The position numbers and the translations under genes are program-made. Under the pieces are notes generated by a model. It saw only the letters and a program-made list of their open reading frames with translations, made no database searches and had not been told where the DNA came from. A DNA stretch of 64,000 bases, from positions 27,052 to 91,051 of the forward strand of contig JBARPC010000004.1 of NCBI GenBank assembly GCA_049642725.1, given 5' to 3'. The DNA comes from Minisyncoccales bacterium (lineage in GTDB: Bacteria > Patescibacteriota > Minisyncoccia > Minisyncoccales > JAGMDC01). Numbering within the stretch: the stretch's first letter is position 1; each line of letters starts with the position of its first letter. Positions 1 to 64,000 of this stretch are shown in pieces.

Positions 1-1015
1 AATCCTTTTTTTTATTGCGTTTAAGAAAATAGGGCTTGAAAATATAGTTTCTGCTCTTTCCAATATTTCAACAATACAGTTTTTTCTTGTCTTTGGGATT
101 ATTATTTTTAGTTTTTTAGTTGGAACTCTACGGCTAAAAACAATATTAAAAACACAGTTATCTGAAAAGATTTCCTTTTTAGATGTTTTAATAGCCAGAA
201 CAATAGGTTTTTCTATAAATTACCTTACGCCAATTGTTTTTGCCGGAGGACAACCCTTAAAGGCATATGTGCTAAAAACAAGAACAAAGGCATCTCTGCA
301 CAAGATAGTTGTTTCCATTATTATATCAGAAGCTATTTTTTTAAGCATATTGTTTTTCTTTGTAATTTTAGGAGCCTTCTTCTTGTTTTTTTCTTTTAAT
401 CTTCCCTGTTTTTTAGAAAATCTAATTTTAGGAATAACATTTTTTTGTTTTATTATATTCTGCCTTTTTTATTACAGAATAATTAAAAAATCCCCGGATA
501 AAAGAGGTTTTTTTACTTTTTTTATTGAGATTCTGCATCTGGATAAAATTGATTTAATTAATAATGCAAAAACGCAAATTGCTGACGTTGAAAAAGAGAT
601 TTTCTATTTTTTTAAACATCAGAAATCCAAATTAGCATTGGTTTCCTTGTTTACAATTATAGAGATTATTCTTTTATTTTTAACTTACTGGCTGATAATA
701 TCATTTTTGGGTGATAAACTAAGTATTGGAGAAATAATTTCAATAAATGCTTTAATAAATTTAGTTTATTTTATTCCTATCCCTGCTGCATTGGGAAGCT
801 TTGAGTGGAGCCAGGCATTAATTTTTAATGTTTTCGGAATGAACTTCAATACAGGAATTGCCTTTAGCTTAATAGTGAGAGTTCTTAATTTAATCTTGGC
901 AGGATTGGGAATTTTTTTACTAATTCACTTTGAAATAAAAACTTTAACTAAAAGGGCGGGAACAACTCTTCAAAAACTATTGAGATTCAACGTCAATAGT
1001 GATAAAATACTATAA
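1..1015 (+). CDS. Polytopic membrane protein, flippase-like / LPG-synthase TM domain (UPF0104)-like; 5' end lies upstream of the window
   Basis: Frame is open from position 2 with no stop before the first Met at 269. Multiple hydrophobic TM segments. Family assignment is from composition and motifs only. Confidence 0.5.
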   Translation, partial: ILFFIAFKKIGLENIVSALSNISTIQFFLVFGIIIFSFLVGTLRLKTILKTQLSEKISFLDVLIARTIGFSINYLTPIVFAGGQPLKAYVLKTRTKASLHKIVVSIIISEAIFLSILFFFVILGAFFLFFSFNLPCFLENLILGITFFCFIIFCLFYYRIIKKSPDKRGFFTFFIEILHLDKIDLINNAKTQIADVEKEIFYFFKHQKSKLALVSLFTIIEIILLFLTYWLIISFLGDKLSIGEIISINALINLVYFIPIPAALGSFEWSQALIFNVFGMNFNTGIAFSLIVRVLNLILAGLGIFLLIHFEIKTLTKRAGTTLQKLLRFNVNSDKIL

Positions 1016-1017
1016 TT

Positions 1018-2232
1018 ATGAGTTTAATGAAATTAAAACTTAAAAAAACAATAATTCTTTTTATTCTATTTCTGTTGCTTGCTGCTTTTGTTAGTTTTGA
1101 AGTTGGCTTTCTTTTTGGTGAAATAGAAGGAAAGAAAAAAGTTTCTCCTTCTGATGAATTGAATTTTTCTCTATTTTGGGAGGTTTATAATACTTTGAAA
1201 GAAAAATATGTGAATCCGGAAGATTTTGACCATGAAGAAATAATTTACGGAGCCATTTCAGGCATGGTGGAAAGCTTAGGAGATCCTTATACGGTTTTTT
1301 TTAATCCTGAAGAAGCAAAGATATTTGAAGAAGATGTTAAAGGAATATTTGAAGGTGTGGGTATGGAAATCGGAATAAGAAAAGAAGGATTAACCGTTAT
1401 TGCGCCTTTAGAAGGAACTCCTGCCCAGAAAGCCGGATTAAGACCGGGCGATAAGATTATAAAAATAGATGATATTTCTACTGTTGATATAGCCATAGAT
1501 GAGGCAGTAAAACTTATTAGGGGGCAAAAAGGAACAGAGGTTTCTCTTACTATTTATAGGGAGGATTGGGGAGAAACAAAAGAAATCAAAATCGTAAGAG
1601 GTATTATAGAGATACCGTCTTTGTCTTGGGAATTAATATCTTCCAGCAAGGAAAGGCAAGATGATATTGCTTATATTAAACTTTATCAGTTTTCTGAAAA
1701 AGCTAGTTATGATTTTAAAACAGCTTCCAGAGAAATTTTAGATTCATCTGCTGAAAGAATTATTTTGGACTTAAGAAATAATCCAGGCGGTTATTTAACC
1801 GTAGCCCAGGATATTACTGGATGGTTTTTAGAAAAAGGACAAATTGTAACTATTGAAGATTTTGGCGAAGAAAAAGAGCAAAAACTATATAAAGCAAAGG
1901 GCCCGGAGAAATTTTTATCATATCCAATAGTAGTTTTAATTAATGAGGGTTCAGCTTCTGGTTCTGAAATTTTGGCTGGCGCTTTGAGAGATAATAGGGG
2001 AATAAAGTTAATTGGAGAAAAGTCATTTGGAAAAGGAACTGTTCAAGAATTAGAATACTTGAGTGAAGGGAGTTTAAAGATTACTATAGCTAATTGGCTT
2101 ACTCCTAAAGGCGAGGTTTTAACTGATAGAGGGTTAGAGCCAGATATAAAAGTAGAAATGACATTAGAGGATTATGAACAAGGGAAAGACCCGCAATTAG
2201 AAAAAGCAGTTGAAATTTTAAAAGAAATGTAG
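1018..2232 (+). CDS. ctpA: Carboxyl-terminal processing protease (peptidase S41, PDZ domain)
   Basis: PDZ-like segment GLRPGDKIIKIDD, S41 tail-specific protease motifs LDLRNNPGGYL and GSASGSEILAGAL, N-terminal signal/TM segment. Confidence 0.85.
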   Translation: MSLMKLKLKKTIILFILFLLLAAFVSFEVGFLFGEIEGKKKVSPSDELNFSLFWEVYNTLKEKYVNPEDFDHEEIIYGAISGMVESLGDPYTVFFNPEEAKIFEEDVKGIFEGVGMEIGIRKEGLTVIAPLEGTPAQKAGLRPGDKIIKIDDISTVDIAIDEAVKLIRGQKGTEVSLTIYREDWGETKEIKIVRGIIEIPSLSWELISSSKERQDDIAYIKLYQFSEKASYDFKTASREILDSSAERIILDLRNNPGGYLTVAQDITGWFLEKGQIVTIEDFGEEKEQKLYKAKGPEKFLSYPIVVLINEGSASGSEILAGALRDNRGIKLIGEKSFGKGTVQELEYLSEGSLKITIANWLTPKGEVLTDRGLEPDIKVEMTLEDYEQGKDPQLEKAVEILKEM

Positions 2233-2280
2233 TACAATAATAAAAAATACCAGGAAACAGGATTTTTTGAATTCTCACGG

Positions 2281-2357
2281 ATTGCTCGGATTCCAAATTT
2301 TCCTCGCGCTTTACCCTAAAGGGCTCCGACGCGTCTCGGAAAATTCAGAATCCTCGC
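2281..2357. repeat. GC-rich structured intergenic element carrying two copies of a 22-nt repeat (cgGATTCCAAATTTTCCtcgcg / cgGAAAATTCAGAATCCtcgcc), with the central 16-mer inverted between the copies
   Basis: Read directly from the sequence. Sharp GC shift relative to the AT-rich flanks. Lies between ctp and rplI. Confidence 0.4.
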
Positions 2358-2399
2358 CATCCTAATTTAAAAAATCTATTTTTTTCGCTATTACTGATT

Positions 2400-2846
2400 A
2401 TGAAAATCATTCTTCTTCAAGATATAGATAAACTTGGGAAAAAGCATGATATTAAGGAGGTGGCAGATGGCTATGCCAGGAATTTTCTTATGCCTAAAGG
2501 ATTGGTTAAATTAGCAACAGAAAAAAATCTTAAGTGGTTAGCAGCCCAGAAAGAAACATTAGAAAAAAAATCAGAAGAAGACCTTAAAAATATTCAGGAT
2601 ATAGCTACAAAAATAGACGGATTAGAAATAACCATCCCGGTTAAAACTGGAAAAGAGAAACAGCTATTTGAATCAATAACTGTTCAAAAAATTTCTGATA
2701 AATTAAAAGAATTGGGTTTTGAAATTAAGAAAGCTCAAGTTGATTTAAAGGAACCGATTAAAGAAATTGGTGAGTATCCAGTTAAAATAAAACTTGAACA
2801 TAATTTAGAAGCAGAAGTTAGAATAATAGTTGTTGAAGAGAAGTAA
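2400..2846 (+). CDS. rplI: 50S ribosomal protein L9
   Basis: N-terminus MKIILLQDIDKLGKKHDIKEVADGYARNFLMPKGL matches the conserved L9 N-terminal domain; 148 aa. Confidence 0.9.
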   Translation: MKIILLQDIDKLGKKHDIKEVADGYARNFLMPKGLVKLATEKNLKWLAAQKETLEKKSEEDLKNIQDIATKIDGLEITIPVKTGKEKQLFESITVQKISDKLKELGFEIKKAQVDLKEPIKEIGEYPVKIKLEHNLEAEVRIIVVEEK

Positions 2847-2847
2847 T

Positions 2848-4467
2848 ATGCCAAAATTTATTTTTGTTGCTGGTGGTGTAATGTCTGGCATTGGCAAAGG
2901 AGTGGCTACCGCCTCAATAGGGAAAATATTACAGAGCAAAGGATTTAAAATAACAGCAGTCAAAATTGACCCTTATATTAATGTCGATGCCGGGACTATG
3001 AATCCCATTGAGCATGGAGAAGTTTTTGTTACCGATGATGGAGTAGAATGTGACCAAGATCTTGGAAATTATGAAAGATTTTTAGATGAAAGTTTATCAA
3101 CTATTAATTACATTACTACCGGCAGGGTATATCAGACAGTAATAAACAAAGAAAGAAATTTAGAATACAGAGGAAGATGCGTAGAGGTTGTTCCCGATAT
3201 TCCTAATGAGGCAATTGCCAGAATATTAAAATCAGCTAAGAAAAATAGAGCTGATTTTGTTTTAATTGAGATAGGCGGAACAGTAGGTGAATATCAGAAT
3301 ATGTTGTTTTTGGAAGCGGCCAGAATGATGAAGATTAAACATCCAGGAGATGTTCTTTTTATTTTGGTGAGTTATTTACCAGTTCCTAAAATGATTGGTG
3401 AAATGAAGACAAAACCAACTCAAAATGCGGTGAGAATGTTAAACGAAGCAGGAATTCAACCAGATATTATTTTAGGCCGTTCTTCCTTTCCTTTAGACAG
3501 ACCAAGAAAAAGGAAAATTTCTATTTTCTGCAATGTAGATATTAAAGATATTATTTCTGCTCCTGATATTAAATCCATTTATGAAGTTCCAATTAATTTT
3601 GAAAAAGAAAACTTAGGTAACCGAATTTTGAAAAAATTTGATTTGAATTCAAGAAAAAGTAATTTAGAAAAATGGGAGAAGTTAGTGAAGATAATAAAAA
3701 AGAAAAAAAAGCCTGTTAGAATTGGCATCGTAGGAAAATACTTTGAAACAGGAAAATTTACTTTAATGGATTCATATATTTCAGTAATTGAAGCAGTTAA
3801 ACACGCTGCCTGGTTTTATAAAAAGAAGCCAGAGATTTATTGGTTATCAGCAGGGAAATTTGAGAAGAATTCTAAATCGTTAAAAGAATTAAAAGATTAT
3901 GATGCTATAATTGTCCCTGGTGGTTTTGGCAATAGGGGAATAGAAGGAAAAATAAAAGCTATCCAATTTTGCCGAAAAGAGAAAATTCCTTTTTTGGGAC
4001 TTTGTCTGGGTATGCAGTTGGCTGTGATTGAATTTGCCAGAAATGTCTGCGGTTTAAAGAAAGCTAACTCCACTGAATTTTCTCCTAATTGCCGAATACC
4101 AGTAATTGATGTTATGCCGGAGCAAAAAGTTCTTTTAAGAGAAAAAAAATATGGTGGGACAATGCGATTAGGCGCTTATAAATGCGAGCTAAAAACAGGC
4201 ACTAAGAGTTGGAAGAGTTATGGTTGCATAAAGAATATATCTGAACGCCATAGGCACCGCTACGAGTTAAATAATGAGTTTAAGGGCGTTTTAGAAAGCA
4301 AGGGCATAATAATGGCTGGTATAAATCCAGAAAAGAATTTAGTGGAAATTATAGAATTAAAAAAACACCCTTTCTTTATCGGAGTGCAGTTTCATCCGGA
4401 ATTTAAATCAAGATTTTTAAATCCTCATCCATTATTCAAAAAATTTATCAAGGCGTCTCTACATTAA
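2848..4467 (+). CDS. pyrG: CTP synthase
   Basis: [19 protein letters not shown]-terminal synthetase motif. C-terminal glutamine amidotransferase domain with GLCLGMQ and HPEF. Start set at the Met just after the rplI stop. Confidence 0.95.
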
Positions 4468-4726
4468 CTATTTTGACTATTCGCTGGCTTTTATCAAACT
4501 TTATTTTTCTTTTAGTAATAAATTTAATAATGCCTTGTTTAACAGCATAAAGAGTGTCATCATTGCCTCGTTTAACATTTGTTCCAGGAACAAACTTTGT
4601 TCCGCGCTGGCGAATAATAATACTACCTGGCTTTGCTTTTTGACCACTATAAAGTTTAACCCCTAAGTATTTGGGACTAGAATCTCTTCCTAACTTTGTT
4701 GCTCCTGTTGCTTTTGTTTTAGCCAT
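4448..4726 (-). CDS. rpmA: 50S ribosomal protein L27
   Basis: [51 protein letters not shown] matches the L27 consensus. Confidence 0.9.
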
Positions 4727-4733
4727 ATATTAT

Positions 4734-4913
4734 ATGTTAGCAAAAATAAAAAAATTTGTCAAACAAAATAAAGAAGATATAATACTCCTAATTGGTGTTA
4801 TTTTAATTTCCTTATTTTCTTTTGCTATGGGATATATTGTTGCTAATGAACAAGAAAAAGAACCAATTCAGTTTGAACAAACAAAAACTGATTTACCATA
4901 TAATAACTTATGA
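4734..4913 (+). CDS. Small hydrophobic protein (hypothetical)
   Basis: The ORF at 4671 overlaps the rpmA 5' end, so the internal Met at 4734 is the likelier start. One TM segment. Weak evidence. Confidence 0.3.
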   Translation: MLAKIKKFVKQNKEDIILLIGVILISLFSFAMGYIVANEQEKEPIQFEQTKTDLPYNNL

Positions 4914-5920
4914 AAATCGCTATTGTTGGAGCAGGTATTTCTGGATTATATTTGGGCTGGAAACTTTCTCAAAAAGGCCATAAAGTAAATATTTTTGAAA
5001 AAAGAAACAGAATCGGAAAAGAAGTTTGTTCGGGACTTTTTAGCCAGAGAATACTTGATTTTATTCCAGAAAGCAATAAATTAATCCGAAATGAAATAAA
5101 ACAAGTATTAGTCCATTTTCCAAGAAAAACCGTAAGATTGGTTTTTAAGCAAAGTTTTTTTGTAATGGATCATTACAAGATAGACAATATGGTTGCTAAA
5201 TTAGCTAAGGAAGCAGGCGCAGAGATTTTTTTAAATCATAGAATAGATGCTTTTCCTCAAGGATTTGACCCCCACACCAAACGAGGACAAAGTATCGAAG
5301 GCAGTAAAATTAACAAAGTTAGTCCTCGTTATAGTGTGGGGGTTGATAAAATAATTGGATGTGATGGACCTAATTCTTTTATTAGAAAAAAACTTAATCT
5401 TTCAGACCCGCAATTTTTTCTGTCTATCCAGGGATTTCTAAAACAAAAAGATAATTCTAATTGTGTAGAAACATGGGCAACTGATTCAGGTTTTATTTGG
5501 AAAATTCCCAGAGGAGAAACAATAGAATATGGAGTAATGGAGGATTTTAAAAAAGCAAACAAATATTTTGATAAGTTTTTGAGAAAAAATAAAATTTATC
5601 TAATAAGAAAAAAAGCAGGAATAATTCCGCAGACATTTAAGCCAATTATTCCTAAAAATTCTAAAACTACACTTTGCGGAGATGCTACCGGACTTACTAA
5701 GCCCTGGTCTGGCGGGGGAGTGGTATGGTCTTTAATATCAGCTGATATTCTCTTGAAAAATTTCCCAGATTTTATAAAATATAAAAAGGACGTTAATAGA
5801 TTTTTTCTTCCAAAAATCATTCTTTCAAAAACAATTAAAAAAATAGTTTATTTCTCTGGAAGAAAATTTCCTTGCTTTCTGCCGAAAGAAGTTAATATAG
5901 AAGGAGATTTTTTGTTTTAA
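4910..5920 (+). CDS. FAD-dependent oxidoreductase (geranylgeranyl reductase-like family)
   Basis: N-terminal Rossmann dinucleotide-binding motif MKIAIVGAGISGLYLGWKL...EKR. CGDATG motif near the C-terminus. Confidence 0.6.
   Translation: MKIAIVGAGISGLYLGWKLSQKGHKVNIFEKRNRIGKEVCSGLFSQRILDFIPESNKLIRNEIKQVLVHFPRKTVRLVFKQSFFVMDHYKIDNMVAKLAKEAGAEIFLNHRIDAFPQGFDPHTKRGQSIEGSKINKVSPRYSVGVDKIIGCDGPNSFIRKKLNLSDPQFFLSIQGFLKQKDNSNCVETWATDSGFIWKIPRGETIEYGVMEDFKKANKYFDKFLRKNKIYLIRKKAGIIPQTFKPIIPKNSKTTLCGDATGLTKPWSGGGVVWSLISADILLKNFPDFIKYKKDVNRFFLPKIILSKTIKKIVYFSGRKFPCFLPKEVNIEGDFLF
5269..5342. repeat. GC-rich inverted repeat (CCCCCACACCAAACGAGGAC ... GTCCTCGTTATAGTGTGGGGG) kept in-frame inside the oxidoreductase CDS
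   Basis: Arms of about 20 nt with a 33-nt loop, read directly. Encodes the DPHTKRGQSIEGSKINKVSPRYSVGV segment. Composition is atypical for the gene. Confidence 0.5.
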
Positions 5921-5932
5921 TTATTTAATTAA

Positions 5933-6607
5933 ATGAAGAACAAAACGCCTTATCATTTAGGAATTATTTTAGACGGCAACAGAAGATGGGCAAAAGAGAA
6001 GAATTTGCCTGTTTTTGAGGGTCATAAAAAGGGCAGAGAAGTAGTAAAAAAAATTATAAAGGCCTGTAAAAACAAAGGAATAAAAATTCTAACTTTGTTT
6101 GTTTTTTCCACTGAGAACTGGAAAAGGCCCAAAAAAGAAATCAATTATTTAATGGAACTGATTAAAGGCGTTATTCTTCTTAAAGAACTTGACAAACAAG
6201 GAATTAGGGTTGTAATAATCGGTCAGAAAGATAGATTATCTCAAGATGTCCAAAAGGTGATAAAAGATATTGAAAATAGGACTAAAAATAATAAGGCAAT
6301 GATTTTGAATATTGCTTTAAGCTATGGCGGCAGAGTTGAAATCGTTGAGGCAATAAAAAATATAATTAAAAAGAAAATTCCAGTTAAAAAAATAACCGAA
6401 GATGTTATTTCTAAAAATCTTTGGGCATCTGAGCTTGATTTGATTATCAGGACTGGCAAAGAAAAAAGAATTTCAAATTTTTTAATTTGGCAGGCAGCCT
6501 ATTCCGAGCTTTATTTTTGCGAGAAATTCTGGCCTGATTTTACTGAAAATGACTTAGACAAGGCACTTGACGAATATTGTCTTCACAAACGCCGCTTCGG
6601 AAAGTAA
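5933..6607 (+). CDS. uppS: Undecaprenyl diphosphate synthase (cis-prenyltransferase)
   Basis: GIILDGNRRWAKEKNLP, LTLFVFSTENWKRP and RTGKEKRISNFLIWQAAYSELYF UppS signature motifs. Confidence 0.9.
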   Translation: MKNKTPYHLGIILDGNRRWAKEKNLPVFEGHKKGREVVKKIIKACKNKGIKILTLFVFSTENWKRPKKEINYLMELIKGVILLKELDKQGIRVVIIGQKDRLSQDVQKVIKDIENRTKNNKAMILNIALSYGGRVEIVEAIKNIIKKKIPVKKITEDVISKNLWASELDLIIRTGKEKRISNFLIWQAAYSELYFCEKFWPDFTENDLDKALDEYCLHKRRFGK

Positions 6608-6614
6608 AGGGGAT

Positions 6615-7553
6615 TTAAATACCATGATATTTTTGGTGTATTTCTCTTAGGTGAGGCTTGGTGACATGGGTATATACTTGAGTGGTAACTATATTTCTGT
6701 GGCCTAAAAATTCTTGAATAACCCTTAAATCAACGCCTTTCATAAGTAAATCTGTTGCAAAACTATGTCTAAGAGTGTGGCAAGAAGTGGTTATAGGAAG
6801 TCCGGCTATAACAGCATATTTTTTAACTGTACGTTCCATACTTCTTACATTTAAACGAGTTCCAGGTTTTTTTCCTCTATAGTTTATAAACAAAGCTTTT
6901 TCTTTATCGCTACGACTATATAGATATTTTTTTAGCCAATTTATAGTCCTTTCTGATAAATAAACAGTTCTAGGATGGCCCCCTTTGCCCATAATACTAA
7001 TTTCTAATTCTTTAGTATCAGGTTTTATTTTAATTTGGTCTCGATTAAGATTTACTAATTCTGCTACCCTTAAACCAGTTGAAAAAAAAGTTTCTAAGAT
7101 GGTCTTATCTCTTAGACCTCTTATATTGGAGTTTTTTGGCGCGTCTAAAAGCCTTTTAACTTGCTCTAAGGTTAGGAAATTTACAGTTCTTTCTTCTTTT
7201 TCTTTAGGTAGTTTTATCTTTTCTGGCGGAAGAGATAAGATATCTTTTTCAGTAAAATAATTCAAAAGTGATCTTAAGGCAATTAAATAATAATTTTGGG
7301 TTGAACGTTTTAAGGGTTTTTTATCCTTCTGAAGATATTGCCTAGAAAGAAATAGTCTGTATTTCCAAATATGGTCTGTTGTTAGTTCGTAGGGTTTTAT
7401 ATTTTCTATCTTATTTATCTTTAGAAAATCAAAAAACTTTTTTAAAAATCTTGAATAATTTTCTTGACTTTTATTAGCTAAACCTTTTTCAAGCTCTAAC
7501 CAGTCCAAATAATCAGAGAGGAGGTCTTTAATTGGTTTGTTTATTTTATCCAT
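6615..7553 (-). CDS. Tyrosine recombinase XerC/XerD family
   Basis: C-terminal catalytic region HTLRHSFATDLLMKGVDLRVIQEFLGHRNIVTTQVYTHV carries the R..H..R..Y pattern. N-terminal SAM-like domain present. Confidence 0.8.
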   Translation of the reverse strand: MDKINKPIKDLLSDYLDWLELEKGLANKSQENYSRFLKKFFDFLKINKIENIKPYELTTDHIWKYRLFLSRQYLQKDKKPLKRSTQNYYLIALRSLLNYFTEKDILSLPPEKIKLPKEKEERTVNFLTLEQVKRLLDAPKNSNIRGLRDKTILETFFSTGLRVAELVNLNRDQIKIKPDTKELEISIMGKGGHPRTVYLSERTINWLKKYLYSRSDKEKALFINYRGKKPGTRLNVRSMERTVKKYAVIAGLPITTSCHTLRHSFATDLLMKGVDLRVIQEFLGHRNIVTTQVYTHVTKPHLREIHQKYHGI

Positions 7554-7671
7554 ATATAATAGCTATTAAGATACATTATACGACACGATATATATCAATA
7601 ATATAACAGCCAAATGACTGTGTCAAGCCCTCCCCCTGTGGATATTTATAGCTTAATTTACTTATTTCTTA

Positions 7672-8190
7672 TTAGCTACTTAAAAAAAGATCTTTAAGTT
7701 TTTGCCACAAGCCCTTATTAGCTTCAGGAATTTCTTGTTTTAATTCTTGTTTTTCTTTTTCAAATTCTTGTTCAATAACAGGTTTTTTTTCAATGATTTT
7801 TTCATTTATGAAACTCTTGATCCAATTCAGTATATTTTGGATCCAGGGCTTGATAGTGTCATACCAGATGTCTGAAAGCCAATTTATTGCTTCATTCCAC
7901 CAGGATTTGATTGTTGGCAAAATATTCTTAAACCAAGGCAAAACTGAAGATTTCCACCAATTAGATGCTTTTTGCCCCATTTTTTGCCAAAAAGGCAGAA
8001 CCTTATTTTGCCAGATGTTTTTCATAGCATTGGGCAGGGGTTTAATCAAACTAATTATAAAATCCTTTGCTTCTGTAAAAGTACTCGGAGCTTCAACTGT
8101 TGTTTGAGCAAAACAAAAATTAGGCAAAATTAAACCGACTATTGACAGAATTATTAAAATTTTGTATAATGATTTATATCTAAAAAGCAT
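7672..8190 (-). CDS. Secreted Trp-rich protein (hypothetical)
   Basis: N-terminal signal peptide MLFRYKSLYKILIILSIVGLILPNFCFA. Many W residues in a repeating PW/WW context. Confidence 0.5.
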   Translation of the reverse strand: MLFRYKSLYKILIILSIVGLILPNFCFAQTTVEAPSTFTEAKDFIISLIKPLPNAMKNIWQNKVLPFWQKMGQKASNWWKSSVLPWFKNILPTIKSWWNEAINWLSDIWYDTIKPWIQNILNWIKSFINEKIIEKKPVIEQEFEKEKQELKQEIPEANKGLWQKLKDLFLSS

Positions 8191-8218
8191 AAATGTTTTT
8201 TAGGAGGTGTGGAAAAAA

Positions 8219-8503
8219 ATGGAAACACAGGAGAGGTATGGTATGAGCGAAATAGAAGTAATGCAGATAAGAGACCTTTTCCGACATATGAGAATATCAA
8301 GGAACCCAGCATGCGGAGAGATTGTATCAAAGATGGAAACATTTGTCTTACAGAGAGATGTCGGAATTCCTCAGGGAATGAGCGATGAGGGAATTATGGA
8401 AATGTTAATACATATCTCGGATTGCCCCGACTGCTCTGTGGAGCGAGATAGAACTTACAAACTGCTGCCGTCGAATGTTTCGGTTTTAAAACCGAAATTT
8501 TAA
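8219..8503 (+). CDS. Small Cys-containing protein with an H-x3-C-x2-C motif (zf-HC2 anti-sigma-like?), GC-shifted
   Basis: Extended -10 TGTATAAT (8163-8170), strong SD AGGAGGTG (8202-8209) 9 nt before the ATG at 8219, terminator hairpin downstream. HISDCPDC motif. About 42% GC against about 30% in the neighbours. Confidence 0.5.
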   Translation: METQERYGMSEIEVMQIRDLFRHMRISRNPACGEIVSKMETFVLQRDVGIPQGMSDEGIMEMLIHISDCPDCSVERDRTYKLLPSNVSVLKPKF

Positions 8504-8520
8504 AAAACAGATAAGGTTTA

Positions 8521-8552
8521 GAGGACACCTTTTTTAAGTCCTCTCTTTTTTT
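8521..8552 (+). terminator. Rho-independent terminator hairpin (GAGGAC-loop-GTCCTC followed by a T-run)
   Basis: Seen in sequence directly downstream of the 8219-8503 gene. Confidence 0.6.
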
Positions 8553-8567
8553 TATTCTTAAACTTTA

Positions 8568-8600
8568 GGAGAACAGTTCTCCTTAGGAGAACTGTTCTCT
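8568..8600. repeat. REP-like double palindrome (GGAGAACAGTTCTCC-tta-GGAGAACTGTTCTC) overlapping the gltX stop
   Basis: Two tandem 14-15 nt perfect palindromes with core GAGAACWGTTCTC. The second copy encodes the last gltX residues (REQFS) and the stop. Confidence 0.7.
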
Positions 8601-10124
8601 GGCTCCCCTTACTCTCTTTAATGTCTTCTCTTTCCCTAAAATTTCTGCGACTTCAAATGGCGGCGCAGACGCCTTTTTCCCTGTCAATGCAACCCTCAAT
8701 GGCCATAAGAGTTCTCCCCTATCCCCTGTTCTTTCAGCTTCAATCATTAGAATCTTTTCTAAGTTTTCTTTATTAAAATCTTTCTCTTCTATTTTTGACA
8801 ATATTTCTTCTAATTTGTCAAGGATTTCAAGAACCTGCTTATAATTCATATCTTTCCACTTCAACAAATTTTTATCATATTCTAATTTGTCTTTGAAAAA
8901 GAAATCAGTCAATTCAGCAATTTCTGATAAATATCTTAACCGCTCCTGATATGCCTTAACAACTTTTTTTAAATAATCGCAGCTAATAACTTCGTCTGTT
9001 TCTTTGATTTTAAACTCTGGTTTTTTTTCTTTGAATAATTCAAATTTTTGAGAACTGTTCTCCTTGGGAGAACAGTTCTCTATAGTTGCTGTCACTTGTT
9101 CTATTAAATTAGCTTTTATTAAATATGGAATACACAATTCCGTTATTTTTTTATCTGATTTCTGGCGGATATAAAAGCCGTTTAAATAATCAAGCCGTTT
9201 GACGTTGAAAACAGCACCTCCTTTTTGAATATTGTCTAAGGAAAATTCTTTAATTAAAGAGACAATATTATATATTTCTCTTTCTGTGCCTGGATTCCAG
9301 CCCAAAAAAGCCATAAAATTAATTAAGGTTTCTAGTAAGACACCTTTTTCTCTGTATTCGGAAATAGCGGTTGCTCCATGCCTTTTGCTTAATTTGCTCC
9401 TGTCCGGGCCTAAAATTAAAGGCAAATGAGCGTATTTTGGCTGGGAAAAGCCTAAGGCCTGCTGAATAAGAATTTGTTTTGGGGTATTGGAAATATGATC
9501 TTCTCCTCTAATGACATGGGAAATTTTCATTTCAAAATCATCTACAGCAGCAGCAAAATTATAAAAAGGTTTTTTAAGACCTTTACTAATAATGAAATCA
9601 CCTATTAAGCTTGAGTCAAATTCAATTTTTTCCCTGACTAAATCCTCAAAAACTATTTTTTTTACTGATTCTGGAATTTTAAACCTGATAACAAAAGGTT
9701 TTTTTTCTTTTAAATTCTTTTCAACTTCTTTTTTAGAAAGCTTTCTGCACTTGCCTGAATAAAGAAGCGCTTGACCCACAGAAATTTGATATTGTTTTTG
9801 AGCTTCTAACTCTTCCTCTGTGCAAAAACAATAATATACTTTATTTTCATCTAAGAGTTTTCTAATATATTTTTCATAAATATCTAATCTTTCACTTTGT
9901 TTATAAAATTCATCGCATTTTAATCCAAGCCATTCCAAGCTTTCCATAATGTTTTTTTCATATTCAGGCCTTGATCTTTCTGAATCAGTATCTTCAATTC
10001 TTAAAATAAACTGGCCCTGATTTTGTTTGGCAAAAATATAGTTAAAAAGAGCTGCTCTGGCAGTACCAATATGTAAAAAGCCCGTAGGAGATGGAGCAAT
10101 TCTTGTTCTAACTTTTTCAATCAT
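8583..10124 (-). CDS. gltX: Glutamyl-tRNA synthetase
   Basis: RIAPSPTGFLHIGTARAALFNY (HIGH region) and KLSKR (KMSKS-like). 513 aa, including in-frame palindromic inserts. Confidence 0.9.
   Translation of the reverse strand: MIEKVRTRIAPSPTGFLHIGTARAALFNYIFAKQNQGQFILRIEDTDSERSRPEYEKNIMESLEWLGLKCDEFYKQSERLDIYEKYIRKLLDENKVYYCFCTEEELEAQKQYQISVGQALLYSGKCRKLSKKEVEKNLKEKKPFVIRFKIPESVKKIVFEDLVREKIEFDSSLIGDFIISKGLKKPFYNFAAAVDDFEMKISHVIRGEDHISNTPKQILIQQALGFSQPKYAHLPLILGPDRSKLSKRHGATAISEYREKGVLLETLINFMAFLGWNPGTEREIYNIVSLIKEFSLDNIQKGGAVFNVKRLDYLNGFYIRQKSDKKITELCIPYLIKANLIEQVTATIENCSPKENSSQKFELFKEKKPEFKIKETDEVISCDYLKKVVKAYQERLRYLSEIAELTDFFFKDKLEYDKNLLKWKDMNYKQVLEILDKLEEILSKIEEKDFNKENLEKILMIEAERTGDRGELLWPLRVALTGKKASAPPFEVAEILGKEKTLKRVRGAREQFS
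9050..9081. repeat. REP-like double palindrome (GAGAACTGTTCTCC-ttg-GGAGAACAGTTCTCT) inserted in-frame inside gltX
   Basis: Same composite element as at 8568-8600. It encodes ENCSPKENSSQ within GluRS. Confidence 0.7.
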
Positions 10125-10146
10125 TATATTTTAAAAATTAAAAATT

Positions 10147-11277
10147 TTATTGCTTAAGATATTCAACAATATATTCAGCAATTATATGGGCTGCTTTTGG
10201 CCTTGAGAATTTTTTTGCTTTTTCTGACATTTCTTTCATTATCTGCCTTTGGGCAAATAAGTGTTTTAGTTTTTCTAAAAAGAAATGAGAGGTAAAATTG
10301 GATTCTTCAATAACTATAGAAGCGCCTGTTTCAGCAAAACAGTAAGCGTTTTTTAATTGATGGTTTTGAGCTGATTCTGGCAAAGGAATTAAAATAGATG
10401 GTTTGCCTAAAGCAGCAATTTCAAAAATAGAACCAGAACCTGCCCGAGAAATAATAAAATCAGAAGCGACATAAGCATTTTTCAAAGTTTTTTCATCTAA
10501 TATTGAAAAGATATGGTAATAGCCCTCTAATTCCTTAGGAATAGCTACTTTAGCTTCAGATTGAACTCCTTTGAGATTTTTCAAGCCAACCTGATGAATT
10601 ATTTCAAACTCTCTTAAAAAATCTGGCAAAATTTCTAAAATTTTGTCATTAATTCTTTGAGCTCCTTGAGAACCGCCTAAAACTAAAATGACTGGCTTTA
10701 CCCCGCTTAATTTTAATAGCATTTGCGCTTCTTTTTTATCTCCTTGCAGGATTTCAGTTCTGATAGGATTTCCAATAGAAATTAGTTTTTCTTGCGGAAG
10801 AAATTTAGTTTTTTGAATAGGAAAAGAAACGAAAATTTCTAATGAAAATTTAGTTAAAATCCTATTAGCCAACCCAGCTACAGTATCAGATTCATGCAAG
10901 AAAATAGGTATTCGCAAAAGCCAACTGGAAAAAACTGCTGGGATTGAACCATATCCTCCCTTGCTGAAAATAAGCTCAGGAGCAAGAGCGAAGACATACC
11001 AGAACGACTGGCAGATTCCAATAGGTGTTTTAAATAAAATATCTATTATATTCTGAAAAAAACTTTTTATGCCTATGTATCTTCTGACTTTTCCAGCCAT
11101 TATGGTTTTAATTTTAATTTCTTCTTTAGAAAGTAAAGCAGAGCCAAAATTATCTTTTGGTCCAATATAATGGAAAGTCAATTCCTGATTCTTACAGATT
11201 TTTTTAATTTCTCTGGTGACAGCGATAATTGGATAGATATGGCCTCCAGTGCCGCCGCCTGTGAATAAAATCTTCAT
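10147..11277 (-). CDS. murG: UDP-GlcNAc:undecaprenyl-PP-MurNAc-pentapeptide GlcNAc transferase
   Basis: MKILFTGGGTGGHIYP N-terminal motif and GT28 C-terminal domain. Start chosen at the Met that abuts the ftsW stop. Confidence 0.9.
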   Translation of the reverse strand: MKILFTGGGTGGHIYPIIAVTREIKKICKNQELTFHYIGPKDNFGSALLSKEEIKIKTIMAGKVRRYIGIKSFFQNIIDILFKTPIGICQSFWYVFALAPELIFSKGGYGSIPAVFSSWLLRIPIFLHESDTVAGLANRILTKFSLEIFVSFPIQKTKFLPQEKLISIGNPIRTEILQGDKKEAQMLLKLSGVKPVILVLGGSQGAQRINDKILEILPDFLREFEIIHQVGLKNLKGVQSEAKVAIPKELEGYYHIFSILDEKTLKNAYVASDFIISRAGSGSIFEIAALGKPSILIPLPESAQNHQLKNAYCFAETGASIVIEESNFTSHFFLEKLKHLFAQRQIMKEMSEKAKKFSRPKAAHIIAEYIVEYLKQ

Positions 11278-11281
11278 ATTT

Positions 11282-12415
11282 TTAAATGTTTTTTGATATA
11301 TTAAACAGTAGTCCGACTCCAATCATTTCTGCTAATAGATGCGACCCGCCATAGCTTATAAAAGGCAAAGGAATACCAGTTAAAGGAAAAATACCAATCA
11401 TAGAACTAATGTGAATTAAGGACTGAATAGAAATCCAAGAGCAAATTCCTAAGACTAGAAGCCTGGCAAACTCATCAGAGGTCTTTTTATAAACTTTGTA
11501 TCCCTCCCAAAAGAGAAACAGAAAAAGCAGAATTAGAAACAGGGCTCCAATAAAACCGGTTTCTTCAGCATATATAGAAAAAATTGAATCAGACATTGAT
11601 TGCGGTAAAAATCCGAATTGTTGAAACGACATTCCTAATCCTAAACCAAATATTCCCCCGGAACCAATAGCTATTAACGACTGTTTTATTTGATAGCTTA
11701 TGCCCATAGGATCTATCTCTGGTTTAAAAAGAGCTAAAATTCTGTTAAACCTATAAGGGGCAGTTTTAATTAAAATCATTAAAGCTGATACTCCTGCTAA
11801 AAATATAAAGATACTATGCCAGAAAGGCGTTCCAACAGAAAAATACATTAAAACAGCTGTTATAATAATAATACCTAAAGTGCTAACATCTGGCTGTTTA
11901 ATTAAGAATAAACTGATTAAACCAATAATAATTAAAAAAGGGGTTAATGTTTTGTATATTGTTTCAGTAATCTGTTTTTTGTTCAATTTTTTTGTCCATT
12001 TTATTCTTTCTTTGCTGTTTTTAATTTCAATACTGAAATTACTTAACCAAGCAGATAAGTAAATAATGAAACTAATCTTTAAAAATTCTGATGGCTGAAA
12101 AGAAATAAATCCTAAATCTATCCAGCGAGAGGCTCCCCCTATATTAGAGCCGATTCCGGGCAGGAAAACTAATCCTAAAAATACCAAATTTCCTAAAAGC
12201 AAAGCTAATGACCACTTTTTTATTAAAGCAAGAGGAATTTTATAAGCTAAAAGGCCTAAAATAATTCCAGGTATTAATCCATATTTGATTTGATGAATTA
12301 AATAATAAGTGCTATAGCCAAACTTTTCTTGAGAAATAGGAGCTGAAATACCAGCTAAGACTATAATGCCTAAACCTATTAAAGTAATTATTATTCCCAA
12401 GAGGACATATCTCAT
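11282..12415 (-). CDS. ftsW: SEDS-family peptidoglycan glycosyltransferase (FtsW/RodA)
   Basis: About ten TM segments, SEDS-family conserved segments, position between murG and murD. Confidence 0.85.
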   Translation of the reverse strand: MRYVLLGIIITLIGLGIIVLAGISAPISQEKFGYSTYYLIHQIKYGLIPGIILGLLAYKIPLALIKKWSLALLLGNLVFLGLVFLPGIGSNIGGASRWIDLGFISFQPSEFLKISFIIYLSAWLSNFSIEIKNSKERIKWTKKLNKKQITETIYKTLTPFLIIIGLISLFLIKQPDVSTLGIIIITAVLMYFSVGTPFWHSIFIFLAGVSALMILIKTAPYRFNRILALFKPEIDPMGISYQIKQSLIAIGSGGIFGLGLGMSFQQFGFLPQSMSDSIFSIYAEETGFIGALFLILLFLFLFWEGYKVYKKTSDEFARLLVLGICSWISIQSLIHISSMIGIFPLTGIPLPFISYGGSHLLAEMIGVGLLFNISKNI

Positions 12416-12438
12416 TAATAATATTATAGCACAAATTT

Positions 12439-13779
12439 TTATAATTTTTTAATGTACTTTTTAAATAAATTTCCTCTTTCTTTATAATCTTTAAAAATAC
12501 CAAAACTTGGTGAAGCCGGCGACAATAAACAGATTTTCCCTTTTTCTGTATGTTTATAGGCAAATTTTACCGCTTCTTTCATATTATTCACAAAGAAAGC
12601 TTTAAATCGTTTTTTAGAAGTAATAGAAATCCAAATTTTTTTACCGGTTTCTGGAAATAAAATTAATGTTTTAACTTTACTTCTTGATATTACTTTACCC
12701 AATTCTTTAAAATCCAGTCCCCTGTCATAACCGCCTAAAATTAAGGTTTGAACATTCTTGCCCAAGGAATTCATTGCCTCTATGGCAGTTTGAGGAATAG
12801 TAGAAAGAGAATCATTGTAAAATTTAATTCCTTTATAAATACCTATAAACTCTAATCGATGCGGTAGAAGTTTAAAATTTTTAATCGCTTTGGTGATTTC
12901 TTTTAAAGAAAGCTTAAATATTTTTCCTACCTCTTTGGCTGCAGATACATTTAAGAGGTTAAATTTTCCTTTAATCGGAATTTTTTTTGCCTTTGATTTT
13001 TTAACAATTTCTTTAACGAGTTTATCTTGAGAATTAAAAATTAAGTAGTCATTTTTGGTTTGCCAGTCAGTAATATTTGCTTTGGCCGAAATATATTCTT
13101 TAAAACTTTTATAATAATCAAGGTGTTCTGGATAAATATTTAAGAAAACGGCAATATTAGGGCTTTTTTTGAGATTATATAACTGATGAGATGATAATTC
13201 ATAGACAAAGATATCATCTTTCTTAGATTTAGGCAGAAAAGATAAAACTGGTTGGCCGATATTTCCGATTAAATGAGCTTTTAATTTAGCATCTTTTAGT
13301 ATTTTATAAATTAAAGAAGCAGTGGTGCTTTTTCCTTTTGTGCCAGTAATCCCAATAGTTGTTCCAAGGCAGTTTTTAAAAAATATCTTTGTCTGTGAAG
13401 TTATCTTTCCTTGTTTTAAAGCCATTTCAACCTCTGGTAAGTGGATTGGGACACCTGGTGATTTAACAATAATATCATAGTTTTTTAATGATTTAACATA
13501 ATTTTCTCCTAGATGTAATCTAATTTTCTTATCTTTTTTTATTAAGTTTGAAAATTGAAAAGCAACCCTACGAGGAGTCCCCCGCCTTTTCGCGGAAAGG
13601 GCGGGGTCCAGGAAAATTGAAAATTCTTTTCTGTCGGCCAGTCCCAAAACTTTATTCGGAAATAATCTTCTCAAAAATTTGAAGTTATCTATTCCCTCTC
13701 TACCTAATCCTAAAATTAAGATTTTTTTGGATTTTAATTCCTCTAATTTCATTTTTTTATCATAACTTAAAATCCTCAA
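12439..13779 (-). CDS. murD: UDP-N-acetylmuramoylalanine--D-glutamate ligase
   Basis: [13 protein letters not shown]-terminal motif. Mur ligase P-loop [11 protein letters not shown]. Conserved mur-cluster context. Confidence 0.9.
13568..13613. repeat. GC-rich hairpin insert (GTCCCCCGCC-ttttcgcggaaag-GGCGGGGTCC) in-frame inside murD
   Basis: Sharp local GC spike. Encodes [13 protein letters not shown]. Stem-loop read from the sequence. Confidence 0.45.
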
Positions 13780-13823
13780 AAAGTCAAAAAAAGAGGAACT
13801 ATTACGGTTCCTATTTTGTTATC

Positions 13824-14024
13824 TTATTCTTTGTGTTTTATCCACTCTTTGCCTTTTTCTGTAAACACTGGGAAGCTGATAGAAATTAATGCCGTTACAT
13901 TTTTAGGCACTATCAGATTTTCTCCGTATGCCCAACTTATCACTACAAGGATATTCTCAATTCCATGTTTTTCTGCTAGCAAATTCAGCTTATTCAATAT
14001 CTCTCTTCTTTCTTCTTCTCCCAT
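13824..14024 (-). CDS. Small hypothetical protein (66 aa)
   Basis: Co-oriented with the flanking mur-cluster genes. Charged, protein-like composition. The antisense ORF 13816-14046 is less plausible. Confidence 0.4.
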   Translation of the reverse strand: MGEEERREILNKLNLLAEKHGIENILVVISWAYGENLIVPKNVTALISISFPVFTEKGKEWIKHKE

Positions 14025-14038
14025 TTATATCACCTCTT

Positions 14039-15511
14039 CTATTTAAGATATAACTTTCTTAAAGCTTTGTCAAAATTTTTAGGCAGATTATTCTGCTTAT
14101 TCCAGGAATTTAATATTCTTTTTGATTCTATTTCAATATTTAAATACCTTGGTAATATTCTCTTCTCAAAATAATTTAAGAGAACTGGAAGTTTGAATTT
14201 TTGTGCATATGCATTTTTTTTCAAATTTTTGTTTTCTTTAAATTTTAGATAGCTTAGATAAAAAGCGATTAAACTTTCTTTTTTTGTGCCTACGCATTCA
14301 AACGGTTTTGTTTTACTCTTTCCTATCAACTCCTTCATTATCGGCAGTAATTCTTTTTTTTCAAAAAGATTCTGGCTAAAGATTTTCATTAATTTTTTTT
14401 CTTCAATAAATGGATATAAAATTGTGAAAACAAACAAGCATTTTGAGCATTTCCCGCACCATTTGCCAGTTGATTTTTTGGTTCCAGAAGCAGTTTTATA
14501 GGCCTCATTACAGCTAAGGAAAACCGGGAAATATTTTGGTAATTTAGAGAATAATCTTGCTATTTGGATTTCATACAAAGGCCTTAGAAAACTAAAATAG
14601 TTTATATCTTTAACTAAATATTTTTTGACATAATTTCTATATTTGTTTTCAAATTCAGAACTTTTAGACCATTGATGATTGATTGTTTTGCCAAGATATT
14701 TTATATTGCCTTCATCAGCGCTTTTTTCGCAGGACATTGCTATATTGTTATGGCCGAATAAAACTCCGCAAAAAACAGCTAAATTAGAAATTACTGCTGT
14801 AATTGGCGTATGGCCGTTTAAAAATCCTTTTTGGTTTAATTTTAATAAAGCAGGATCTATCTTTCTTTGGGCAATGATTGGATTTTTAATTTTAGCAATC
14901 TTTAAAATTTTGAAATGCTCTTTTGTAGGATTAACAATAAAACAATTTTTTTCAAATTTTTTGAGCAATTCTAAGGTAACAATTGAATCTTTTCCCTCGC
15001 CCATTGGTATCAAAACATTATCTTTAAGTAAACTCACGATCGTGAACTTACTGTTATTTTTATTTATTTTATTTAGACAACATATTTTTAGAAAATCAGG
15101 TCTTGTAAAGTCAATTTTGTTTTCAAAGAAAAATTGTCCCATTCCGTTAAAGATAAAATCTTTCCACCATTTTATTTGCTGTTTATCTAAATAGCCGGCT
15201 TTTATTTCAATTATTGGGGAGCAAGCCGCTTTCCAATAACTTGGTATTTCCATTAAACCAATGTGAAAAACAAGGCTATTTAATGCACTCCCACCTACTT
15301 TATCCAAGTTTTTTTTATTAACATTTTTTATAATTATTTCCGGTTTAAAACAAATACTACGAGAACTGTTCTCGTAGTGAGAGATTTTAAAATCAAAAGA
15401 AATTTTCAAATCATTTCCAGATATTCCATAAGAATATCCCTGATAAATAAATTTCGGATATTTTTTTCTTAAAACCTCAACATTTTTCATATTATTTTTA
15501 TTATTACTCAA
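14039..15511 (-). CDS. Hypothetical protein with a PP-loop-like GEGKDS motif and a C-terminal CxxC pair; possible ATP-pyrophosphatase/amidotransferase-like enzyme
   Basis: MGEGKDSIVTLELL resembles the SGGxDS PP-loop. CGKCSKC motif. Embedded in the mur cluster. Carries an in-frame REP insert (YENSSRS). Confidence 0.4.
   Translation of the reverse strand: MSNNKNNMKNVEVLRKKYPKFIYQGYSYGISGNDLKISFDFKISHYENSSRSICFKPEIIIKNVNKKNLDKVGGSALNSLVFHIGLMEIPSYWKAACSPIIEIKAGYLDKQQIKWWKDFIFNGMGQFFFENKIDFTRPDFLKICCLNKINKNNSKFTIVSLLKDNVLIPMGEGKDSIVTLELLKKFEKNCFIVNPTKEHFKILKIAKIKNPIIAQRKIDPALLKLNQKGFLNGHTPITAVISNLAVFCGVLFGHNNIAMSCEKSADEGNIKYLGKTINHQWSKSSEFENKYRNYVKKYLVKDINYFSFLRPLYEIQIARLFSKLPKYFPVFLSCNEAYKTASGTKKSTGKWCGKCSKCLFVFTILYPFIEEKKLMKIFSQNLFEKKELLPIMKELIGKSKTKPFECVGTKKESLIAFYLSYLKFKENKNLKKNAYAQKFKLPVLLNYFEKRILPRYLNIEIESKRILNSWNKQNNLPKNFDKALRKLYLK
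15356..15378. repeat. REP palindrome ACTACGAGAACTGTTCTCGTAGT inserted in-frame in the 14039-15511 CDS
   Basis: Perfect 11-bp arms around a central T. Same element as the copies flanking the RAYT gene. Confidence 0.7.
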
Positions 15512-15580
15512 AACCCTTAAAAAAGCAAAAAAATAAGACCTTTTGAAAGTAGGTCTTTTTTTGTCGGTTTGTTTCTGCTT

Positions 15581-16195
15581 TTAGTAAAATGGATCCCAGG
15601 TATTATATACGATTTTTTGAGATGCTACTCTTCCGAAACATACAATAATAATTTCAATTAGAATTAGCAGTCCAAAAACCGTTAACCAATTACCCTTCAC
15701 AAATACTACTGAATCAGTGTTATAGCTTTTTACCTTAAATGCTCTTTCAAGCCAAAAGGAATCTGGTCTTTCTATGTATAGATATGTATCAGTGTAGCTC
15801 ATTATCCCAGCTCTGTTTTCAATGAAAGCATAATAGGTTTTTTCTAAAAGAGTTCCCTCTAAACCCATGGAGTTGAGGTCAGCAGTGTATCTAGTTACTT
15901 CAAAATCAACATATACTGTCTCATTCGGTTCAACTAATTCAATAAATTGGTTAGCGTCTTTACATTTCATCTCCGGCGCGCCTAATCCTCCTGCGCCGCC
16001 TAAACAAATATTTTTCACAAATTTGTTCTCCACATCTTTGATTTCAACGCCTCTCTCAATTTCTGTTTTAATCGGCAGTGTGGCTTCTCTTTCCTCATAT
16101 ACATAAGCTATTGTCACTGGTATTGCTAATATCACAAGAGCAATAACTGCAATCATTACTACCTTAAACTTTGTTTCTTTTTCCATTTTTTTCAC
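15581..16195 (-). CDS. Membrane-anchored hypothetical protein
   Basis: N-terminal and C-terminal TM helices with a predicted extracytoplasmic domain between them. Confidence 0.5.
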   Translation of the reverse strand: MKKMEKETKFKVVMIAVIALVILAIPVTIAYVYEEREATLPIKTEIERGVEIKDVENKFVKNICLGGAGGLGAPEMKCKDANQFIELVEPNETVYVDFEVTRYTADLNSMGLEGTLLEKTYYAFIENRAGIMSYTDTYLYIERPDSFWLERAFKVKSYNTDSVVFVKGNWLTVFGLLILIEIIIVCFGRVASQKIVYNTWDPFY

Positions 16196-16278
16196 CCCCC
16201 TATTCTTTTTTTAATTTGATGAAAATTTTATTTTCATCCTATTCTCTTTCTAATATTTAATTCAATATTTGTCAAGAT

Positions 16279-17340
16279 TTAACCGAGTAAACGGATGGCT
16301 GTGCCGATGATGGCAAGAACAACTCCGATAATCCAGAAACGCATTGTTACTTGATAAGATGGCCATCCCTTTGCTTCAAAGTGATGATGTATCGGCGTGC
16401 AGAGCCAAATTTTCTTTTTCCGAAACTTTTTGGATAAAAGCTGTAATATAACAGAACTTACTTCAATTACTAATACACCTCCAATTATAGGCAAAACGAT
16501 TAGAGAGTTAGTTAAGAAAGCAACAACAGCTAAAGTAGTGGTTAAGCCCAATATTCCTGTTTCTCCCATATAGAATTTAGCCGGTGGAATATTAAACCAT
16601 AAAAATGCAAACAAGGTTCCTGTAATAGCAATACAAAAAGCAGCTAAATCCACTTTGCCTTGGGAAAAAGCAATAATAGCAAAAGCGCCGAAAATAGAAG
16701 CAAAAACTCCGCCAGCCAAGCCGTCAATACCGTCAACCACCCCGCTGCTCCAGCAGGCCAGCATAGTTACAATAAATAAAAGAATATACCAGATTCCTAA
16801 AGAAAAATCGCCCACTAAGGGAATATGCATAGAATCCCAGCCAAGCTTGTAATAGAACCACCAAGCGCCGATTATGCCAATTATAATTACCATTAGCATC
16901 CGTCTTTTAAATGCCATACCGCCGGCAATATATCTTCCTTTTCCGAAAACCTGTAAAATATCATCGGATAGTCCAACCAAGGAAGCAATTACTAATGTAA
17001 ATAAAGGAAGCCATGTTTCTCCACGGGACAAAAAATTCAAAGACTTTAACCACCAAATATCTGATGTTTTACTTATTAAATAAAATAGAAAAATAACTAC
17101 GAGAACAGAGCCCCAAATTATTAAACCTCCTGCCCTAGGCACACTCACTTCCCTGTCCTTATGCAGGCGGTAAAATACTTCAGCTTTATCTCCAGTAATA
17201 GTTTTAGTCCTTGCTTCTTTTTTCCAGAATTTGATTTTGTATAAAAACTTAATCAGGAAAGGCGCTAAAGCAATAGCGATAATTGCCGTAAAAGACGAAA
17301 TAAGAAAAATTTTAATTATACTAAAAATAAATAAAGTCAT
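16279..17340 (-). CDS. mraY: Phospho-N-acetylmuramoyl-pentapeptide transferase
   Basis: GT4 polytopic membrane protein with DGIDGLAGG and HHHFE motifs. Mur-cluster context. Confidence 0.85.
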   Translation of the reverse strand: MTLFIFSIIKIFLISSFTAIIAIALAPFLIKFLYKIKFWKKEARTKTITGDKAEVFYRLHKDREVSVPRAGGLIIWGSVLVVIFLFYLISKTSDIWWLKSLNFLSRGETWLPLFTLVIASLVGLSDDILQVFGKGRYIAGGMAFKRRMLMVIIIGIIGAWWFYYKLGWDSMHIPLVGDFSLGIWYILLFIVTMLACWSSGVVDGIDGLAGGVFASIFGAFAIIAFSQGKVDLAAFCIAITGTLFAFLWFNIPPAKFYMGETGILGLTTTLAVVAFLTNSLIVLPIIGGVLVIEVSSVILQLLSKKFRKKKIWLCTPIHHHFEAKGWPSYQVTMRFWIIGVVLAIIGTAIRLLG

Positions 17341-18310
17341 AGTTTTTTTCCACCCAGTTTATTAATTTTTTCATTTCTTCAAATTTGTCTTCTGAACCCA
17401 AAATAACGTTTATCATACAACCATTTCCTTTTTTTATAACTAAAAGAAGACATCCTTTTGCTTCAGGGGTCCAGCCAGTTTTGCTTCCAATAATTTTTAT
17501 CTGCCATTCAGGATCTAATAAAAGTTCATTTGTGTTTACAGGAATAAAGTGATGTAAAGAACCATCAGCGTTAAAAATCTCATATGAGGACTTGGAGCTT
17601 ATTTCAAAAATTTCAGGATAGTTGTTAAGGATATATTTGGCAAGTTTTACCAAATCTTGGCTTGTAGAATAATGTTCTGTCTCATTTATTCCTGTAGAAT
17701 TAATGAAATTTGTGTTCTCAAGCCCTAATTTTTCAGCCTCAAGGTTCATTAATTCTATAAATCCTTTTTCGCCAATATATTCATCTTGTCCAACAACTTT
17801 TCCTTCAGCTAAAGCATAAGCAGCGTCATTACTTGACTCAATAAGAATAATATGTAAAAGATTCTTTACAGAAAGAACCTCTCCCGGCTTTAAATCGCCT
17901 TTTTCTTCTTCCTGTTTAATGGCCTCTTTAGTGATTATTAATTCCTGTTCAGGTTCATAATTTTTTAATGCTATTAAAGCAGTAATTATTTTAGTCAAAC
18001 TGGCAATAGGCAGCTTTTCAGAAGCGTTTTTTTGGAAGAGAACTTTTTGCCTTTTTTGAGAGCCAATCCAAACTGAAGCTGCTGATTCAGCGCTTATTTC
18101 TAAATTTTCTGATTCTGGCAAAGAATGATTTATTTTCTTAGGTAAAAATTTGTCGGGCTGATATACTTGAGCAGTAAAAATTTCAGGATTATTTTTAGTA
18201 AATTCAAAGAAAAAAGCATTTTCTAAATTGCTTTCTAAAATATTTATTCCCCACCAAAAAGGCAAACTTAACAAAATTGATACTAAAAAAATTTTTAAAC
18301 CTAATTGCAT
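17321..18310 (-). CDS. D-alanyl-D-alanine carboxypeptidase (peptidase S11, PBP5/6-like)
   Basis: Signal peptide, SxxK motif (ASLTKI), SxN (SSN) and KTG motifs. Confidence 0.8.
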   Translation of the reverse strand: MQLGLKIFLVSILLSLPFWWGINILESNLENAFFFEFTKNNPEIFTAQVYQPDKFLPKKINHSLPESENLEISAESAASVWIGSQKRQKVLFQKNASEKLPIASLTKIITALIALKNYEPEQELIITKEAIKQEEEKGDLKPGEVLSVKNLLHIILIESSNDAAYALAEGKVVGQDEYIGEKGFIELMNLEAEKLGLENTNFINSTGINETEHYSTSQDLVKLAKYILNNYPEIFEISSKSSYEIFNADGSLHHFIPVNTNELLLDPEWQIKIIGSKTGWTPEAKGCLLLVIKKGNGCMINVILGSEDKFEEMKKLINWVEKNYDFIYF

Positions 18311-18334
18311 AATTAATTTTCAATGCCGAGTATT

Positions 18335-19774
18335 TCACTTAGATTTACTCTCTACGACTTTAATATGTAATTCTTTTAATTGTTCGTTAGTAACATCACT
18401 GGGTATCTCCATCATTAAGTCGCGGTTGTCCCCTGTTTTTGGAAAAGCTATTACTTCTCTAATATTCGGTTCGTTTAAGACCACTGCTAAAAATCTATCA
18501 ATTCCCGGAGCAATTCCTGCATGAGGCGGCACTCCATAACTAAATGCCTCAAAATAGTTTTTGAACTTCTTTTTAATATCTGTTTTTTTGTGGCCTAAAA
18601 CTTCAAAAACAGCAGTAAGAACATCTAAATTTGTATTTCTAATACTTCCTCCGCCAATTTCATAACCGTTTAAAACAAAATCATATTGAAAAGCTAAAAT
18701 TTTCTCTGGATTTCTCTTCATTTTTTTAATATCTTCTGTTTGCGGTTTAGTAAAAGGATGGTGCTGGGCTCCCCACTTGCCTGCCGAAGTAGCTTGCCCT
18801 GAGCCTGCCGAAGGGTGCCATTCAAACATAGGAAAATCAGTAATAAATGCGAATGCTAATTCATTTGGGTCTTTTTTATTTCTACGGAGATCCGGTTTAT
18901 CGCTTTTATGTTTTTCCATTGCTTTTTTATACGTTATTCTGGGAAAAGGGATTTTTGTAATTCTTTTTTCCGGAAATATCTTTTTTACTAATGCTATGTA
19001 TAGCTTTTCTATTAAATTCAAAATTTCTTCCTGCTCATCTATAAATGACATTTCAATATCTAATTGCGTATGCTCTGCCTGCCTGTCGCCGCGCGGGTCT
19101 TCGTCTCTTAAACATCTGGCAATTTGAAAATATTTTTCAATGCCTGCTACCATTAAAAGTTGTTTATATTGCTGTGGGCTTTGAGGCAAGGCATAAAATT
19201 TTCCCGGCTGGTTTCGCGAAGGCACTAAAAAGTCCCTGGCTCCTTCCGGTGTTGATTTTGTTAGAATCGGTGTTTCAATCTCTGTAAAACCTTGTTCAAT
19301 TAAATACTCTCTCATAAAATGAATAACTTTCTGGCGGGTTTTTAAATTATTCTGCAACCGTTCTCTTCTTAAATCCAAATAACGATATTTTAACCGCTTT
19401 TCTTCGTTTATTTCAAAACCAGAGTTTTCAATAGAAAAAGGCAGGGTTTTTGCCTTTGATAATATCTTTAAATTCTTTACTTTGATTTCTATGTTTCCAG
19501 TAGCAATTTTAGGGTTGAGCATCCCTTTTGGTCTTTTATTTACAAGACCCTCTACTTCAATTACCCATTCCGGCCTCATTGCCTGGGCTACAATATTTTT
19601 TTCAAATTCTGGTCCGAAAACCATTTGAATCAAACCAGAACTATCTCTTAAATCAATAAAAATAATCTTGCCATGGTCCCTCCGCGAGTTAATCCAACCA
19701 GCGAGTTTGACTTCTTGATTATGATATTTAATTGTTTCAGCAGACAATATCCGTTTCATTTTTTTATTATACAT
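18335..19774 (-). CDS. aspS: Aspartyl-tRNA synthetase, short form lacking the GAD insertion domain
   Basis: Class IIb motifs FEIETPILTKSTPEGARDFLVPS and QSPQQYKQLLMVAGIEKYFQIARCLRDED. C-terminal GLDR motif. Only 479 aa. Confidence 0.9.
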   Translation of the reverse strand: MYNKKMKRILSAETIKYHNQEVKLAGWINSRRDHGKIIFIDLRDSSGLIQMVFGPEFEKNIVAQAMRPEWVIEVEGLVNKRPKGMLNPKIATGNIEIKVKNLKILSKAKTLPFSIENSGFEINEEKRLKYRYLDLRRERLQNNLKTRQKVIHFMREYLIEQGFTEIETPILTKSTPEGARDFLVPSRNQPGKFYALPQSPQQYKQLLMVAGIEKYFQIARCLRDEDPRGDRQAEHTQLDIEMSFIDEQEEILNLIEKLYIALVKKIFPEKRITKIPFPRITYKKAMEKHKSDKPDLRRNKKDPNELAFAFITDFPMFEWHPSAGSGQATSAGKWGAQHHPFTKPQTEDIKKMKRNPEKILAFQYDFVLNGYEIGGGSIRNTNLDVLTAVFEVLGHKKTDIKKKFKNYFEAFSYGVPPHAGIAPGIDRFLAVVLNEPNIREVIAFPKTGDNRDLMMEIPSDVTNEQLKELHIKVVESKSK

Positions 19775-21516
19775 TAAATTTTAAATTGTAGCGAGTAGAA
19801 TTTAAAATATCTACCTTTCTTTTTAATTAATTCTTTATGTATTCCTTCTTCTACTATTTTTCCTTTTTCTAAGACCAATATTTTGTCAGCGTTTCGGACA
19901 GTGCTTAAACGATGAGCAATGATAAAAGTCGTTCGATTTTTTATCAACTTTTCCAATGCGCTCTGAACCAATCTTTCTGATTCCATATCTAAAGAAGAAG
20001 TAGCTTCATCTAAAATTAGGATTTTAGGATCACGGATTAAAGCCCTGGCAATTGCCAAACGCTGTTTCTGGCCAGTAGAAAGCTTAATACCGCGTTCCCC
20101 TACTAATTGTTCATATTTCTTGGGAAATGCTTCTATAAAATTATGAGCGTTGGCAGCTTTTGCCGCCTCTATAATTTCTTGGTCAGTTGCGTTTGGCTTT
20201 CCATAAAGAATGTTATTTTTAACAGTATTATTAAATAAAATTATCTCTTGTGGCACATAAGCAATAATTTTTCTTAAAAACGAAAGGTTTAATTTCTTAA
20301 TATCTACGCCATCAATTAAAATTTTTCCTTGTGTCGGCATAAAATAAAGAGAAATCAAATCTACTAAAGTAGTTTTTCCTTCTCCGCTTCCGCCCACAAT
20401 TGCGATTTTTTTGCCGGCATCGGCTTTAAGACAAATATCTGTTAAAATCGGTTGTTTCTTTTTATATCCAAAACTAACATTTTTGAATTCAACTTCGCCT
20501 TTTGCTTGTTCTAAGATTTCTCCCTCTGAGTTGTAATTTTCCGGCTTGATTGATAGTAATTCTTTTACTCTTTTGATTGTAGTTATTCCTACTCGGAACT
20601 CTTCCCACTGCCAAGCTAAATTATGCAAAGGTCTGCGTAAAATATTTAAGTAACCCAAAAACATTATTAATTTTCCAACTGTAATCATATTTTCCATTAA
20701 AAGTAAAAGGGATAATCCAAATATGCCAATAAAACCAAGAGAAAAGAAAATATTTTGCCAAAGAGATAAAGAATTCCATAACCTAAAATAATCCTTAAAA
20801 ACTGGCCCTAATTTTTGATGATAATCTTTTTGAGTTCTTTGTCTTTGAAAACTTTCCACAGCGCAAGATTTAATTGTTTGAATATTTAAAAACGCATCAT
20901 AAAGATTTCCTGAAACATCCTCAGCAGTTTTGTTTATTTTTTTCTGTACTTCAATAATAGGTCTGGTTTTATAAAGGGTAATTGTAATGAAACCAAAAAA
21001 TAGAAAAGATATCCCTAAACCTAATCGCCACTCTACAAAAAATAAAATCGCAATTCCAACAAAAACAGTAAGAAATTGCGGGAGTGACCAAAAAACAATT
21101 GAATTAATAATCATTCTGATACGAGAAGAGCTTCTTTCAATCTTTGAAAATATACTCCCAATACTTTTTTCTTTATGAAATTTTAATGGAAGCTCTATAA
21201 TATGCCCAGCGCTTTCACAAACTAAATCATTAGACGCATCAATACTTAAAAAACTTCCTCCCTGGTTTACGGTTCTGGTGAAAAAAGCAGCAATGATACT
21301 CATTAACACCCAAATTCCTAAAAGGACAAAAACAAAATCTAAACTAAATACCTCTACAGAAACAGCATCTACTAATCTGCCGTAGATATAAGGAACGAAA
21401 GCTGTGATCGTTGAACTTATAACAGCTAAAACAGCGAGTTTTCTAACCTCTTTTTTGTACTTCCTTAAATATTCCCAGATAATTTTGAATTCTTGAATAA
21501 TTTCCATATTTAACAA
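19774..21516 (-). CDS. ABC transporter, fused permease/ATPase exporter (MsbA-like)
   Basis: Six N-terminal TM helices. Walker A GGSGEGKTT, signature LSTGQKQR, Walker B ILILDEATS. Confidence 0.85.
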   Translation of the reverse strand: MLNMEIIQEFKIIWEYLRKYKKEVRKLAVLAVISSTITAFVPYIYGRLVDAVSVEVFSLDFVFVLLGIWVLMSIIAAFFTRTVNQGGSFLSIDASNDLVCESAGHIIELPLKFHKEKSIGSIFSKIERSSSRIRMIINSIVFWSLPQFLTVFVGIAILFFVEWRLGLGISFLFFGFITITLYKTRPIIEVQKKINKTAEDVSGNLYDAFLNIQTIKSCAVESFQRQRTQKDYHQKLGPVFKDYFRLWNSLSLWQNIFFSLGFIGIFGLSLLLLMENMITVGKLIMFLGYLNILRRPLHNLAWQWEEFRVGITTIKRVKELLSIKPENYNSEGEILEQAKGEVEFKNVSFGYKKKQPILTDICLKADAGKKIAIVGGSGEGKTTLVDLISLYFMPTQGKILIDGVDIKKLNLSFLRKIIAYVPQEIILFNNTVKNNILYGKPNATDQEIIEAAKAANAHNFIEAFPKKYEQLVGERGIKLSTGQKQRLAIARALIRDPKILILDEATSSLDMESERLVQSALEKLIKNRTTFIIAHRLSTVRNADKILVLEKGKIVEEGIHKELIKKKGRYFKFYSLQFKI

Positions 21517-21598
21517 AGTTTGACTTTTTGGGCAATGTATGTTATGTTTTAATTAGCAGATAAAATGTAAATAAGGATAAAAATAAGAGGGATGAAAA

Positions 21599-22135
21599 AT
21601 GAAAGTTTTAATAACTGGAATTGGGATTACCGGGAAAAGCACTTTGCGAAGACTATTAAGCGACATCCTTTCTAAAACCGGAGTAGATGTAAAAGATTTT
21701 GAAACTGATTACGAAAAAATTCCGAAAATTTCGAATAACTTTTTTGAAAATACGATTTATCTCATAGAGGATGTTCATGGGACTTTGTCAAAAGAAGCAG
21801 TGTTGCCCTTAAATTCGTATGACCTGATTCTATATGTCCAGCCATTAGTGATTTCCCATATTCTCTTTTGGGTAAATAGAATGATTTCTTGGTTTAAGAC
21901 AGGACAGTATTCGTGGGATAAAAATTATGGTTGGTATGGCACTAACAGATCATATGACTTTCATAATATTGTTCCGATATTTAGAGCGTTTCTGCATGAT
22001 TTCAAAAATCGGAGAAAATGGATTTCCAGTGACTTGAAGAAAATTGCTCCATTCCCTTATATGGTAGTCCGTTCCCGGTGGACCTATAATGGAATCGAAT
22101 TCAGTATTCGAAAAAATATTAACCACCTTGAATGA
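21599..22135 (+). CDS. P-loop NTPase-like hypothetical protein
   Basis: N-terminal GIGITGKST Walker A-like motif. Confidence 0.4.
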   Translation: MKVLITGIGITGKSTLRRLLSDILSKTGVDVKDFETDYEKIPKISNNFFENTIYLIEDVHGTLSKEAVLPLNSYDLILYVQPLVISHILFWVNRMISWFKTGQYSWDKNYGWYGTNRSYDFHNIVPIFRAFLHDFKNRRKWISSDLKKIAPFPYMVVRSRWTYNGIEFSIRKNINHLE

Positions 22136-22147
22136 TTTTAAATGATT

Positions 22148-23146
22148 TCAGGTGGTTCTTTTTATTATATTTTCAATTTTCATTTTATTTTTATCAAGCA
22201 TTCCAATAAGTCCATCTTCGAAAACTGAATACCAGGCGAATTTTTCATCCTCTTTATCTTTTGTAACTTCTATATACCGCCAGTAAAAAGATAATCCCCT
22301 TTCCAAAACAGCAAATTTTACAGCATCAAATAAATATCTTTTTTCTAAAGCAGTAATTTTACGTTTACTATTGTATCCCTTTAATAAGGCCTTGAAATTA
22401 CTATTACTCCATTTTTTCCAATTATCTATAAAACACCATCCTCTTATTGCCTGTCCTAAATCCAGAATTAGCTTTCCGTAATAACAGCGGTCAAAGTCAA
22501 TAACGCAGGATATCTTATCATTTTTCCAGAGGATATGCCGTTGGCCCAAGTCCTCATGAATCATTCCTTTGGGTAAATTATTTGGAAAATGTAATTTTGA
22601 GAACTCTTGTTCCGCTCTTTTTATAAATTGTGATTTATTCTTAATATCACTTTTTAAAACTATTTTTTTCAACTCTTCAAAATTTTTCTTCGTTTTTTCT
22701 AAATCCCAGATGTGCATTCTTTTATTTTTTGTCTTATATCCTTCTATCAATTTATGAAACCTACCAATTAAACTGCCAAAAATTTCTACTTGGTTTAATG
22801 TTGGTGTTAAATAAGCTATGCCTTTATTGTAATGCCGTAAATAACCAAATTTGTTATTCCACGCGATAATACAGGAATTATCTTTTTTACAAACAGGCGC
22901 TGGAGCCGGGAATTTATTTTTCAAAAGATAATCAATGAGTTCAAGCTCGGCTGCAATTTCTTGTTTTGAGCGCCAACGTTCTCTTTCTGGGCAAATTCTT
23001 AAAATGAATTTTTCCTTAGTTGTTAATATCAAAAAGGTTATATTACCACTTGTTGCTAATGGTTTAATTGTAATAATAGAACCTAAATTATAATCTGATA
23101 ATATTTTTCTAACAACTTTTTTAGAAAAAACAGGTTTCTTTAACAT
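22148..23146 (-). CDS. Phosphotransferase-family kinase (APH/choline-kinase-like fold)
   Basis: Brenner/catalytic motif IHEDLGQRHIL followed by VIDFD (DFG-like). Confidence 0.6.
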   Translation of the reverse strand: MLKKPVFSKKVVRKILSDYNLGSIITIKPLATSGNITFLILTTKEKFILRICPERERWRSKQEIAAELELIDYLLKNKFPAPAPVCKKDNSCIIAWNNKFGYLRHYNKGIAYLTPTLNQVEIFGSLIGRFHKLIEGYKTKNKRMHIWDLEKTKKNFEELKKIVLKSDIKNKSQFIKRAEQEFSKLHFPNNLPKGMIHEDLGQRHILWKNDKISCVIDFDRCYYGKLILDLGQAIRGWCFIDNWKKWSNSNFKALLKGYNSKRKITALEKRYLFDAVKFAVLERGLSFYWRYIEVTKDKEDEKFAWYSVFEDGLIGMLDKNKMKIENIIKRTT

Positions 23147-23240
23147 TATTTACTATATCAAAATAGATGTCAAAAATAAAGCCCCGCTTCCAAATAGGAC
23201 AAACGAGGGCTTTAAAGATTCTTAATCAAAACATTCAATC

Positions 23241-23375
23241 TAAACTCCAGGAGTTGGAGGTGCTTGCGATGTTGGTCCTTGAGGCAGGTTTCCGCCTTTC
23301 TTTTTTTTCATCAAAATGAATCCGGCTACTGCTACTACCACAAGAATTAAAATTATCCAAGTAAGAGTTTCCATA
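23241..23375 (-). CDS. Small single-TM protein (44 aa, hypothetical)
   Basis: Hand-translated METLTWIILILVVVAVAGFILMKKKKGGNLPQGPTSQAPPTPGV. No clear SD. Low confidence. Confidence 0.25.
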
Positions 23376-23479
23376 TTAATTAAGATAATTATTTAATAAA
23401 CTCTACGACCTTTTTAAGGGCTTTCTTGTCTGCCCAAATCGATTATTTTATTATCCCATTATAACACCATATCATCTTG

Positions 23480-24844
23480 TCAAACAATAGCTATCTGTGG
23501 ATAACTTAATTTATAGATATCCCCTGCTCCCATTATAATGAGAATTTCTTTGTCTCTTAAATTCTTTTTTAAATAAGCCGCTGTTTGCTTAATAGATGAA
23601 ATATATTTGACATTTCTTGTCATAGCAAAATTTGTCAAGTTGTTTTTTATTTCTTCAACTAATTTTTCTGAACTAACTTTGCTTTTAATTTTTTTCTCTT
23701 CCCTACCAGCCACATCATAGATGTCTGTAATAATTAACCTATCAATCCAATTTTTATCTATTGCTTGCTTAAAAACTTTAACAAAATCATTAAATAAATA
23801 ATATGTTCTTTGATATTGATGGGGCTGAAAAACACACCAAATTTTCTGTTTGGAAAACTTTTCCCTGCATGCTTTTAAGGTTACTTTTACTTCTGTTGGA
23901 TGATGAGCATAGTCCGAAATAATAAATAATAAATGATTATTGATAGTTGTTTTTTTTATTTCAAAACGGCGCCATGAACCTTTATATTCTGACAATACCT
24001 TATAACTAACCTTATCTGGAATTTTTAAAGTTCTAGCTATACTCAAAGCGGCTAAAGCATTATAAATATTGTGTTCCCCAGGCACCTTTAAAATTTTTTT
24101 TAGTTTCTCGGTATCCTTTTGTTTTATAGAAAAACTTCTTTTTTGTACTTGAATATGTAGTTTTGAAATATTCTTATCTTCTCTATTCGTAATTAGTATC
24201 CCATTTTTTGGTAAATGCGAAACAAACTTTTCAAAAGCTTTTAAGATATTCTTTAAGTTTTTATAATAATCCAAATGTTCTTTTTCAATATTGGTAATAA
24301 TAGCAATTTTAGGCCAATAATTCAAAAATGATTCTTCATATTCGCAGGCCTCAATAATTAAATATTTACTCTTGCCCATGCGAAAATTTGAATTCTTAAA
24401 TTCTTTAACTTTTGTTCCAACAATTACTGTTGGGTCCAATCCAGCTTTAATTAAAATCAAAGCAGTCATTGCTGTGGTTGTGCTTTTTCCGTGAGTGCCG
24501 GTTATGGCAATAGTAAAGTATTTTTTTGTTAATTCTCCCAAAGCTTCTGGATAAGATAAACATTTAATGCCCAATTTTTTCGCCTCTTTTAATTCTGGAT
24601 TATCTTCCTGAACTGCCGGGCTATAAATTACTTTTAAAAATTTATCTTTTTCTCTACCTATAATTTTTGTCAAATTTTTAGCATTATGGGCTCCAATAAA
24701 AATTTTTGGTCCCTGCTTTTTTAATTTTTCAGTGATTTCTGAAGAAACCAAATCAGAACCAGAAACTTGCTCGCCTATTTCTAAATAATATTGAGCTAAA
24801 GCAGAAATGCCTATTCCGCCGATACCGATGAAATGAATTTTCAT
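23480..24844 (-). CDS. murC: UDP-N-acetylmuramate--L-alanine ligase
   Basis: MKIHFIGIGGIGISALAQY N-terminal motif. Mur ligase P-loop GTHGKSTTT. Confidence 0.9.
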   Translation of the reverse strand: MKIHFIGIGGIGISALAQYYLEIGEQVSGSDLVSSEITEKLKKQGPKIFIGAHNAKNLTKIIGREKDKFLKVIYSPAVQEDNPELKEAKKLGIKCLSYPEALGELTKKYFTIAITGTHGKSTTTAMTALILIKAGLDPTVIVGTKVKEFKNSNFRMGKSKYLIIEACEYEESFLNYWPKIAIITNIEKEHLDYYKNLKNILKAFEKFVSHLPKNGILITNREDKNISKLHIQVQKRSFSIKQKDTEKLKKILKVPGEHNIYNALAALSIARTLKIPDKVSYKVLSEYKGSWRRFEIKKTTINNHLLFIISDYAHHPTEVKVTLKACREKFSKQKIWCVFQPHQYQRTYYLFNDFVKVFKQAIDKNWIDRLIITDIYDVAGREEKKIKSKVSSEKLVEEIKNNLTNFAMTRNVKYISSIKQTAAYLKKNLRDKEILIIMGAGDIYKLSYPQIAIV

Positions 24845-25437
24845 AATTTTACGCTTTCTAAAATCGCATACTCCGCTCCCCCACGTTTTAATCTGCTTTC
24901 CATTATTTCAATTGAATTTACTGGAAAGTCTAAAGAAATTTCTTCGTCTATTTCTGGTGTTTCTTCTGGTTCTATTCTTCTCCATTCCCAAACTCTAATT
25001 CTGCCCAAGGTAATATGAGGTGAAAAAACCCTATTTTCTGAAGTAAAATTAATCCCTGAATCAATTAAGGACTTTTCTAAGTCGTTTTTCAAATCAGTTA
25101 ATTCTTTTATTCTTTCTCCTGCTACCCAAACCATTCTTGGAGGTATTTTTTTAGGGGGGCCATAGCAAATTCTATTCAAATTTATAGAAAAGGACTGATG
25201 TCGTACAGCAATTTCTTTAACAGTTTTATTAATTTCTAAAATCTCTTGATTATTCAGATTACCAAGAAAAATTAAGGTAATATGAAGATTGTCTGATTTT
25301 ACCCATTTAATAGGTAAATTCGGCCATTTATCCTGATAACTTAAAAGTTCTCTTTTTATATTTTCAGGCAGATTTATAGCAATAAAAATCCTTTTCATCA
25401 TTAGTTTTAATGTATCAGAATCTTGACTTTGTTTCAA
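24841..25437 (-). CDS. thpR: RNA 2',3'-cyclic phosphodiesterase / 2'-5' RNA ligase (2H phosphoesterase)
   Basis: Two H-x-T-x motifs (HITLIFLG and HITLGRI). Confidence 0.85.
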   Translation of the reverse strand: MKQSQDSDTLKLMMKRIFIAINLPENIKRELLSYQDKWPNLPIKWVKSDNLHITLIFLGNLNNQEILEINKTVKEIAVRHQSFSINLNRICYGPPKKIPPRMVWVAGERIKELTDLKNDLEKSLIDSGINFTSENRVFSPHITLGRIRVWEWRRIEPEETPEIDEEISLDFPVNSIEIMESRLKRGGAEYAILESVKL

Positions 25438-25451
25438 GGTTTTAGTATGAT
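25423..25451 (+). promoter_or_regulatory. Sigma70-like promoter candidate (TTGACT-N17-TATGAT) upstream of the TFB-like gene
   Basis: Hexamers and spacing read directly from the sequence. Overlaps the divergent thpR start codon. Confidence 0.4.
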
Positions 25452-25497
25452 GAGAAAAGAGTTTTGTTATTTAAAAATAGAAAAATTGGTGATAAAA

Positions 25498-26556
25498 ATG
25501 AGCGTAGAAGCTAAAGAAAGATTGAGAGATAATAACGCATCTATTGTCCAGAATAATTATTATAATATAGGCGATGATACAGACATAGAAGGTCCAAATA
25601 GAATAAGAAAATGCCCTGAGTGCAGTTCTAAATGTTTGGTAAAGGATTACAAAAAAGCAGAGATTTTTTGCGCTGATTGCGGTATGGTAATAGCAGAAAA
25701 TATCATAGACCTCGGTCCCGAATGGCGCGCTTTTGACCCTGAACAGACATTAAAAAAGACAAGAGTTGGAGCTCCGATGACTTATAGAATACACGATAAA
25801 GGATTGGGTACTGTTATAAACTGGGGTTCGCCGAGTAAAGAGCAATACAAGTTAAAGAAATTGCATAAGCTGACATATATTACTAAAACAACCGAAAAGA
25901 GCTTTATTTTCGCTCTTTCAGAGATAGACCGTATGGCATGCGCGCTTAAACTACATGTGAATATCATAGAAAGAGCATCTATGTTATACCGAAAGGCGAT
26001 GAAGAAACATTTGATACGCGGAAGAAGCATAGAAGCTTTGACTACCGCTCTCTTATACATTGTCTGCAGACAATACGGAGTGCCGCGAACACTGGACGAA
26101 ATTACAGAATTTTCAAGAGTTAGAAAGAAAGAAATAAGACGAGCGTATTTCTTTCTCTTGCGGGAGCTTGATTTAAAGGTTTCGCCTGCTTCTCCTGTTG
26201 ACTTCGTGCCTCGTTTCTGCTCCTTGCTTAATTTAGGTGGTGATATAAGAGCAAAAGCAATAGAGATAATAAAGAAGGCGGCGGAAACGGAATTGACCAA
26301 TGGGCGAGGGCCGATAGGGATAGCAGCAGCGGCTATTTACATTGCTGCGATTTTAAGCGGTGAGCATCAAAGCCAAAGCGAAATAGCAAAAGTATGCGGC
26401 ACAACACCAGCAACGATAAGAACCAGATATAAAGAAATGACAGTATTGTTAGAAGAGGATACGCTTCCCTTTCTCTGTTCCGATGGACGCGTGTGCAGAG
26501 TACTAAAGGAGAATTCCGAACAAAAAAATATTCTGGACAAAAAACAAAAAATATAG
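25498..26556 (+). CDS. tfb: Transcription initiation factor IIB (TFB/TFIIB) homolog: N-terminal zinc ribbon plus two cyclin-fold repeats
   Basis: CPECSSKCLV...CADCG zinc ribbon. ENIIDLGPEWRAFD B-reader/linker. FALSEIDRMACALKL...IRGRSIEALTTALLYIVCR (cyclin 1) and GRGPIGIAAAAIYIAAIL...IRTRYKEM (cyclin 2) align closely with archaeal TFB. GC and codon usage are visibly shifted from the neighbours. Confidence 0.85.
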   Translation: MSVEAKERLRDNNASIVQNNYYNIGDDTDIEGPNRIRKCPECSSKCLVKDYKKAEIFCADCGMVIAENIIDLGPEWRAFDPEQTLKKTRVGAPMTYRIHDKGLGTVINWGSPSKEQYKLKKLHKLTYITKTTEKSFIFALSEIDRMACALKLHVNIIERASMLYRKAMKKHLIRGRSIEALTTALLYIVCRQYGVPRTLDEITEFSRVRKKEIRRAYFFLLRELDLKVSPASPVDFVPRFCSLLNLGGDIRAKAIEIIKKAAETELTNGRGPIGIAAAAIYIAAILSGEHQSQSEIAKVCGTTPATIRTRYKEMTVLLEEDTLPFLCSDGRVCRVLKENSEQKNILDKKQKI

Positions 26557-26607
26557 GGAATTTGATTTTCCCTGTTTTTTTTACAAAATAATGATAAGAT
26601 AAAAGTA

Positions 26608-27507
26608 GTGAAAGAAGCAATATTATACAAAAAACTTAAAAATAAAGAGGCAGAGCAATTCAACAGGGTGAAATGCCAAAATTGCGCTCATTATTGTGTT
26701 ATTAAGCCAGGCCAGCGAGGAATTTGCGGAGTAAGAGAAAATATCGGCGGTAAATTATATGCTCTCAATTATAACAAAGCAATTGCTCTAAATATTGACC
26801 CGATTGAAAAGAAACCATTATATCGCTTCCTGCCCGGCACACAGTCATTATCTGTAGCTACCGTCGGATGTAATTTTAGATGCGCAAATTGCCAAAATTA
26901 TGATATTTCTCAAATTCCACAGCTCATTGGAAAAATTGAAGGAGAAAACTTGCCTCCAAAAGAAATTGTCAAAATTGCTAAAAAAAATAATCTGCCTTCT
27001 ATCTCTTATACATACACCGAACCAGCTATTTTTTCAGAATATGCTTTAGATACAATGAAATTAGCCAAAAAGCAAGGAATAAAAAATGTCTGGGTCAGTA
27101 ATGGTTTTTGGTCAAAAGAATTATTTGATTTGATTTCACCTTATTTAGACGCAGCTAATATTGATTTAAAAAGTTTTTCTGATGAGTTTTACAGAAAATA
27201 CTGCGGCGGCCGACTTGAGCCTGTTTTAGACACTTTAAAAAGATTAAAAAAGAAAAAAATCTGGATTGAAGTTACAACTTTGATTATTCCTACTTTAAAT
27301 GATAATGAAAAAAATCTAAAAAATATTGCTGATTTTATTAAAAAAGAATTAGGAGCTGGAATACCTTGGCATATCAGCCGATTTTCAGGAGCAATTTCTT
27401 GGAAACTTCAACACTTGCCAGATACTCCGATTGAAACTCTTAAAAAGGCAGAACAAATCGGCAAAAAATCTGGTTTAAAATATATTTATCTCGGTAATAT
27501 TCTATGA
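26608..27507 (+). CDS. Radical SAM enzyme, AmmeMemoRadiSam-system type (AmrS-like)
   Basis: CNFRCANCQNY CX3CX2C radical SAM motif and an N-terminal extra Cys cluster CQNCAHYC. Gene context with AMMECR1 and the LigB/Memo-like gene. Confidence 0.8.
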   Translation: MKEAILYKKLKNKEAEQFNRVKCQNCAHYCVIKPGQRGICGVRENIGGKLYALNYNKAIALNIDPIEKKPLYRFLPGTQSLSVATVGCNFRCANCQNYDISQIPQLIGKIEGENLPPKEIVKIAKKNNLPSISYTYTEPAIFSEYALDTMKLAKKQGIKNVWVSNGFWSKELFDLISPYLDAANIDLKSFSDEFYRKYCGGRLEPVLDTLKRLKKKKIWIEVTTLIIPTLNDNEKNLKNIADFIKKELGAGIPWHISRFSGAISWKLQHLPDTPIETLKKAEQIGKKSGLKYIYLGNIL

Positions 27508-28115
27508 TTTCTTTTGCTTGTTTTTCTCCTCATCCTCCGCTGCTTTTGCCTGAAGTTGGTTCTCCAGAGGATAGAGAAAAAGTTAAAAAAACAATTGAAA
27601 ATTTGAAGTTTTTAGGAAAGAAACTAAAGGCAACTAATCCTGATACTATTATTATTTCCTCTCCTCACCCGGACTGGGGTTTTGATGTTCCTCTTTATTT
27701 TTTAAATCCTAAACAACGTATTCCAAGCAGACAATTATTTATTCCTGACAAAACCCCTGATTTTTATTATGAAAGAGGAAAACAATTTTATAATAAATTA
27801 GAAAAAGATAAAAAGTATGCTTTAATCGCTTCTGGTGATATGTCTCATTGCCTTAAAGAAAATGGTCCTTATGCTTTTCATCCTGACGGGCCGAAATTTG
27901 ACAAAGCCCTGATTGAATACCTAAAGAAAAAAGATATTAAAAGCTTTTTTAAATTAGACGAATATTTTCCAAATGCCGGTGAGTGCGGTTTGCGTTCATT
28001 CTCTTTTATTTTAGGAATTTTAGACGCCTCAAGCATAGATTGGCAGCCAGAAATCCTGTCTTACGAATCCCCTTTCGGCGTCGGCTACCTTGTTGTAAAT
28101 TTCAAATTACGATAA
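27504..28115 (+). CDS. LigB/Memo-superfamily (class III extradiol dioxygenase-like) protein
   Basis: Starts at the amrS stop (4-nt overlap). Size and His/Asp-containing motifs are consistent with the LigB/Memo fold. Assignment is partly by context. Confidence 0.55.
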   Translation: MISFACFSPHPPLLLPEVGSPEDREKVKKTIENLKFLGKKLKATNPDTIIISSPHPDWGFDVPLYFLNPKQRIPSRQLFIPDKTPDFYYERGKQFYNKLEKDKKYALIASGDMSHCLKENGPYAFHPDGPKFDKALIEYLKKKDIKSFFKLDEYFPNAGECGLRSFSFILGILDASSIDWQPEILSYESPFGVGYLVVNFKLR

Positions 28116-28121
28116 TTTCGC

Positions 28122-28150
28122 TTGACATTGGCCATAAAATTTGCTATTTT
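28122..28150 (+). promoter_or_regulatory. Promoter-like TTGACA-N17-TATTTT preceding a candidate ncRNA
   Basis: Read in the intergenic region after 28115. Confidence 0.3.
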
Positions 28151-28156
28151 GATAGT

Positions 28157-28370
28157 ACTCCGACAGTTTAGTAGTGAAAAATATAATGTAGATGCCATAC
28201 ACTACTCAAATAACAGAAAACCAATTTATGATTTCAGTTCGGAGCATACCCGGATAGCGAAACATCTATACCAGAATAAAGGAGAATAAAGGTTCAAATA
28301 ACCTTTACCTTAAATGAGAAGCAAGAGCCAGGAGGTCTTGCACAAAGACAAGGGGCCTTACCCCTTTTCT
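28157..28370 (+). ncRNA. Candidate small RNA (about 210 nt) bounded by a promoter-like site and a hairpin/T-run terminator (AGGGGccttaCCCCTTTTCT)
   Basis: No ORF with SD. Terminator hairpin at 28351-28370. Identity unknown. Confidence 0.3.
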
Positions 28371-28403
28371 CCGGGTATACAGTAAATTTAAAATTGAATA
28401 AAA

Positions 28404-28476
28404 GAGTGCGTAGCTTAGTGGCAAAGCCGCCGAGTGAAATCGGAGGAGACCGCCGGTTCGAATCCGGCCGTACCCA
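28404..28476 (+). tRNA. tRNA-like element: canonical D-arm and T-arm (GGTTCGAATCC) but an A2-C71 mismatch and a non-canonical anticodon arm (4-bp stem with 6-nt loop GTGAAA); possible pseudo-tRNA or atypical tRNA
   Basis: Folded by hand: acceptor GAGTGCG/CGTACCC, U8, D-arm GCTT-AGTGGCA-AAGC, T-arm GCCGG-TTCGAAT-CCGGC. Confidence 0.45.
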
Positions 28477-28587
28477 TTTAGAGGAAAATCATTAAATCTC
28501 CCTCTTTTTTATTTGCTCAAATCATTGTAGAAGAATTTTTGAATAAAAAAAGCAGACATGATAATTTTGTCTGCTATATTCTATATA

Positions 28588-29412
28588 CTATTCGTACCCA
28601 TTTAAGACGTCTTTCTTTATAAGATTTCGGGATTCCTGGTTAGTTAACAACTCCATCGTTTCTAAGCGGGCTAGAACATAACCTATCCAACGGCCTGCTT
28701 TCCCCGAAGTATTATTCATCTTTTTGATTTCTTCTGACATCCATAGTAGATGAGAGGGTAAATCAGTGATTCCTTGCCTTGGTTTTGCTTTTGGAAAGTT
28801 CTTTTTTATGATGTTTGTAATTGCTTCTATAGTGTTAGGATAGTATTTTATTTCGTTCTTTTCTGCTGCTAATTTTGCTTGTAAAAATCGGTTGGACTGA
28901 TAAAAACTCTCTACTGTTCCAGAATCCCACCATCCTTTAATCTCTGGCTCTCTTATAAGGTTAGACCTGTGAAAAGGAACTTTTCCCGGAGACAGGATGA
29001 CACTCAAAGGATGCATTCCTTTTTCTTGTCTGATACGAATTAACTTTTTGCCCTGAAAACATAGTCCCATTCTAATCAGCACTCGGCGAATAGCAATATC
29101 CTGGATGTGTGTTCGCGGTGTTTCTTGTTTTAAGTAATCAAATCCTGACTCAATATTTGATGGTTCGTCATCATAGACATTTACTGCCTCGGTAGTAAGC
29201 TGTTCCAGAATGTCTGGATTGTCTTGCAAAAATTTATAGTAGGCATCCTCATATAAAGTACAAACGCCGAGAAAACCAACGAATGTCTCACCGACTTCCC
29301 ATACTAAACGCCAATTTTCTTTACCGTATTCTTCATTCCATTCTTTGTGTCTTCTCTCACGATACTTTCCTATATACCCAGGTCGTCCAATCTTCACCCA
29401 TTTTTCTTTCAT
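28588..29412 (-). CDS. Hypothetical protein (274 aa), GC-shifted and foreign-looking
   Basis: Long ORF with higher GC and different third-position usage than its neighbours. Adjacent to the tRNA-like element. No family recognised. Confidence 0.5.
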   Translation of the reverse strand: MKEKWVKIGRPGYIGKYRERRHKEWNEEYGKENWRLVWEVGETFVGFLGVCTLYEDAYYKFLQDNPDILEQLTTEAVNVYDDEPSNIESGFDYLKQETPRTHIQDIAIRRVLIRMGLCFQGKKLIRIRQEKGMHPLSVILSPGKVPFHRSNLIREPEIKGWWDSGTVESFYQSNRFLQAKLAAEKNEIKYYPNTIEAITNIIKKNFPKAKPRQGITDLPSHLLWMSEEIKKMNNTSGKAGRWIGYVLARLETMELLTNQESRNLIKKDVLNGYE

Positions 29413-29573
29413 TTTTTCCTATCACCTATTTGTTTTACATTCTCTTATTAAATTTGGAAGGTTACTAATAATATAACTTATCACAGGACAGAACTCTTTG
29501 TCAAATTTTTAGACATCAAAATGGGGTTTTTGACCCTCTTTTTTATTTGACTGAATCGTTGTAAAATAAGTTT

Positions 29574-30140
29574 ATGGACATATATATTTCAATAGCAAAA
29601 AAAGCAGTTGAAATTTATATCAATCAAGGAGAAATTATAAAACCGCCAAAGGATCTGCCTAAAGAATTTTTAAATGAAAAAGCTGGTGTTTTTGTTAATA
29701 TTGAAAACCAGGGCAAATTACGGGGATGTATCGGCACTTATTTACCAACAAAAGAAAATATTGCCCGGGAAATTATTCATAACGCTATTGCTGCGGCTAC
29801 TGAAGATTATCGCTTCTCCCCTATTCAGGAAGAAGAACTTCCCGAGCTTTCTTATACTGTATATGTTTTAGATAAACCAGAACAAATAAAGAGCATAGAT
29901 GAATTAGATCCGAAAAAATACGGCATCCTTGTAAAATCCCAGTCCTTCTCTCCTGGCTCTGATGTTATTTTTGAACCTGCGCCAAGAGCTAATTCTAAAT
30001 CAGGATTGCTTCTGCCTGATTTAGAAGGAATAAATACCGTTGAAAAGCAAATCTCTGTTGCCTGCCAAAAAGGAGGCATAAATCCAGATCTTGAAAAAAT
30101 AATTATTTATAGATTTACAGTAGAAAAATTTGAGCAATAG
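29574..30140 (+). CDS. AMMECR1-domain protein (AmrA-like)
   Basis: AGVFVNIENQGKLRGCIGTY and IHNAIAAATEDYRFSP AMMECR1 signature. Confidence 0.8.
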   Translation: MDIYISIAKKAVEIYINQGEIIKPPKDLPKEFLNEKAGVFVNIENQGKLRGCIGTYLPTKENIAREIIHNAIAAATEDYRFSPIQEEELPELSYTVYVLDKPEQIKSIDELDPKKYGILVKSQSFSPGSDVIFEPAPRANSKSGLLLPDLEGINTVEKQISVACQKGGINPDLEKIIIYRFTVEKFEQ

Positions 30141-30145
30141 CGAAA

Positions 30146-30182
30146 ACCCCCTCCTTTTGCGCAAGCGCGAAAAGAAGGGGGT
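30146..30182 (+). terminator. GC-rich hairpin (CCCCCTCCTTTTGCGC ... GCGCGAAAAGAAGGGGG) downstream of the AMMECR1 gene
   Basis: Near-perfect inverted repeat read in the sequence. No strong T-run, so terminator function is uncertain. Confidence 0.4.
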
Positions 30183-30226
30183 GCACGACTTTGTTGCTCT
30201 TCGCTTCGCTCAGAGACAAAATCGGC

Positions 30227-30895
30227 ATGGCTAATGAGAAAATCGCTAAAATATTATATGAGATAGAAGAATTGTTGAAAATAAAAGGGGTATCTTTTAA
30301 ACCGCAGGCTTACCATAAAGCTGCTTTGGCTTTGGAAAATTTAGAGGAAGATATCTTTGATATTTATAAGAAAAGAGGCGTCAAGGGTTTGAAGGAAATT
30401 TCCGGGATAGGCAAAAGTATTGCCGATAAAATTGAAGAATATCTGAAAAAAGGCAGGATTAAATATTATGAGAAATTAAAAGAAGAAACCGCTGTCCGTC
30501 AGATTATTACCCATTACTTTCAAACCAAAGGACTTAGCTTGCGCGAGCTCAAACAAAATGCTAAGAAAAGAAAGATTATTTATTCCCGGTTTACCAGGCC
30601 GGCAAAACAGCTTTTGGACTTAGCCGGTTCAATGGAAAAAGCAAAAAAAGCTATTACAACGGTTGCTGAATGGGCAAAATCCAGAAATCTGGATTATGCT
30701 ATTGAAACAGTGTTTAAAAAATGGCTGGAATTAGACCGGTTAAAGCCAAAAGAGATTGTTAAAAAGCCATTTTATAGAGGCGACCCAATGGTCTGGTCAA
30801 AATCAAAAAGAAAATGGTATGTTATTGACAAAGACGGCCAATGGCTGGAATTTGCCGACAAGGAATTAAAAATTGAGTGGAAAATCGTAAAATAA
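30227..30895 (+). CDS. PolX (DNA polymerase beta-like) N-terminal HhH/8-kDa-domain protein lacking a polymerase core
   Basis: IAKILYEIEELLKIKGVSFKPQAYHKAALALENL...ISGIGKSIADKIEEYLKKGRI matches the PolX N-terminal lyase/HhH domain. No palm or thumb domain. Start chosen at MANEK. Confidence 0.6.
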   Translation: MANEKIAKILYEIEELLKIKGVSFKPQAYHKAALALENLEEDIFDIYKKRGVKGLKEISGIGKSIADKIEEYLKKGRIKYYEKLKEETAVRQIITHYFQTKGLSLRELKQNAKKRKIIYSRFTRPAKQLLDLAGSMEKAKKAITTVAEWAKSRNLDYAIETVFKKWLELDRLKPKEIVKKPFYRGDPMVWSKSKRKWYVIDKDGQWLEFADKELKIEWKIVK

Positions 30896-30902
30896 TCTAT
30901 CT

Positions 30903-31463
30903 ATGCTTTCTTTTAATGAATTAGAAAAAGGAATAACAATTATTATAGACAAGCAGCCGTATGAAATTTTAGAGGCCTCCCGCCTATTCAAAGGAAGAGG
31001 TCATTCTGTTTTACAGGTAAAAATAAAAAATCTTATCACTGGAGCTACTATTCCTAAAACATTTCATCCCTCAGATAGTTTTGAAGAAGCAGAGATTAAA
31101 AAATTTAAAGCAAAATTTTTGTATTTTCATCGTAGCCAATTTTTCTTTTGTGAGGAAAAAAATCCCTCCAAGAGATTTAGCTTGGAAGAAAAACAGATTG
31201 CCCAGCAATCTAAATTTCTTAAAGCAAACCAAATTGTACAAGGCATTATTTTTGATAATAAAGTTATTAATATTTTTCTTCCCATAAAAATAAATTTAAA
31301 AGTTATTGAGGCGCCACCCGGAGTCCAGGGCAACCGTTCCCAACCAGGAACAAAAACAGTTGTTCTGGAAACAAAAGCAAAAATAGCCTGTCCTTTATTT
31401 ATAAAACAAGGAGATACAATTGAAATCAATACAGAAACAAGCGAATACGTCCGCAGAATTTAA
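30903..31463 (+). CDS. efp: Elongation factor P
   Basis: N-terminal KOW-like domain ...KGRGHSVLQVKIKNLITGA... matches the EF-P pattern (KPGKG loop equivalent). 186 aa. Confidence 0.9.
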   Translation: MLSFNELEKGITIIIDKQPYEILEASRLFKGRGHSVLQVKIKNLITGATIPKTFHPSDSFEEAEIKKFKAKFLYFHRSQFFFCEEKNPSKRFSLEEKQIAQQSKFLKANQIVQGIIFDNKVINIFLPIKINLKVIEAPPGVQGNRSQPGTKTVVLETKAKIACPLFIKQGDTIEINTETSEYVRRI

Positions 31464-31628
31464 TTGACTTTTTTATTATAATAGCTTATAATTTAAATTA
31501 AATGTAAGTTATCTCAATAGATTTTCTCTTTCCTTATACGAATTTTTTAGGAAGAAAAATTAAAATGAGAAAAGGTCGTCTTGCATAAATAAATTCATAT
31601 AAGGAAATTAAAAAAAATAAGAAAATAT

Positions 31629-31961
31629 ATGAACAAAAAATTGTATATTGGCGGTTTATCCTACGATACTACTGAAGATGGATTAAAAGATGCTTTTTCT
31701 AAAGCCGGCACTGTTGAATCAGCGACTATTATCATTGATAAGGTCTCTGGCCGTTCAAAAGGATTTGGCTTTGTGGAAATGGCTTCTGAAGAAGAAGCTC
31801 AAAAAGCAATGGAAATGTGGAATGAGAAAGAACTTGATGGTCGCACTCTCACTGTGAATGAAGCTCGCCCTTTGGAGGCTCGTCCTCAAGGGAGAGATTT
31901 CAATCGCGGCGGCGGAGGTGGCCGGGATTCTAGGAGGAATGACCGTAATAACCGTTGGTAA
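31629..31961 (+). CDS. RRM-domain RNA-binding protein with a Gly/Arg-rich tail
   Basis: RNP2 LYIGGL and RNP1 KGFGFVEM motifs. C-terminal RGGGGGRD. Confidence 0.8.
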   Translation: MNKKLYIGGLSYDTTEDGLKDAFSKAGTVESATIIIDKVSGRSKGFGFVEMASEEEAQKAMEMWNEKELDGRTLTVNEARPLEARPQGRDFNRGGGGGRDSRRNDRNNRW

Positions 31962-31987
31962 AAAATAACTGTTATTCTAAACTAAAA

Positions 31988-32028
31988 AAAAACAGCTGCT
32001 TGATTCCAAGCAGCTGTTTTTTTTAGTT
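31988..32028. terminator. Bidirectional rho-independent terminator (ACAGCTGCTTG-attcc-AAGCAGCTGT) flanked by A- and T-runs
   Basis: Perfect 11-bp stem. Lies between the convergent RRM gene and xseB. Confidence 0.75.
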
Positions 32029-32247
32029 GTCTTCTTTAATATCTACTTCTTTTTTTATTTCTTCAAATTCGTTTTCAATCTCTTTAAGCCGCTCTTTGCT
32101 TGCCTTAATAAGGGCTACCGCCTCTTTTACTTTTTTCAACCCTTCTTCAACGTCAATCTCCTTCTGGTCATTAAACCAATCAGTAATTTCAGACAAACGT
32201 TTTAGATGATTATTTAAATTTTTGGTATCTGATTTTTTTTCTGGCAT
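32023..32247 (-). CDS. xseB: Exodeoxyribonuclease VII small subunit
   Basis: Small coiled-coil protein LKRLSEITDWFNDQKEIDVEEGLKKVKEA, directly downstream of xseA. Confidence 0.8.
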   Translation of the reverse strand: MPEKKSDTKNLNNHLKRLSEITDWFNDQKEIDVEEGLKKVKEAVALIKASKERLKEIENEFEEIKKEVDIKEDN

Positions 32248-33386
32248 ATTTTTTTATTCACTTTAACAGAGTGAATATTTTTAACTTCTGAAATAATTTT
32301 CCCGTCTGCAACCCTTAAATCTATGTTTTCTCCTATTTTAGTGTCATCAATTCGTCTAATTATCTTTCCATAGTGGCTAGCGATGCTGTAACCAAGACGA
32401 AGCTGTCGCTCCGGATTATTAAGCTCAACGAGCTTAACAGAATGCTCAAGTTGCTGGCTGATTACTGACAATAACGACTTAAATCCAAATACAGATTTTT
32501 CCCACGAGTTCTTTAGGTTAATTTTAACATTTTCCAACACATTTCCATAACCGCCGACAATAGCCATCTCATATCTTTCCAGAAACAGAATAGCCTGTTT
32601 CCACGATTCATTAAGAAGCCCTGCGACAGCAGTAGGGGTAGAAACCGAAACATCGGCCGCTAAAGCGACAAGCGGTTCATTTTTATGGTGTCCTATTCCT
32701 GCGATTACTGGAACCGGAAAGTTAGCCGCCTCTCTAACTAACAATTCATTATTAAATGCCATCATTGATTCTAATGATCCTCCGCCGCGAATTATGACAA
32801 GAACATCAATATCCTGTTTTTTGAATGTTTTTATTGACAACAAAAGATCCGCTACTGCCGCTTGACCCTCAACGCGAGAATCAATCATTTTAACTTTAAA
32901 ACCAAATTTCCCTAAATTATTTAAAAAATCTGCAAGAACCGCACCTTGCTTTGAGGTAATTATCCCGACCTTCTGTGGATATTTTGGAATTGGTTGTTTT
33001 TTATCTTCAGCAAAAACACCTTGTTCGGTTAGTTTTTTCTTTAATCTCTCATACTCTTTTCTTAATTCACCCTCTCCGGCATATTCAATTGTTTCTGCTA
33101 TAAAAGAAAATCCATACAATGGATGCATGCTCGGACTTCCGAAAGCAATAATTTTATCCCCCATCTTTAATTCAATGCCATAAATACTATATTTAGATTT
33201 CCAAATTATACATTTTATCATACTTCCGTCTTTTTCGTCTTTTAAAGAAAAATAGACATGGCCAGTAGGTCCAAAACTAATCTCGCTTACTTCTCCTATA
33301 ATTTTTGCTCTATATTTTTTTAATTCTGTATTGAGAATATTAATATATTCAGAAACAGAAAAAATTTTATCTTTGTTATTCTCCAT
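32214..33386 (-). CDS. xseA: Exodeoxyribonuclease VII large subunit
   Basis: N-terminal OB-fold. Catalytic region with IRGGGS and GIGHH motifs. Confidence 0.85.
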   Translation of the reverse strand: MENNKDKIFSVSEYINILNTELKKYRAKIIGEVSEISFGPTGHVYFSLKDEKDGSMIKCIIWKSKYSIYGIELKMGDKIIAFGSPSMHPLYGFSFIAETIEYAGEGELRKEYERLKKKLTEQGVFAEDKKQPIPKYPQKVGIITSKQGAVLADFLNNLGKFGFKVKMIDSRVEGQAAVADLLLSIKTFKKQDIDVLVIIRGGGSLESMMAFNNELLVREAANFPVPVIAGIGHHKNEPLVALAADVSVSTPTAVAGLLNESWKQAILFLERYEMAIVGGYGNVLENVKINLKNSWEKSVFGFKSLLSVISQQLEHSVKLVELNNPERQLRLGYSIASHYGKIIRRIDDTKIGENIDLRVADGKIISEVKNIHSVKVNKKICQKKNQIPKI

Positions 33387-33430
33387 ACCTTTTTAAAAAT
33401 AACATATTTTTTTCAAATTTGTCAAACTAA

Positions 33431-36343
33431 TTATCTCTGCGCGAAGTCGCAGATGTCTTTGAAGTCGCAGAATGTGCATTGCCAGCCAGGCGTTGGGTTG
33501 AAATCGCTCTTTTTTATTTCCTCAATTTCTTGGATTATTTTTTCTTTTATCCTGTTTTTTTCTTTTTCAGAACCCAGGAAAGACGCTTTTTTGTTGTCGT
33601 TTAGATAATGATAAACCAGTTCACTTGGATTTATTTTGAAAATTTCTTCAGCCGCTATTTGATAAATCAACAATTGCTCTTTATTATCCAAAGCTAATTT
33701 TTCTTTTGAATTTCCTGTTTTGTAATCAATAATCACTGCTCCCCCTTGTTTTTCATCAATCCTGTCTATTCTGCCTCGCAAAGTATTGTCCCTTATTTTC
33801 AAATTAAACGGTATTTCCAAAGCCAAAACATTGTTGATTTTTAAAATCTTTGGCGGATTTTTTGAAAATTCGCTGTAAAAATCTTTAACTATTTTTTTGC
33901 CGAGCTTGTAATATTCCTCTTTCTGTTTTTTATTTTCATACCATTCGTCAATCCAGTTTTTCTCATATATCTCAATAATAGAATCTAATCCCAAAACATT
34001 TTCTTTTTCCTTAAATCCTAATAAACTGCTTTGCTTGCTTTTATTGTTTTCATTTACCTGCTTTAAAAAGGCATATAAAGTGTTGTGCATTGTTTTTCCA
34101 AATGAAAACATTGATTTGCCCCTTATCGGAATTTTTAAGATAAAAGCGAACTTATACTGCAGAGGGCATTTACTAAAAGCCGCCAATTGCGAAAAAGAAA
34201 AATGTTCTGGCAGATAACCAGAATTTATTTTTTCTCTGTCTGCAGAAGGCACAGATTTTTTTTCTAATAATCCATTAACGAATTTTTCCTCTTTTTCTTC
34301 TTTCTGATAGCCCATTTCTGTTAAAAAACGCGACAATTTCTTTTTTCTCGTCCCGCCGTAATCTTCGGCTGAAGTAAAATAAAGCCCTTTTTTAGCCCTG
34401 GTCATTGCCACATAACAGATACGCCTTTCTTCCTGCAGATGGATATCGCCAGATGGTTTTAAATCTTTAATTAAATCTTCGGGAAGTTCAATCAAATCTT
34501 TCCTTTCAATAGTCGGAAACCTTTTATCTACCATATTGACTAAAAAGACATATTTGAATTCTAAGCCCTTAGCTCCGTGGATAGTCATTACTTTTATCAT
34601 GTCAGGGCCCTGTTCCGGATCAAATTCAAGCCTTCCATCTTCACCTGATTCTATTTCCAGATTTATTTCCAGCATAAAATTATTTAAAGTCGGCTCTATT
34701 ATTGTTTCTTCAAAATTTTTTACTTTTTTATAAAATTGATTAAGCAAATCAATCTGTTCTTTGTTTTCTTTATTTACTAAATATTTCAGATAACCTGAAT
34801 CTTCAAGAAAAGCCACCAGTATTTCTGAAACCGTTTTTTCCTGCGCAAGGACACTGTGTTTTTTAATTAAACTCAAAACAAAAGCGATTTTTTCCTGTGT
34901 CTTTTGGGAAATCCCTGGAATCAAAGGAAGTTCTTCCATTGCTTCATAAAGCGATTTTGTTTTTTTATGGCTGTATTGCGTAAGCTTTATTATGTCTTGC
35001 GGCGGAATTTCCAAAAACGGCATATTTAAAATCCTGTAAACCGCTGTGCTTTCGTGGTAATTATCCAAAAGCTTGAAATACGAAACAATGTCCAAAACTA
35101 CGGGCTTGGAATAAAGGCCCTTTGAGGCTAAAAATTGATAAGGCAAGCCAGCGCGCTCCAGCGCCTTGGTAAAAAGATTTGCCGCATCATTTGCTCTTAC
35201 CAAAACCGCAAAATCGTTATAAGAAGCATCCTTGTCCTTTTTAAGAATCTCTAAAATTTTCTTTACTGTTTTTCCGACTTCTTCGTCTAAGCTCTTGGCA
35301 AAAATGTGTTCAATCGTCCCGTTTGCTTTTTCCTGGGCAAGCAGTTTTTTATTAATTTTATTTACGTATTCAAGCCGGTCTGGATCGTTGGCTTTTATAA
35401 ATCTGTAAGCCAAATCCAAAATATTTTGAGTAGATCTATAATTTTTAACCAAAGAAATTTCTTTAGCTTTGGAAAAGTCCTTTTTAAATTGTATGATATT
35501 TGAAAAAGAAGCTCCCCTCCACTTATAAATTGATTGATCATCGTCAGCGCAGACCGTCAGATTATTCTTTGGCTCTGCTAAAATTTTTATAAGTTCATAT
35601 TGCGCCCAGTTTGTATCCTGAAACTCATCAACTAAAATGTATTTGAATTTTTCCCTATATTTTTTTAAAATAACCGGCCTTTTTTGAAAAAGCTTTAAAC
35701 AATAATTAATCAAATCGCCAAAATCCAATGAGCTGTTTTTCAAAAGCAAACGTTGATAAACATGATATGCGTTTGCGACTTCTTTTATTCTCTCTGATTC
35801 ATTGTCTTCAGGCAAATCAGTAAGATTAGTTTTCAGCTCCTCGGCGTATTTTAAATAATCTTCTGGATAAATTGCCTGGTCTTTGCAATGAGAAAAATGA
35901 GACATCAGGGCCCGGATAAATTTTGTCGGGTTACCCAAAGGCTTGTAATAATCAAGCTCAAACCTGTCTAAATTCCGATAAACCAAAAGCCAGCCGGCTG
36001 TATTGTCTAAAATTTTGAAATCAGCAGGCAAGCCGATATCCAAGGCATTGTCCCTTAAAATTCTTTCGCAGAAAGAATGAAAAGTGGAAATCCATAAATC
36101 AACATAACCGTAAGGCAAAAGCTTATCAACCCTTTCTTCCATTTCTTCGGCTGCTTTCTCAGTAAAAGTAACAGCCAGAATTTCCTCTACCTTAGCTTCC
36201 CCTTTTTCTATCAAATAAACAATTCTCCGGGTAATAACCGTTGTTTTTCCTGTTCCAGCGCCAGCAACAATCAAAAGCGGACCATTGCCATGAATCACAG
36301 CTTTTCTCTGCTCCTCATTTAGTTTTTTTAAATCCAATGCCAT
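33431..36343 (-). CDS. UvrD/PcrA-family SF1 helicase fused to a C-terminal PD-(D/E)xK Cas4/RecB-like nuclease with a 4-Cys cluster
   Basis: AGAGTGKTT Walker A and UvrD motifs. C-terminal IIDYKTG and CTFCDFKDICDF (Fe-S/Cas4-like). Confidence 0.8.
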   Translation of the reverse strand: MALDLKKLNEEQRKAVIHGNGPLLIVAGAGTGKTTVITRRIVYLIEKGEAKVEEILAVTFTEKAAEEMEERVDKLLPYGYVDLWISTFHSFCERILRDNALDIGLPADFKILDNTAGWLLVYRNLDRFELDYYKPLGNPTKFIRALMSHFSHCKDQAIYPEDYLKYAEELKTNLTDLPEDNESERIKEVANAYHVYQRLLLKNSSLDFGDLINYCLKLFQKRPVILKKYREKFKYILVDEFQDTNWAQYELIKILAEPKNNLTVCADDDQSIYKWRGASFSNIIQFKKDFSKAKEISLVKNYRSTQNILDLAYRFIKANDPDRLEYVNKINKKLLAQEKANGTIEHIFAKSLDEEVGKTVKKILEILKKDKDASYNDFAVLVRANDAANLFTKALERAGLPYQFLASKGLYSKPVVLDIVSYFKLLDNYHESTAVYRILNMPFLEIPPQDIIKLTQYSHKKTKSLYEAMEELPLIPGISQKTQEKIAFVLSLIKKHSVLAQEKTVSEILVAFLEDSGYLKYLVNKENKEQIDLLNQFYKKVKNFEETIIEPTLNNFMLEINLEIESGEDGRLEFDPEQGPDMIKVMTIHGAKGLEFKYVFLVNMVDKRFPTIERKDLIELPEDLIKDLKPSGDIHLQEERRICYVAMTRAKKGLYFTSAEDYGGTRKKKLSRFLTEMGYQKEEKEEKFVNGLLEKKSVPSADREKINSGYLPEHFSFSQLAAFSKCPLQYKFAFILKIPIRGKSMFSFGKTMHNTLYAFLKQVNENNKSKQSSLLGFKEKENVLGLDSIIEIYEKNWIDEWYENKKQKEEYYKLGKKIVKDFYSEFSKNPPKILKINNVLALEIPFNLKIRDNTLRGRIDRIDEKQGGAVIIDYKTGNSKEKLALDNKEQLLIYQIAAEEIFKINPSELVYHYLNDNKKASFLGSEKEKNRIKEKIIQEIEEIKKSDFNPTPGWQCTFCDFKDICDFAQR

Positions 36344-36357
36344 TGTTTTATTTCCAA

Positions 36358-37485
36358 TTATTTTAGATATTTCTTCCCCTTTAGTTTATCTGGAAGTAAA
36401 TCTTCTTTAGTATACTGCTCATATCCTTTTCCATAATTTAATTTTTTCATAAATTTTGTCGGAGCATTCCGCAACGATAAAGGGATTGGCAGATTTCCAT
36501 GTTTCTTGACATCTTCCATTGCAGATATATAAGCGCTATAAGCGCTTCTGTCTTTCTTGCTTTTAGACAAATACATTGCGCCATGAGCTAAATTAATACC
36601 GCACTCTGGCAGTCCGATTATCTCTACTGCCCTGAATACATCATTTGCCACCACTAAAGCTGTTGGCTGAGCTATCCCAATATCTTCAGAAGCAAAAATA
36701 ACCATTCTTCTTGCTATAAATTTAGGATCCTCTCCAGAATCAATCATCCTAGCCAGATAATACAAGGCAGCATCTGGCTGGGAAGCTCTCATGCTTTTAA
36801 TAAAGGCCGAAATAGTATTGTAATGTTCTTCTCCTTTCTTATCATACCTTAAAAACTTTGACTGAAGAGTATTTTTCAAACTTTCTATGGTAATTTCATT
36901 ATAAAGCTGGGACGCGCTTTCTAACATTGTAATGGCCTGTCTTGCATCTCCGTTTGCCATAGCAACCAGCCAGTCCTTTGCTTTTTTATCTATTTTAAAT
37001 CCAGTTCGTTTAATAATGGCTATCATTTCTTTTTCTGAAAGCTCATTTAAAACAAAAACCCTGCAACGTGAAAGCAAGGGCGGAATCATTTCAAAACTTG
37101 GGTTTTCTGTAGTGGCTCCAATAAGGGTTATCTCTCCTCTTTCTATAAGCGGAAGCAGGAAGTCCTGCTGGGACTTATTGAAACGGTGAGTTTCATCTAA
37201 AAATAAAATCTTGGATTCCTTTCCGGAATCTTCAGCCACTATCTTTCTAATATCTGCTTTTCCAGCAGAAACAGCAGACAGCTCGTAAAAACGCGCTTTT
37301 AAACTATTGGCATATATTTTTGCCAAAGTGGTCTTCCCTGTTCCCGGAGGGCCCCAAAGAATAAAAGAAAACAGATGCTTTTGTTTTATAGCAATATTCA
37401 AGGGTTTTCCTTCCCCTGCTAAATGTTCCTGCCCGACAAATTCCTCTAATGTTTTTGGCCGTATTTTTGAAGCTAAAGGTTCCAT
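36358..37485 (-). CDS. rarA: Replication-associated recombination protein A (AAA+ ATPase)
   Basis: WGPPGTGKTTLA Walker A, LFLDETHRF Walker B, MgsA C-terminal domain. Confidence 0.85.
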   Translation of the reverse strand: MEPLASKIRPKTLEEFVGQEHLAGEGKPLNIAIKQKHLFSFILWGPPGTGKTTLAKIYANSLKARFYELSAVSAGKADIRKIVAEDSGKESKILFLDETHRFNKSQQDFLLPLIERGEITLIGATTENPSFEMIPPLLSRCRVFVLNELSEKEMIAIIKRTGFKIDKKAKDWLVAMANGDARQAITMLESASQLYNEITIESLKNTLQSKFLRYDKKGEEHYNTISAFIKSMRASQPDAALYYLARMIDSGEDPKFIARRMVIFASEDIGIAQPTALVVANDVFRAVEIIGLPECGINLAHGAMYLSKSKKDRSAYSAYISAMEDVKKHGNLPIPLSLRNAPTKFMKKLNYGKGYEQYTKEDLLPDKLKGKKYLK

Positions 37486-37743
37486 TTATTTTTTCTTTAA
37501 ACTCACAAAATTAGATTGAAGAAAATGCTCAATGCCTAAAACTGTTTCTTTTTTTAATTTTGCAGGACTTTCAGCTACCCAAACAGCAAAATTATAAAGA
37601 ATTTTATCTTTATATTTTATAAAAAGAGTTATCACTGGGGTAATATCAGAATTTGAATAATCAATCCTTCCATCTAGGAGTTTTGGCAATTCTTTGGCAA
37701 ATTCTCTGATTGTGTTTAATATACTCTTTTCTTTGGTATCCAT
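37486..37743 (-). CDS. Hypothetical protein (85 aa)
   Basis: Fills the co-directional gap between rarA and the flavoprotein gene. Protein-like composition. Confidence 0.4.
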   Translation of the reverse strand: MDTKEKSILNTIREFAKELPKLLDGRIDYSNSDITPVITLFIKYKDKILYNFAVWVAESPAKLKKETVLGIEHFLQSNFVSLKKK

Positions 37744-37751
37744 AAAATAAG

Positions 37752-38333
37752 TTAAGAAATAAGTTTCTTGCCTAATTGTATTAGTTTATCTTTTTCAACT
37801 TCAGGTTCGCTATTAATAGCATATACACTGCCAATTATTTTCAAACCCAATTGGTTGCAAAAATTTTCCATACTCGTTATGCATTTTTGGACAGTTTCTT
37901 GCATTTTTACTTTAATAATTGGATTTTTTATTGCTTCTTCTGGATTAAAATTATCTAACCATTTAACTTCTTCTTTTTTGAAATTACCTATTGCCACTAA
38001 AGCAGATTTTTTACCCTTCAAAGTTCTTGAAAAATATAATGGCAAGCATCTATCCATAAAAATTTTCATATAGCTAGACACATTATCAAAATATGTTGGG
38101 CTTCCTAAAACAATAATATCAGCTTTTGATAATTTATCATATAATTCTTGCATATCGTCATTTACTATACATTTATGGGATTTATAACAACTGCCGCAAG
38201 CATTACAAGGTTTAATGTTTTTATCTTTTAGAATAACTAATTCATAATTATATCCTGTTGCATTAAGAACAGTTTTTAACATATAATTTGTATTTTTATT
38301 TCTTGGGCTTCCAGATATGCCAATAATTCTCAT
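37752..38333 (-). CDS. NAD(P)H-dependent FMN reductase / iron-sulfur flavoprotein-like (flavodoxin fold with a Cys cluster)
   Basis: MRIIGISGSPRNKNTN flavodoxin-like N-terminus. CNACGSC...C cysteine cluster. Confidence 0.7.
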   Translation of the reverse strand: MRIIGISGSPRNKNTNYMLKTVLNATGYNYELVILKDKNIKPCNACGSCYKSHKCIVNDDMQELYDKLSKADIIVLGSPTYFDNVSSYMKIFMDRCLPLYFSRTLKGKKSALVAIGNFKKEEVKWLDNFNPEEAIKNPIIKVKMQETVQKCITSMENFCNQLGLKIIGSVYAINSEPEVEKDKLIQLGKKLIS

Positions 38334-38440
38334 AATTTTATTTTACCGTATCTGTCTGAAGCTCGCAATAGCGAAGGAAAACAAAAAACCGCCTGTGCCA
38401 GCTGACATATTGGCGATTTTTAAAAATATTTTAGTATTCT

Positions 38441-38685
38441 AATTTTACTCCAATTTTTTCAGCAATTTGCTGGAACCATTTTTCGTGACGGTCAACTTTG
38501 CGCGACAACATTACCATTTCTTGAAATATGTGTCTGCTTTCTTGGCATATGCGTCAACAGAAGTTTGAAGATTATTAAAATCATCTTTAGTTGTAAGATT
38601 TTTTACAGCTTCTTTTAAATCATCTTTAGTGGCAAACACATCTATCAATTTTTTAACATCTTCATCAGTAAACATATTATAAAGT
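38441..38685 (-). pseudogene. Small coiled-coil protein gene split by a -1 frameshift (MFTDEDVKKLIDVF...KKW* then MVMLSRKVDRHEKWFQQIAEKIGVKLEY)
   Basis: Hand translation shows two overlapping frames joined at AAATGGTAATG. Either a pseudogene or a sequencing error. Confidence 0.3.
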
Positions 38686-38811
38686 CAATTTATTTTTCTA
38701 ATAACATTTTATCTCTCTCATATATCTTAATTATACTTGATCTAAAAGCAGTGTCAAATAACCTATTGGATACATATTGGACATCGCATGTCCAACTCTT
38801 CAAAAAATCTC

Positions 38812-39357
38812 TTAATCAAAAATTCTACTTTGGCGATAAAATTTTATTTTCAATTTAGCCAAATCAGAATTTTCTGAAATTTCAAAAATTTTGGCAAACT
38901 CTTTTTCCGTATCAGGAAGAATACTCCTGTTAAGATTCTCTTCTTCCGACAGCCAATAATTGGCTTTATAGGAAGCAACAAATTTTCTCTCTTCTCCATC
39001 AATAAAATAAACGGTTGAAAGATTAATTGAATCTTTTCTTTTATTTAAAACTTTCACTTTTACTTTCACAAACTTTCCCTCTGTTTTCAAATCCTTTATT
39101 CTTTTTAATTCCTCTTCATTAACAGGCGGAGACACTATTTCTGCCGCTTTTAAGATATTTCCTATTTCCTTAACTTCTAAAATCTCGCAACTAACGTTTC
39201 TTGACTCAACTGATTTTTCAGGCAGACAATTAATTTGAATAGTGTGCAGCTTTTCCATTGAAACAAAAAAGCAAAAAATTCCTCCAAAAACCAAAAACAC
39301 TCCTATTATTCCACCCAAAATCCCGATTAGAATAATTCTTTTTTCTTGATTTTCCAT
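38812..39357 (-). CDS. Membrane-anchored hypothetical protein with an extracytoplasmic domain
   Basis: N-terminal TM IILIGILGGIIGVFLVFGGIFCFFV followed by a soluble domain. Confidence 0.5.
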   Translation of the reverse strand: MENQEKRIILIGILGGIIGVFLVFGGIFCFFVSMEKLHTIQINCLPEKSVESRNVSCEILEVKEIGNILKAAEIVSPPVNEEELKRIKDLKTEGKFVKVKVKVLNKRKDSINLSTVYFIDGEERKFVASYKANYWLSEEENLNRSILPDTEKEFAKIFEISENSDLAKLKIKFYRQSRIFD

Positions 39358-39450
39358 AAATTTATTTTAATTTATCACTTTTTTGGCCGCAAAAATGGCA
39401 AAAAAGTCAGAAACGTCCCTACTTTCTCTTTCTTCTTCTTTCAACCGTGG

Positions 39451-39609
39451 CTACTTCCCACAATTTTTTCCTTTTGTTTTGGCCTTACATTCGTCACAAA
39501 ACTCGCCTGTAGTAGGCTTGCTATATTTCTCCTCGTATCCTGAAGTTGGCCAGTTGTTGCAGTTGCGGCACCAATGCCAGGTGTCGCTTCCTTTTCTTTT
39601 TCTGTACAT
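39451..39609 (-). CDS. Unannotated 52-aa zinc-ribbon-like protein (MYRKRKGSDTWHWCRNCNNWPTSGYEEKYSKPTTGEFCDECKAKTKGKNCGK)
   Basis: Hand-translated. Strong SD GGAGGT 9 nt upstream of the ATG. CxxC...CxxC...C pattern. Below the 60-aa cutoff of the ORF track. Confidence 0.5.
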   Translation of the reverse strand: MYRKRKGSDTWHWCRNCNNWPTSGYEEKYSKPTTGEFCDECKAKTKGKNCGK

Positions 39610-39774
39610 AAAATTTTTACCTCCACCTGTTTAATTATTATAGTGAGTCACCGGTGGCATAACTCTTTTATTCTCGACCTTTTAACCCCAATTATATGCG
39701 TCGGAGTGTAAAATACCCCTAAACGCTTTATTATTTTATACTACCTCTTTTTTCGGGTTTTTTCAATATTCTAA

Positions 39775-39798
39775 GGTGTGCTTAACCCGGTTAAGCAC
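39775..39798. terminator. Perfect 24-nt palindrome GTGTGCTTAACCCGGTTAAGCACAC just 3' of the ABC-F gene
   Basis: Read directly. Flanked by T-rich sequence on the plus strand. Confidence 0.5.
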
Positions 39799-39801
39799 AC
39801 T

Positions 39802-41403
39802 CTATTTATTTGAATAGAGATAATCTTTATAATTCCCTAAATATGCTTTTAATTTCTTATTTTTAATTTCCCAAATATTATTACATACTTTATTGAGAAT
39901 ATAACGGTCATGGGAAACTAAAAGAATCGTGCCATTGTATTCTTTAAGCATATTAGTCACAACTTCTTTGCTTGGAAGGTCTAAATGATTTGTTGGCTCG
40001 TCTAATACAAGAAAATTTGATTTTTGCAGTATTAACTCAGCCAAAGCAACTCTTGCCCGCTCTCCGCCGCTTAATTGATGAATTTTTTTAGCGGTCTGGT
40101 TTTGGGTAAACAAAAGGCAGCCTAAAACATTTCTGATTTTTTCTTCATCGAATATTGTTTTAAACGCTACTTCTTCTAATATACTTTTTTCCGGATCCAA
40201 TTCTTCATGCGCTTGCGCGTAATAACCTATTTTTATTCCTTGCGTTATTTTTACTTTTCCAGCGATGTTCTGGCGTTCGTCAATAATAGTTTTTAACAAA
40301 CTTGATTTCCCTGTTCCGTTATTGCCTATAATGCCAATCTTATTTCCCCAATTTACTTCTATTTTGTCTTGTATTTCAAATAAAGGCGACTGCCCGTTGC
40401 CAATGATTAAATTATTAATTTCTAAGACCCTTGTGCAAGTTTTTTCTGTAATATCAAAATTGATTTTGATATCGCTGCTTGTTTTCGGTTTTTCTACTTG
40501 CTCTACTTTTGCTAATTGCTTAATCCTGCCTTGAACCTGTCCGGCTATTGCCGCCTTATATCTGAAACGGTCAATAAATTCCTGCTGCTTCTTGAAATAC
40601 TTTTGCTGATTTTTATAATTCTTTTTCTGCATTTCAACACGTTTCTCTTTTTCTTTTATATATTCGGAATAAGAACAATAATATTTTTGCAATCCCTGCC
40701 TGGTTAATTCAAATGTCTTATCGCACATTTTATCCAAAAATAATCTATCGTGAGATACGCATATTATTGTTTTATTCCAATTTAATAAAAATTGTTCCAG
40801 CCATTCTATTGTTTTTAAGTCAAGATGATTAGTCGGTTCGTCTAAAATCAACAAATTAGGTTTAGACGCTAAAATTTTAGCCAACGCTATCTTTGTCCTT
40901 TCTCCGCCGCTTAATGTCTTAATTTTCCTTTGCAGATATTGTTCTGAAAAACCAAAATTTTCTAAAAGATTTTTTATCAATCCTTCGTAGCGGTGGCTGT
41001 TCAGTTTTAGTGTTTCCGCGTCTACTGAATGCATTTCCTCTAAAAGCGTGTTTTGAAGAGATTTCCAATGAGTTTCTTGCGGCAAATATCCTATTTTGAG
41101 ATTTTTGTTTTTGCTGATATTTCCTTCGTCTGCTTCCTCTGTTCCTATAATTATTTTTAAAAGAGTGCTTTTGCCTGTTCCATTTGCGCCCACAATAGTG
41201 ATTCTGTCATTACAATTTATTGTTAAATCAATAGCAGAAAACAGGTCCTCTTCTCTATAGGATTTTGAAATACCACGTAGAATCAATAAAGGATTTTTAA
41301 CTTTCTTTGATTGGTTCTCGTAAAAAAATTTTGGAATTTTTATATTATTTTTGTCCATAAAAAAAACAGGGATTAAATAATTCAACACAACAGCCAAATA
41401 CAT
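39802..41403 (-). CDS. ABC-F family ATPase (tandem ABC domains, no TM; EttA/Uup-like translation factor)
   Basis: Two Walker A sites (GANGTGKST, GNNGTGKSS), two signatures LSGGERTK and LSGGERARV, an inter-domain linker. The true start may be the internal MDKNN Met. Confidence 0.85.
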   Translation of the reverse strand: MYLAVVLNYLIPVFFMDKNNIKIPKFFYENQSKKVKNPLLILRGISKSYREEDLFSAIDLTINCNDRITIVGANGTGKSTLLKIIIGTEEADEGNISKNKNLKIGYLPQETHWKSLQNTLLEEMHSVDAETLKLNSHRYEGLIKNLLENFGFSEQYLQRKIKTLSGGERTKIALAKILASKPNLLILDEPTNHLDLKTIEWLEQFLLNWNKTIICVSHDRLFLDKMCDKTFELTRQGLQKYYCSYSEYIKEKEKRVEMQKKNYKNQQKYFKKQQEFIDRFRYKAAIAGQVQGRIKQLAKVEQVEKPKTSSDIKINFDITEKTCTRVLEINNLIIGNGQSPLFEIQDKIEVNWGNKIGIIGNNGTGKSSLLKTIIDERQNIAGKVKITQGIKIGYYAQAHEELDPEKSILEEVAFKTIFDEEKIRNVLGCLLFTQNQTAKKIHQLSGGERARVALAELILQKSNFLVLDEPTNHLDLPSKEVVTNMLKEYNGTILLVSHDRYILNKVCNNIWEIKNKKLKAYLGNYKDYLYSNK

Positions 41404-41742
41404 TAGTCGTTTTCGGCTATTTGCAATTAATTACTTCCCTGTTAACACGCTCTCATATATTCTATTGTTTGAACAAAAACTCTCATCATAGTTTATATTA
41501 TACAAATTAAAAATTATGTCAACGTTATTCTATGCTGGCAACCCCGGTCTGATACCAAGATTTTAAGAATAATTTTGGCCATTTTAAAGGATGTCTCATT
41601 ACGCCATTCGGTCTGGGCTATTTAGACTATTTTAACACAAAATGAGAGATATAAAAAAAAGCGACTTTCCGGTAACTTTTTTCAATAATCAAGTTAAGGA
41701 TTAAGTCGCATGCAGATTTTCTCTATTTACGTATTCGCTCTT

Positions 41743-42219
41743 TTATTCTATTGAAACGACAGGTGAAGTTATCCATCCATATAAGTCGTCCGGATCAGTG
41801 CTATCAAGAGATTTAAAGTATAGCTCTCTACCTACACGCAAACATATTATTCTGCATGTGGTAAATTCAAACGTCTTTGAAGCACAGGATACTTTTCGCT
41901 CTCCTCTTTTGTTCGGTTCACTAAATTCGTAGATAGAATCATTTTTAGTAATTACCTTGATAGGCGCATTTGAAAACTCTTCTGGCACCCCAGGCGGTTT
42001 AACACCTAAAGGTTTTTGTGTCTCTCCTTTTTCAAAACACTTATTCCTTTCTTGCCAGCAAAAAGCGCAAAAAGATCCTGTCTCTCCTTTTGGCACTAAA
42101 GGTCCATTGTGTACGAATACACATCCCAACTCTCCACAATCACTACATACTTTACCCGCAAAACCTCCTCGTACTGTATCTACCATTTCTATCACCTCTT
42201 TTTTTTGGTGGTCTACCAT
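41743..42219 (-). CDS. Cys-rich hypothetical protein (158 aa), GC-shifted
   Basis: CSDCGELGC...CAFCWQERNKC pattern. Higher GC than the flanks. Confidence 0.4.
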   Translation of the reverse strand: MVDHQKKEVIEMVDTVRGGFAGKVCSDCGELGCVFVHNGPLVPKGETGSFCAFCWQERNKCFEKGETQKPLGVKPPGVPEEFSNAPIKVITKNDSIYEFSEPNKRGERKVSCASKTFEFTTCRIICLRVGRELYFKSLDSTDPDDLYGWITSPVVSIE

Positions 42220-42491
42220 TATTTTTTTAGGTAGCCCAACCTATCTGCCAATCCTGAGTTTATCGAAGGACTGACAAACACATTGGGATACCTAAATTTT
42301 CTAAAAGAACTTGTAATATAATATCCTACAATGCTATTTAAATAAGTCAAGACCAAACAAAAAACCGTCGTTTTAGCGATTTTTTATTTTGTCTTGTTTT
42401 GGCACATAACAATAATTACAATTAAAATCACAACCAGAAAGTTGGATTGTAAATACTTTACTACATTTTGAAATTCTAATTTTTTAACTAT

Positions 42492-42737
42492 TTATATCGG
42501 AACAGACCATATATTTTCAACTAAACCTAAAAACTTTGGTGACCAAACTTCTTTCATGGATGCTGAAAACCATTCTTTATTATCCATATAATCCTTATAT
42601 CTAAAATATGTATCAAGCACTTTTTTATCTTTTCGTTCTTGCCCACTACCTTCTATTTTAGCAATTAAATATTTCCCATTTTTCATCATTCGTGGTCTAA
42701 TAATATCAGCTCTTTTTGATGGATTAAAAAAAATCAT
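42492..42737 (-). CDS. Hypothetical protein (81 aa)
   Basis: ORF only. Confidence 0.3.
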   Translation of the reverse strand: MIFFNPSKRADIIRPRMMKNGKYLIAKIEGSGQERKDKKVLDTYFRYKDYMDNKEWFSASMKEVWSPKFLGLVENIWSVPI

Positions 42738-42913
42738 ATATTCTATTAAAAAATCTCCTCCTTACAAGAAATTCCTTCGTTTTTTGTTATTTTTTCTCTT
42801 TTTACCACTATTTTACTATACAAATTTGAGAAAAAGGTACCTGACCCCTTTTTCTCTGACCCCTTTTTCTCCCTTTAAAAAATAGAGTTGGCTTCTATTT
42901 TCCCAGACAGGGT

Positions 42914-43750
42914 TTACTTCTGGCATTTTGGACAAAAATGGGCGGTCCGGCCGCCAATTTTCAGAGCCACAATTTTTGCCTGACAGCGAAAACAGGGCTG
43001 GCCTTCTCGTCTATAAACTTTAAGCAAAGGCAGATAATTACCCGGTCTGCCTTTTGCGTCAACATACAAATCAGCTGAAGTGCCTCGCTTATGAATAGCG
43101 GCTGATAAAATCAATTTAATTCCTTGATAAATTTTTTCAATTTCTGCGGACTTCAGTGTCTTGACTTGACGACTGGGCTGAACTCGGGCATAAAATAAAA
43201 CTTCATCGCTATAAATATTGCCAATACCAGCCACAAAGGTCTGGTCCATTAAAAGCGGTTTAATTTTAGTTCTTGGCTTTTGGCTCAATAATTTTTTAAA
43301 CAAAGCCAAACTAAATTCTTTTGACAACGGCTCAGGACCATAATTCTCTTTTTGTTCTAATGATTTTGGTAACTCCTCAATCGGCGCTAATTTAACATAG
43401 CCGAACTGACGCATATCATTATGGAGCATTTGACTGTTATCAAAAAAAGTATAAACAAGATGAGTATGTTTCCCTATTTTCTGTCCCCTGTTTTTTACTG
43501 CCTGATAAATGATTTGGCCAGACATTTTCAAATGAATCACTAAAACATAGCCGCTAGACAATTCAATTAGCAGTAACTTAGCCCGACGTTTAATATTTTT
43601 TACTGTGGCGCCAAGTACTGCTTTTTTGAATTTAAATAAAGAACACTTAACTAAACGCGGCAATCTAACCTCAATATTTTTTATTTTCTTTCCCTTGATT
43701 TCTTTATTTAATTGTCTCCTAATTGTCTCAACTTCCGGCAACTCCGGCAT
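42914..43750 (-). CDS. mutM: Formamidopyrimidine-DNA glycosylase
   Basis: N-terminal MPELPEVETIRRQL (catalytic Pro2/Glu3). C-terminal zinc finger CFRCQ...HFCPKCQ. Confidence 0.9.
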   Translation of the reverse strand: MPELPEVETIRRQLNKEIKGKKIKNIEVRLPRLVKCSLFKFKKAVLGATVKNIKRRAKLLLIELSSGYVLVIHLKMSGQIIYQAVKNRGQKIGKHTHLVYTFFDNSQMLHNDMRQFGYVKLAPIEELPKSLEQKENYGPEPLSKEFSLALFKKLLSQKPRTKIKPLLMDQTFVAGIGNIYSDEVLFYARVQPSRQVKTLKSAEIEKIYQGIKLILSAAIHKRGTSADLYVDAKGRPGNYLPLLKVYRREGQPCFRCQAKIVALKIGGRTAHFCPKCQK

Positions 43751-43829
43751 AATAGTTATTTTAATTTATCATTTTTTTTGATTACCACTTTTCCTTTTTT
43801 TTCATAGATTACTCAGCTAAGAATCAATC

Positions 43830-44225
43830 TTATAGAATTATTTTTACTATTATTTTTCTTGTTCTTGGACCGTCAAATTCGACTAAAAAAATCTGCTGCC
43901 AAGTTCCCCGAATCACTTCCTTATTTTTAAGTGGCAAAATTTTTCCTTGACCAATCAAGCCGGAAAGGATATGAGAATCAGCGTTATCATCAATTCTATT
44001 ATGTAAAAAGTCAAAGCCGGAAACTAATTTCTTTAAGACGCTTATCCAATCTTTTTTCAACCCTTCTTCGTTCTCGGTCAAAATAATGCCGGCTGTGGAA
44101 TGAGGGACAAAAACAAAAACCAATCCCTCCTTGGCCCCGCCTTCTTTAACTATTTCTTCCACTTTTTCCGTAATATCAACTAACTGATACCTATTCTCTG
44201 TTGAAATACTAAATTCCTTAAACAT
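43830..44225 (-). CDS. YjbQ/UPF0047 family protein (secondary thiamine-phosphate synthase-like)
   Basis: VPHSTAGI, DDNADSH and GTWQQIFLVEFDGPRTRK are characteristic YjbQ motifs. Confidence 0.8.
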   Translation of the reverse strand: MFKEFSISTENRYQLVDITEKVEEIVKEGGAKEGLVFVFVPHSTAGIILTENEEGLKKDWISVLKKLVSGFDFLHNRIDDNADSHILSGLIGQGKILPLKNKEVIRGTWQQIFLVEFDGPRTRKIIVKIIL

Positions 44226-44343
44226 AACTTTAATTTAACTCATTTTTGGGTTTTTATCAATGTTTTAAAGTTATAAAAACGAAAGACGGTCGTCAGTAAA
44301 GTATGTAAAATAAAAATTCCGAAATACTCTCGGAATTTTTTTG

Positions 44344-44414
44344 CTGCCGGGTTTGGATTCGAACCAAAATAGTCACCTCCAAGGGGTGATGTCCTACCAT
44401 TAGACGACCCGGCA
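44344..44414 (-). tRNA. tRNA, probably Gln (anticodon UUG), U1-A72 and G73
   Basis: Hand-folded: acceptor UGCCGGG/CCCGGCA, U8, D-arm GTCT-AATGGTA-GGAC, anticodon stem TCACC/GGTGA with loop CCTTGGA, T-arm TTTGG-TTCGAAT-CCAAA. C33 is unusual. Confidence 0.65.
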
Positions 44415-44425
44415 ATTTTTTATTT

Positions 44426-45538
44426 TTATTTTTCTACAATTATTTCTACGATTGCTAATTCCAGAGGCAGTTGCGGTATTGATGCGTATTTAATTCTGTT
44501 CTCGGCTTGGAGAAAAAGATTTATTATTTTTTGAAGTTCTTGTGTTGTAAATTTTTCTGTTTGCTTTTCAAGGTTCTGGGTTTCTTCTTTGGTTAAACCG
44601 GTAATTAGCGGATTATTCTCGCTTACTCCTCCACTTATTTTTAAAAGCAATGCCTGCCTTAAATAATTTACCAATGCTCTGTTGAATTCCTGGACATCCT
44701 GGCCCTTATTAATGAGCTCATTTAAAAAATCAATTGCTTGCGCCGGTTCTTTTTGAATAATCAAATCAGTAAATTTACTTACCTGGTTAATTTCTACCAA
44801 ACCTAATATATCTTTAATGTCTTCTGCTTTTATCTCATTTTTCCTATCTATGCTAAAGGCAGAAACCCTGTCTAATAAACTTTCAGCATCCCTTACTGCT
44901 CCGCCGGCATTCAAAGCGATTAATTCTAAAGCTGGCTTTTCAATCTTAATCCCCTCTTTTTCACAAATAAATTCTAACCTTTTAATAATTTCTTCTAATG
45001 TGAGTTTGCAAAAATCAAATCTCTGGCAGCGGGAAATAATAGTAGGAATCATTTTATGTATTTCAGTAGTGGCTAAAATAAATATGGCGTATGACGGCGG
45101 TTCTTCTAATGTTTTTAATAAAGCATTTGATGCTTCTTTGGTCAATTGATGTGACTCATCAATAATAAACACTTTGTATTTTGATTTTGTCGGACCAAAT
45201 CTGATGCCATCTCTTAAATCCCTCATTTCATCAATCCCTCTGTGTGAAGCAGCGTCAATCTCAATTAAATCTATTGCTTTGCCCTGCTTGATTTCTAAAC
45301 AAGAATAGCATTTATTGCAAGGCTCAAAACTGTTTTGCTTTCTGTCTTCACAATTTACCGCTTTTGCCAAAATCCGTGCAATGGAGGTTTTTCCGCTGCC
45401 GCGCGGCCCGGAAAACAAATAAGCATGGGAAATCATGCCTGAAACAAGAGCGTTAGTCAGGGTCCTAACAATATACTCCTGACCAACAACTTCTTTAAAT
45501 GTCTGGGGTCTGTATTTGCGATATAGTGCTAAAGACAT
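44426..45538 (-). CDS. dnaX: DNA polymerase III subunit gamma/tau (short form)
   Basis: GPRGSGKTSIARILAK Walker A, zinc module C..C..C..C, DESHQL Walker B, SRC motif. Confidence 0.85.
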   Translation of the reverse strand: MSLALYRKYRPQTFKEVVGQEYIVRTLTNALVSGMISHAYLFSGPRGSGKTSIARILAKAVNCEDRKQNSFEPCNKCYSCLEIKQGKAIDLIEIDAASHRGIDEMRDLRDGIRFGPTKSKYKVFIIDESHQLTKEASNALLKTLEEPPSYAIFILATTEIHKMIPTIISRCQRFDFCKLTLEEIIKRLEFICEKEGIKIEKPALELIALNAGGAVRDAESLLDRVSAFSIDRKNEIKAEDIKDILGLVEINQVSKFTDLIIQKEPAQAIDFLNELINKGQDVQEFNRALVNYLRQALLLKISGGVSENNPLITGLTKEETQNLEKQTEKFTTQELQKIINLFLQAENRIKYASIPQLPLELAIVEIIVEK

Positions 45539-45559
45539 GTAAATAATAATGAGCTTCGC

Positions 45560-46156
45560 TTATTTTTTAAAAACGATGAATTTATAGCCGAGGAAGTTCC
45601 AGGTTAAGCCGGCAAAGGAAGCGGTAATTGCTCCCATATTAGCCCATTGAGCCAGATTCAAATTAAATTGAGGCCCGACTAAATTTACTATTATAGAAGC
45701 AGTGCCAATATTTATTCCAAAACCGATAGCGCTAATAACAAAGAACTGTAAAAATTCTTTTTTCGGCTTAACGGTTTTTTTCTTTTCAAATGTCCAATAT
45801 TTATTCCAAAAATAACTGTTTATTGTTGCCGCGACAAAGGAAATTCCTTTAAATAAAGAATAGTATGAACCCAGAACAATTCCTGAAAATAACATTAAAA
45901 GATTCAGAATTCCCAAGTCAATAACTGTGTTTAATACTCCTACCAAGATAAATTTAGCCAATTGCCAGAATACTTTTATTTTCCGGCTTAAAATATGAGC
46001 TATATAAAGACAAGTCAAACAAAAAACAGGCAGAAAAACAGGCAGAATCCAATATAACAACCTTACTTCCAAACCGAGATTCTTTAAAATCCCGAAGCTT
46101 AATAAAGCAATTAGCTCTCCAATAACAAGAGCTACAATAATATCTGTCTTTTTCAT
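45560..46156 (-). CDS. GtrA-family membrane protein
   Basis: FAKFILVGVLNTVIDLGILNLLM and YFWNKYWTF GtrA-like motifs. Four or more TM segments. Confidence 0.65.
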   Translation of the reverse strand: MKKTDIIVALVIGELIALLSFGILKNLGLEVRLLYWILPVFLPVFCLTCLYIAHILSRKIKVFWQLAKFILVGVLNTVIDLGILNLLMLFSGIVLGSYYSLFKGISFVAATINSYFWNKYWTFEKKKTVKPKKEFLQFFVISAIGFGINIGTASIIVNLVGPQFNLNLAQWANMGAITASFAGLTWNFLGYKFIVFKK

Positions 46157-46366
46157 GTTCTTTTATATTATCAAACTTGTTCTGTCTTGACAAGGTTTTA
46201 TAATCTGATAAACTGAAAATAGAATATGGTTTATCAAACTAAAAAAACTTGTTGCTGTTGCTGCTGTTTAATCTCTTTAAGGAAGAGACCGGTTTAGTTT
46301 CAAATAATAATAAATATAAATAAGTTAAATTGGTCTCTTTCTAAAAAGAGATTTTTTATTAAAAAT

Positions 46367-46438
46367 GGCCTGGTAGCCAAGTAGAAAGGCAACTGTCTGC
46401 AAAACAGTTACACGTGGGTGCAATTCCCGCCCAGGCCT
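46367..46438 (+). tRNA. tRNA-Cys (GCA)
   Basis: Hand-folded: acceptor GGCCTGG/CCAGGCC, U8A9, anticodon stem ACTGT/ACAGT with loop CTGCAAA (GCA), T-arm GTGGG-TGCAATT-CCCGC, discriminator U. Immediately upstream of cysK-cysS. Confidence 0.8.
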
Positions 46439-46454
46439 CAAGTAGTAAAAAAAT

Positions 46455-47342
46455 ATGTTTTCCAATATTTTGAAGTTAATCGGTAATACTCCTTTAGTAG
46501 AGATAAAGAAATTAAATCCTAATAAAAAAGTAAGGATTTTTGCTAAACTTGAGTTTTTTAATCCAGGAGGTTCAATTAAAGACAGAATAGCCCTTTTTAT
46601 GATTGAAGGGGCAGAAAAAAGAGGAGAATTAAACAAAAATAAGATTATTTTGGAAGGAACAAGCGGAAATACAGGAATTGGCTTGGCTTTAGTTTGTGCA
46701 GTAAAAAAATATAAACTGCTTTTAACGATGCCGGAATCAACAAGTTTAGAAAGAAGAAAAATCTTAAAAGCTTTCGGCGCTGAAATTTTACTTACCCCGG
46801 CTAAAGATGGTACTGATGGAGCCATTGAAAAAGCTTATGAAATAGCGAGAAAAAATAAAAAATATTGGTTAGCTGACCAATTTAATAATCCTGATAACTG
46901 GAAAGCTCATTATTATGGTACGGCTGAAGAAATATGGCGGGATACTCACGGCAAAATCACTCACTTCATTGCAGGCATGGGAACAAGCGGCACCTTGATG
47001 GGGATATCAAAACGATTAAAAAAATACAATTCCAAAATTCAAATTATAGGGATAGAACCATTTTTAGGCCACAAAATTCAAGGATTAAAAAATATGAAAG
47101 AGTCCTACAAACCCGGCATCTTTAATAAAAATTATTTAAATGAGAAAATAAACATTAGAGATAAAGATGCTTTTGAGATGGCTAGATTATTAGTTAAAAA
47201 AGAAGGAATTTTTGTCGGTATGTCTTCGGGGGCGGCAATGTCCGGCGCCTTAAAAAAAATAAAAGGAATTAAACAGGGCTTAATGGTGGTTTTACTGCCA
47301 GATAGCGGAGAACGTTATTTAAGCACTAAACTTTATGCTTAG
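46455..47342 (+). CDS. cysK: Cysteine synthase (O-acetylserine sulfhydrylase), PLP-dependent
   Basis: PLP-lysine motif SIKDR, GTSGNTG loop, GMGTSGT. Confidence 0.85.
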   Translation: MFSNILKLIGNTPLVEIKKLNPNKKVRIFAKLEFFNPGGSIKDRIALFMIEGAEKRGELNKNKIILEGTSGNTGIGLALVCAVKKYKLLLTMPESTSLERRKILKAFGAEILLTPAKDGTDGAIEKAYEIARKNKKYWLADQFNNPDNWKAHYYGTAEEIWRDTHGKITHFIAGMGTSGTLMGISKRLKKYNSKIQIIGIEPFLGHKIQGLKNMKESYKPGIFNKNYLNEKINIRDKDAFEMARLLVKKEGIFVGMSSGAAMSGALKKIKGIKQGLMVVLLPDSGERYLSTKLYA

Positions 47343-48753
47343 ATTTTATAATACCTTAACTCGAAAAAAAGAGGTTTTCAAACCTTTTAAAAAGGGAATA
47401 GTCGGAATTTATTCTTGTGGGCCTACAGTTTATGATTTTGCTCATATTGGAAATTTTCGCTCTTATATTTTCGCTGATATTTTAAAACGATATTTGGAAT
47501 ACAAAGGATATGAAGTAAAACACATAATGAATATCACCGATATTGATGATAAGACCATCAAACGGTCAAAAGTAGAAAAAAAGAATTTAAAAGAACTCAC
47601 CAGAAAATATATCCAGGAGTTTTTCAAAGATTTAAAAATACTGAATATCAGAAAATCTAATGTCTATCCCAGAGCAACGGAACATATAAAAGAAATGATA
47701 AGCGCGGTTGAGGTTTTAGAAAAAAAAGGATATGCCTATGAAAAACTACATAGTGTTTACTTTAATATCTCAAAATTCAAAGATTATGGCAAGCTTTCTA
47801 GAATTGATCTTAAAAAAATAAAACCTGGAGCTAGAGTTGATTTGGAAGAATATGAAAAAGAGCATCCGGCTGATTTTACTTTATTCAAAAGAAGCACTTT
47901 AGATGAACTTAAAAGAGGAATTTTTTATCAAACAAAATGGGGAAAAGTAAGGCCTGGTTGGCATCTTGAATGTTCGGTCATGAGTATGAAATATTTAGGA
48001 GAAACTTTTGATATTCATACCGGGGGGATTGATTTAATTTTCCCCCATCACGAAAATGAAATTGCTCAAAGCCAAGCTTTGACTGGAAAGAAATTTGTTA
48101 ATTTCTGGCTTCATAATGAACACCTTTTTATTAACGGAAAAAAGATGAGTAAATCCTTGGGCAATTATTACACCTTGAGAGATTTAATTAAAAAGGGTTT
48201 TTCTTGGCAAACCATCCGTTACTTTTTAATAAGCACTTATTACAAACAAAGAGCAAATCTCACTTTTAAAAAGCTTGAGGTAGCAGAGAAAAGTTTGAAA
48301 AGAATAAACGACTTTATAGAAAAACTTTATCGGTTTTCAGTTAACAAGGGACAGTCCTCCGCTAAATCTGAAAAGCAATTATTGAGAATTTTAAAAGAAA
48401 CTAATAGAGATTTTGAAATGGCAATGGATGATGATTTGAACACTCCAAAGGCCTTGGCTGCCTTTTTTGATTTCATTAAAAGAACAAATAAGGTTACTAA
48501 AATGGATGCTAAAACAGCCAAGCAGTTTTTAAACCTGGTAGCTCAATTTGATTCTGTTTTGGGCTTAAAGATTTTAGAAAGAAAAAGAAAAAAAGTTAAA
48601 ATTCCCAAAGAGGTTTTATTATTGATAAAACAAAGAGAGAAATTACGTCAGAGAAAACAATGGAAATTAGCTGATGAAATAAGAAAAAATATCAAAGAAA
48701 CGGGTTTTTGGATTGAAGATACCGAGGAGGGACCAAAAATAAGAAGAATTTGA
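47335..48753 (+). CDS. cysS: Cysteinyl-tRNA synthetase
   Basis: CGPTVYDFAHIGN (HIGH-like), zinc-binding Cys and His residues, KMSKSLGN. Confidence 0.9.
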   Translation: MLRFYNTLTRKKEVFKPFKKGIVGIYSCGPTVYDFAHIGNFRSYIFADILKRYLEYKGYEVKHIMNITDIDDKTIKRSKVEKKNLKELTRKYIQEFFKDLKILNIRKSNVYPRATEHIKEMISAVEVLEKKGYAYEKLHSVYFNISKFKDYGKLSRIDLKKIKPGARVDLEEYEKEHPADFTLFKRSTLDELKRGIFYQTKWGKVRPGWHLECSVMSMKYLGETFDIHTGGIDLIFPHHENEIAQSQALTGKKFVNFWLHNEHLFINGKKMSKSLGNYYTLRDLIKKGFSWQTIRYFLISTYYKQRANLTFKKLEVAEKSLKRINDFIEKLYRFSVNKGQSSAKSEKQLLRILKETNRDFEMAMDDDLNTPKALAAFFDFIKRTNKVTKMDAKTAKQFLNLVAQFDSVLGLKILERKRKKVKIPKEVLLLIKQREKLRQRKQWKLADEIRKNIKETGFWIEDTEEGPKIRRI

Positions 48754-48777
48754 GGGCAAAAAAATAAGAGAGTATAA

Positions 48778-48948
48778 TTATACTCTCCTTATGCCTGCTA
48801 TTCCTGAAATTTTTTCCGCTTCTGTTTTTTCTATTTTAGGATAGATCTTTTTATTTCCGCGATATATTCTGGAAATAAACTCCTTTGCCTGTAATAAAGC
48901 AATTATCTCTGATATTTTTATCAACTTTCCTTTCTCTTCTTCTTTCAT
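48778..48948 (-). CDS. Unannotated 56-aa protein with a strong SD (AGGAGGTGA-6 nt-ATG)
   Basis: Hand-translated MKEEEKGKLIKISEIIALLQAKEFISRIYRGNKKIYPKIEKTEAEKISGIAGIRRV. Directly downstream of the 48967-49545 gene on the same strand. Confidence 0.45.
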   Translation of the reverse strand: MKEEEKGKLIKISEIIALLQAKEFISRIYRGNKKIYPKIEKTEAEKISGIAGIRRV

Positions 48949-48966
48949 TTCTCACCTCCTTTGATT

Positions 48967-49545
48967 TTATTTAATCTCCTCTAGGGACAGCTCTTCAAAC
49001 TTCCCTTCCCAGTTAGTTGGTATAAACCGGACCATCTTGCCTGACTTTTTGATTTTCAGATATAATTCAAGAAATTTCTTGATGTATTCCCAGAATCTCT
49101 CAAATTCATCGTACCACTCTCCAGTCTCTATTCTTACAAAGGAGATAGTTTCCATTATCTCTTCAGGTTTTATGTCTTTTTTCTCCCCTGTTTTTGTCTT
49201 TAATACAAAACTGTTGGCTTTAAAGAAAATCGCTTCCCATCCTCCGTTCCAAAGCTTCATCGGAAATCCCTCGGGCCCTTCCAATTCATCACTGGGAATC
49301 TTAAAGCCAAAACCTTGTAGGCAATCCTTATCTTTTCCGTTTTTTGGATGAGTATCAGGAAGGTTTCTTTCTCCTGTTACTATATTTTGTGTGTTCGGAA
49401 GTATCCCTCCATCTACTTTTTTTATTACCTTTACTGTTTTCTCTATAATTGCTATTCTTCTCTGTTTTTCTGTTTCGCTTAATTCCGGTTTTCCTATATC
49501 TTCTAACGTCTTTTCTATACCTTCTAAAAACTCTATTTCTTCCAT
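48967..49545 (-). CDS. Hypothetical protein (192 aa)
   Basis: ORF with protein-like composition. Forms a two-gene unit with the 56-aa gene. Confidence 0.5.
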   Translation of the reverse strand: MEEIEFLEGIEKTLEDIGKPELSETEKQRRIAIIEKTVKVIKKVDGGILPNTQNIVTGERNLPDTHPKNGKDKDCLQGFGFKIPSDELEGPEGFPMKLWNGGWEAIFFKANSFVLKTKTGEKKDIKPEEIMETISFVRIETGEWYDEFERFWEYIKKFLELYLKIKKSGKMVRFIPTNWEGKFEELSLEEIK

Positions 49546-49630
49546 ATCTTTTTTCCTCCTTTAATTTTTCAGGAACTGTTTTTAATATAGCACATTAACA
49601 TAACTCTGTCAAGATTTACAAAATTTCTGG

Positions 49631-51040
49631 ATGAGTTATATTAGAAATATGAATGGAGGTATTTCTAAAAATGAATTACCGGAAAAACTTCCGCCTCAAA
49701 ACATAGAAGCAGAAAAATCCCTGCTTGGTTCTTTAATGATTGATAAAAACGCTATTGTTAAAGTAATTGATTTTTTACAGTCAAAAGATTTTTATCAAGG
49801 CATACACCAGCAAATTTACCAAGCAATGACAGAACTCTTTGAAAGAAAAGAGCCTGTTGATTTGCTTTCTGTTTCTAATCGGCTTAAAGAAAAAGAGCAA
49901 TTAGAAGCAATCGGAGGAAATAGTTATCTAACTCAATTAATAAACTCTGTCCCTAACGCGCTCCATGTTATAAATTATGCTAAAATTGCCCAAAGAAAAA
50001 GGATTCTAAGGGATTTAATAAGCGCTTCTTATGAAATTGGCTTAATGGGCTATAATGAAACAGATGATGTAGATGTTTTATTAGACAATGCAGAAAAAAG
50101 AATTTTCAGTATTGCCCAAAAATCACTTTCTCAAAAGTTTATTCCAATAAAAGACACCCTGGAAGAAGCATTTGAACGGCTTGATGCTTTGTCAAAACAG
50201 AAAGCAGGCATAAGAGGAGTGCCAACCGGTTTTATTGATTTAGACAATAAGTTGTCCGGCCTTCAAAAATCTGACCTTATTATTTTAGCTTCCCGGCCAT
50301 CTTTGGGAAAAAGCAGTTTAGCCCTTGATATTGCCCGCAATGCTGCGGTTCATCATAAAATTACAGTGGGAATATTTAGTTTAGAAATGTCAAAAGACCA
50401 GGTAGTAGATAGAATTATTGCCAGTACAGCTAATGTTGATTTATGGCGTTTTAGAACAGGCCGTTTGTCAAGCGAAGGAGAAAATAATGATTTTTCCAAA
50501 ATTCAGCAGTCATTAGGCATACTGTCTGAAGCACCAATCTATATTGATGATGCTGCCACATCTAATATTCTTCAAATGAGAGCAATGGCGCGGCGTCTAC
50601 AAGCAGATAAAGGATTGGGCTTGATTATTGTTGACTATCTCCAGCTTATGGATCCAAGAACCATGAACAGCACTATGGTTCAGCAAATGACTGAAATTTC
50701 GCGTTCCTTAAAAGGACTTGCTCGAGAGATTAATATTCCAGTCTTAGCTCTTTCGCAACTATCAAGAGCAGTGGAACAGCGCTCTCCGCAGATTCCGCGC
50801 TTATCAGATTTACGCGAAACCGGAGCTCTTGAACAGGATGCTGATATAGTTTTGTTTATTCATCGGGAAGATAAATACAGGCCTGATACAGCCCGCAAAA
50901 ATATTGCAGATATTATTATAGCTAAACACCGCAATGGTCCACCGGGAAAAGTGGAATTATACTTTAACGAACAAAAAGCCAGTTTTAGAAGCTTAGAAAA
51001 AGCAGAAAAAGAAGAATTCGGCGAATCAGAATATGAATAA
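49631..51040 (+). CDS. dnaB: Replicative DNA helicase
   Basis: N-terminal PPQNIEAEKSLLGSLM (DnaB N-domain). RecA-like core with Walker A ASRPSLGKSS, IVDYLQLM and H4 motifs. Confidence 0.9.
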   Translation: MSYIRNMNGGISKNELPEKLPPQNIEAEKSLLGSLMIDKNAIVKVIDFLQSKDFYQGIHQQIYQAMTELFERKEPVDLLSVSNRLKEKEQLEAIGGNSYLTQLINSVPNALHVINYAKIAQRKRILRDLISASYEIGLMGYNETDDVDVLLDNAEKRIFSIAQKSLSQKFIPIKDTLEEAFERLDALSKQKAGIRGVPTGFIDLDNKLSGLQKSDLIILASRPSLGKSSLALDIARNAAVHHKITVGIFSLEMSKDQVVDRIIASTANVDLWRFRTGRLSSEGENNDFSKIQQSLGILSEAPIYIDDAATSNILQMRAMARRLQADKGLGLIIVDYLQLMDPRTMNSTMVQQMTEISRSLKGLAREINIPVLALSQLSRAVEQRSPQIPRLSDLRETGALEQDADIVLFIHREDKYRPDTARKNIADIIIAKHRNGPPGKVELYFNEQKASFRSLEKAEKEEFGESEYE

Positions 51041-51665
51041 TTATCCCCCATCTATTCAAAAACTTATTGACATATTTTCTCATTTTCCTACTGTTGGCCC
51101 GCGAACCGCGGCTCGTTTTGTTTTTTATTTAATGCGGCTTTCTGAAACAGAAATAAAAGAGCTTTTGGATTCTGTTTCTGAACTGAAAAATAAAATAAAA
51201 ACTTGTTCTTTCTGTTTCAATCCCTTTGAAGCAACTAATACTAAAGAAAATCTTTGTGTAATTTGTGAAAACAAAAACAGGAATAGGAACCTGCTTTGCG
51301 TTGTTGAGAAAGAAACTGATTTAATTATTCTTGAAAAAACTAAAAAATACAATGGTCTTTACTTTATCTTAGGCGGAACTGTCTCTAAACTCAAAGAAGA
51401 CGCTCTTAAAAAATTAAGAGGTGAAGAATTGATAGAAAGAATAAAAAATCCAGAAAAATTTGAAATTTCTGGAGCTGATTTTCAAGAAATCATTATTGCC
51501 ACCAATCCTACTACTGAAGGCGAAGCCACTGCTTTATATTTAGAACGGCTATTAAGTCCGTTAGGTAAAAAAACAACCCGGTTAGGCAAAGGATTGCCTG
51601 TTGGCGCAGAATTAGAATACGCTGACCAAGAAACACTTTCCTCTGCTCTTGAAAGCAGAAAATAA
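51033..51665 (+). CDS. recR: Recombination protein RecR
   Basis: HhH N-terminus HFPTVGPRTAARF, C4 zinc finger CSFCFN...CVIC, Toprim domain. Confidence 0.9.
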   Translation: MNNYPPSIQKLIDIFSHFPTVGPRTAARFVFYLMRLSETEIKELLDSVSELKNKIKTCSFCFNPFEATNTKENLCVICENKNRNRNLLCVVEKETDLIILEKTKKYNGLYFILGGTVSKLKEDALKKLRGEELIERIKNPEKFEISGADFQEIIIATNPTTEGEATALYLERLLSPLGKKTTRLGKGLPVGAELEYADQETLSSALESRK

Positions 51666-51788
51666 AATATTTTTTTCACAAATATTAAAAACACCATTTA
51701 AGGTGTTTTTTAGATTCTTTTCCTTTTTCTAATTGACAAAAATTTTGTCCGCTAGAAAAAAGAAAAAATAGGGAGAGGTTGAAATTAT

Positions 51789-52241
51789 TCAATCACTCTT
51801 GGGTCTAACATAGAAATTAGTATATTCCAAAAATGAATTAGGTGCGTCGGTTGTCTCATTAGTAGAGATTTCTATCTTTATAGTTTGTATAACGTCTATA
51901 AATTCCGAACTTACTATGATCTCTGGTACTTCTAACGCTGTTTCTGCCGGGTTTACCGAAAAAATCTTTCTGGTAACTATATTATTATCTGTATGTTTGA
52001 ATATACTCATTTCTTCCTCTTCTTCTCCCCACTTTATTTTTACAGGGCAAGACGACCATCGCATTTGTTCGTAGATTTCACTGACATTACTTCCATCGAT
52101 TAACTTCAATTCTGCTTCTGCAAATATGCCTACTGTATCTTCTTTTGCTATTTCAAGCCCTTTCTGTACTCCTGTCGCGAATACACCCCTAATTACTGCT
52201 CCTAATACTACTACACATAGTAGTTTGTTATGTATTTTCAT
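51789..52241 (-). CDS. Secreted hypothetical protein (150 aa)
   Basis: Signal peptide MKIHNKLLCVVVLGAVIRGVFA. Confidence 0.5.
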   Translation of the reverse strand: MKIHNKLLCVVVLGAVIRGVFATGVQKGLEIAKEDTVGIFAEAELKLIDGSNVSEIYEQMRWSSCPVKIKWGEEEEEMSIFKHTDNNIVTRKIFSVNPAETALEVPEIIVSSEFIDVIQTIKIEISTNETTDAPNSFLEYTNFYVRPKSD

Positions 52242-52410
52242 TTTTTTTTCTTTTTCACCTCCATAGGCAAGAAACCATCAAGAAACTATTTTGACTTCTT
52301 ATCTACGAAGGTGAATTTTCTCTCCCTATTTTTGATAATTATTTCAAAGAACTATTTTATGCTTAAAGCATAGCATACATTGAATTATTTGTCAAGCTCT
52401 AAAATAAAAT

Positions 52411-52449
52411 TAGTAATAATCTTGCGACCGCAATATTATTACTAATGGA
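52411..52449. repeat. 18-bp-arm inverted repeat (ATTAGTAATAATCTTGCG-acc-CGCAATATTATTACTAAT) downstream of rplU
   Basis: One mismatch in the arms, read directly. AT-rich stem with a GC clamp at the loop. Confidence 0.4.
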
Positions 52450-52476
52450 AATTTTGATACTTTAAATTATCCTGTT

Positions 52477-52788
52477 TTAATTTTCGATTTTTAGGATTTC
52501 AACCTCTGTAAATAGCTGGCGATGGCCGGTTTTTTTTCTATATCTTTTTTTTGCTTTATATTTAAAAATAATTACTTTTTTGCCTTTTCCCTGCTTTAAA
52601 ATCTTTCCAATAACTTTAGCTCCCTTAACAAACGGAGTTCCAATTTCTAATTTCTTATTTTTTTCCAATAACAAAACCTCTTTAAAGGTTATTTCTTTTT
52701 CCTCTTTTGCGTCAAGTTTCTCTATTTTTAATTTTGTTCCTGGCTCGACAAGATACTGCTTGCCGCCAGTTTTAATCACTGCAAACAT
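52477..52788 (-). CDS. rplU: 50S ribosomal protein L21
   Basis: MFAVIKTGGKQYLVEPGTKLKIEKL matches the L21 N-terminus. Confidence 0.9.
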   Translation of the reverse strand: MFAVIKTGGKQYLVEPGTKLKIEKLDAKEEKEITFKEVLLLEKNKKLEIGTPFVKGAKVIGKILKQGKGKKVIIFKYKAKKRYRKKTGHRQLFTEVEILKIEN

Positions 52789-52789
52789 A

Positions 52790-53836
52790 TTATTCTGGTT
52801 TTTCTAATTGCAACGGCTGAACCTTTTTTTCTTTATTAGTTATTTTTGCAACATCTTTATCAATCTTGCCAAACTCCTTATACGCCTGATTGTAAGTATT
52901 TACTGTTGTGCTAATATTATTCCCCAACCTCTGCAGAAAACTGTCGTAATTTAGCAAATGCTTTTGCAAACTCTCAACCTGCTTTCTAATTTGTTTTGCT
53001 GATTCTTCTATTTGCAGGGCGCGCAAACCCTGAAGCACGGTTTGTAAATAAGCATAAAAAGAAGTCGGAGAAACAATAATAACATGTTTTTCTTTAAAGG
53101 CATATTCAATTAAGTCGTAAGTAGTTATCTTTATAGCACCAATTTGATTAATTAGCAAGTCATAATAAATGCCTTCAGAAGGAATAAACATAAAAGCAAA
53201 GTCCATTGTCCCCTCATCAGGCCTGATGTATTTGGCTGTTTCCTCAATTCTCGTTTTCAAATCCTGTTTAAATATTTTTTCTAATTTCTCTCTTCTCTCC
53301 GGCTCTTTTTCTTCTAAAATTTTATTATAGTTTTCTAAAGAAAATTTTGAATCAATTGGGACTATTTTATCTTTAATAAAAATTACTGCGTCAACAATGT
53401 CTCCGTCTTTGAATTGATACTGAAGCTTATACTGGTTTGGTTGAAAAACATTTTTTAATAATGTCTCTAAAAAATACTCGCCCAAAATTCCTCTTTGTTT
53501 TGGATTTGCTAAAACATCAGTTAATTTACCAAGCTGAGATTTTACATCTAAAACATTTTTGTGATCACTATGGATTTTCTCCAACTGGCTCGTGACATCT
53601 CTAACAATCTTACTGCTTTCATTAAGTTGCTTTTGTAAAGATTCTATATTTTTTTCACTTGTTTTCTCTATCTTTTCTCTGATTTCTTTTAATTCCTGTT
53701 GAAACAAATTAAAAATCGGTTCATCTTCTTTATTCTTTTTTAACGAGCTAAGCTCCTTTCTAACCAAAAAAACCAAGAGTACCACTCCCCCGCTAACAAT
53801 CAGAAATATTATTAAAATAAAAACAAAATCAGCCAT
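52790..53836 (-). CDS. rmuC: DNA recombination protein RmuC
   Basis: N-terminal TM, long coiled coil, C-terminal RmuC nuclease-like domain with FMFIPSEGIYYD. Confidence 0.8.
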   Translation of the reverse strand: MADFVFILIIFLIVSGGVVLLVFLVRKELSSLKKNKEDEPIFNLFQQELKEIREKIEKTSEKNIESLQKQLNESSKIVRDVTSQLEKIHSDHKNVLDVKSQLGKLTDVLANPKQRGILGEYFLETLLKNVFQPNQYKLQYQFKDGDIVDAVIFIKDKIVPIDSKFSLENYNKILEEKEPERREKLEKIFKQDLKTRIEETAKYIRPDEGTMDFAFMFIPSEGIYYDLLINQIGAIKITTYDLIEYAFKEKHVIIVSPTSFYAYLQTVLQGLRALQIEESAKQIRKQVESLQKHLLNYDSFLQRLGNNISTTVNTYNQAYKEFGKIDKDVAKITNKEKKVQPLQLEKPE

Positions 53837-53880
53837 TGTGAGAACAATTTTGAATTAAAAAATTTAACAGAAATCCGTTC

Positions 53881-54093
53881 TTATTTTTTCCAGTATTTTT
53901 TGATTCTTTCTATCGCTCTTTTTTCTTCTAAATCTAAGAGGAATATCTTTTTTAAGGTTTCAAATAACTTTAATCTTTCTTCTTCATCTAATTGAGGCAC
54001 TCTCTCAAGCAGGGCTGATTTTCTTTCTGGGTCAATCTTGAGTTTCTTAATAAGGCTTCTTAATGCTGGATTGGTAATAAATGGATTAGACAT
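53881..54093 (-). CDS. Hypothetical protein (70 aa)
   Basis: ORF co-oriented with its flanks. Confidence 0.4.
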   Translation of the reverse strand: MSNPFITNPALRSLIKKLKIDPERKSALLERVPQLDEEERLKLFETLKKIFLLDLEEKRAIERIKKYWKK

Positions 54094-54100
54094 ATTTTTT

Positions 54101-56002
54101 CTATTTATTTTCTTCTTCTTTCTTAGAAGCGAAAATAAACTTCACTAATTCTATAAAATAATCCAAAAGTCCTTTTTCTGATTTTCTGGTTTCACCCCAA
54201 AGTACACCTGCCTTTTCTTGATTTTCAATGAAGTTTCGTATTTCCTCTTCAGATGTTTCTATACCTTGGTTTTTGCGAAAATAGTTTTCAATAATCCCTG
54301 GGTCTTCTTCTATATCACCGCTTATTTTATCAAGTCCTCCTTTTCCTTCCATAATTTCAGACATAAATCTATGAGTGTCTTCCATCATTCCCTTTACTTC
54401 ATATTCTTTTTTTAGTTTTTCTAATTCCTCAGCAGTTTTTTTCTGTTTTTTGGCTCCTTCTTTCAAATCTTCATCAATCAATTTTCCTTTAACCCTATCA
54501 AATAAACCCTGTATTCCTTTTTCTGCTTTCTCCGGTGAGCCAGCTATCGCTTTGATTTCCTCATTGATTATTTTCTTTACTTCCTCATCACGAATTCTCT
54601 TTTTCTCATCCCATTCTCTCCCTAATTCATCTTCTGATTTATCATTAACTTCTTTGTTATAATCTTCCATTCTTTCTTTAAGAAATTCCGAGAATTCTTT
54701 ATACTTCACTGTATCTTTTTTTCCATCGGTCTTTCTAAGTTCAACTAATGTATCTAAACGTTTTAATCTGATTTCTTCAACATCATATCCCGCATTCATT
54801 AAAGCTAATATCTTTTCATCATCCACGGTCATCATTTTCTTTGGATATGCTTCTTTTAATTTCTTTTTAATCTCATCCATCTTTTCTCCAAATTTCTTGT
54901 CAAATTTTTCTTTATAAAAATCGCTCATATCTTCCCATCTTTTAAAAGTCATTTCCTCGCCTAATAGTAATTTAGATTTTTTACAAAATTCCTCGCCTTG
55001 TTTTCTTTCGTCTAAGAGTTTCTCAATATAAGAATCTTTATTTTCTAAAAGTCCTGCCTTATTTTCAGCAAAATCTTCTAAATTCATTCCTTCTAATCCC
55101 TTGATTTTCGCAGTTAATTCTTTTATATCTTCAAATAAATTTCCTAATTCTTTCAATTTTTCATTTATTTCTATTTCTGGTCTTCCACTTTCTTCCATTC
55201 TCGTTAATTCTCCTTTCATTTTCTCAATTCTTTTATCTAATGTATTTAAAACCAAAATCTGCCCCTCAATTGAACAATCCTTTCTTTTATCAAAATCCGC
55301 GCTTATAACATATATGTTTTCTATATCTATCTTGTCTTCTTTATACTTCTTTTTTGTCCATAACTCTTCAAAGGCGCCATTTCTCATTGCGATTTCAGCT
55401 TTCTTGTCTCTTAAAAGTTCAAGATCCGAAGATATTCCTTCTTTTTTCTCAAGTTGTCTTCTATGTTCGTCAAACCATTTTACGGCAAATTCAATTCTTC
55501 TTTCGTCTTTCTCTTTTAGGAGCACATCTTTAATATTCTTTTCTCTGTCCGGATCCAATTTAAATTTTTCAGTAAATTCATTAAGCAACCGAGTTTCGTC
55601 CTCTCGCGCTGTTCCCTCATAAAAACGAGGAATTCTTTCAGGTTTTCTTTCTCTTTTTTCTTCTTTTTCTCCTACCTCTTTTTTTTCATCTTTTACTTTT
55701 CTTTCTTCCGTTTCTTTTCTTCTCTCTTCCAGTATTTTTTCAATCTCTTCCTTTGACATATCAGAAGTTATTAAGGTCTCATCCTCTTTATTGGCTATTT
55801 TTTCTCCTTTTTCTTTTTCTCCCATATTTTTGTTATTATTATTTTCATCTTTTCGTTCCGACCTTTTTAGTTCTTCTTTTGTTTTATCTGTAAAATTATC
55901 ATCTTCCTTTTCTTCAACCGAAACATCCCAGCCCGTCTTTTTGCCCGCCTCTTTTATATCTTTAAGTATTTCTTTTCCTAATTTTCTTTCTCCTTTACTC
56001 AT
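54101..56002 (-). CDS. Large E/K-rich coiled-coil hypothetical protein (633 aa, no TM)
   Basis: Extreme Glu/Lys content and heptad-like repeats. Immediately downstream of the T4CP-like ATPase gene. Confidence 0.5.
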   Translation of the reverse strand: MSKGERKLGKEILKDIKEAGKKTGWDVSVEEKEDDNFTDKTKEELKRSERKDENNNNKNMGEKEKGEKIANKEDETLITSDMSKEEIEKILEERRKETEERKVKDEKKEVGEKEEKRERKPERIPRFYEGTAREDETRLLNEFTEKFKLDPDREKNIKDVLLKEKDERRIEFAVKWFDEHRRQLEKKEGISSDLELLRDKKAEIAMRNGAFEELWTKKKYKEDKIDIENIYVISADFDKRKDCSIEGQILVLNTLDKRIEKMKGELTRMEESGRPEIEINEKLKELGNLFEDIKELTAKIKGLEGMNLEDFAENKAGLLENKDSYIEKLLDERKQGEEFCKKSKLLLGEEMTFKRWEDMSDFYKEKFDKKFGEKMDEIKKKLKEAYPKKMMTVDDEKILALMNAGYDVEEIRLKRLDTLVELRKTDGKKDTVKYKEFSEFLKERMEDYNKEVNDKSEDELGREWDEKKRIRDEEVKKIINEEIKAIAGSPEKAEKGIQGLFDRVKGKLIDEDLKEGAKKQKKTAEELEKLKKEYEVKGMMEDTHRFMSEIMEGKGGLDKISGDIEEDPGIIENYFRKNQGIETSEEEIRNFIENQEKAGVLWGETRKSEKGLLDYFIELVKFIFASKKEEENK

Positions 56003-56030
56003 ATTTTTCTATTTTTTATTTTAATTTACT

Positions 56031-58463
56031 TTAATAAAGTTTTGACCTTTCCATAATTTCTCTTTCCACCAGAGCCCTGGGTCTGCCATATTTCAGTTTG
56101 GAGATTTTTTTGACTGGTTCTATAATTTTTGGATTGCCCTCAATCGGTTTAATTGTTTTCACCTTGAATGGACTGGAAAGCTTGTTGTCTATCATCATCT
56201 TAACAATAAATTGGAAATTATCAAGATTAACCAAATCATAACGGGAGAATTCCGGCTCAAACTGCTTTTCTAAAAATTCAGCGTCAGTGGCGCCAATTCT
56301 GAAAGCAGAAATTGTCCCCACGTTTCCGATCACAGCGTCTCTAATCTGTTCTGTTAATTGAGGGATAAACTGGTGAGCTAAAATTAAATCCAAACGGTAT
56401 TTTCTTGCCTCTGATAAAATAGTAGCAATAGTATCAGTAGTAAAATTCTGAAATTCATCAATATACAAATAAAAATCTTTTCTCTGTTCTTCTGGCAATC
56501 TTCCTCTTTTCATCGCTGCTAATTGCATTTTAGACACTAAAATCAAACCTAATAAAGAACTGTTCATTTCACCTGTTTGTCCTTTTGACAAATTGGCTAA
56601 AAATATTTTTCCTTCATCCATAATCTTTGCCAGATCAAACCCTGAATGCGACTGGCCAATAATATTTCTCATCATCTCATTTTCAACAAACCTGCCAACT
56701 TTTGAAACAACATAGCCAAGCATGTCTGAACGGGTTTCACCGGTTGTCTGCGCCCATTCTTTCAACCAAAACTGCCTTACTAAAGGATCTCTTACTTTTT
56801 CTAACCGTTCTTTCATAAAATCATCGTCTGTAAAAATTCTTGGGATTTCCACTAATGTCCCAGGATCATCCTTATCCGCCATTAAAGCAAGCATGGCGTT
56901 CCTCATATAATGCTCAAACATAGGGCCAATAATTTCTGGAGGGAAAAGTTTGGAAAAGATGGCAATCATTTCAGAAGCGGCAAAATCTTTTTGTTCAGGC
57001 GTATCCCATTCCAGCATATTTAATCCGCAAGGCCTTTCTAGGTCAAACGGTTCAAACAAAACTACATCTTCAGCCCTTTCTTTTGGAATATTGGCCAAGA
57101 TATCTTCAATTAAATCACCGTGAGGGTCAATAACCCCGACTCCTCGTCCTTGTTCAATATCCTGACGGATCATTTCTCTCAATAAAGATGATTTACCAGT
57201 TCCGGTTTGACCTATAATATAACAATGGCGGCGTCTGTCGTTTTCCGTTGCAAAATAAACTTCTTTTTCTTCACTGCGAAAAACTGCCTTGCCTATTAAA
57301 TTAAGTCCAGTAGAAGGCAATTCAGTTGGCGGAGCCACTTCTTTTGTTTTTACCCATTTAATCTGGGGACTTTCAATATGAGACAAAGGAAAATGATAAA
57401 TACTGGTTAGTTCTTCTAAATTTAAAATACTTCTCTGGTTTTTATTAAAAACACGAAAGCTGAAATTGTAAATAAATTGCTTTAGCTTATTTTTTTTAAC
57501 TTTTATTGAATTCAATTCATTAAAATTATTATAAAACTGGGAAAAACCGCTTTCTAAATGACTTAAAATTTCTTCTGCCCTTGACTGCTCTTGGGCAACT
57601 CCTAATAAGCGAATATTCACATCAAAAACCGGTTTTTGGATTTTGGTTTTAATTGCTTCAAAACTGGGCTCTTCAAACGGCTTTTCTTTTTCCTTTTCCA
57701 AGAAACTTTTTTTCTCATCTTCTTTTTTAGAAGACATTGCTTCAAGAAATGAGTCAAAAAACTTCATTATTCCGCTTTTTTCTGTTTCAGCAATAGCTGT
57801 TAAGGCGGTTTTTCCTTCTCTAATTTTAGAAAGAACTTTTTCTCCCTTGTATTTCAAATCTTTTGAACAAGGCCTAAGAATTATTTGGACTGCTGCTCCT
57901 TCATCAGGATTAATCTTGCTTAAAGTATTGGTAATACTTGCCAAAGGATCTTTTTCCAGGTTTTTATAAGTGTTAATGGGAAAATAAATCGCTTTTTTTA
58001 ATTTTAAATAAGAACCAGCTATTTTTCCGCTTGGTTCAAAGACAGTGTAATCTTCGGGGACTTTTTCTACTTGAGCGCCCGGATATACCCCCTGAATATT
58101 TTTCTCTAATCCGGTTTCCAAGTTGGTTGGCACCGCAACATAAAATGAAATATCACTGCCGCCCACTTGCGAAGCAATTTCTAAAGCAATTCTTGGTGAA
58201 CCCTGAAAAAATCTTTTAATAAAATTCGGCTTCTCTAAATACAAAAAATTAGAGTATATTTGCTCCATTATTCCAATCACTGATTTTATATCCTGTTTCT
58301 CTTTTTCTTCTTTCTTTTCATACTTCGGCAACCTCACCAAAAACAAAGCCATATCCAATGACTTTGTTAATTGCTTGATTTTTCTTTTCTTGGCGGCCAA
58401 AAACCAACCTATTCCAAAAAGAATTAAAATAATTATACCTAAAATTATCAATAAAAAATCCAT
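56031..58463 (-). CDS. Membrane-anchored AAA-like ATPase of the VirD4/TraG/TrwB (type IV coupling protein, DUF87-like) class
   Basis: N-terminal TM. Walker A GQTGTGKSS, Walker B LYIDEFQNF. TraG/TraD-like C-terminal region. Family call from motifs only. Confidence 0.55.
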   Translation of the reverse strand: MDFLLIILGIIILILFGIGWFLAAKKRKIKQLTKSLDMALFLVRLPKYEKKEEKEKQDIKSVIGIMEQIYSNFLYLEKPNFIKRFFQGSPRIALEIASQVGGSDISFYVAVPTNLETGLEKNIQGVYPGAQVEKVPEDYTVFEPSGKIAGSYLKLKKAIYFPINTYKNLEKDPLASITNTLSKINPDEGAAVQIILRPCSKDLKYKGEKVLSKIREGKTALTAIAETEKSGIMKFFDSFLEAMSSKKEDEKKSFLEKEKEKPFEEPSFEAIKTKIQKPVFDVNIRLLGVAQEQSRAEEILSHLESGFSQFYNNFNELNSIKVKKNKLKQFIYNFSFRVFNKNQRSILNLEELTSIYHFPLSHIESPQIKWVKTKEVAPPTELPSTGLNLIGKAVFRSEEKEVYFATENDRRRHCYIIGQTGTGKSSLLREMIRQDIEQGRGVGVIDPHGDLIEDILANIPKERAEDVVLFEPFDLERPCGLNMLEWDTPEQKDFAASEMIAIFSKLFPPEIIGPMFEHYMRNAMLALMADKDDPGTLVEIPRIFTDDDFMKERLEKVRDPLVRQFWLKEWAQTTGETRSDMLGYVVSKVGRFVENEMMRNIIGQSHSGFDLAKIMDEGKIFLANLSKGQTGEMNSSLLGLILVSKMQLAAMKRGRLPEEQRKDFYLYIDEFQNFTTDTIATILSEARKYRLDLILAHQFIPQLTEQIRDAVIGNVGTISAFRIGATDAEFLEKQFEPEFSRYDLVNLDNFQFIVKMMIDNKLSSPFKVKTIKPIEGNPKIIEPVKKISKLKYGRPRALVEREIMERSKLY

Positions 58464-58466
58464 AAC

Positions 58467-58856
58467 TTATTTCTCTAAAAATTTCTTAAATAATCCCTTT
58501 TTTGCTAAAGTATCATGGAATAAATCCAGCAAATATGGGTCATCCATTTTTCTGGCTACTTCTACAGCGTAAGCCAAACCCTGGGATTGAGCCAAATCCA
58601 AAAGATGCTGGATTTTTCCCTTAACAGTTCCCTTTTTTATATCTTCGGCTTGCTTCCGGGCTTGGACTTTTGCTTGGGGAGATAATTTGACCTTTTCAAT
58701 CTCTTTTTCTATTTCCTTCTTTACTTCTTTTTCTTCCTCGGTTAATTCTTTCTTTTCTAAAATCTCTTCCCTCTTTTTTATGGTTTCTTTAGGAAAAATC
58801 TCTTCCCTATATTCCTTTCCCGGCTCTTTTTCAATTTTTTTATCAAATTCTTCCAT
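58467..58856 (-). CDS. Charged hypothetical protein (129 aa)
   Basis: ORF co-oriented and tightly spaced (3 nt) upstream of the ATPase gene. Confidence 0.4.
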   Translation of the reverse strand: MEEFDKKIEKEPGKEYREEIFPKETIKKREEILEKKELTEEEKEVKKEIEKEIEKVKLSPQAKVQARKQAEDIKKGTVKGKIQHLLDLAQSQGLAYAVEVARKMDDPYLLDLFHDTLAKKGLFKKFLEK

Positions 58857-58963
58857 ATCTTGATTCTATCATAATTTAACTAAAAATAAAGACCTATTTT
58901 CAATTTTTGGCTCACCCCGTAAAGCTTCGCCACGGGGCACGAATTTTTCCCGCATATTATACT

Positions 58964-58986
58964 ACTACGAGAACAGTTCTCGTAGT
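58964..58986. repeat. REP palindrome ACTACGAGAACAGTTCTCGTAGT (GTAG-type), 3' flank of the RAYT gene
   Basis: Perfect 11-bp arms. Preceded by a CCCCGT...ACGGGG hairpin plus T-run at 58906-58950. Confidence 0.75.
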
Positions 58987-58988
58987 GT

Positions 58989-59699
58989 TTAGTTTATTAA
59001 TATTTCTTTGAAATTAGAATCAGCCATTTGTTTTTTAAGCGAAATCCATTCTTTAACAAAATGACGGCTGTTATCTATACTGCCCATTAAGTTAGATAAT
59101 AACTCTCTGTTTGTTAATAAAGGATAATTCTTCTTGCCCAAATAATCAGGATAGCTTGACCATTTATAGTTTTCTAAAAATTTAATAACATCTTCTATAT
59201 TTTTGGTTTTTATCCCCTCTTCTTTCCATTTAGGAGCTATAATAGCTACAGGATTGGTATGAATGTAAACAAATAATGTTTTTAATTGCTCATCGTTTTT
59301 TACAATAACTGCCCTGAATCTCCCGTCAAAAACATGGCCCTTTCTTTCGTATTTCTTATTATAATACATTCCATATCCAGCTCCAATCTTTCTCATAAAC
59401 TTACTAATCCCTTGGCCTCTAACTTGTTTAATTAATAGATGAACATGATTTGGCATTAAACAAAAAGTCAAAATTTCCACCAACATTTTTCTTTCCTTCT
59501 TTATTCTACCACTACGAGAACTGTTCTCGTAGTGTTGACGATAAGACCAAATAGTGGGATTTTTGTCGTTAAATTCAAATAAATTATGAAGAGAACGAAA
59601 ATAATCCCTTTCGTCTCTAAAAAGCTTCATTCCTTCCACTGCCCTAATTACAATATGGTATATTTCTCCGTTTACTAATGGTGGTCTTTTAATTGGCAT
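58989..59699 (-). mobile_element. REP-associated tyrosine transposase (RAYT; IS200/IS605-family Y1 HuH transposase TnpA)
   Basis: HuH motif CLMPNHVHLLIKQ and catalytic Tyr motif YIHTNPV. Flanked on both sides by the 23-nt REP palindrome. Confidence 0.8.
59511..59533. repeat. REP palindrome ACTACGAGAACTGTTCTCGTAGT lying in-frame inside the RAYT CDS (encodes YENSSRS)
   Basis: Identical to the flanking REPs. Located in the N-terminal third of the transposase gene. Confidence 0.75.
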
Positions 59700-59727
59700 A
59701 TTATATTATATTTTATCTTACTTACGC

Positions 59728-59750
59728 ACTACGAGAACTGTTCTCGTAGT
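59728..59750. repeat. REP palindrome ACTACGAGAACTGTTCTCGTAGT, 5' flank of the RAYT gene
   Basis: Lies between the RAYT start (59699) and the stop of the adjacent CaCA gene (59753). Confidence 0.75.
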
Positions 59751-59752
59751 GT

Positions 59753-60706
59753 TTATTTGACGAGGATTTCGGTTATTACAAAAGCGATGTAAACGCCTAA
59801 AAGGAATAATCCTTCTTTTTTTGTGATTTTTCTATCAGTGCGGACAAAAATAAGAAAGAATAAAGCAGCCATTACCAAGAAAAACCGGGCAACAGCATAA
59901 GGAGAAAAACTGGCAATTTCAATCGGACAAATAATAGCCACAATGCCTAAAACCAATGTAGAAGCAACAATAACAACGCCCATTAAATCGCCTAAAAGCA
60001 TCCAATTCTGGCCTTGCCTGGCTGAAAGAATGGTAAAGTATGCTTCTGGAAAAGCGTTGCCAATAGCAACAACAAACATTCCGATAAAAACCAAAGAAAA
60101 ATGAAAGGTCTCTCCAAAATAAAAAGCAGCTTCTACCATTCCTTTAGAAGCTGCGAGTAAAATAATTATTCCAAAAGCTACTTTCCCCAAACCCTTAAAA
60201 AAATCTTTAAAATCCTTTACACTAACTTTATTCCCATTATATGTCTTACTAAACCTTTCTTTTTTTGAAAAGAGCCAAAAAACATAAAACACAAAGGCAG
60301 AAATTAAAACTGCTCCGTCGCCTCTTGATAAGATACCGTCAAAAATTAGAAAAAGAGGCAGAATAGCAATAAAAAAGGTAAAAACTGCTGATGACTGGAC
60401 CATCTTGCTTCTAGCTGGTATTCCCTTGCTTACAAAAACAGACAGAGCAATAATAACCGTTAAATCAATAAGGTTTCCGCCAATAGTATCTCCGAAAGAA
60501 AGCTGAGGAACTCCTTTAAGAGCAGACAGAATGCCAAAGAAAAAATTAGGAGCAGAACCAGCAACAGCAACGATAAAAAAAGCAATAACAAATTCCCTTA
60601 ATTTCAAAAAACAAGCCATTTTTACTAATCCGTCAACCAGCCATTTTCCAGACCAGAAAAGCAAAAAACAAGAAATAAGAAAAAGTAAGATATAAAAATA
60701 AAACAT
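59753..60706 (-). CDS. Ca2+:cation antiporter (CaCA family, YrbG-like)
   Basis: Two alpha-repeat motifs (GDTIGGNLIDL and GNAFPEAYF). About ten TM segments. Confidence 0.8.
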   Translation of the reverse strand: MFYFYILLFLISCFLLFWSGKWLVDGLVKMACFLKLREFVIAFFIVAVAGSAPNFFFGILSALKGVPQLSFGDTIGGNLIDLTVIIALSVFVSKGIPARSKMVQSSAVFTFFIAILPLFLIFDGILSRGDGAVLISAFVFYVFWLFSKKERFSKTYNGNKVSVKDFKDFFKGLGKVAFGIIILLAASKGMVEAAFYFGETFHFSLVFIGMFVVAIGNAFPEAYFTILSARQGQNWMLLGDLMGVVIVASTLVLGIVAIICPIEIASFSPYAVARFFLVMAALFFLIFVRTDRKITKKEGLFLLGVYIAFVITEILVK

Positions 60707-60709
60707 AGA

Positions 60710-61669
60710 TTATTGAATTAATAATTCACAAAAGACAAAAGTAATATAAATGCCTAATAAAAATATAGCTTCTTTTTTTGTAATTTTACTACCACTCCGA
60801 ACACAGAAGAAAAAGAACAAAGCTGAAAAAATTAAGAAAAACCGGGCAATAGCAAAAGAAGAAAAATTAATCATTTCAATCGGACAAATCAAAGCAACAA
60901 TTCCTAAGACCAAAGTAGCCGGCACTATTACTGAACCCATTAAATTGCCTAAAATCATTCCTGTCTCACCCTTTTTAGCAGAAATAATAGCAAAATACAT
61001 TTCAGGCAAGGCATTTCCCAGACCTACGATTAAAATACCGATTAAAGGTAAAGACAAATTCCAGTTCTGAGCGAAAAAAGAAGCTGACCTCACTATTCCT
61101 TCTGCTGCTGCCAAAAGTAAAATCAGGGATAAGGATACTGCAACTAAACTCTTTATAAAAAGTTTAAATCCTATAATTGTATCTTTTTCTTTTTCATTAT
61201 AAACTCTTTTAAATCTTTCTTTTTTTGAAAAGAGCCAAAAAACATAAAATACAAAGGCAGAAATTAATAAAATCCCGTCTCCTCTGCCTAATGTCCCGTC
61301 TAAAATTAAAACTATTGGCAAAACCGCTATAGCAATTGTAAAAATTGAAGAAGTTTGAATAAGCTCGCCTTTTGCTGGAATAAATGCTTTTGAAATTAAG
61401 ACCGCCAAAGCCACTGCTAAAGTTAAATCAATAACATTGCCCCCTACTACATCTCCAAAAGAAAGCTCGGGAATTTTGTAAAGAGCTGAATTAATTCCAA
61501 CAAAAAGATTTGGCACAGAGCCGGCAAAAGCCATCACAAAAAAGGCAACCACAAATTCCTTCCATTTTAAAAACCTTGCCATTCTAATTAATCCTTCAAC
61601 CAGTATCTTTCCTGACCAAAGAAGAATTATGCAGGAAAATATAAAAATAAAAGTATAAAAACCAATCAT
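60710..61669 (-). CDS. Ca2+:cation antiporter (CaCA family), tandem paralog
   Basis: GDVVGGNVIDL and GNALPEMYF alpha-repeats. Clear paralog of the adjacent gene. Confidence 0.8.
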   Translation of the reverse strand: MIGFYTFIFIFSCIILLWSGKILVEGLIRMARFLKWKEFVVAFFVMAFAGSVPNLFVGINSALYKIPELSFGDVVGGNVIDLTLAVALAVLISKAFIPAKGELIQTSSIFTIAIAVLPIVLILDGTLGRGDGILLISAFVFYVFWLFSKKERFKRVYNEKEKDTIIGFKLFIKSLVAVSLSLILLLAAAEGIVRSASFFAQNWNLSLPLIGILIVGLGNALPEMYFAIISAKKGETGMILGNLMGSVIVPATLVLGIVALICPIEMINFSSFAIARFFLIFSALFFFFCVRSGSKITKKEAIFLLGIYITFVFCELLIQ

Positions 61670-64000
61670 GCTCTTTGTTTTTTAGTTATAAAATACCATT
61701 TTGTCGCCTCAATTAATGCTATATTAAAAACCACAACCCATAAAATTAATTTCCAGTCATACCAGCTTAATGGCACAGTTTGCAAAAGCGTTTGCAAAGC
61801 CGGAACATACAAAGCAGCTACTAAAGCTGTTAATCCGGCAATCCAGCTCAAAATTAAAAATTTATTGGAAAAAAGATTTATATTCCAAATATTTCTTCTC
61901 AAGCTCTTGCATGGAAAAATATAGAAAAGGGAATTCATAGCTAAAGCGGCAAAAATGATTGACTGAATATGCATATGGCTATAACCAGAATACCTTAAAA
62001 GCCAAAAAAACAGCGCTAAAAGCAGGATATCTGTAATGATTCCAATAATAAAAATCAAAACCTTCATTTCCTTTGTTAAAAGAGGACTGCCTTTTTCTTG
62101 CGGTTTTCGCTTCATTAAGTCCTTTTCTTTTGGCTCAAAACTCAAAGTTATGCTTGGCAAACTATCTACAATTAAGTTCACCCATAAGATTTGAACAGCG
62201 ATAACAGGCAATGGCAGGCCTAAAACAATACTTACGCCGACTAAAATGGTCTCTGTAAAAGAATTGGAAAGCAAATAAGTAATTACTTTTCTAATATTAT
62301 CAATTATTGCTCTTCCTTCTTCTACTGTAGCTACAATAATATTAAAATTATCTGTTAATAAAATTAGATCTGAAACTTCTTTTGCTACATCAGTGCCTGA
62401 ACCCAAAGCTATGCCAATATCAGCTTTTTTAAGAGCTGGCGCATCATTAATCCCATCACCAGTCATTGCCACTACTTCTCCTTTTCTCTGCCAGGCCTGA
62501 ATTATTCTCAATTTATGCTTTGGCTCAACCCGGGCATAAACCTGTATATCTTTAATTCTTTTTTCAAATTCTTCATCTGAAAGCTCATCTAATTCTTTGC
62601 CTTCTATAATATTTTTTTCTTTTATTCTAAATCCTATTTCCTTAGCTACTGCTTTGGCAGTTAACTTATGGTCTCCGGTAACAATCATTGGCCTCATGCC
62701 CGCTTTTTTACAAATCCTTATTGCCTCTTTCGCCTCTTTTCTGACAGGGTCTTTAAGAGCAATAAACCCTAAAAAAGTTAAATTATTAACCTCTTCTTCT
62801 ATATTTTTTACCCTGTTAAATTGCTTTGCACACCAACTCGTCGGGGATTTAACAGGGTGAATTTTTCTCTGTGCTGTTGCCACGACTCTTAGTCCTTTTT
62901 TAGTCAATTCTTCCAATTGTTTATTTAATTTCTGTTTGAATTTATCATTTAATATTCTATTTCTGCTCTTGACTAACAAATGAGAAGAAAGAGAAATAAT
63001 TTTTTCAGGCGCGCCTGAAACATACAAAATATTTCCCTTTTTATTTTCCTGACGCAAGCTGGCAATAAATTTATTTTCAGGATTAAAAGGAATTTCGTCA
63101 ATTTCCAAACATTCTTTTTCTAGCTTTGGTTTTTCAAAACCAAGCTTGGCGCCGGCTGAAATAAATGCTTTGTCAGTAGGCTCGCCATGAATCTGCCAAA
63201 CAGGATAAAGAGCTTCAGGATTCTCTATAAATGCTTCACTGCACAAAACAGCGGCTTTTAAAGCCAGCTTCTCTGTCTTTTTATCAGAACTAATAATTCC
63301 CGCCACTTCCATCCTCCCTTCAGTCAGAGTTAATGTTTTGTCAGTGGCAATAACAGAAGTGCTCCCTAATGTTTCTGCCGCTATTAGTTTTCTTACCAGG
63401 CCTTTTCTTTTCAGAATTCTCGTCATTCCAAGAGCTAAAATTACAGTTACAGCAATCGGAAGTCCTTCTGGAATAGCGGCTACGGCAACAGCTATGGCTA
63501 CTTCAAACATTTCTAAAGCGCATTGGTCCTTAAGCAGGCCTGCTAAGAAAATATAGACAGCGAAAATAGTAACAATGAGTCCGATTTTCTTGCTCAAAAC
63601 AGCTATTCTTTTCTGGAGAGGTGTTTTTTCTTCTTTAGTTTCTTTGATTAAATCAGCTACTCTGCCTATTTCTGTATCTTTGCCAGTCTCAGTAATTACT
63701 GCTTTGCCTTTCCCATATTCTATAACGCAACCCATATATACCATATTATCCCTATCAGCTATTGAAGTTTTTTGAGGCAAAATATCTGTTGTTTTTTTAG
63801 CTGACAGCCACTCGCCAGTTAAAGGCGATTCATTTATTTTGAGTCCGTAATTCTCAATTAAACGGCCGTCAGCCGGCACCTTATCTCCGGAAGACAAAAC
63901 AATAATATCTCCCGGCACAAGATCTTCAGCATCAATTTTTTTCTCTCTGCCATCTCTAATGACTTTGGCTTCTATTTTAATTATTTTCTTTAATTCTCTT
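61666..64000 (-). CDS. P-type ATPase, type IIA-like (Ca2+-transporting); N-terminus lies beyond the window
   Basis: TGDGINDAPALKKADIGIA hinge, P-domain motifs. Phosphorylation-site variant DKTLTLT instead of DKTGTLT. The ORF is open to the window edge. Confidence 0.85.
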   Translation of the reverse strand, partial: RELKKIIKIEAKVIRDGREKKIDAEDLVPGDIIVLSSGDKVPADGRLIENYGLKINESPLTGEWLSAKKTTDILPQKTSIADRDNMVYMGCVIEYGKGKAVITETGKDTEIGRVADLIKETKEEKTPLQKRIAVLSKKIGLIVTIFAVYIFLAGLLKDQCALEMFEVAIAVAVAAIPEGLPIAVTVILALGMTRILKRKGLVRKLIAAETLGSTSVIATDKTLTLTEGRMEVAGIISSDKKTEKLALKAAVLCSEAFIENPEALYPVWQIHGEPTDKAFISAGAKLGFEKPKLEKECLEIDEIPFNPENKFIASLRQENKKGNILYVSGAPEKIISLSSHLLVKSRNRILNDKFKQKLNKQLEELTKKGLRVVATAQRKIHPVKSPTSWCAKQFNRVKNIEEEVNNLTFLGFIALKDPVRKEAKEAIRICKKAGMRPMIVTGDHKLTAKAVAKEIGFRIKEKNIIEGKELDELSDEEFEKRIKDIQVYARVEPKHKLRIIQAWQRKGEVVAMTGDGINDAPALKKADIGIALGSGTDVAKEVSDLILLTDNFNIIVATVEEGRAIIDNIRKVITYLLSNSFTETILVGVSIVLGLPLPVIAVQILWVNLIVDSLPSITLSFEPKEKDLMKRKPQEKGSPLLTKEMKVLIFIIGIITDILLLALFFWLLRYSGYSHMHIQSIIFAALAMNSLFYIFPCKSLRRNIWNINLFSNKFLILSWIAGLTALVAALYVPALQTLLQTVPLSWYDWKLILWVVVFNIALIEATKWYFITKKQRA

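Follow-up and report, generated by a model that had tools for sequence, protein, structure and literature searches.

An in-frame hairpin in a patescibacterial oxidoreductase gene is a relic of a dispersed mobile element whose termini also bracket GIY-YIG nuclease genes

Introduction

How does a GC-rich inverted repeat come to lie within the intact reading frame of an enzyme gene, and what is it? The question is raised by a hairpin at positions 5269-5342 of a 64,000-nucleotide stretch of a Minisyncoccales genome (assembly GCA_049642725.1, contig JBARPC010000004.1, positions 27,052 to 91,051 of the forward strand), referred to here as the window. The initial annotation described this hairpin as an in-frame insertion within an FAD oxidoreductase gene and proposed that it represents a class of intragenic palindromic elements. 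Our analysis confirms the observation and supports this interpretation. It also reveals features that could not be seen from the sequence alone, namely a target-site duplication, a distribution that spans the superphylum, and a link to GIY-YIG nuclease genes. Locus numbers beginning with L denote fetched loci and those beginning with P denote homologous proteins.

The hairpin and its host gene

The host gene lies at 4910..5920 (+) and encodes a 336-aa FAD-dependent oxidoreductase with matches to the Pfam families FAD_binding_3, NAD_binding_8, and DAO. It sits just upstream of an undecaprenyl-diphosphate-synthase-like (Prenyltransf) gene, and synteny was observed in L001, L003, and L005. In an alignment drawn from 1461 homologs, the gene is intact and keeps all the invariant residues of its family.

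The left arm of the palindrome, CCCCCACACCAAACGAGGAC, occupies 5269-5288 and the right arm, GTCCTCGTTATAGTGTGGGGG, occupies 5322-5342. The initial annotation treated the arms as a 20-bp inverted repeat, but they do not form one continuous helix. Instead, two helices are formed. The outer helix pairs (A)CCCCCACACC at 5268-5278 with (A)GTGTGGGGG(T) at 5333-5343 and contains one C.A mismatch at 5278/5333, while the inner helix pairs CGAGGAC at 5282-5288 with GTCCTCG at 5322-5328. These are separated by an asymmetric internal loop in which AAA (5279-5281) faces TTAT (5329-5332), an asymmetry that defines the orientation of the element. The RNA fold of 5255-5355 gives -34.9 kcal/mol, compared with -17.1 +/- 3.0 for 200 dinucleotide shuffles (z = -5.86), none of which folds as well. 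The G+C content is 0.44 for 5265-5346 against about 0.32 for the window.

The reading frame is maintained through the hairpin, and the encoded peptide, DPHTKRGQSIEGSKINKVSPRYSVGV, is as given in the initial annotation. A TTGA direct repeat, at 5265-5268 and 5343-5346, flanks the palindrome, so that the inserted DNA is made up of a 74-nt element and a 4-nt duplication, for a total of 78 nt or 26 codons. Most homologs are 308 to 313 aa in length and lack these 26 residues. This includes the closest ortholog, P0003 (87% DNA identity outside the insert), whose site reads GAATTTGAC|AAAATA with a single TTGA. A second clean 26-codon pair of filled and empty sites is found in MurL, which is filled in L001 and empty in the window, L003, and L005. 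In the AlphaFold model, the insert maps to residues 119-143, which have pLDDT values below 50 and are predicted to form a coil between strands 105-107 and 147-150.

Interestingly, P0002, P0020, and P0013 have related inserts at this site. This formally meets the condition that the initial annotation had set for refuting its own proposal, homologs in other taxa carrying the same segment at the same position, but it does not refute the idea. The distribution on the protein tree is patchy, the P0020 insert carries the family termini but belongs to a different core subfamily, and the DNA hallmarks of the element are present. The site is therefore a recurrently hit or retained permissive loop and not an ancestral protein segment. 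At this site the insert is more conserved between the window and L001 than the gene around it, with 40/41 identical positions in the arms and third codon positions at 92% against 67%. It is possible that this reflects constraint, gene conversion, or recent independent insertion. Many other short indels occur at other positions in this protein family.

A dispersed family of hairpins

The hairpin is not a single occurrence. A pattern built from its termini found 96 stretches in the genome collection, nearly all in Patescibacteria metagenome-assembled genomes, against about 1 expected by a uniform-composition estimate. At least 120 more were found in metagenomes and none in viral contigs, giving no sign of a phage vector. 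Several copies are present per genome, and identical or near-identical copies sit at different sites on one contig, as in L028/L080 and in the two L067 copies, which have different duplications. The copies in hand measure about 50-80 nt, although the search pattern itself allowed only 47-77 nt. Tandem arrays in which units share one TNNA are present in L096, and a nested copy is found in L058. CRISPR-like arrays were considered for the L096 units and rejected, as these are self-complementary hairpins that share TNNA linkers.

The family is defined by conserved termini, CCCCCACACC-AAA ... TTAT-GGTGTGGGGG, a covarying inner stem, and a variable core. Across 90 aligned copies, 96.2% of cells are paired over 18 pairs, although eight of the outer pairs were fixed by the search pattern, and the invariance of the AAA loop is also partly due to that pattern. 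All 7 pairs of the inner stem show compensatory changes, with 92.7% of cells paired. The 4-nt flanks are identical in 52 of 100 copies, against 10.9 expected from shuffled pairings (maximum 20 in 1000 shufflings), with the consensus T-N-N-A. Only about half of the copies have a perfect duplication.

The window copy is a non-autonomous member with a type A ('flip') core and shows signs of decay. A covariance model of the family scores it at 69.8 bits (E 7.6e-16), while the next best match in the window has E 0.7. Its 5' terminus, CCCCCACACC, lies at 5269-5278. Its 3' arm, AGTGTGGGGG, at 5333-5342, departs from the consensus GGTGTGGGGG by the A at 5333, which creates the C.A mismatch; 89 of 90 copies have C-G at this pair and the window copy is the exception. 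Comparison with L001, L024, and other type A copies indicates that in intact copies the core forms two small hairpins that give a T-shaped three-way junction. In the window core (5289-5321), the 6-bp hairpin (AGTATC/GGCAGT) has decayed while the 4-bp hairpin TAAC-AAA-GTTA is intact. No further copy was found in the window by searching for the exact motif with one mismatch, by listing inverted repeats, by a hairpin scan, or by the covariance model with filters off. An occurrence of GGTGTGGG at 1354 is a conserved FEGVGME motif of an S41 peptidase and not an element. The hairpin is also distinct from the other small palindrome in the window, GAGAACWGTTCTC, at 8569-8599 and 9043-9087.

A third of the copies (58 of 175) lie inside ORFs, and 58 of 58 have an in-frame length. 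Non-coding copies split 63/28/26 over the three length classes. Host genes include LeuRS, AlaRS, UvrA (two copies), UvrD, TopA, RecJ, and acetyl-CoA synthetase, and the same peptides, such as xPHTKR..RYGVGVx, recur in unrelated hosts. We also asked whether the family as a whole is shaped to be free of stop codons. Non-coding copies are open in 51-75% of usable frames, against about 50% after shuffling the core, a weak effect from which no claim is made.

Long forms that carry a GIY-YIG nuclease gene

Full-length members of about 300-330 nt carry exactly the same 19-nt termini directly around an 85-aa stand-alone GIY-YIG nuclease gene. The long form at L170 2680-2983 is flanked by TCAA on both sides and encodes a protein matching Pfam GIY-YIG (PF01541, E 2.3e-18) over residues 1-71 of 85. 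Five further clusters of this protein (68-87% identity) were examined in their contigs, and in all five the ORF is bracketed directly by CCCCCACACCATAAC(G/A)AG... and ...CT(C/T)GTTTGGTGTGGGGG in a fixed orientation. These clusters are close relatives of the L170 protein and so count as one family, and since each was seen largely in one genomic context, they give no independent evidence that the long form moves. A second family has unrelated termini (CCGGGTAGTGAAA...) but the same layout. In L121, a 75-nt short hairpin sits next to a 320-nt GIY-YIG long form, the units being separated and flanked by TGGA, and L052 holds another long form of this family. Among long forms only L170 and L121 have matching flanks, while the other clusters match at 3 of 4 positions or worse. 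About half of the 14 GIY-YIG homologs in the fetched loci have no clear terminal repeats, and several of these sit next to tRNA genes. Neither the window nor its relatives L001-L007 encode such a nuclease.

The nuclease belongs to the UPF0213/YhbQ/Slx1-like group, and the nearest solved structures are the UPF0213 proteins 1zg2 and 1ywl. Slx1, a structure-selective nuclease, is the founding member of the family that includes YhbQ and YazA (PMC7017083), which fits a hairpin or cruciform substrate. No report of UPF0213 genes bracketed by inverted repeats turned up in our literature searches.

Origin of the insertion

Taken together, we consider the window hairpin to be a fixed, slowly decaying, non-autonomous copy of a mobile DNA hairpin element that is widespread in Patescibacteria (CPR), a reading in which we have good, though not complete, confidence. 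Comparison of the filled site with the empty site in an ortholog shows that the 74-nt element inserted at a TTGA in the oxidoreductase gene and duplicated those 4 bp. Because 78 nt is a multiple of three and the reading frame used has no stop codon, the gene stayed open. The element is inferred from the intact frame to be translated as 26 extra residues (PHTKRGQSIEGSKINKVSPRYSVGVD) in a loop predicted to lie between two β-strands, and it probably has no function of its own in the enzyme. Only insertions of this kind survive in essential genes, which explains why every copy found inside an ORF has an in-frame length.

It is inferred that the GIY-YIG nuclease acts in trans on the short hairpins, recognizing the folded or cruciform termini and cutting at TNNA. 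On this reading, the short hairpins stand to the nuclease as MITEs stand to a transposase, or as REPs stand to a RAYT. However, no cleavage or joining chemistry has been demonstrated, GIY-YIG enzymes appear to be nucleases and not transposases, and the joining step has no candidate enzyme. A bolder possibility, which remains tentative and which we consider somewhat less likely than not, is that the roughly 310-nt long forms are a new kind of autonomous prokaryotic mobile element, in which a single structure-specific nuclease would excise and insert both itself and the 74-nt short hairpins at TNNA sites through a folded or cruciform DNA intermediate. If so, this would be a fifth or sixth enzymatic solution to transposition and perhaps the smallest self-mobilizing DNA element.

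Alternative explanations

Alternatively, the hairpins may be mobilized by some other, unidentified enzyme, such as a DDE transposase that makes 4-bp staggered cuts, with the GIY-YIG gene being a free-standing homing endonuclease gene that invaded the loop of hairpin copies and uses the family as its homing sites. GIY-YIG proteins are classic homing endonucleases, and the NCBIfam group I intron endonuclease model gives a weak match (E 5.6e-7, below its cut-off). Long forms are also rare, with 1 among about 140 elements in 1.58 Mb of fetched loci, and a 4-bp duplication is what a staggered-cut transposase produces. Despite this, we regard the explanation as unlikely. A search for left and right ends 300-5000 nt apart, in 0.84 Mb and then 1.58 Mb of fetched loci, returned the L170 long form as its only real hit, and no DDE, HUH, serine, or tyrosine enzyme was found between such ends in the 1.58 Mb. 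Long forms keep no remnant of the short-element core on either side of the ORF, and the 19-nt termini are very short homology arms for homing by recombination. In addition, the two unrelated terminus families each have their own diverged GIY-YIG (45-48% identity), as expected if the protein recognizes its own ends.

A functional mRNA structure, such as a regulatory stem-loop, a processing site, a translational bypass ('hop') element, or an intron-like insert whose 78 nt are not translated, is very unlikely. The stem is predicted to be very stable, its arms are conserved between the window and L001 although the gene is only 81% identical, and T4 gene 60 offers a precedent for mobile elements that create bypassed coding gaps (bioRxiv 10.1101/2022.08.31.505936). 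However, the 58 ORF-embedded copies all have a length that is a multiple of three once the duplication is included and are all stop-free in the host frame, neither of which would be needed if the RNA were removed or bypassed. Four different frames and both orientations are used, and two thirds of copies are intergenic, some in tandem arrays. Mismatches of the G.T and A.C types are symmetric (44 against 40), and G.U pairs are not enriched over A.C on the sense strand of coding copies (11 against 22), which points to a DNA palindrome rather than a selected mRNA structure. No Rfam family matches, the best hit in 5200-5420 being a miRNA model at E 0.12, far below its gathering score, and a gathering scan of the whole window finds only three tRNAs. 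No intein or intron signatures were seen. The possibility that the 26 residues are an ordinary lineage-specific loop extension, with the inverted repeat being a coincidence or a by-product of the peptide sequence, is refuted by the family-wide data, as the same termini occur in hundreds of unrelated genes and in intergenic regions.

Relationship to known elements

The literature searches, which covered open-access papers and included a 2024 MITE review, found no description of this family. As with bacterial MITEs (Correia/NEMIS, ERIC, RUP, and others), there are terminal inverted repeats, a target-site duplication, many copies without coding capacity, nested and tandem insertions, and longer relatives with the same ends that encode a protein. 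In this case, however, that protein is an 85-aa GIY-YIG nuclease and not a recognized transposase, the long form is only about 310 nt, and almost the whole element is a palindrome whose complementarity is maintained by compensatory change. We describe the window hairpin as MITE-like. Rickettsia palindromic elements (RPEs) are likewise small palindromic repeats dispersed through a reduced bacterial genome, with many copies inserted in frame into unrelated housekeeping genes, where they add a conserved peptide that the protein tolerates (PMC10969869). The resemblance is functional only, and nothing suggests homology, although sequence relatedness was not assessed. RPEs measure about 150 bp (PMC10969869), and the elements studied here are 74 nt in size, reside in Patescibacteria, and have a clear TNNA duplication, short conserved termini with a covarying inner stem, a T-shaped core, and long forms that encode a GIY-YIG nuclease.

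The logic of REPs and REPtrons is the same, in that a small nuclease gene is bracketed by hairpin-forming repeats that are dispersed through the genome as short non-autonomous copies, sometimes clustered, and in that the hairpin structure, rather than only its sequence, is conserved. The family is nevertheless not of this type, as the flanked gene encodes a GIY-YIG and not an HUH fold, copies are frequent inside genes where REPs are extragenic by definition, there is no GTAG-type head, and a 4-bp duplication, which REPs appear to lack, is present. IS200/IS605-derived palindromic elements do not fit either, as the duplication has a variable center (TTGA, TAAA, TTTA, TCAA, TGAA, and others) and no TnpA/TnpB partner was seen between the ends in the 1.58 Mb searched. 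The long-form protein shares the catalytic domain of GIY-YIG homing endonucleases, which generally carry a separate DNA-binding domain and home to one allelic site. Here the protein is the bare domain, its relatives are nearly all 84-86 aa, and the associated repeats lie at many unrelated sites. Finally, GC-rich palindromes also occur in coding sequence of Nematomorpha mitochondria (PMC6649704), a resemblance only, with no link to GIY-YIG-bracketed long forms that could be documented.

Implications

For the oxidoreductase, the 26-residue insertion is explained as selfish DNA that selection has filtered for frame and loop position, and not as an adaptive feature of the enzyme. Such hairpins also cause annotation problems, as they inflate protein lengths, create spurious 'lineage-specific loops', and can break assemblies. 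The consistent bracketing of a bare GIY-YIG nuclease gene by the same termini, in two unrelated terminus families, makes directly testable the long-standing question of what the ubiquitous stand-alone UPF0213/YhbQ-type GIY-YIG proteins do, and it raises the possibility of a new transposition chemistry and a very compact DNA-insertion tool. Patescibacteria have tiny, streamlined genomes that appear to be poor in mobile elements, and their proteins seem to carry insertions that lack an explanation. A hairpin family that peppers intergenic regions, promoter -35 boxes, and essential genes, including those for aminoacyl-tRNA synthetases, UvrA, TopA, and RecJ, gives a concrete source for such insertions and is also a marker for strain-level genome dynamics.

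Structure of the hairpin and its host gene

The initial annotation, which described a GC-rich inverted repeat kept in frame inside an FAD oxidoreductase gene, is borne out by the sequence. The segments at window positions 5269-5288 (CCCCCACACCAAACGAGGAC) and 5322-5342 (GTCCTCGTTATAGTGTGGGGG) are complementary and form two helices that are separated by an asymmetric internal loop, AAA against TTAT. The outer helix is made up of (A)CCCCCACACC paired with (A)GTGTGGGGG(T) and carries one C.A mismatch, while the inner helix is made up of CGAGGAC paired with GTCCTCG. Folding of 5255-5355 gives -34.9 kcal/mol, compared with -17.1 +/- 3.0 for dinucleotide shuffles (z -5.9), and none of 200 shuffles folds as well. 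The hairpin lies in ORF 4910..5920 (+), which encodes a 336-aa FAD-dependent oxidoreductase with matches to Pfam FAD_binding_3, NAD_binding_8, and DAO. The reading frame is kept, and the encoded peptide is the one proposed in the initial annotation. The window is about 32% G+C, and its closest protein relatives are from Parcubacteria/Patescibacteria.

Insertion with a target-site duplication

Of 1461 homologs of the oxidoreductase, most are 308-313 aa in length, and in an alignment of homologs the 26 residues appear as a clean gap in most sequences. This includes the closest ortholog without the insert, protein P0003, which has 87% DNA identity to the window gene outside the insert. At the DNA level, the empty site in the orthologous locus L003 reads GAATTTGAC|AAAATAATT, with one TTGA, while the window reads TTGA-CCCCC...GGGGG-TTGA-TAAAATAATT. 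The insertion is therefore made up of 74 nt of element plus a duplicated TTGA, for a total of 78 nt or 26 codons. An AlphaFold2 model (mean pLDDT 78.9) places residues 119-143 in a coil with pLDDT below 50, between predicted strands 105-107 and 147-150, which is consistent with a tolerated loop.

Related inserts occupy the same site in the homologs P0001, P0002, P0020, and P0013, and there are 16-residue inserts in P0059 and P0066. These lineages are scattered on a neighbour-joining tree among lineages that lack the insert, and the inserts differ in state. The insert of P0020 (locus L006) keeps the outer termini but has a different, compensated inner stem and belongs to another core subfamily, scoring 59 bits with R1, a covariance model of the family, while that of P0013 (locus L005) is decayed. 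The site is thus hit or retained recurrently, although independent insertion, precise loss, and conversion between copies cannot be told apart with these data. Many other short insertions are seen at several other positions of this oxidoreductase family (P0084, P0027, P0041, P0042, P0048, P0080, P0119, P0072, P0059, and P0066). Between the window and the related locus L001, the arms of the hairpin are 40/41 identical and third codon positions in the insert are 92% identical, while the rest of the gene is 81% identical overall and 67% identical at third positions. The insert does not evolve like ordinary coding sequence.

A large dispersed family in Patescibacteria

A second copy with the same termini sits in a different gene of L001, MurL, where it forms a clean 26-codon insertion that is absent from the window, L003, and L005 orthologs. 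A search with the pattern CCCACACCAAA-N(20-50)-TTATRGTGTGGG found 96 stretches in one-genome-per-species contigs, where about 1 is estimated by chance under uniform composition, and none in viral contigs. Nearly all are Patescibacteria MAGs, comprising Parcubacteria/Paceibacterota lineages, many labelled Saccharibacteria, along with three contigs labelled Gammaproteobacteria that look misbinned (L043, L055, and L086). Of these three, L043 has the element at the same LeuRS site as a Patescibacteria-labelled contig (L032), which suggests misbinning or mislabelling. Several MAGs have 4 to 9 or more copies. Identical or near-identical copies occur at different sites on one contig, as in L028 and L080 and in the two copies in L067, which have different flanking duplications. 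This points to recent movement.

The window itself holds only this one copy (69.8 bits with R1, with the next best match at E 0.7), and that copy is degraded, with a C.A mismatch and a lost inner hairpin. A second, unrelated small palindrome family, GGAGAACAGTTCTCC-TT-AGGAGAACTGTTCTC, occurs twice, at 8569-8599 and 9043-9087, in the glutamyl-tRNA synthetase gene (8583..10124, minus strand). One copy spans the stop codon and the other lies in frame inside the gene, and the orthologs in L003 and L004 have one copy in the same gene. This is probably the REP family referred to in the initial annotation. The window also contains a tRNA gene at 28404-28476 (Rfam 39.8 bits) for which ARAGORN cannot assign an anticodon ('tRNA-???, anticodon (ga)'), and the anticodon loop looks non-canonical.

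Anatomy of the family

The layout of the element is [TNNA] CCCCCACACC-AAA-(7-bp stem)-(variable core)-(7-bp stem)-TTAT-GGTGTGGGGG [TNNA], in which the variable core often contains two small hairpins, giving a T shape. The 4-nt flanks are identical in 52 of 100 copies, compared with 10.9 expected from shuffled pairings (maximum 20 in 1000), and their sequences include TTGA, TAAA, TTTA, TCAA, TGAA, TGGA, TCCA, and others. All seven pairs of the inner stem covary, and 92.7% of cells are paired. G.T and A.C mismatches are equally common (44 against 40), and on the sense strand of coding copies G.U is not favoured (11 against 22). The complementarity therefore belongs to the DNA and not to a selected mRNA fold.

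Units also occur in tandem arrays that share a single TNNA. In L096, four units at 3076-3390 lie directly after a gene and are separated only by the shared 4-5 nt linker, and the last TTGACA is followed 17 nt later by TATAAT. Across the data set, 22 of 117 non-coding copies abut a sigma-70-like promoter whose -35 TTGACA overlaps the duplication, which leaves an intact -35 box on the promoter side. There are minimal versions of about 27-33 nt. In L058 (2806-2897), a 27-nt minimal element (CTCCCACACCAAATTTTGGTGTGGGAG) is nested inside a full element, while in L007 (about 1000-1035) a 33-nt minimal version gives an 11-aa insert (HPHIKNLGVGT) at a different site of the same oxidoreductase family (P0009). 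Interestingly, the core exists in both orientations relative to the fixed AAA/TTAT asymmetry of the termini (for example, L001 10356-10437 against L042 2372-2454), with 11 'A' against 7 'B' copies at the threshold used. This flip/flop arrangement is reminiscent of parvovirus ITRs.

Copies inside genes

Of 175 distinct copies with at least 300 nt of flank, 58 lie in reading frames that are open for at least 150 nt on both sides. All 58 have a length that makes the insertion a multiple of three, while non-coding copies split 63/28/26 over the three length classes. Four frames are used, each of which gives a recurrent peptide: xPHTKR..RYGVGVx, xPHTIT..SFGVGVx, PPHQTR..SLWCGG, and PPHHNED..VWCGGK. 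The duplicated codon is often visible on both sides (D..D, Y..Y). Hosts confirmed with Pfam are LeuRS, RecJ, topoisomerase I, acetyl-CoA synthetase, UvrA, AlaRS, and UvrD. One UvrA gene, in L011, carries two family members in different frames (..GPHTKRGQGTKGTQIGKASPRCGVGAG.. and ..PPHHNEDKAPLAPELAKPVLVWCGGK..). In-frame insertion into such host genes is the pattern known from Rickettsia palindromic elements (RPEs) (PMC10969869).

Association with GIY-YIG nuclease genes

A search for left and right termini more than 300 nt apart found a long form at 2680-2983 of L170, flanked by TCAA on both sides and lying next to a normal short unit. Its cargo is one 85-aa ORF with a GIY-YIG domain (PF01541, E 2.3e-18). 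The protein has 528 relatives at E <= 1e-8, nearly all of which are 84-86 aa and, where they carry a name, come from Patescibacteria. Five clusters (P0123, P0139, P0177, P0161, and P0196; 68-87% identity) were examined in their contigs, and in every one the ORF is bracketed directly by the family termini, with CCCCCACACCATAAC(G/A)AG.. about 10 nt before the ATG and ..CT(C/T)GTTTGGTGTGGGGG 0-25 nt after the stop. The ORF always reads from the CCATAA end to the TTTGG end. In the P0196 loci (L253-L262), the long form sits at the 5' end of a downstream Wzy_C-type gene, whose start codon lies inside the element and whose N-terminus (MNRDKLLNLFGVGVK...) reads through the right terminus.

Independently, GIY-YIG homologs that happened to be present in loci retrieved for other reasons revealed a second family, the termini of which are unrelated (CCGGGTAGTGAAA...). 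In L121, a 75-nt short hairpin, a 320-nt GIY-YIG long form, and the start of a third unit follow one another, each separated by TGGA, and L052 holds another long form. A third GIY-YIG gene, in L134, is flanked by a 14-nt inverted repeat. However, about half of the 14 GIY-YIG homologs in the loci have no clear terminal repeats, and several of these lie beside tRNA genes. Stand-alone GIY-YIG genes of the same family (L183 1718-1903 / L057 1321-1506, L198, L067, L087, and L217) lie between or next to tRNA genes or tRNA-like repeats, and next to other hairpins, without the termini of the first hairpin family. The nearest solved structures are the UPF0213 proteins 1zg2 and 1ywl. Slx1, a structure-selective nuclease, is the founding member of the family that includes YhbQ and YazA (PMC7017083).

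Relationship to known elements and interpretation

The family works like RPEs and MITEs, and in its logic like REP/RAYT, but it does not fit the definition of REP or of IS200/IS605 derivatives. It would have the cognate transposase expected of a MITE only if a GIY-YIG nuclease can act as one. Palindromic and miniature elements of this general type are already known, but full-text searches, limited to open-access papers, and a 2024 MITE review gave no description of such elements in Patescibacteria and none of GIY-YIG genes bracketed by hairpin termini.

The window feature is one copy of a dispersed hairpin family that inserts with a 4-bp TNNA duplication, of which the copies in genes are always in frame and the termini also bracket a tiny GIY-YIG gene. 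We infer that the insert is translated, that it is neutral or slightly costly selfish DNA, and that the GIY-YIG protein mobilises the family, plausibly by recognising the folded or cruciform ends. Alternatively, and this is the main competing explanation, the GIY-YIG gene may be a homing-type passenger in hairpins that some other enzyme moves. An RNA-level function and a coincidental loop are both poorly supported. It remains possible that the GIY-YIG long forms are a new class of autonomous element.

Follow-up and report, generated by a model that had tools for sequence, protein, structure and literature searches.

How the gene of a core enzyme comes to carry two copies of a double palindrome, one of which supplies its stop codon, is the question raised by gltX in the 64,000-nt stretch of DNA analyzed here (the window), which comes from a tiny-genome Minisyncoccales bacterium of the Parcubacteria within the Candidate Phyla Radiation (CPR). 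The gene lies on the minus strand at 8583-10124, encodes a glutamate--tRNA ligase (GluRS) of 513 aa, and is the sole long open reading frame (ORF) spanning both elements. Its product matches Pfam tRNA-synt_1c (E=3.6e-102) and Anticodon_2 as well as TIGR00464 (522 bits), and is 100% identical to a protein from a Minisyncoccales metagenome-assembled genome (MAG). The earlier note on this DNA reported two double palindromes with a 3-nt spacer in gltX, and both are indeed present, at 8568-8600 and at 9049-9081. Each is 33 nt long and in gene sense (minus strand) follows the pattern AGAGAAC-W-GTTCTCC / YAA / GGAGAAC-W-GTTCTC. The 3' doublet reads GGAGAACAGTTCTCC-TTA-GGAGAACTGTTCTCT on the plus strand, or AGAGAACAGTTCTCC-TAA-GGAGAACTGTTCTCC in gene sense, and the internal doublet reads TGAGAACTGTTCTCC-TTG-GGAGAACAGTTCTCT and AGAGAACTGTTCTCC-CAA-GGAGAACAGTTCTCA, respectively. 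Both form an inverted repeat of 14 bp with a loop of 3 nt, and in each the arms are perfectly reverse-complementary down to the central W. This base covaries, being A..T in the 3' copy and T..A in the internal copy, and because it is complementary within each doublet and differs between them, the two are not simple duplicates of one another. As RNA, the 3' hairpin (14 bp, 3-nt loop) folds at -24.5 kcal/mol (z = -4.3) and the internal one at -23.6 kcal/mol (z = -7.4). Neither points to a known RNA family, as all Rfam matches over the gltX element fall far below the gathering score (for example mir-9457, 28 bits versus 90).

The internal doublet is translated in frame, following an Ile codon, as GAG AAC TGT TCT CCC AAG GAG AAC AGT TCT CAA, giving ENCSPKENSSQ at aa 349-359 just as had been proposed. 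At the 3' end, the first unit reads AGA GAA CAG TTC TCC TAA and so provides the final residues REQFS and the stop, also as proposed; the 3-nt spacer serves as the stop codon itself (8583-8585), leaving the second unit untranslated, and past that unit comes another in-frame TAA. The predicted peptides are ENCSPKENSSQK and ...TATIENCSPKENSSQK... for the internal site and ...GAREQFS for the C-terminus. We considered the 3' doublet as the intrinsic terminator of gltX and rejected it, given that the doublet is followed on the gltX strand by TAAAGTTTAAGAATAAAAAAAA, with no T-run, and that a terminator scan was negative there.

The two doublets share a 13-nt core, GAGAACWGTTCTC, that has eight exact matches at five loci in the window against 0.06 expected (0/100 shuffles), a count on which we rejected chance or low complexity as its source. 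Four of the cores belong to gltX and the other four to GTAG-tagged repetitive extragenic palindromes (REPs), and no further or decayed copies were found in the window when two mismatches and any central base were allowed. The four outside gltX are palindromes of 23-25 nt, (C/T)ACTACGAGAACWGTTCTCGTAGTG, carrying CTAC...GTAG. Two of them flank a gene for a RAYT-like Y1 (HUH) transposase of 236 aa (58989-59699, minus strand), on its 3' side at 58963-58987 (TACTACGAGAACAGTTCTCGTAGTG) and on its 5' side at 59727-59751 (CACTACGAGAACTGTTCTCGTAGTG), confirming that the gltX elements and the RAYT-flanking REPs have a common core. A third lies within the RAYT ORF (59510-59534, minus strand) and the fourth within a MurL-like ORF at 14039-15511 (15355-15379, minus strand); both are translated as HYENSSRS. 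Hence five of the eight cores are translated and one more directly follows the gltX stop, a distribution at odds with the extragenic location that is a criterion for REPs. The gltX units close as (A/G)GAGAAC...GTTCTCC, that is with G...C, and have neither a GTAG nor a CGTC tag, whereas the RAYT-flanking REPs close as CACTAC...GTAGTG, so that the 13-nt core is all that the two have in common. Copy number is low, with eight cores in the 64 kb of the window and three in 21.5 kb of a related genome (L001).

The transposase has an HUH motif, NHVHLL (59433-59450), and a Tyr motif, YIHTNP (59250-59267), and matches Pfam Y1_Tnp with E=1.8e-11. Its best NCBIfam model is NF047646 REP_Tyr_transpos at 46.2 bits, which is under the curated cut-off of 80, and it belongs to a divergent CPR clade that counts 2244 relatives at E<1e-10. 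The gene adjoins Na_Ca_ex in the window and at two other loci (L064 and L065). A core is found no more than about 160 nt from the ORF in 6/6 full-length RAYT genes examined (the window, L064, L065, L008, L043 and L036), the stems at orthologous flanking sites differ yet stay complementary, and the REP within the RAYT ORF is retained across the family in two different reading frames. We rejected a recent insertion for the MurL REP, since the L001 orthologue has a variant palindrome of the same length; the site is empty only in the more distant L014, where the protein is 7 aa shorter.

Outside the window, a genome scan with the pattern core-N{1,30}-core returned 54 loci, nearly all in CPR MAGs, and about 100 distinct core instances were found in other CPR genomes. 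Several CPR classes share the 13 nt without change but differ in the flanks, and in many variants the GTAG or CGTC tag is absent. The four positions flanking the core are complementary in 82, 67, 59 and 64% of 101 distinct instances, compared with 30-39% in shuffles (maximum 53%), and the pairs include G-C, C-G, A-T and T-A. What is conserved is the hairpin, with stem extensions that differ between lineages and covary. Pfam domain matches lie on both sides, in one frame, of at least 18 doublets, their hosts being enolase (four), TopA, TsaD, KsgA, TIM, Pth, a radical-SAM MiaB-like protein, prepilin peptidase (two), FAD oxidoreductase (two), FemAB, a metallo-beta-lactamase, a Mur ligase and RAYT. 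In coding DNA the doublets are read in all three frames, as ENSS/ENCS, RTVL and (R/G)E(Q/L)FS. Within CAZDKD01 the same doublet occurs with its own flanks at separate loci (L009 and L019). A metagenome scan for the 5-nt-spaced doublet, in a collection incomplete here (L003 was missed), gave one further locus type only, a Mur ligase.

A motif this constant could conceivably be a genome signature that is read as double-stranded DNA, either an uptake sequence of the USS/DUS kind or a parS-like partition or organisation site. Like the core, motifs of this sort can lie inside genes in more than one frame and can form inverted pairs, and the constancy of the 13 nt over several classes amid variable flanks also favors such a reading. 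Competence machinery is common in CPR bacteria, and one doublet lies in the metallo-beta-lactamase ORF, which by eye we take to resemble a ComEC C-terminal domain. However, the density of about 1 per 8 kb is far under that of USS/DUS, which is about 1 per kb, the covarying stem extensions speak for a single-strand hairpin and not a duplex site, and the core accompanies the RAYT gene in every case examined. We therefore consider this account highly improbable. Resemblance to LexA/Cheo-box, parS and dif motifs was dropped on misfit of both spacing and sequence.

The history of the 3' doublet can be read from its orthologues. GluRS of element-free relatives ends in ...EAKELIGLK* or EAKKLIK*. An alignment of the window with L001, L003 and L004 over this end of the gene shows that what used to be the last codons and stop (GGTTTAAAATAA) can still be made out past the new stop in both the window and L001. 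The relic in the window, at 8552-8567 on the minus strand (TAA-AGTTTAAGAATAA), matches GGT TTA AAA TAA of the element-free orthologues and is now 3' UTR, and a 20-nt exact match, ATTGGTTTAAAATAAAAAAA, joins the 3' UTR of L001 to the last codons of L003. Judged from this alignment, the 3' doublet is an insertion directly after an Ala codon, about 8 residues before the native C-terminus, with a junction that is ambiguous because the native codons AAA GAA TTG are already similar to the 5' half of the element. The proposal that one insertion had remodelled the C-terminus thus stands as far as the replaced native tail and its downstream relic are concerned, but the change is small, about 8 non-conserved residues giving way to 5. 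The number of units at the site is zero in L003 and L004, one in L001, and two in the window, L006 and L007, at an identical codon throughout. The single unit of L001 can be explained by deletion between direct GTTCTCC repeats. The earlier note had also raised the prospect of orthologues that bear the element's residues with no palindrome in their DNA. There are none: 5/5 residue-bearing orthologues have exact palindromic DNA, and orthologues lacking such DNA carry other residues there.

The internal copy has a less simple history. It forms the tip of a lineage-specific linker insertion (aa 341-377; 8994-9104, minus strand) that has no counterpart in solved GluRS structures, as residues 340 and 378 of the query align to the adjacent residues 358 and 359 of 2o5r_A. 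The AF2 model gives pLDDT <50 and coil at residues 346-360, so the copy is predicted to occupy the tip of a disordered, lineage-specific loop. Relatives carry DCPDGVNCPETV where the window has the doublet, a net gain of 3 codons, and on this difference a clean 11-codon insertion was rejected; the segment is a recombining cassette. L003 and L004 are 96% identical at nt 75-375 and 65-68% identical at nt 975-1200, the latter being a region in which L003 is 92-93% identical to L001 and 87-91% identical to the window. No empty site for the internal copy was found among the orthologues compared, the cassette being hypervariable and swapped by recombination. Between the internal copies of the window, L001 and L003, changes are confined to the loop or the closing pair. 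Of the idea that the element was inserted into the coding frame at a loop, the unstructured loop therefore holds for this copy and the clean insertion does not.

Replacement at this site and at the MurL site, as opposed to clean insertion, would suit palindromes born in place, with native codons such as GAA CTG TTC (E-L-F), themselves a palindrome from the outset, extended by template-switch or quasi-palindrome mutation and any likeness to REPs convergent. Many GluRS natively end in (K/R)-E-L-(L/I/F), and AAAGAATTGATT and AGAGAACTGTTC match at 8/12 positions. Arms that are exact reverse complements, central W included, would also follow from one template switch and not from direct 18-nt slippage, a mechanism that we rejected for the second unit, since it would have made the central bases identical and they are instead complementary. 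Template switching may indeed lie behind the step from single unit to doublet. As an account of the elements as a whole, birth in place has very little chance of being correct: the exact 13-nt core in the RAYT-flanking REPs and in the CPR instances makes convergence impossible, and the two CAZDKD01 loci that share one doublet together with its flanks are unrelated.

The 3' element occupies that identical codon in three separate GluRS clades, a recurrence that random transposition explains less well than would a selected site, strict targeting or homologous transfer. Over the whole gene L006 and L007 agree at just 48% of third codon positions, and yet both cores are perfect and identical between them, a conservation of DNA rather than of protein. 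These observations raise the question of whether the hairpins are selected cis-acting elements, either a site or RNA structure that regulates gltX (through 3'-end protection, stop-codon pausing or autoregulation) or the functional hairpins kept by a domesticated REP-RAYT system. The absence of degenerate copies in the window, concerted evolution at orthologous sites and the two-frame retention of the REP inside the RAYT ORF point the same way, and the RAYT gene is single-copy and syntenic, like domesticated RAYTs (PMC5581495). On the other hand, the 3' copy is missing from L003 and both copies are missing from L004 and L005, so that the gltX copies are dispensable; doublets at unrelated positions in at least 15 unrelated gene families argue against a gene-specific role; and the lack of a T-run past the 3' hairpin on the gltX strand means that it is not a canonical intrinsic terminator. 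On balance we think selected cis-acting elements unlikely.

The explanation that we favor, and think likely, is that the gltX elements belong to a REP/REPIN-like family of CPR genomes linked to a vertically inherited RAYT, and are passengers tolerated in coding DNA. The invariant of the family would be the hairpin core GAGAAC-N-GTTCTC, and the gltX elements would be miniature REPIN-like doublets, two inverted REP units with a 3-nt spacer, for which the likeliest cognate enzyme is the window's own RAYT (Y1 HUH transposase), a single-copy and syntenic gene. The unit of 33 nt equals 11 codons, its period of 18 nt equals 6 codons and the core is free of stops in all six frames, so a doublet can occupy coding DNA and leave the frame unbroken; selection would need to purge only those copies that harm the fold of the protein. 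The 3' doublet was inserted past the Ala codon, with the TAA in its loop now ending the protein in this genome and the old terminal codons decaying downstream. RAYT presumably moves or copy-corrects the units on single-stranded DNA. At the stop, the hairpin of -24 kcal/mol may affect the stability or termination of the gltX mRNA 3' end, as E. coli REPs do, the elements otherwise probably being neutral passengers. Counted against this explanation, besides the recurrence of the 3' element at one codon, its ambiguous junction and the lack of an empty site for the internal copy, are the low copy number, the want of decayed copies in the window, which is unexpected for neutral junk, and the missing GTAG tag of the gltX units, this tag being needed for the activity of E. 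coli TnpA-REP.

E. coli REP/BIME elements at mRNA 3' ends protect against exonucleases and affect translation near the stop codon. Like them, the gltX 3' element is a stable hairpin at or next to a stop codon between convergent genes, but its loop contains the stop codon, and one half of it is coding sequence. The earlier note likened the elements to those of Rickettsia, and in-frame insertion does bear this out: as with RPE-1, palindromes lie in frame in unrelated housekeeping genes of a reduced genome and give a peptide at permissive sites (PMC10969869). However, RPE-1-type elements are about 150 bp (RPE, about 100-150 bp), 4-5 times longer, encode a conserved peptide in one frame (PMC10969869) and have no known cognate transposase, whereas the gltX family is read in three frames and has no sequence relation to them. 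The closest precedent is instead the intragenic GTAG/CGTC REPs and REP dimers of Opitutus terrae, Rickettsia conorii (RPE-4/RPE-6) and Thauera (Di Nocera, De Gregorio & Rocco 2013, PMC3733652), which are also short palindromes in known genes, often dimers and some at the end of an ORF, are read as tolerated in loops or linkers, and accompany a tyrosine transposase gene flanked by the same repeats. The gltX units differ from these in lacking a GTAG/CGTC tag and in their 33 nt (11 aa) and 3-nt spacer, and the family differs in its CPR host and in a core conserved far above the species level. The REPIN-RAYT systems of Pseudomonas and Enterobacteria (Bertels & Rainey 2011, PMC3116915; PMC5581495) are similar in that two inverted REPs make one long hairpin with covarying stems and in that the RAYT is single-copy, vertically inherited and REP-flanked. 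Classical REPINs are nevertheless extragenic, with longer spacers and hundreds of copies (PMC3116915; PMC5581495), so that a 3-nt spacer is atypical, as are the low copy number, the many in-frame genic copies and the copy inside the RAYT ORF.

Publication of intragenic REP dimers in 2013 (PMC3733652) lowers the novelty of the gltX doublets as such. Our full-text literature search found no description of REP/REPIN-RAYT in CPR, and the present family extends this biology to that radiation. A large share of its palindromic doublets lies in frame in core enzymes (among them GluRS, enolase, TopA, TsaD and KsgA) of gene-dense, reduced genomes. The doublets provide an identifiable origin for part of the lineage-specific insertions that are typical of CPR proteins, and they call for care when genes are annotated or marker genes are aligned for phylogenetics. 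GluRS itself is probably little affected, having gained a decorated loop and a swapped, non-conserved C-terminal tail. The conserved core, the covarying stems and the syntenic RAYT together offer a tractable system in which to test whether RAYTs really act on REPs.

In a sister genome, a three-base variant of the core, CGAGGACAGACCTCG, replaces it at two distant orthologous sites, and this concerted evolution is the basis for a further possibility, which we regard as doubtful though worth stating: that the CPR REP-RAYT pair is a domesticated system spanning the superphylum, in which RAYT keeps GAGAAC-N-GTTCTC hairpins perfect by copy-correction. If so, the hairpins would be maintained, including the in-frame copies in essential genes and the RAYT-internal copy, conserved as DNA in two frames, and they would have a function at the level of the hairpin, such as autoregulation of RAYT, control over the 3' ends of mRNAs, or punctuation of replication or transcription.

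The 3' doublet lies in a convergent spacer whose outer edge is marked by another hairpin, GAGGAC...GTCCTC followed by a T-run (8521-8553, plus strand), that is conserved in L003-L006. It went uncalled in a simple terminator scan owing to a loop of more than 8 nt, and it has the look of a terminator for the small convergent gene at 8207-8503.

The only long open reading frame (ORF) spanning the region is gltX (8583..10124, minus strand, 513 aa). Its product is a bacterial glutamyl-tRNA synthetase (GluRS), matching tRNA-synt_1c (E=3.6e-102) and the anticodon-binding domain in Pfam and TIGR00464 at 522 bits, and is 100% identical to a protein from a Minisyncoccales (Parcubacteria, Candidate Phyla Radiation, CPR) MAG. 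An earlier note had reported two double palindromes in this gene, one in frame and one supplying the C-terminus and stop, and the sequence is as described. The internal doublet (9049-9081) reads AGAGAACTGTTCTCC-CAA-GGAGAACAGTTCTCA in gene orientation and encodes ENCSPKENSSQ (aa 349-359), while the 3' doublet (8568-8600) reads AGAGAACAGTTCTCC-TAA-GGAGAACTGTTCTCC and encodes REQFS and then the stop, the gltX stop codon being the 3-nt spacer itself. Both are 14-bp inverted repeats with a 3-nt loop, the central bases of the arms are complementary (T..A internally, A..T at the 3' end), and RNA folding gives -23.6 kcal/mol (z = -7.4) for the internal and -24.5 kcal/mol (z = -4.3) for the 3' doublet. 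The hairpin at the stop codon might affect gltX expression.

The 13-nt core GAGAACWGTTCTC has eight occurrences in the window where 0.06 would be expected, and a search of the window with any central base and two mismatches yielded no extra core copies, so every window copy is perfect. The four cores outside gltX form 23-25-nt palindromes, (C/T)ACTACGAGAACWGTTCTCGTAGTG, bearing the CTAC/GTAG tag typical of REPs. Two of them flank an ORF at 58989-59699 (minus strand, 236 aa) and a third lies inside it; the fourth is inside a MurL-like ORF, and both intragenic copies are translated as HYENSSRS. The flanked ORF matches Pfam Y1_Tnp (E=1.8e-11), has the REP-associated tyrosine transposase (RAYT) model as its best NCBIfam match, with a score under the model cut-off, and carries the HUH motif NHVHLL and the tyrosine motif YIHTNP. 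As had been claimed, the REPs flanking the RAYT gene share their core with the gltX doublets, the match being exact at both, and a core lies within ~160 nt of the ORF in 6/6 full-length RAYT genes examined. The best-supported reading is that the doublets belong to a RAYT-linked family of REP/REPIN type, whose members the RAYT may move or copy-correct. There are 2244 relatives of this RAYT at E<1e-10; the best 120 are all ~235 aa, and their named sources are all Parcubacteria, Nealsonbacteria, Pacebacteria or Patescibacteria. In two other RAYT loci, L064 and L065, as in the window, the RAYT lies beside the same Na/Ca-exchanger gene, and this shared neighbor points to vertical, single-copy inheritance.

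The REP inside the RAYT coding sequence (window 59510-59534; L064:10186; L065:1324; L043:2554) occupies the loop that immediately precedes the HUH motif and is kept across the CPR RAYT family as DNA, not protein: frame 1 is used in the window, giving HYENSSRS, and frame 2 in L064 and L065, giving PRTVLG or TRTVLV. Among 120 homologues, the exact core peptide is present at this site in 48 (frame 1 in 19, frame 2 in 29), a near-core peptide in 54 and neither in 18. Autoregulation, or a self-insertion long ago, may explain this copy. At two orthologous sites >40 kb apart, one in the MurL ORF (window 15355-15379, L001:4575-4598) and one downstream of the RAYT (window 58963-58987, L064:10727-10753), the sister genome shows the same three-base variant, CGAGGACAGACCTCG instead of the window's CGAGAACWGTTCTCG; the evolution of these REPs looks concerted. 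The pairs that close the RAYT-associated REPs also differ from genome to genome, the window having ACGAG...CTCGT, L064 CCGAG...CTCGG and L065 TCAACGAG...CTCGTTGA. Beside the RAYT are tandem Na/Ca-exchanger paralogues (60235-60706 and 61195-61669; 71-73% nucleotide identity, ~960-nt spacing), a pair also found in L064.

We compared the window with gltX DNA from six relatives. At the 3' end, L003 has no element (GAA GCA AAA GAA TTG ATT GGT TTA AAA TAA) and L004 is similar, whereas L001 reads GAA GCC [AGA GAA CTG TTC TCC] AAA AAT TAA TTT ATT GGT TTA AAA TAA (element bracketed). The window has the doublet with TAA in its loop, followed by AGTTTAAGAATAA, and in L006 and L007 the complete 33-nt doublet sits at that same codon and translation continues through it, giving RELFS(S/Q)GEQFS. 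Because the former terminal codons and former stop remain recognisable 3' of the new stop, the alignment establishes that the 3' doublet is an insertion with a swapped tail. The proposal that an insertion remodelled the C-terminus therefore stands as to the event, but the change is small, ~8 non-conserved residues giving way to 5. All orthologues with element-type residues have the exact palindromic DNA, and none encodes the peptide without it, so the refuting case named in the earlier note did not turn up. Overall, L006 and L007 agree at only 48% of third codon positions, yet both cores are intact; therefore, conservation is at the nucleotide level. A neighbor-joining tree groups the carriers of the internal doublet in one clade and places those of the 3' element in three separate ones, invariably with the element at the same codon.

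The internal doublet is present in the window, L001 (85% amino acid identity) and L003 (83%), varying only in the loop and closing pair (CCC AAG, CCT AAG, CCT AAA). L004, L005 and L006 have DCPDG(V/H)NCPET(V/L) in its place, a net difference of only 3 codons. Moreover, gltX is a recombination mosaic: L003 and L004 are 96% identical at nt 75-375, whereas at nt 975-1200, around the doublet, L003 matches L001 at 92-93% identity, the window at 87-91% and L004 at 65-68%. Given this pattern and the 3-codon difference, a clean insertion is not demonstrable here, and by these alignments the internal doublet belongs to an exchangeable cassette in a hypervariable linker. The window gltX alternates L001-like and L004-like segments, a mosaic among related populations.

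Residues 341-377 are without counterpart in solved GluRS sequences, query residues 340 and 378 aligning to direct neighbors in T. maritima 2o5r, residues 358 and 359. In an AlphaFold2 model (mean pLDDT 81.9), element residues 346-360 are coil with pLDDT below 50, and REQFS ends the last helix (residues 498-512). The structural mapping that had been proposed thus places the internal doublet in low-confidence coil and REQFS at a helix end, and both positions are predicted to be structurally permissive. In the best-supported reading, one copy decorates a loop and the other has taken over the tail.

A scan for core-N{1,30}-core over 185,579 species-representative genomes returned 54 loci, nearly all in Nealsonbacteria, Parcubacteria, Paceibacterota and "Saccharibacteria"-labelled MAGs. 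The core is constant, with any nucleotide possible at its central base, and the stem extensions are lineage-specific but still complementary: the four positions outside the core, at which four pair types occur, are complementary in 82, 67, 59 and 64%, compared with 30-39% after shuffling. In most doublets the units form an inverted pair around a palindromic spacer. No fewer than 18 doublets lie deep within Pfam-confirmed genes, the domain running on in frame to either side: enolase (three at one shared site, one at another), topoisomerase I, TsaD, KsgA, triose-phosphate isomerase, peptidyl-tRNA hydrolase, a MiaB-like radical-SAM enzyme, FemAB, prepilin peptidase (two), FAD oxidoreductase (two), metallo-beta-lactamase, Mur ligase and RAYT; two more are in MurL-like ORFs with no Pfam match. 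Tabulated by frame, as had been suggested, the core is read in all three, and 0/6 frames contain a stop. The unit is thus frame-neutral and free of stops, which would be why family members survive within genes.

That the elements are functional or domesticated instead of purely selfish seems improbable, but we retain the idea because four observations fit a purely selfish model poorly: the gltX units lack the GTAG tag, the 3' element recurs at one codon in three clades, the window has no decayed copies, and orthologous sites change in concert. Intragenic REPs, including dimers and copies at ORF ends, have already been described, as has the identity of the Rickettsia palindromic elements RPE-4 and RPE-6 with REPs (PMC3733652), and in-frame RPEs are a textbook case (PMC10969869). 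Our literature searches turned up no report of such elements for CPR. The gltX doublets are real and correctly read, and this kind of element is already known; the main interest is how widely the family occurs across CPR, together with two unusual features, its RAYT-internal copy and its concerted evolution.

Enolase doublets at L015:711, L031:6580 and L044:4421 share one orthologous position, immediately before the conserved (V/I)GDDL strand, with a stem variant that differs by genome, and those in FAD oxidoreductase (L013:535, L019:5892) likewise share a position, each genome having its own variant. The net gain in enolase is only ~5 residues; therefore, native sequence was replaced there too. 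In one Nealsonbacteria MAG (VGKE01: L011, L016, L018, L020, L024, L032, L033, L046), the doublet centres a repeat of at least 130 nt; 9/10 copies comparable with 45-nt flanks share the whole stretch, and more copies lie at contig ends. The ksgA copy (L025:1230) has only the inner ~68 nt in common with this repeat, and its right flank, GGTAGTTGCTAA, encodes VVAN of KsgA, presumably a conserved motif. Flanking host sequence may have moved along with the doublet, or the ksgA copy may be the one from which the others derive.

Near the gltX 3' end, a perfect consensus sigma-70 promoter (TTGACA-17-TATAAT, 12/12 positions; 8142-8170, plus strand) is followed by a small ORF (8207-8503, plus strand) whose conserved counterpart in L003 is 85 aa long; after it comes a GAGGAC...GTCCTC hairpin and its T-run (8521-8553, plus strand). 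This unit (8142-8553) converges on gltX and matches no Rfam family at the gathering score. Downstream of gltX, L006:1670-1710 holds a 38-nt perfect G+C-rich palindrome, AGAGGTCGGGTCTCGGCAGCTGCCGAGACCCGACCTCT, and L005:2605-2700 a different inverted repeat (GAAACAATAAC...), both unrelated to the doublet, which suggests that the convergent spacer 3' of gltX is a hot spot for hairpin elements.

Follow-up and report, generated by a model that had tools for sequence, protein, structure and literature searches.

The window, a 64,000-nucleotide stretch of a Minisyncoccales genome (Patescibacteria; 33% GC and ~92% coding in the window), carries on its minus strand a 490-aa ORF with a TTG start, lying between a murD-type gene and mraY (Table 1). 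The corresponding NCBI protein (P0001) is identical, but has 483 residues and starts at M8 (nt 15490). The preliminary description of this DNA had read directly from the sequence that the encoded protein contains a GEGKDS motif and a C-terminal CxxC pair, and that the ORF contains, in frame, an exact 23-nt REP translated as YENSSRS; we confirmed both, the cysteines forming a CxxCxxC motif. The adjacency of murD, murL and mraY in the window is not strict, as two small ORFs intervene. The 66-aa ORF has a 47%-identical counterpart at the equivalent position in one relative (L083). The 204-aa ORF has no Pfam or NCBIfam match and no homolog in the fetched loci; unlike in the window, mraY abuts murL in most relatives.

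Table 1. Features of the window discussed in the text, with strand and supporting evidence.
Feature	Position	Strand	Evidence
Second 31-nt double palindrome, overlapping the last codons and stop of gltX	8569..8599		
31-nt double palindrome with REP core GAGAACWGTTCTC, in frame in gltX as ENCSPKENSS	9050..9080		shared core
MurD-family ligase (MurD2)	12439..13779	-	TIGR01087, 302 bits; E/R/P/F signature residues
66-aa ORF between murL and murD2	13824..14024	-	no family match
murL-family CDS	14039..15511	-	NF041275 MurL, E=1.1e-76; PF26299 and PF26298 in the 100%-identical P0001
PP-loop (QueC-like) ATP-pyrophosphatase domain (predicted), residues 158-370	14402..15040	-	AF2 domain model and Foldseek
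C352-x2-C355-x2-C358, WCGKCSKC	14438..14458	-	read directly from sequence
PP-loop motif G171-E-G-K-D-S176	14984..15001	-	profile alignment to the TtuA PP-loop
REP palindrome ACTACGAGAACTGTTCTCGTAGT, 11-bp stem, in frame in murL as (H45)Y46-ENSSRS52	15356..15378		exact match
204-aa ORF with N-terminal hydrophobic segment, between mraY and murL	15581..16195	-	ORF call
mraY	16279..17340	-	TIGR00445, E=4.7e-50, 170.9 bits, just under the curated cut-off of 192
REP copy 2 bp past the RAYT stop codon	58964..58986		exact match
RAYT (REP-associated tyrosine transposase)	58989..59699	-	PF01797, E=1.8e-11; NF047646 REP_Tyr_transpos, E=4e-12
REP copy in the RAYT CDS, codons ~56-63, HYENSSRS	59511..59533		exact match
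REP copy ~28 bp upstream of the RAYT start codon	59728..59750		exact match

By profile similarity, the ORF belongs to the MurL family. The NCBIfam MurL model aligns over 353 residues (86-438), and the first 85 and last 50 residues of the protein lie outside the match; its score of 258 bits is to be read against an equivalog cut-off of 700 bits in a model that is specific to Xanthomonadales. The Pfam families MurL_N (PF26299) and MurL_epimerase_C (PF26298) are precomputed for P0001 and for all 120 of its best homologs. The Pfam assignment is this precomputed annotation and not a local scan; in the local Pfam copy, from which the MurL models are apparently missing, the window protein has no match even at E<=10. 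MurL has been described before: it is an ATP-dependent enzyme that acts on the cell-wall precursor, in which it turns L-glutamate into D-glutamate. Those members of the family that have been characterised are epimerases and require nothing beyond ATP and Mg2+ (PMC8788868, PMC5808125). Homologs in public records are named 'hypothetical' and, at times, 'QueC'. We found no paper in the open-access literature that connects MurL or MurD2 with Patescibacteria, or MurL with the PP-loop.

Reviews describe MurL as an enzyme without known domains. The preliminary description had proposed a PP-loop fold, and structure prediction bears this out: the AF2 model of residues 158-370 (pLDDT 84.4) finds QueC as its best Foldseek match in the PDB (2pg3, E=9.5e-7, TM 0.59/0.57; 3bl5, E=6.7e-6), followed by TtuA, argininosuccinate synthase (ArgG), LarE, NAD synthetase and TilS, and all 20 matches with E<=1e-3 are PP-loop enzymes. 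The domain-only model was needed for this assignment, as the full-length model alone is too weak (best E=0.046, a mixture of PP-loop and SDR Rossmann folds). A single-protein sequence search of the PDB returned no match. A multi-phylum profile of the family matches TtuA (E=2.3e-6), aligned exactly on the PP-loop VSGGKDSAVT, as well as MJ0690 and MnmA, and weak Pfam matches are found to MnmA, PAPS reductase and QueC. In the model, the GEGKDS loop connects strand 163-170 to helix 174-182. It reads PMGEGKDS, where the family consensus is GGGKDS, and has another residue in place of the initial Ser of canonical SGGxDS; 79 of the 80 species retain both G173 and D175. We conclude that the MurL protein has a predicted PP-loop ATP-pyrophosphatase fold.

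The common core shared with QueC, TtuA, LarE, ArgG and TilS (TM ~0.6) includes the strand-GxGKDS-helix nucleotide loop, and QueC also carries a C-x2-C-x2-C cluster after this core. The four cysteines C334, C352, C355 and C358 are invariant (80/80 species) and, by analogy with QueC, they likely form a structural metal (Zn) site. These similarities raise the question of whether the protein is instead a nucleoside or tRNA-modification enzyme like QueC or TtuA, residing in the mur cluster by chance. QueC and TtuA are indeed its best neighbours in structure and sequence, and JGI names some homologs (P0021, P0040) '7-cyano-7-deazaguanine synthase'. However, the similarity is confined to the PP-loop core at 12-17% identity, with the first Ser of SGGxDS becoming Gly or another residue, while an additional N-terminal domain (MurL_N) and a C-terminal helical region are specific to the MurL family. 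Moreover, any match to QueC or TtuA is ~70 orders of magnitude weaker than the match to the MurL HMM, and the pairing with murD holds across phyla. We consider a modification enzyme extremely improbable.

The PP-loop fold, whose chemistry converts ATP to AMP and PPi, agrees with the published ATP-to-AMP stoichiometry of MurL (PMC8788868), and adenylation of a carboxylate is likely the step shared with QueC and other PP-loop enzymes. In the mechanism that we propose, the QueC-like domain would adenylate the alpha-carboxylate of the terminal L-Glu, consuming ATP to yield an acyl-AMP and PPi. Formation of the acyl-AMP would acidify the C-alpha proton, and invariant residues, with C97, C406, H234 and H279 as candidates, could then invert the C-alpha centre. 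Hydrolysis would finally free AMP and the D-product. The predicted outcome is thus epimerisation and hydrolysis, as opposed to the amide, nitrile or thio-carboxylate formation of PP-loop enzymes.

We found a MurD homolog 260 bp downstream of murL on the same strand. The preliminary description had made conservation of the gene within the mur clusters of relatives a test of its reading, and the gene is conserved there: of 80 species, 69 have a MurD homolog after murL in the same orientation, at a distance of 300 bp or less in 52 of these. The pairing spans Patescibacteria, Bacteroidales, Acidobacteriota, Rokubacteria, Methylomirabilia and Proteobacteria. Closed Patescibacteria genomes with murL include CP179889.1 and OZ246399.1. 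Where E. coli MurD has D182, K348, A414 and L416, MurD2 has Glu, Arg, Pro and Phe, and the Glu and Arg at the first two positions switch stereospecificity (PMC8788868). The window ligase has all four residues of the L-Glu-adding MurD2. Glu is found at the D182 position in 64 of 70 loci and Arg at the K348 position in all 68; at the E. coli K319 position the window ligase has Leu, and Leu or Ile is found in 67 of 68 loci. Judged by these residues, the neighbouring ligase is of the L-Glu-specific MurD2 type. A tblastn search with E. coli MurI found no match in the 64-kb window or in the fetched loci.

The known system is that of Xanthomonas oryzae, where MurL (XOO_1319; EC 5.1.1.23) belongs to the same family as the window protein by HMM and Pfam, the genes show the same murL-murD2 pairing, and MurD2 (XOO_1320) has the same Glu/Arg/Pro/Phe residues as the window ligase (PMC8788868). 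In contrast to XOO_1319, the window gene is embedded in a mraY-murL-murD2-ftsW-murG cluster and its protein carries a REP-encoded loop and a longer C-terminus. The assayed MurL enzymes come from Xanthomonas, Micromonospora and Salinispora, which are distant from the Minisyncoccales.

These comparisons bear on the proposal in the preliminary description that the protein is a new amidotransferase acting on lipid II. Its broader claim of a role at the stem peptide stands, as membership of the MurL family places the protein in peptidoglycan stem-peptide synthesis; amidation is not supported. Such an enzyme would use QueC- or AsnB-like chemistry on a stem-peptide carboxylate and function like MurT/GatD or in mDAP amidation. 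The gene's place in the mur cluster suits it, as does the chemistry of its nearest structural neighbour, since QueC adenylates a carboxylate and then adds ammonia, and all assayed MurL enzymes come from outside this Patescibacteria clade. Yet Pfam and NCBIfam scans found no glutaminase, Asn_synthase or MurT domain in the ORF or in the 66-aa and 204-aa ORFs, and no glutaminase partner was detected among the neighbours scanned; Asn_synthase gave no match even at E<=10, and the only neighbour with a Mur-ligase fold is a full MurD homolog. The characterised members, as noted, epimerise with ATP and Mg2+ only, and the strict pairing with an L-Glu-type ligase is accounted for by epimerisation, not by amidation. 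Amidation is therefore very unlikely.

The palindrome within murL is one of four ACTACGAGAACTGTTCTCGTAGT sites in the window (15356, 58964, 59511 and 59728), where none are expected (100 shuffles); the copies on either side of the RAYT gene 43 kb away have exactly its sequence. Its hairpin has a folding free energy of -9.9 kcal/mol (z=-5.8), and exact copies occur on 38 metagenome contigs. REP copies are often preceded by AAT and followed by ATT (AAT|REP|ATT). The element is a GTAG-type REP of 23-25 nt with the sequence end ...CGTAGT. Like the described GTAG-type REPs (PMC3733652), it is a short palindrome with a GTAG end, and its RAYT gene has copies of it on both sides, an arrangement called a REPtron; unlike them, it has GTAG within both arms of the stem and is AT-rich for a REP. 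Two of the four copies are not extragenic, the one at 15356 being inside murL and the one at 59511 inside the RAYT gene, and intragenic exceptions are documented (PMC3733652). In-frame translation of some copies, in genes whose products are known and presumably functional, is likewise on record for GTAG-type REPs inside genes (Di Nocera et al. 2013, PMC3733652) and for Rickettsia palindromic elements (RPE), but here the host has an ultra-small Patescibacteria genome, and the RAYT gene itself carries an in-frame copy.

The RAYT translation has the HUH (HVH) and YIHTNP motifs, and this protein probably mobilises the REP family. Patescibacteria RAYT genes carry their own cognate REP in frame in all 11 loci examined, which is the most novel side result of this analysis. 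These loci, which together represent at least eight different REP sequences, each have three copies of a locus-specific palindrome: just upstream, just downstream and in frame at codon 54-60. The internal palindrome co-varies with the flanking ones and its frame differs between lineages, which points to maintenance at the DNA or RNA level. It could let the transposase regulate itself via the hairpin that it recognises, or serve as a self-limiting cleavage site; both are possibilities. Whether the REPs of this lineage are an active, RAYT-maintained population, with intragenic copies that are not simply relics, we regard as a tentative and somewhat doubtful proposition. Comparing the RAYT profile with the PDB gave only weak matches to ISDra2 TnpA (E ~0.06), and so the REP-encoded loop of RAYT could not be placed on a solved RAYT structure. 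The open-access literature yielded no paper that connects RAYT or REPIN with Patescibacteria.

Within MurL, the insert lengthens a beta-turn in the MurL_N domain by ~6 residues; in the AF2 model it occupies a loop that connects strand 34-43 to strand 53-55. One of the three reading frames of the REP contains a TAG stop and two are stop-free; related metagenomic contigs use both of the latter, reading the palindrome as TTRTVLVV in genes for an MltG-like protein and Pth, and as HYENRSRS in a gene for a membrane protein. We rejected YENSSRS as a conserved peptide motif because the palindromes are translated in differing frames across genes, including the RAYT orthologs. In gltX, the insert at 9050..9080 is also found in the gltX of relative L083 and is absent from other relatives.

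We considered whether the murL copy is a maintained cis-element, either a hairpin that attenuates early murL transcription or translation, or a site of RAYT binding or processing. The 11-bp stem is perfectly kept in a relative (L084) whose MurL is 63% identical and whose gene neighbourhood differs, with a change in one loop base alone, and the REP codons are atypical for a 33% GC genome. In another relative (P0002), the murL REP shares a 15-nt variant core, CGAGGACAGACCTCG, with the REP beside a RAYT gene (P0122) that appears to come from the same organism. Because this copy appears to carry that genome's variant, the murL REP may be refreshed from the same, putatively RAYT-maintained population. 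A T-rich tail after the coding-strand REP gives a terminator-like match, but other relatives do not have the tail, and AT-rich DNA often gives such matches (6 found versus 2.7 expected). In 79 of 80 species, a short turn, xEPDIxFxP, stands in place of the insert. Of the 120 closest MurL homologs, 84 lack the insert, and neighbouring branches of the tree differ in its presence. Unrelated inserts at the same turn in other lineages are more in keeping with a permissive site than with a required element. A maintained cis-element is therefore unlikely.

The same observations led us to reject, as a sole explanation, an ancient insert that is orthologous in all carriers, as its distribution in the NJ tree is patchy and unrelated inserts occupy the same turn. 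The MurL_N beta-turn has taken up differing inserts more than once. The REP would have landed in this permissive N-terminal turn, read in one of the two frames that lack a stop, and the insert of ~6 residues would survive because it is tolerated.

We assign a probability of roughly 0.85 to the overall reading that the ORF is murL, that together with MurD2 it would replace glutamate racemase in supplying D-Glu for peptidoglycan, and that the REP is a tolerated insert. The analysis settles the annotation of the ORF: it encodes MurL, one of the two enzymes of the MurD2/MurL route to peptidoglycan D-glutamate, and the gene pair is conserved in Patescibacteria and several other phyla. Published reviews place MurL in only a few genera; at least 588 species representatives matched the family in one scan, a far wider spread than that handful. 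The predicted QueC-like PP-loop domain and cysteine cluster would supply a structural reason for MurL's unusual ATP-to-AMP requirement. REP/RAYT elements are present in ultra-small Patescibacteria genomes, where they repeatedly add in-frame inserts to essential genes. Gene calling and alignments have to take this into account, as does any assessment of protein 'insertions' in such genomes.

The 490-aa open reading frame that lies between a murD-like gene and mraY encodes MurL, a member of a known enzyme family. Its product is identical to the 483-aa database protein P0001 (start at M8), which comes from a Minisyncoccales (Patescibacteria) MAG and is named 'hypothetical protein' in its record. 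The sole NCBIfam match was NF041275 (MurL, UDP-N-acetyl-alpha-D-muramoyl-L-alanyl-L-glutamate epimerase; E = 1.1e-76, residues 86–438), and the score of 258 bits lies below the 700-bit cut-off of this equivalog model, which is specific to Xanthomonadales. A search of a local Pfam copy returned no match; PF26299 (MurL_N) and PF26298 (MurL_epimerase_C) are precomputed for P0001 and for all 120 best homologs. MurL was first found in Xanthomonas oryzae as XOO_1319, whose neighbour XOO_1320 (MurD2) extends UDP-MurNAc-L-Ala with L-Glu, not D-Glu; MurL then turns the MurD2 product into the D-Glu form, unidirectionally, using one ATP and releasing AMP, and according to its discoverers it 'lacks known conserved domains' (PMC8788868, PMC5808125).

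The preliminary description had reported this ORF, with its GEGKDS motif and C-terminal CxxC pair, inside a mur cluster and carrying an exact in-frame 23-nt REP translated as YENSSRS. These factual claims are confirmed, because the ORF, both motifs (GEGKDS, residues 171–176; WCGKCSKC, residues 351–358), the gene's position and the exact palindrome are all read from the window (GC 33%, coding ~92%).

Positions of genes and palindromes in the window
Feature	Position	Strand	Remark
murD-like gene	12439..13779	-	follows murL ORF
66-aa ORF	13824-14024	-	between murL and murD-like gene
murL ORF	14039..15511	-	490 aa
REP in murL	15356-15378		23 nt, exact
204-aa ORF	15581-16195	-	between mraY and murL
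mraY	16279..17340		co-directional with murL ORF
D-Ala-D-Ala carboxypeptidase-like gene			between mraY and aspS; co-directional with murL ORF
RAYT, Y1 (HUH) transposase	58989..59699	-	PF01797, E = 1.8e-11; NF047646, E = 4e-12
Hairpin in murD-like gene	13557-13614		dG ~-25 kcal/mol
Hairpin in aspS	18754-18825		dG ~-24 kcal/mol
Double palindromes in gltX	9050-9080 and 8569-8599		31 nt each
GC-rich island	30140-30189		dG -24.5 kcal/mol
GC-rich island	31862-31941		dG -34.5 kcal/mol

The PP-loop fold, on whose appearance in structure prediction the preliminary description had staked its reading, was found. The full-length AlphaFold model (pLDDT 76) gave weak PDB matches (best E = 0.046), with NMN synthetase, TtuA, MJ0690 and GMP synthetase, all PP-loop proteins, intermixed with Rossmann dehydrogenases. 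When residues 158–370 were modelled alone (pLDDT 84.4), all 20 structure matches at E ≤ 1e-3 were PP-loop ATP pyrophosphatases, headed by QueC (2pg3, E = 9.5e-7, TM 0.59/0.57; 3bl5, E = 6.7e-6, TM 0.60/0.64) and followed by TtuA, argininosuccinate synthase, LarE and NMN synthetase; TilS fell slightly past the limit (E = 1.9e-3). Independently of the models, the multi-phylum MurL sequence profile A3 matched TtuA PH0300 (E = 2.3e-6) in an alignment that sits exactly on the PP-loop ('lvlvggGKDsvvt' versus 'LVAVSGGKDSAVT'), with weaker matches to MJ0690 and MnmA. Together, the domain-model and profile matches support a PP-loop ATP pyrophosphatase fold for the MurL core, which explains the enzyme's ATP-to-AMP chemistry.

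Residues conserved in at least 95% of 80 species include G173, D175, N232-G-H-T-P236, E262, S264, H279, Q280, K283, E288, S333-C334-N335, W351-C352, C355, K357, C358, P403, C406 and C97. QueC, the closest fold to the PP-loop domain, has a C-x2-C-x2-C zinc site; the MurL cysteines have the same spacing, and from the fold match their cluster appears to resemble that site.

An amidotransferase acting on the stem peptide, as had been proposed for this ORF, is unsupported: searches of the ORF and of the neighbours scanned turned up neither a glutaminase domain nor a partner, and the characterised MurL members need only ATP and Mg2+. Mechanistically, the proposal seems close to the mark, because QueC adenylates a carboxylate. 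MurL would likely begin by adenylating the alpha-carboxylate of the terminal L-Glu, with inversion and then hydrolysis to follow, a mechanism hypothesized by the enzyme's discoverers.

The murL ORF belongs to a co-directional run of gltX, murG, ftsW, the murD-like gene, the 66-aa ORF, murL, the 204-aa ORF, mraY, the dac-like gene and aspS. Scanning one genome per species identified at least 588 relatives, and the best 80 loci, from which neighbourhoods were taken, span Patescibacteria, Bacteroidales, Acidobacteriota, Rokubacteria, Methylomirabilia, Binatia and Proteobacteria. A same-strand MurD homolog follows murL in 69 of these 80 loci (within 300 bp in 52), and in 4 of the other 11 the sequence stops within 600 bp of the gene. 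The order aspS-dac-mraY-murL-murD-ftsW-murG-gltX is kept entire in Paceibacteria-like relatives; conservation of the gene within mur clusters, which the preliminary description had singled out for checking, holds among relatives. One locus (L009) has no murD within 7 kb downstream of murL, and four others (L003, L007, L008 and L037) have 2–4 kb of extra DNA between murL and murD2. The 66-aa ORF, which had no match in a family search, has a 47%-identical counterpart at the same position in the Parcubacteria relative L083. The 204-aa ORF has an N-terminal hydrophobic segment and no family match, and no homolog of it was found in the fetched loci, in most of which mraY and murL are direct neighbours. 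L083 also carries a gene (1395-2318) with precomputed Pfam matches to Zn_Ribbon_TF and TFIIB, unusual in a bacterial genome.

At the positions of E. coli MurD D182, K348, A414 and L416, the window ligase has Glu, Arg, Pro and Phe, the residues that set MurD2 apart (PMC8788868). Since all four are present, the alignment identifies the ligase as being of the MurD2 type. Among MurL-linked ligases, Glu occupies the D182 position in 64 of 70 and Arg the K348 position in 68 of 68, with Leu or Ile at the position of E. coli K319. The exchange E197D/R358K is reported to make MurD2 use D-Glu, and K319T to allow E. coli MurD to take L-Glu (PMC8788868). An E. coli MurI query had no match within the 64-kb window or any fetched locus, which is weak evidence because these stretches cover only part of their genomes.

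The REP (ACTACGAGAACTGTTCTCGTAGT) occurs in 4 copies in the window, with 0 expected in shuffles, and folds as an 11-bp hairpin (dG -9.9 kcal/mol, z = -5.8). The model NF047646, 'REP-associated tyrosine transposase' (RAYT), fits the transposase better than IS200, and HVH and YIHTNP motifs are present. The transposase gene has one REP copy 28 bp upstream of the start and another 2 bp past the stop, a REPtron arrangement. The REP terminates in GTAG, as described for other RAYT-associated REPs (PMC3733652). Of its three frames, one is interrupted by TAG, and each of the two open ones is in use elsewhere. Exact copies were found on 38 metagenome contigs, in intergenic regions, in 5'-UTRs or in frame within real genes, where they read TTRTVLVV (an MltG-like protein and peptidyl-tRNA hydrolase) or HYENRSRS (a 536-aa membrane protein), with further in-frame copies in RAYT orthologs. 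Earlier work already records GTAG-class REPs lying in frame, as well as the Rickettsia RPEs (PMC3733652). The murL copy (H45-YENSSRS-52) is a further example of this known phenomenon.

Within MurL, the REP takes the place of a two-residue beta-hairpin turn that reads xEPDIxFxP in 79 of 80 species, a related insert occurring only in L001. The AlphaFold model places it in a loop between strands 34–43 and 53–55, less confidently than the residues on either side. The short turn is kept by 84 of the 120 closest homologs; the remaining 36 have inserts of many kinds, some REP-like (YENxSRS) and others unrelated. The inserts are dispersed across the NJ tree, and sister sequences disagree in carrying one; therefore, the turn is a permissive site that has taken up inserts more than once. 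Such an uneven occurrence favours a tolerated passenger and counts against a REP that is more than a relic, either regulatory or a 'refreshed copy', which we consider unlikely. Several observations hint at such a role: the hairpin on the coding strand, followed by ATTTGTTTTA, fits a terminator-like pattern, and a locus with a 63%-identical MurL in another gene neighbourhood (L084) keeps the 11-bp stem intact with only the loop base changed. Moreover, the murL copy of a further relative (P0002) is TACGAGGACAGACCTCGC. Its 15-nt core, CGAGGACAGACCTCG, departs from the window REP at three positions, two of them a compensatory pair, and elsewhere among 130 fetched loci turns up solely in the REP that directly follows the RAYT P0122, whose source organism appears to be that of P0002. 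On the distribution of inserts, a tolerated passenger remains the favoured reading.

Other palindromes also lie within window genes. The GC-rich perfect hairpin in murD2 (~residues 56–74), of a palindrome family other than REP, encodes an in-frame 17-letter insert missing in all 69 other MurL-linked MurD proteins compared; the GC-rich, strongly folding island at 30140-30189 is similar to it (CCCCC...TTTTCGCG...GGGGG). The GC-rich aspS hairpin encodes 'PSAGSGQATSAGK', ~8 residues more than most relatives, and L009, L015 and L083 have different inserts there. Each gltX palindrome consists of the REP core GAGAACWGTTCTC in duplicate; one is read in frame (ENCSPKENSS) and recurs in L083, where it differs by no more than a synonymous change in the loop, and the other spans the stop codon, giving the C-terminal residues REQFS.

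A REP copy at 59511 sits within the RAYT coding sequence. The RAYT family comprises 2252 homologs at E ≤ 1e-5 (~230–250 aa), almost exclusively from Patescibacteria. When 27 of them were aligned, a hypervariable stretch was seen directly after the invariant R54. Its peptides look palindrome-encoded (YENSSRS, YENGSRD, xTRTVLVx, PRTVLG, ARNVLA, SRTVLD), and their outer residues co-vary (T-V, P-G, A-A, S-D) as single base-pair exchanges would produce. The DNA bears this out in the 11 Patescibacteria RAYT loci examined (L123–L126, L131–L133, L100, L106, L107 and L116), alongside the window locus (58964-59750). A locus-specific palindrome is present just upstream of the gene and inside it at codons 54–60 in all 11, and just downstream in 10. 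The internal palindromes are in frame, with a reading frame that varies between orthologs, and L132 has a wholly different core (GTCGGGAT...ATCCCGAC). The arms of internal and flanking copies have an identity of 0.88 when both come from one locus and of 0.40–0.47 when they come from different loci; internal and flanking copies co-vary. We found no description of a RAYT-internal cognate REP in the open-access literature. In L126 (1-3941), a PEP-utilising (PPDK-like) gene beside the RAYT carries an intein with LAGLIDADG (precomputed Pfam).

The finding is thus real and largely explained by MurL with its confirmed PP-loop core, a MurD2-type partner and an in-frame REP that appears to be tolerated. 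The points worth keeping are the wide spread of the MurL/MurD2 pathway, the PP-loop fold assignment supported here and the RAYT-internal REP.
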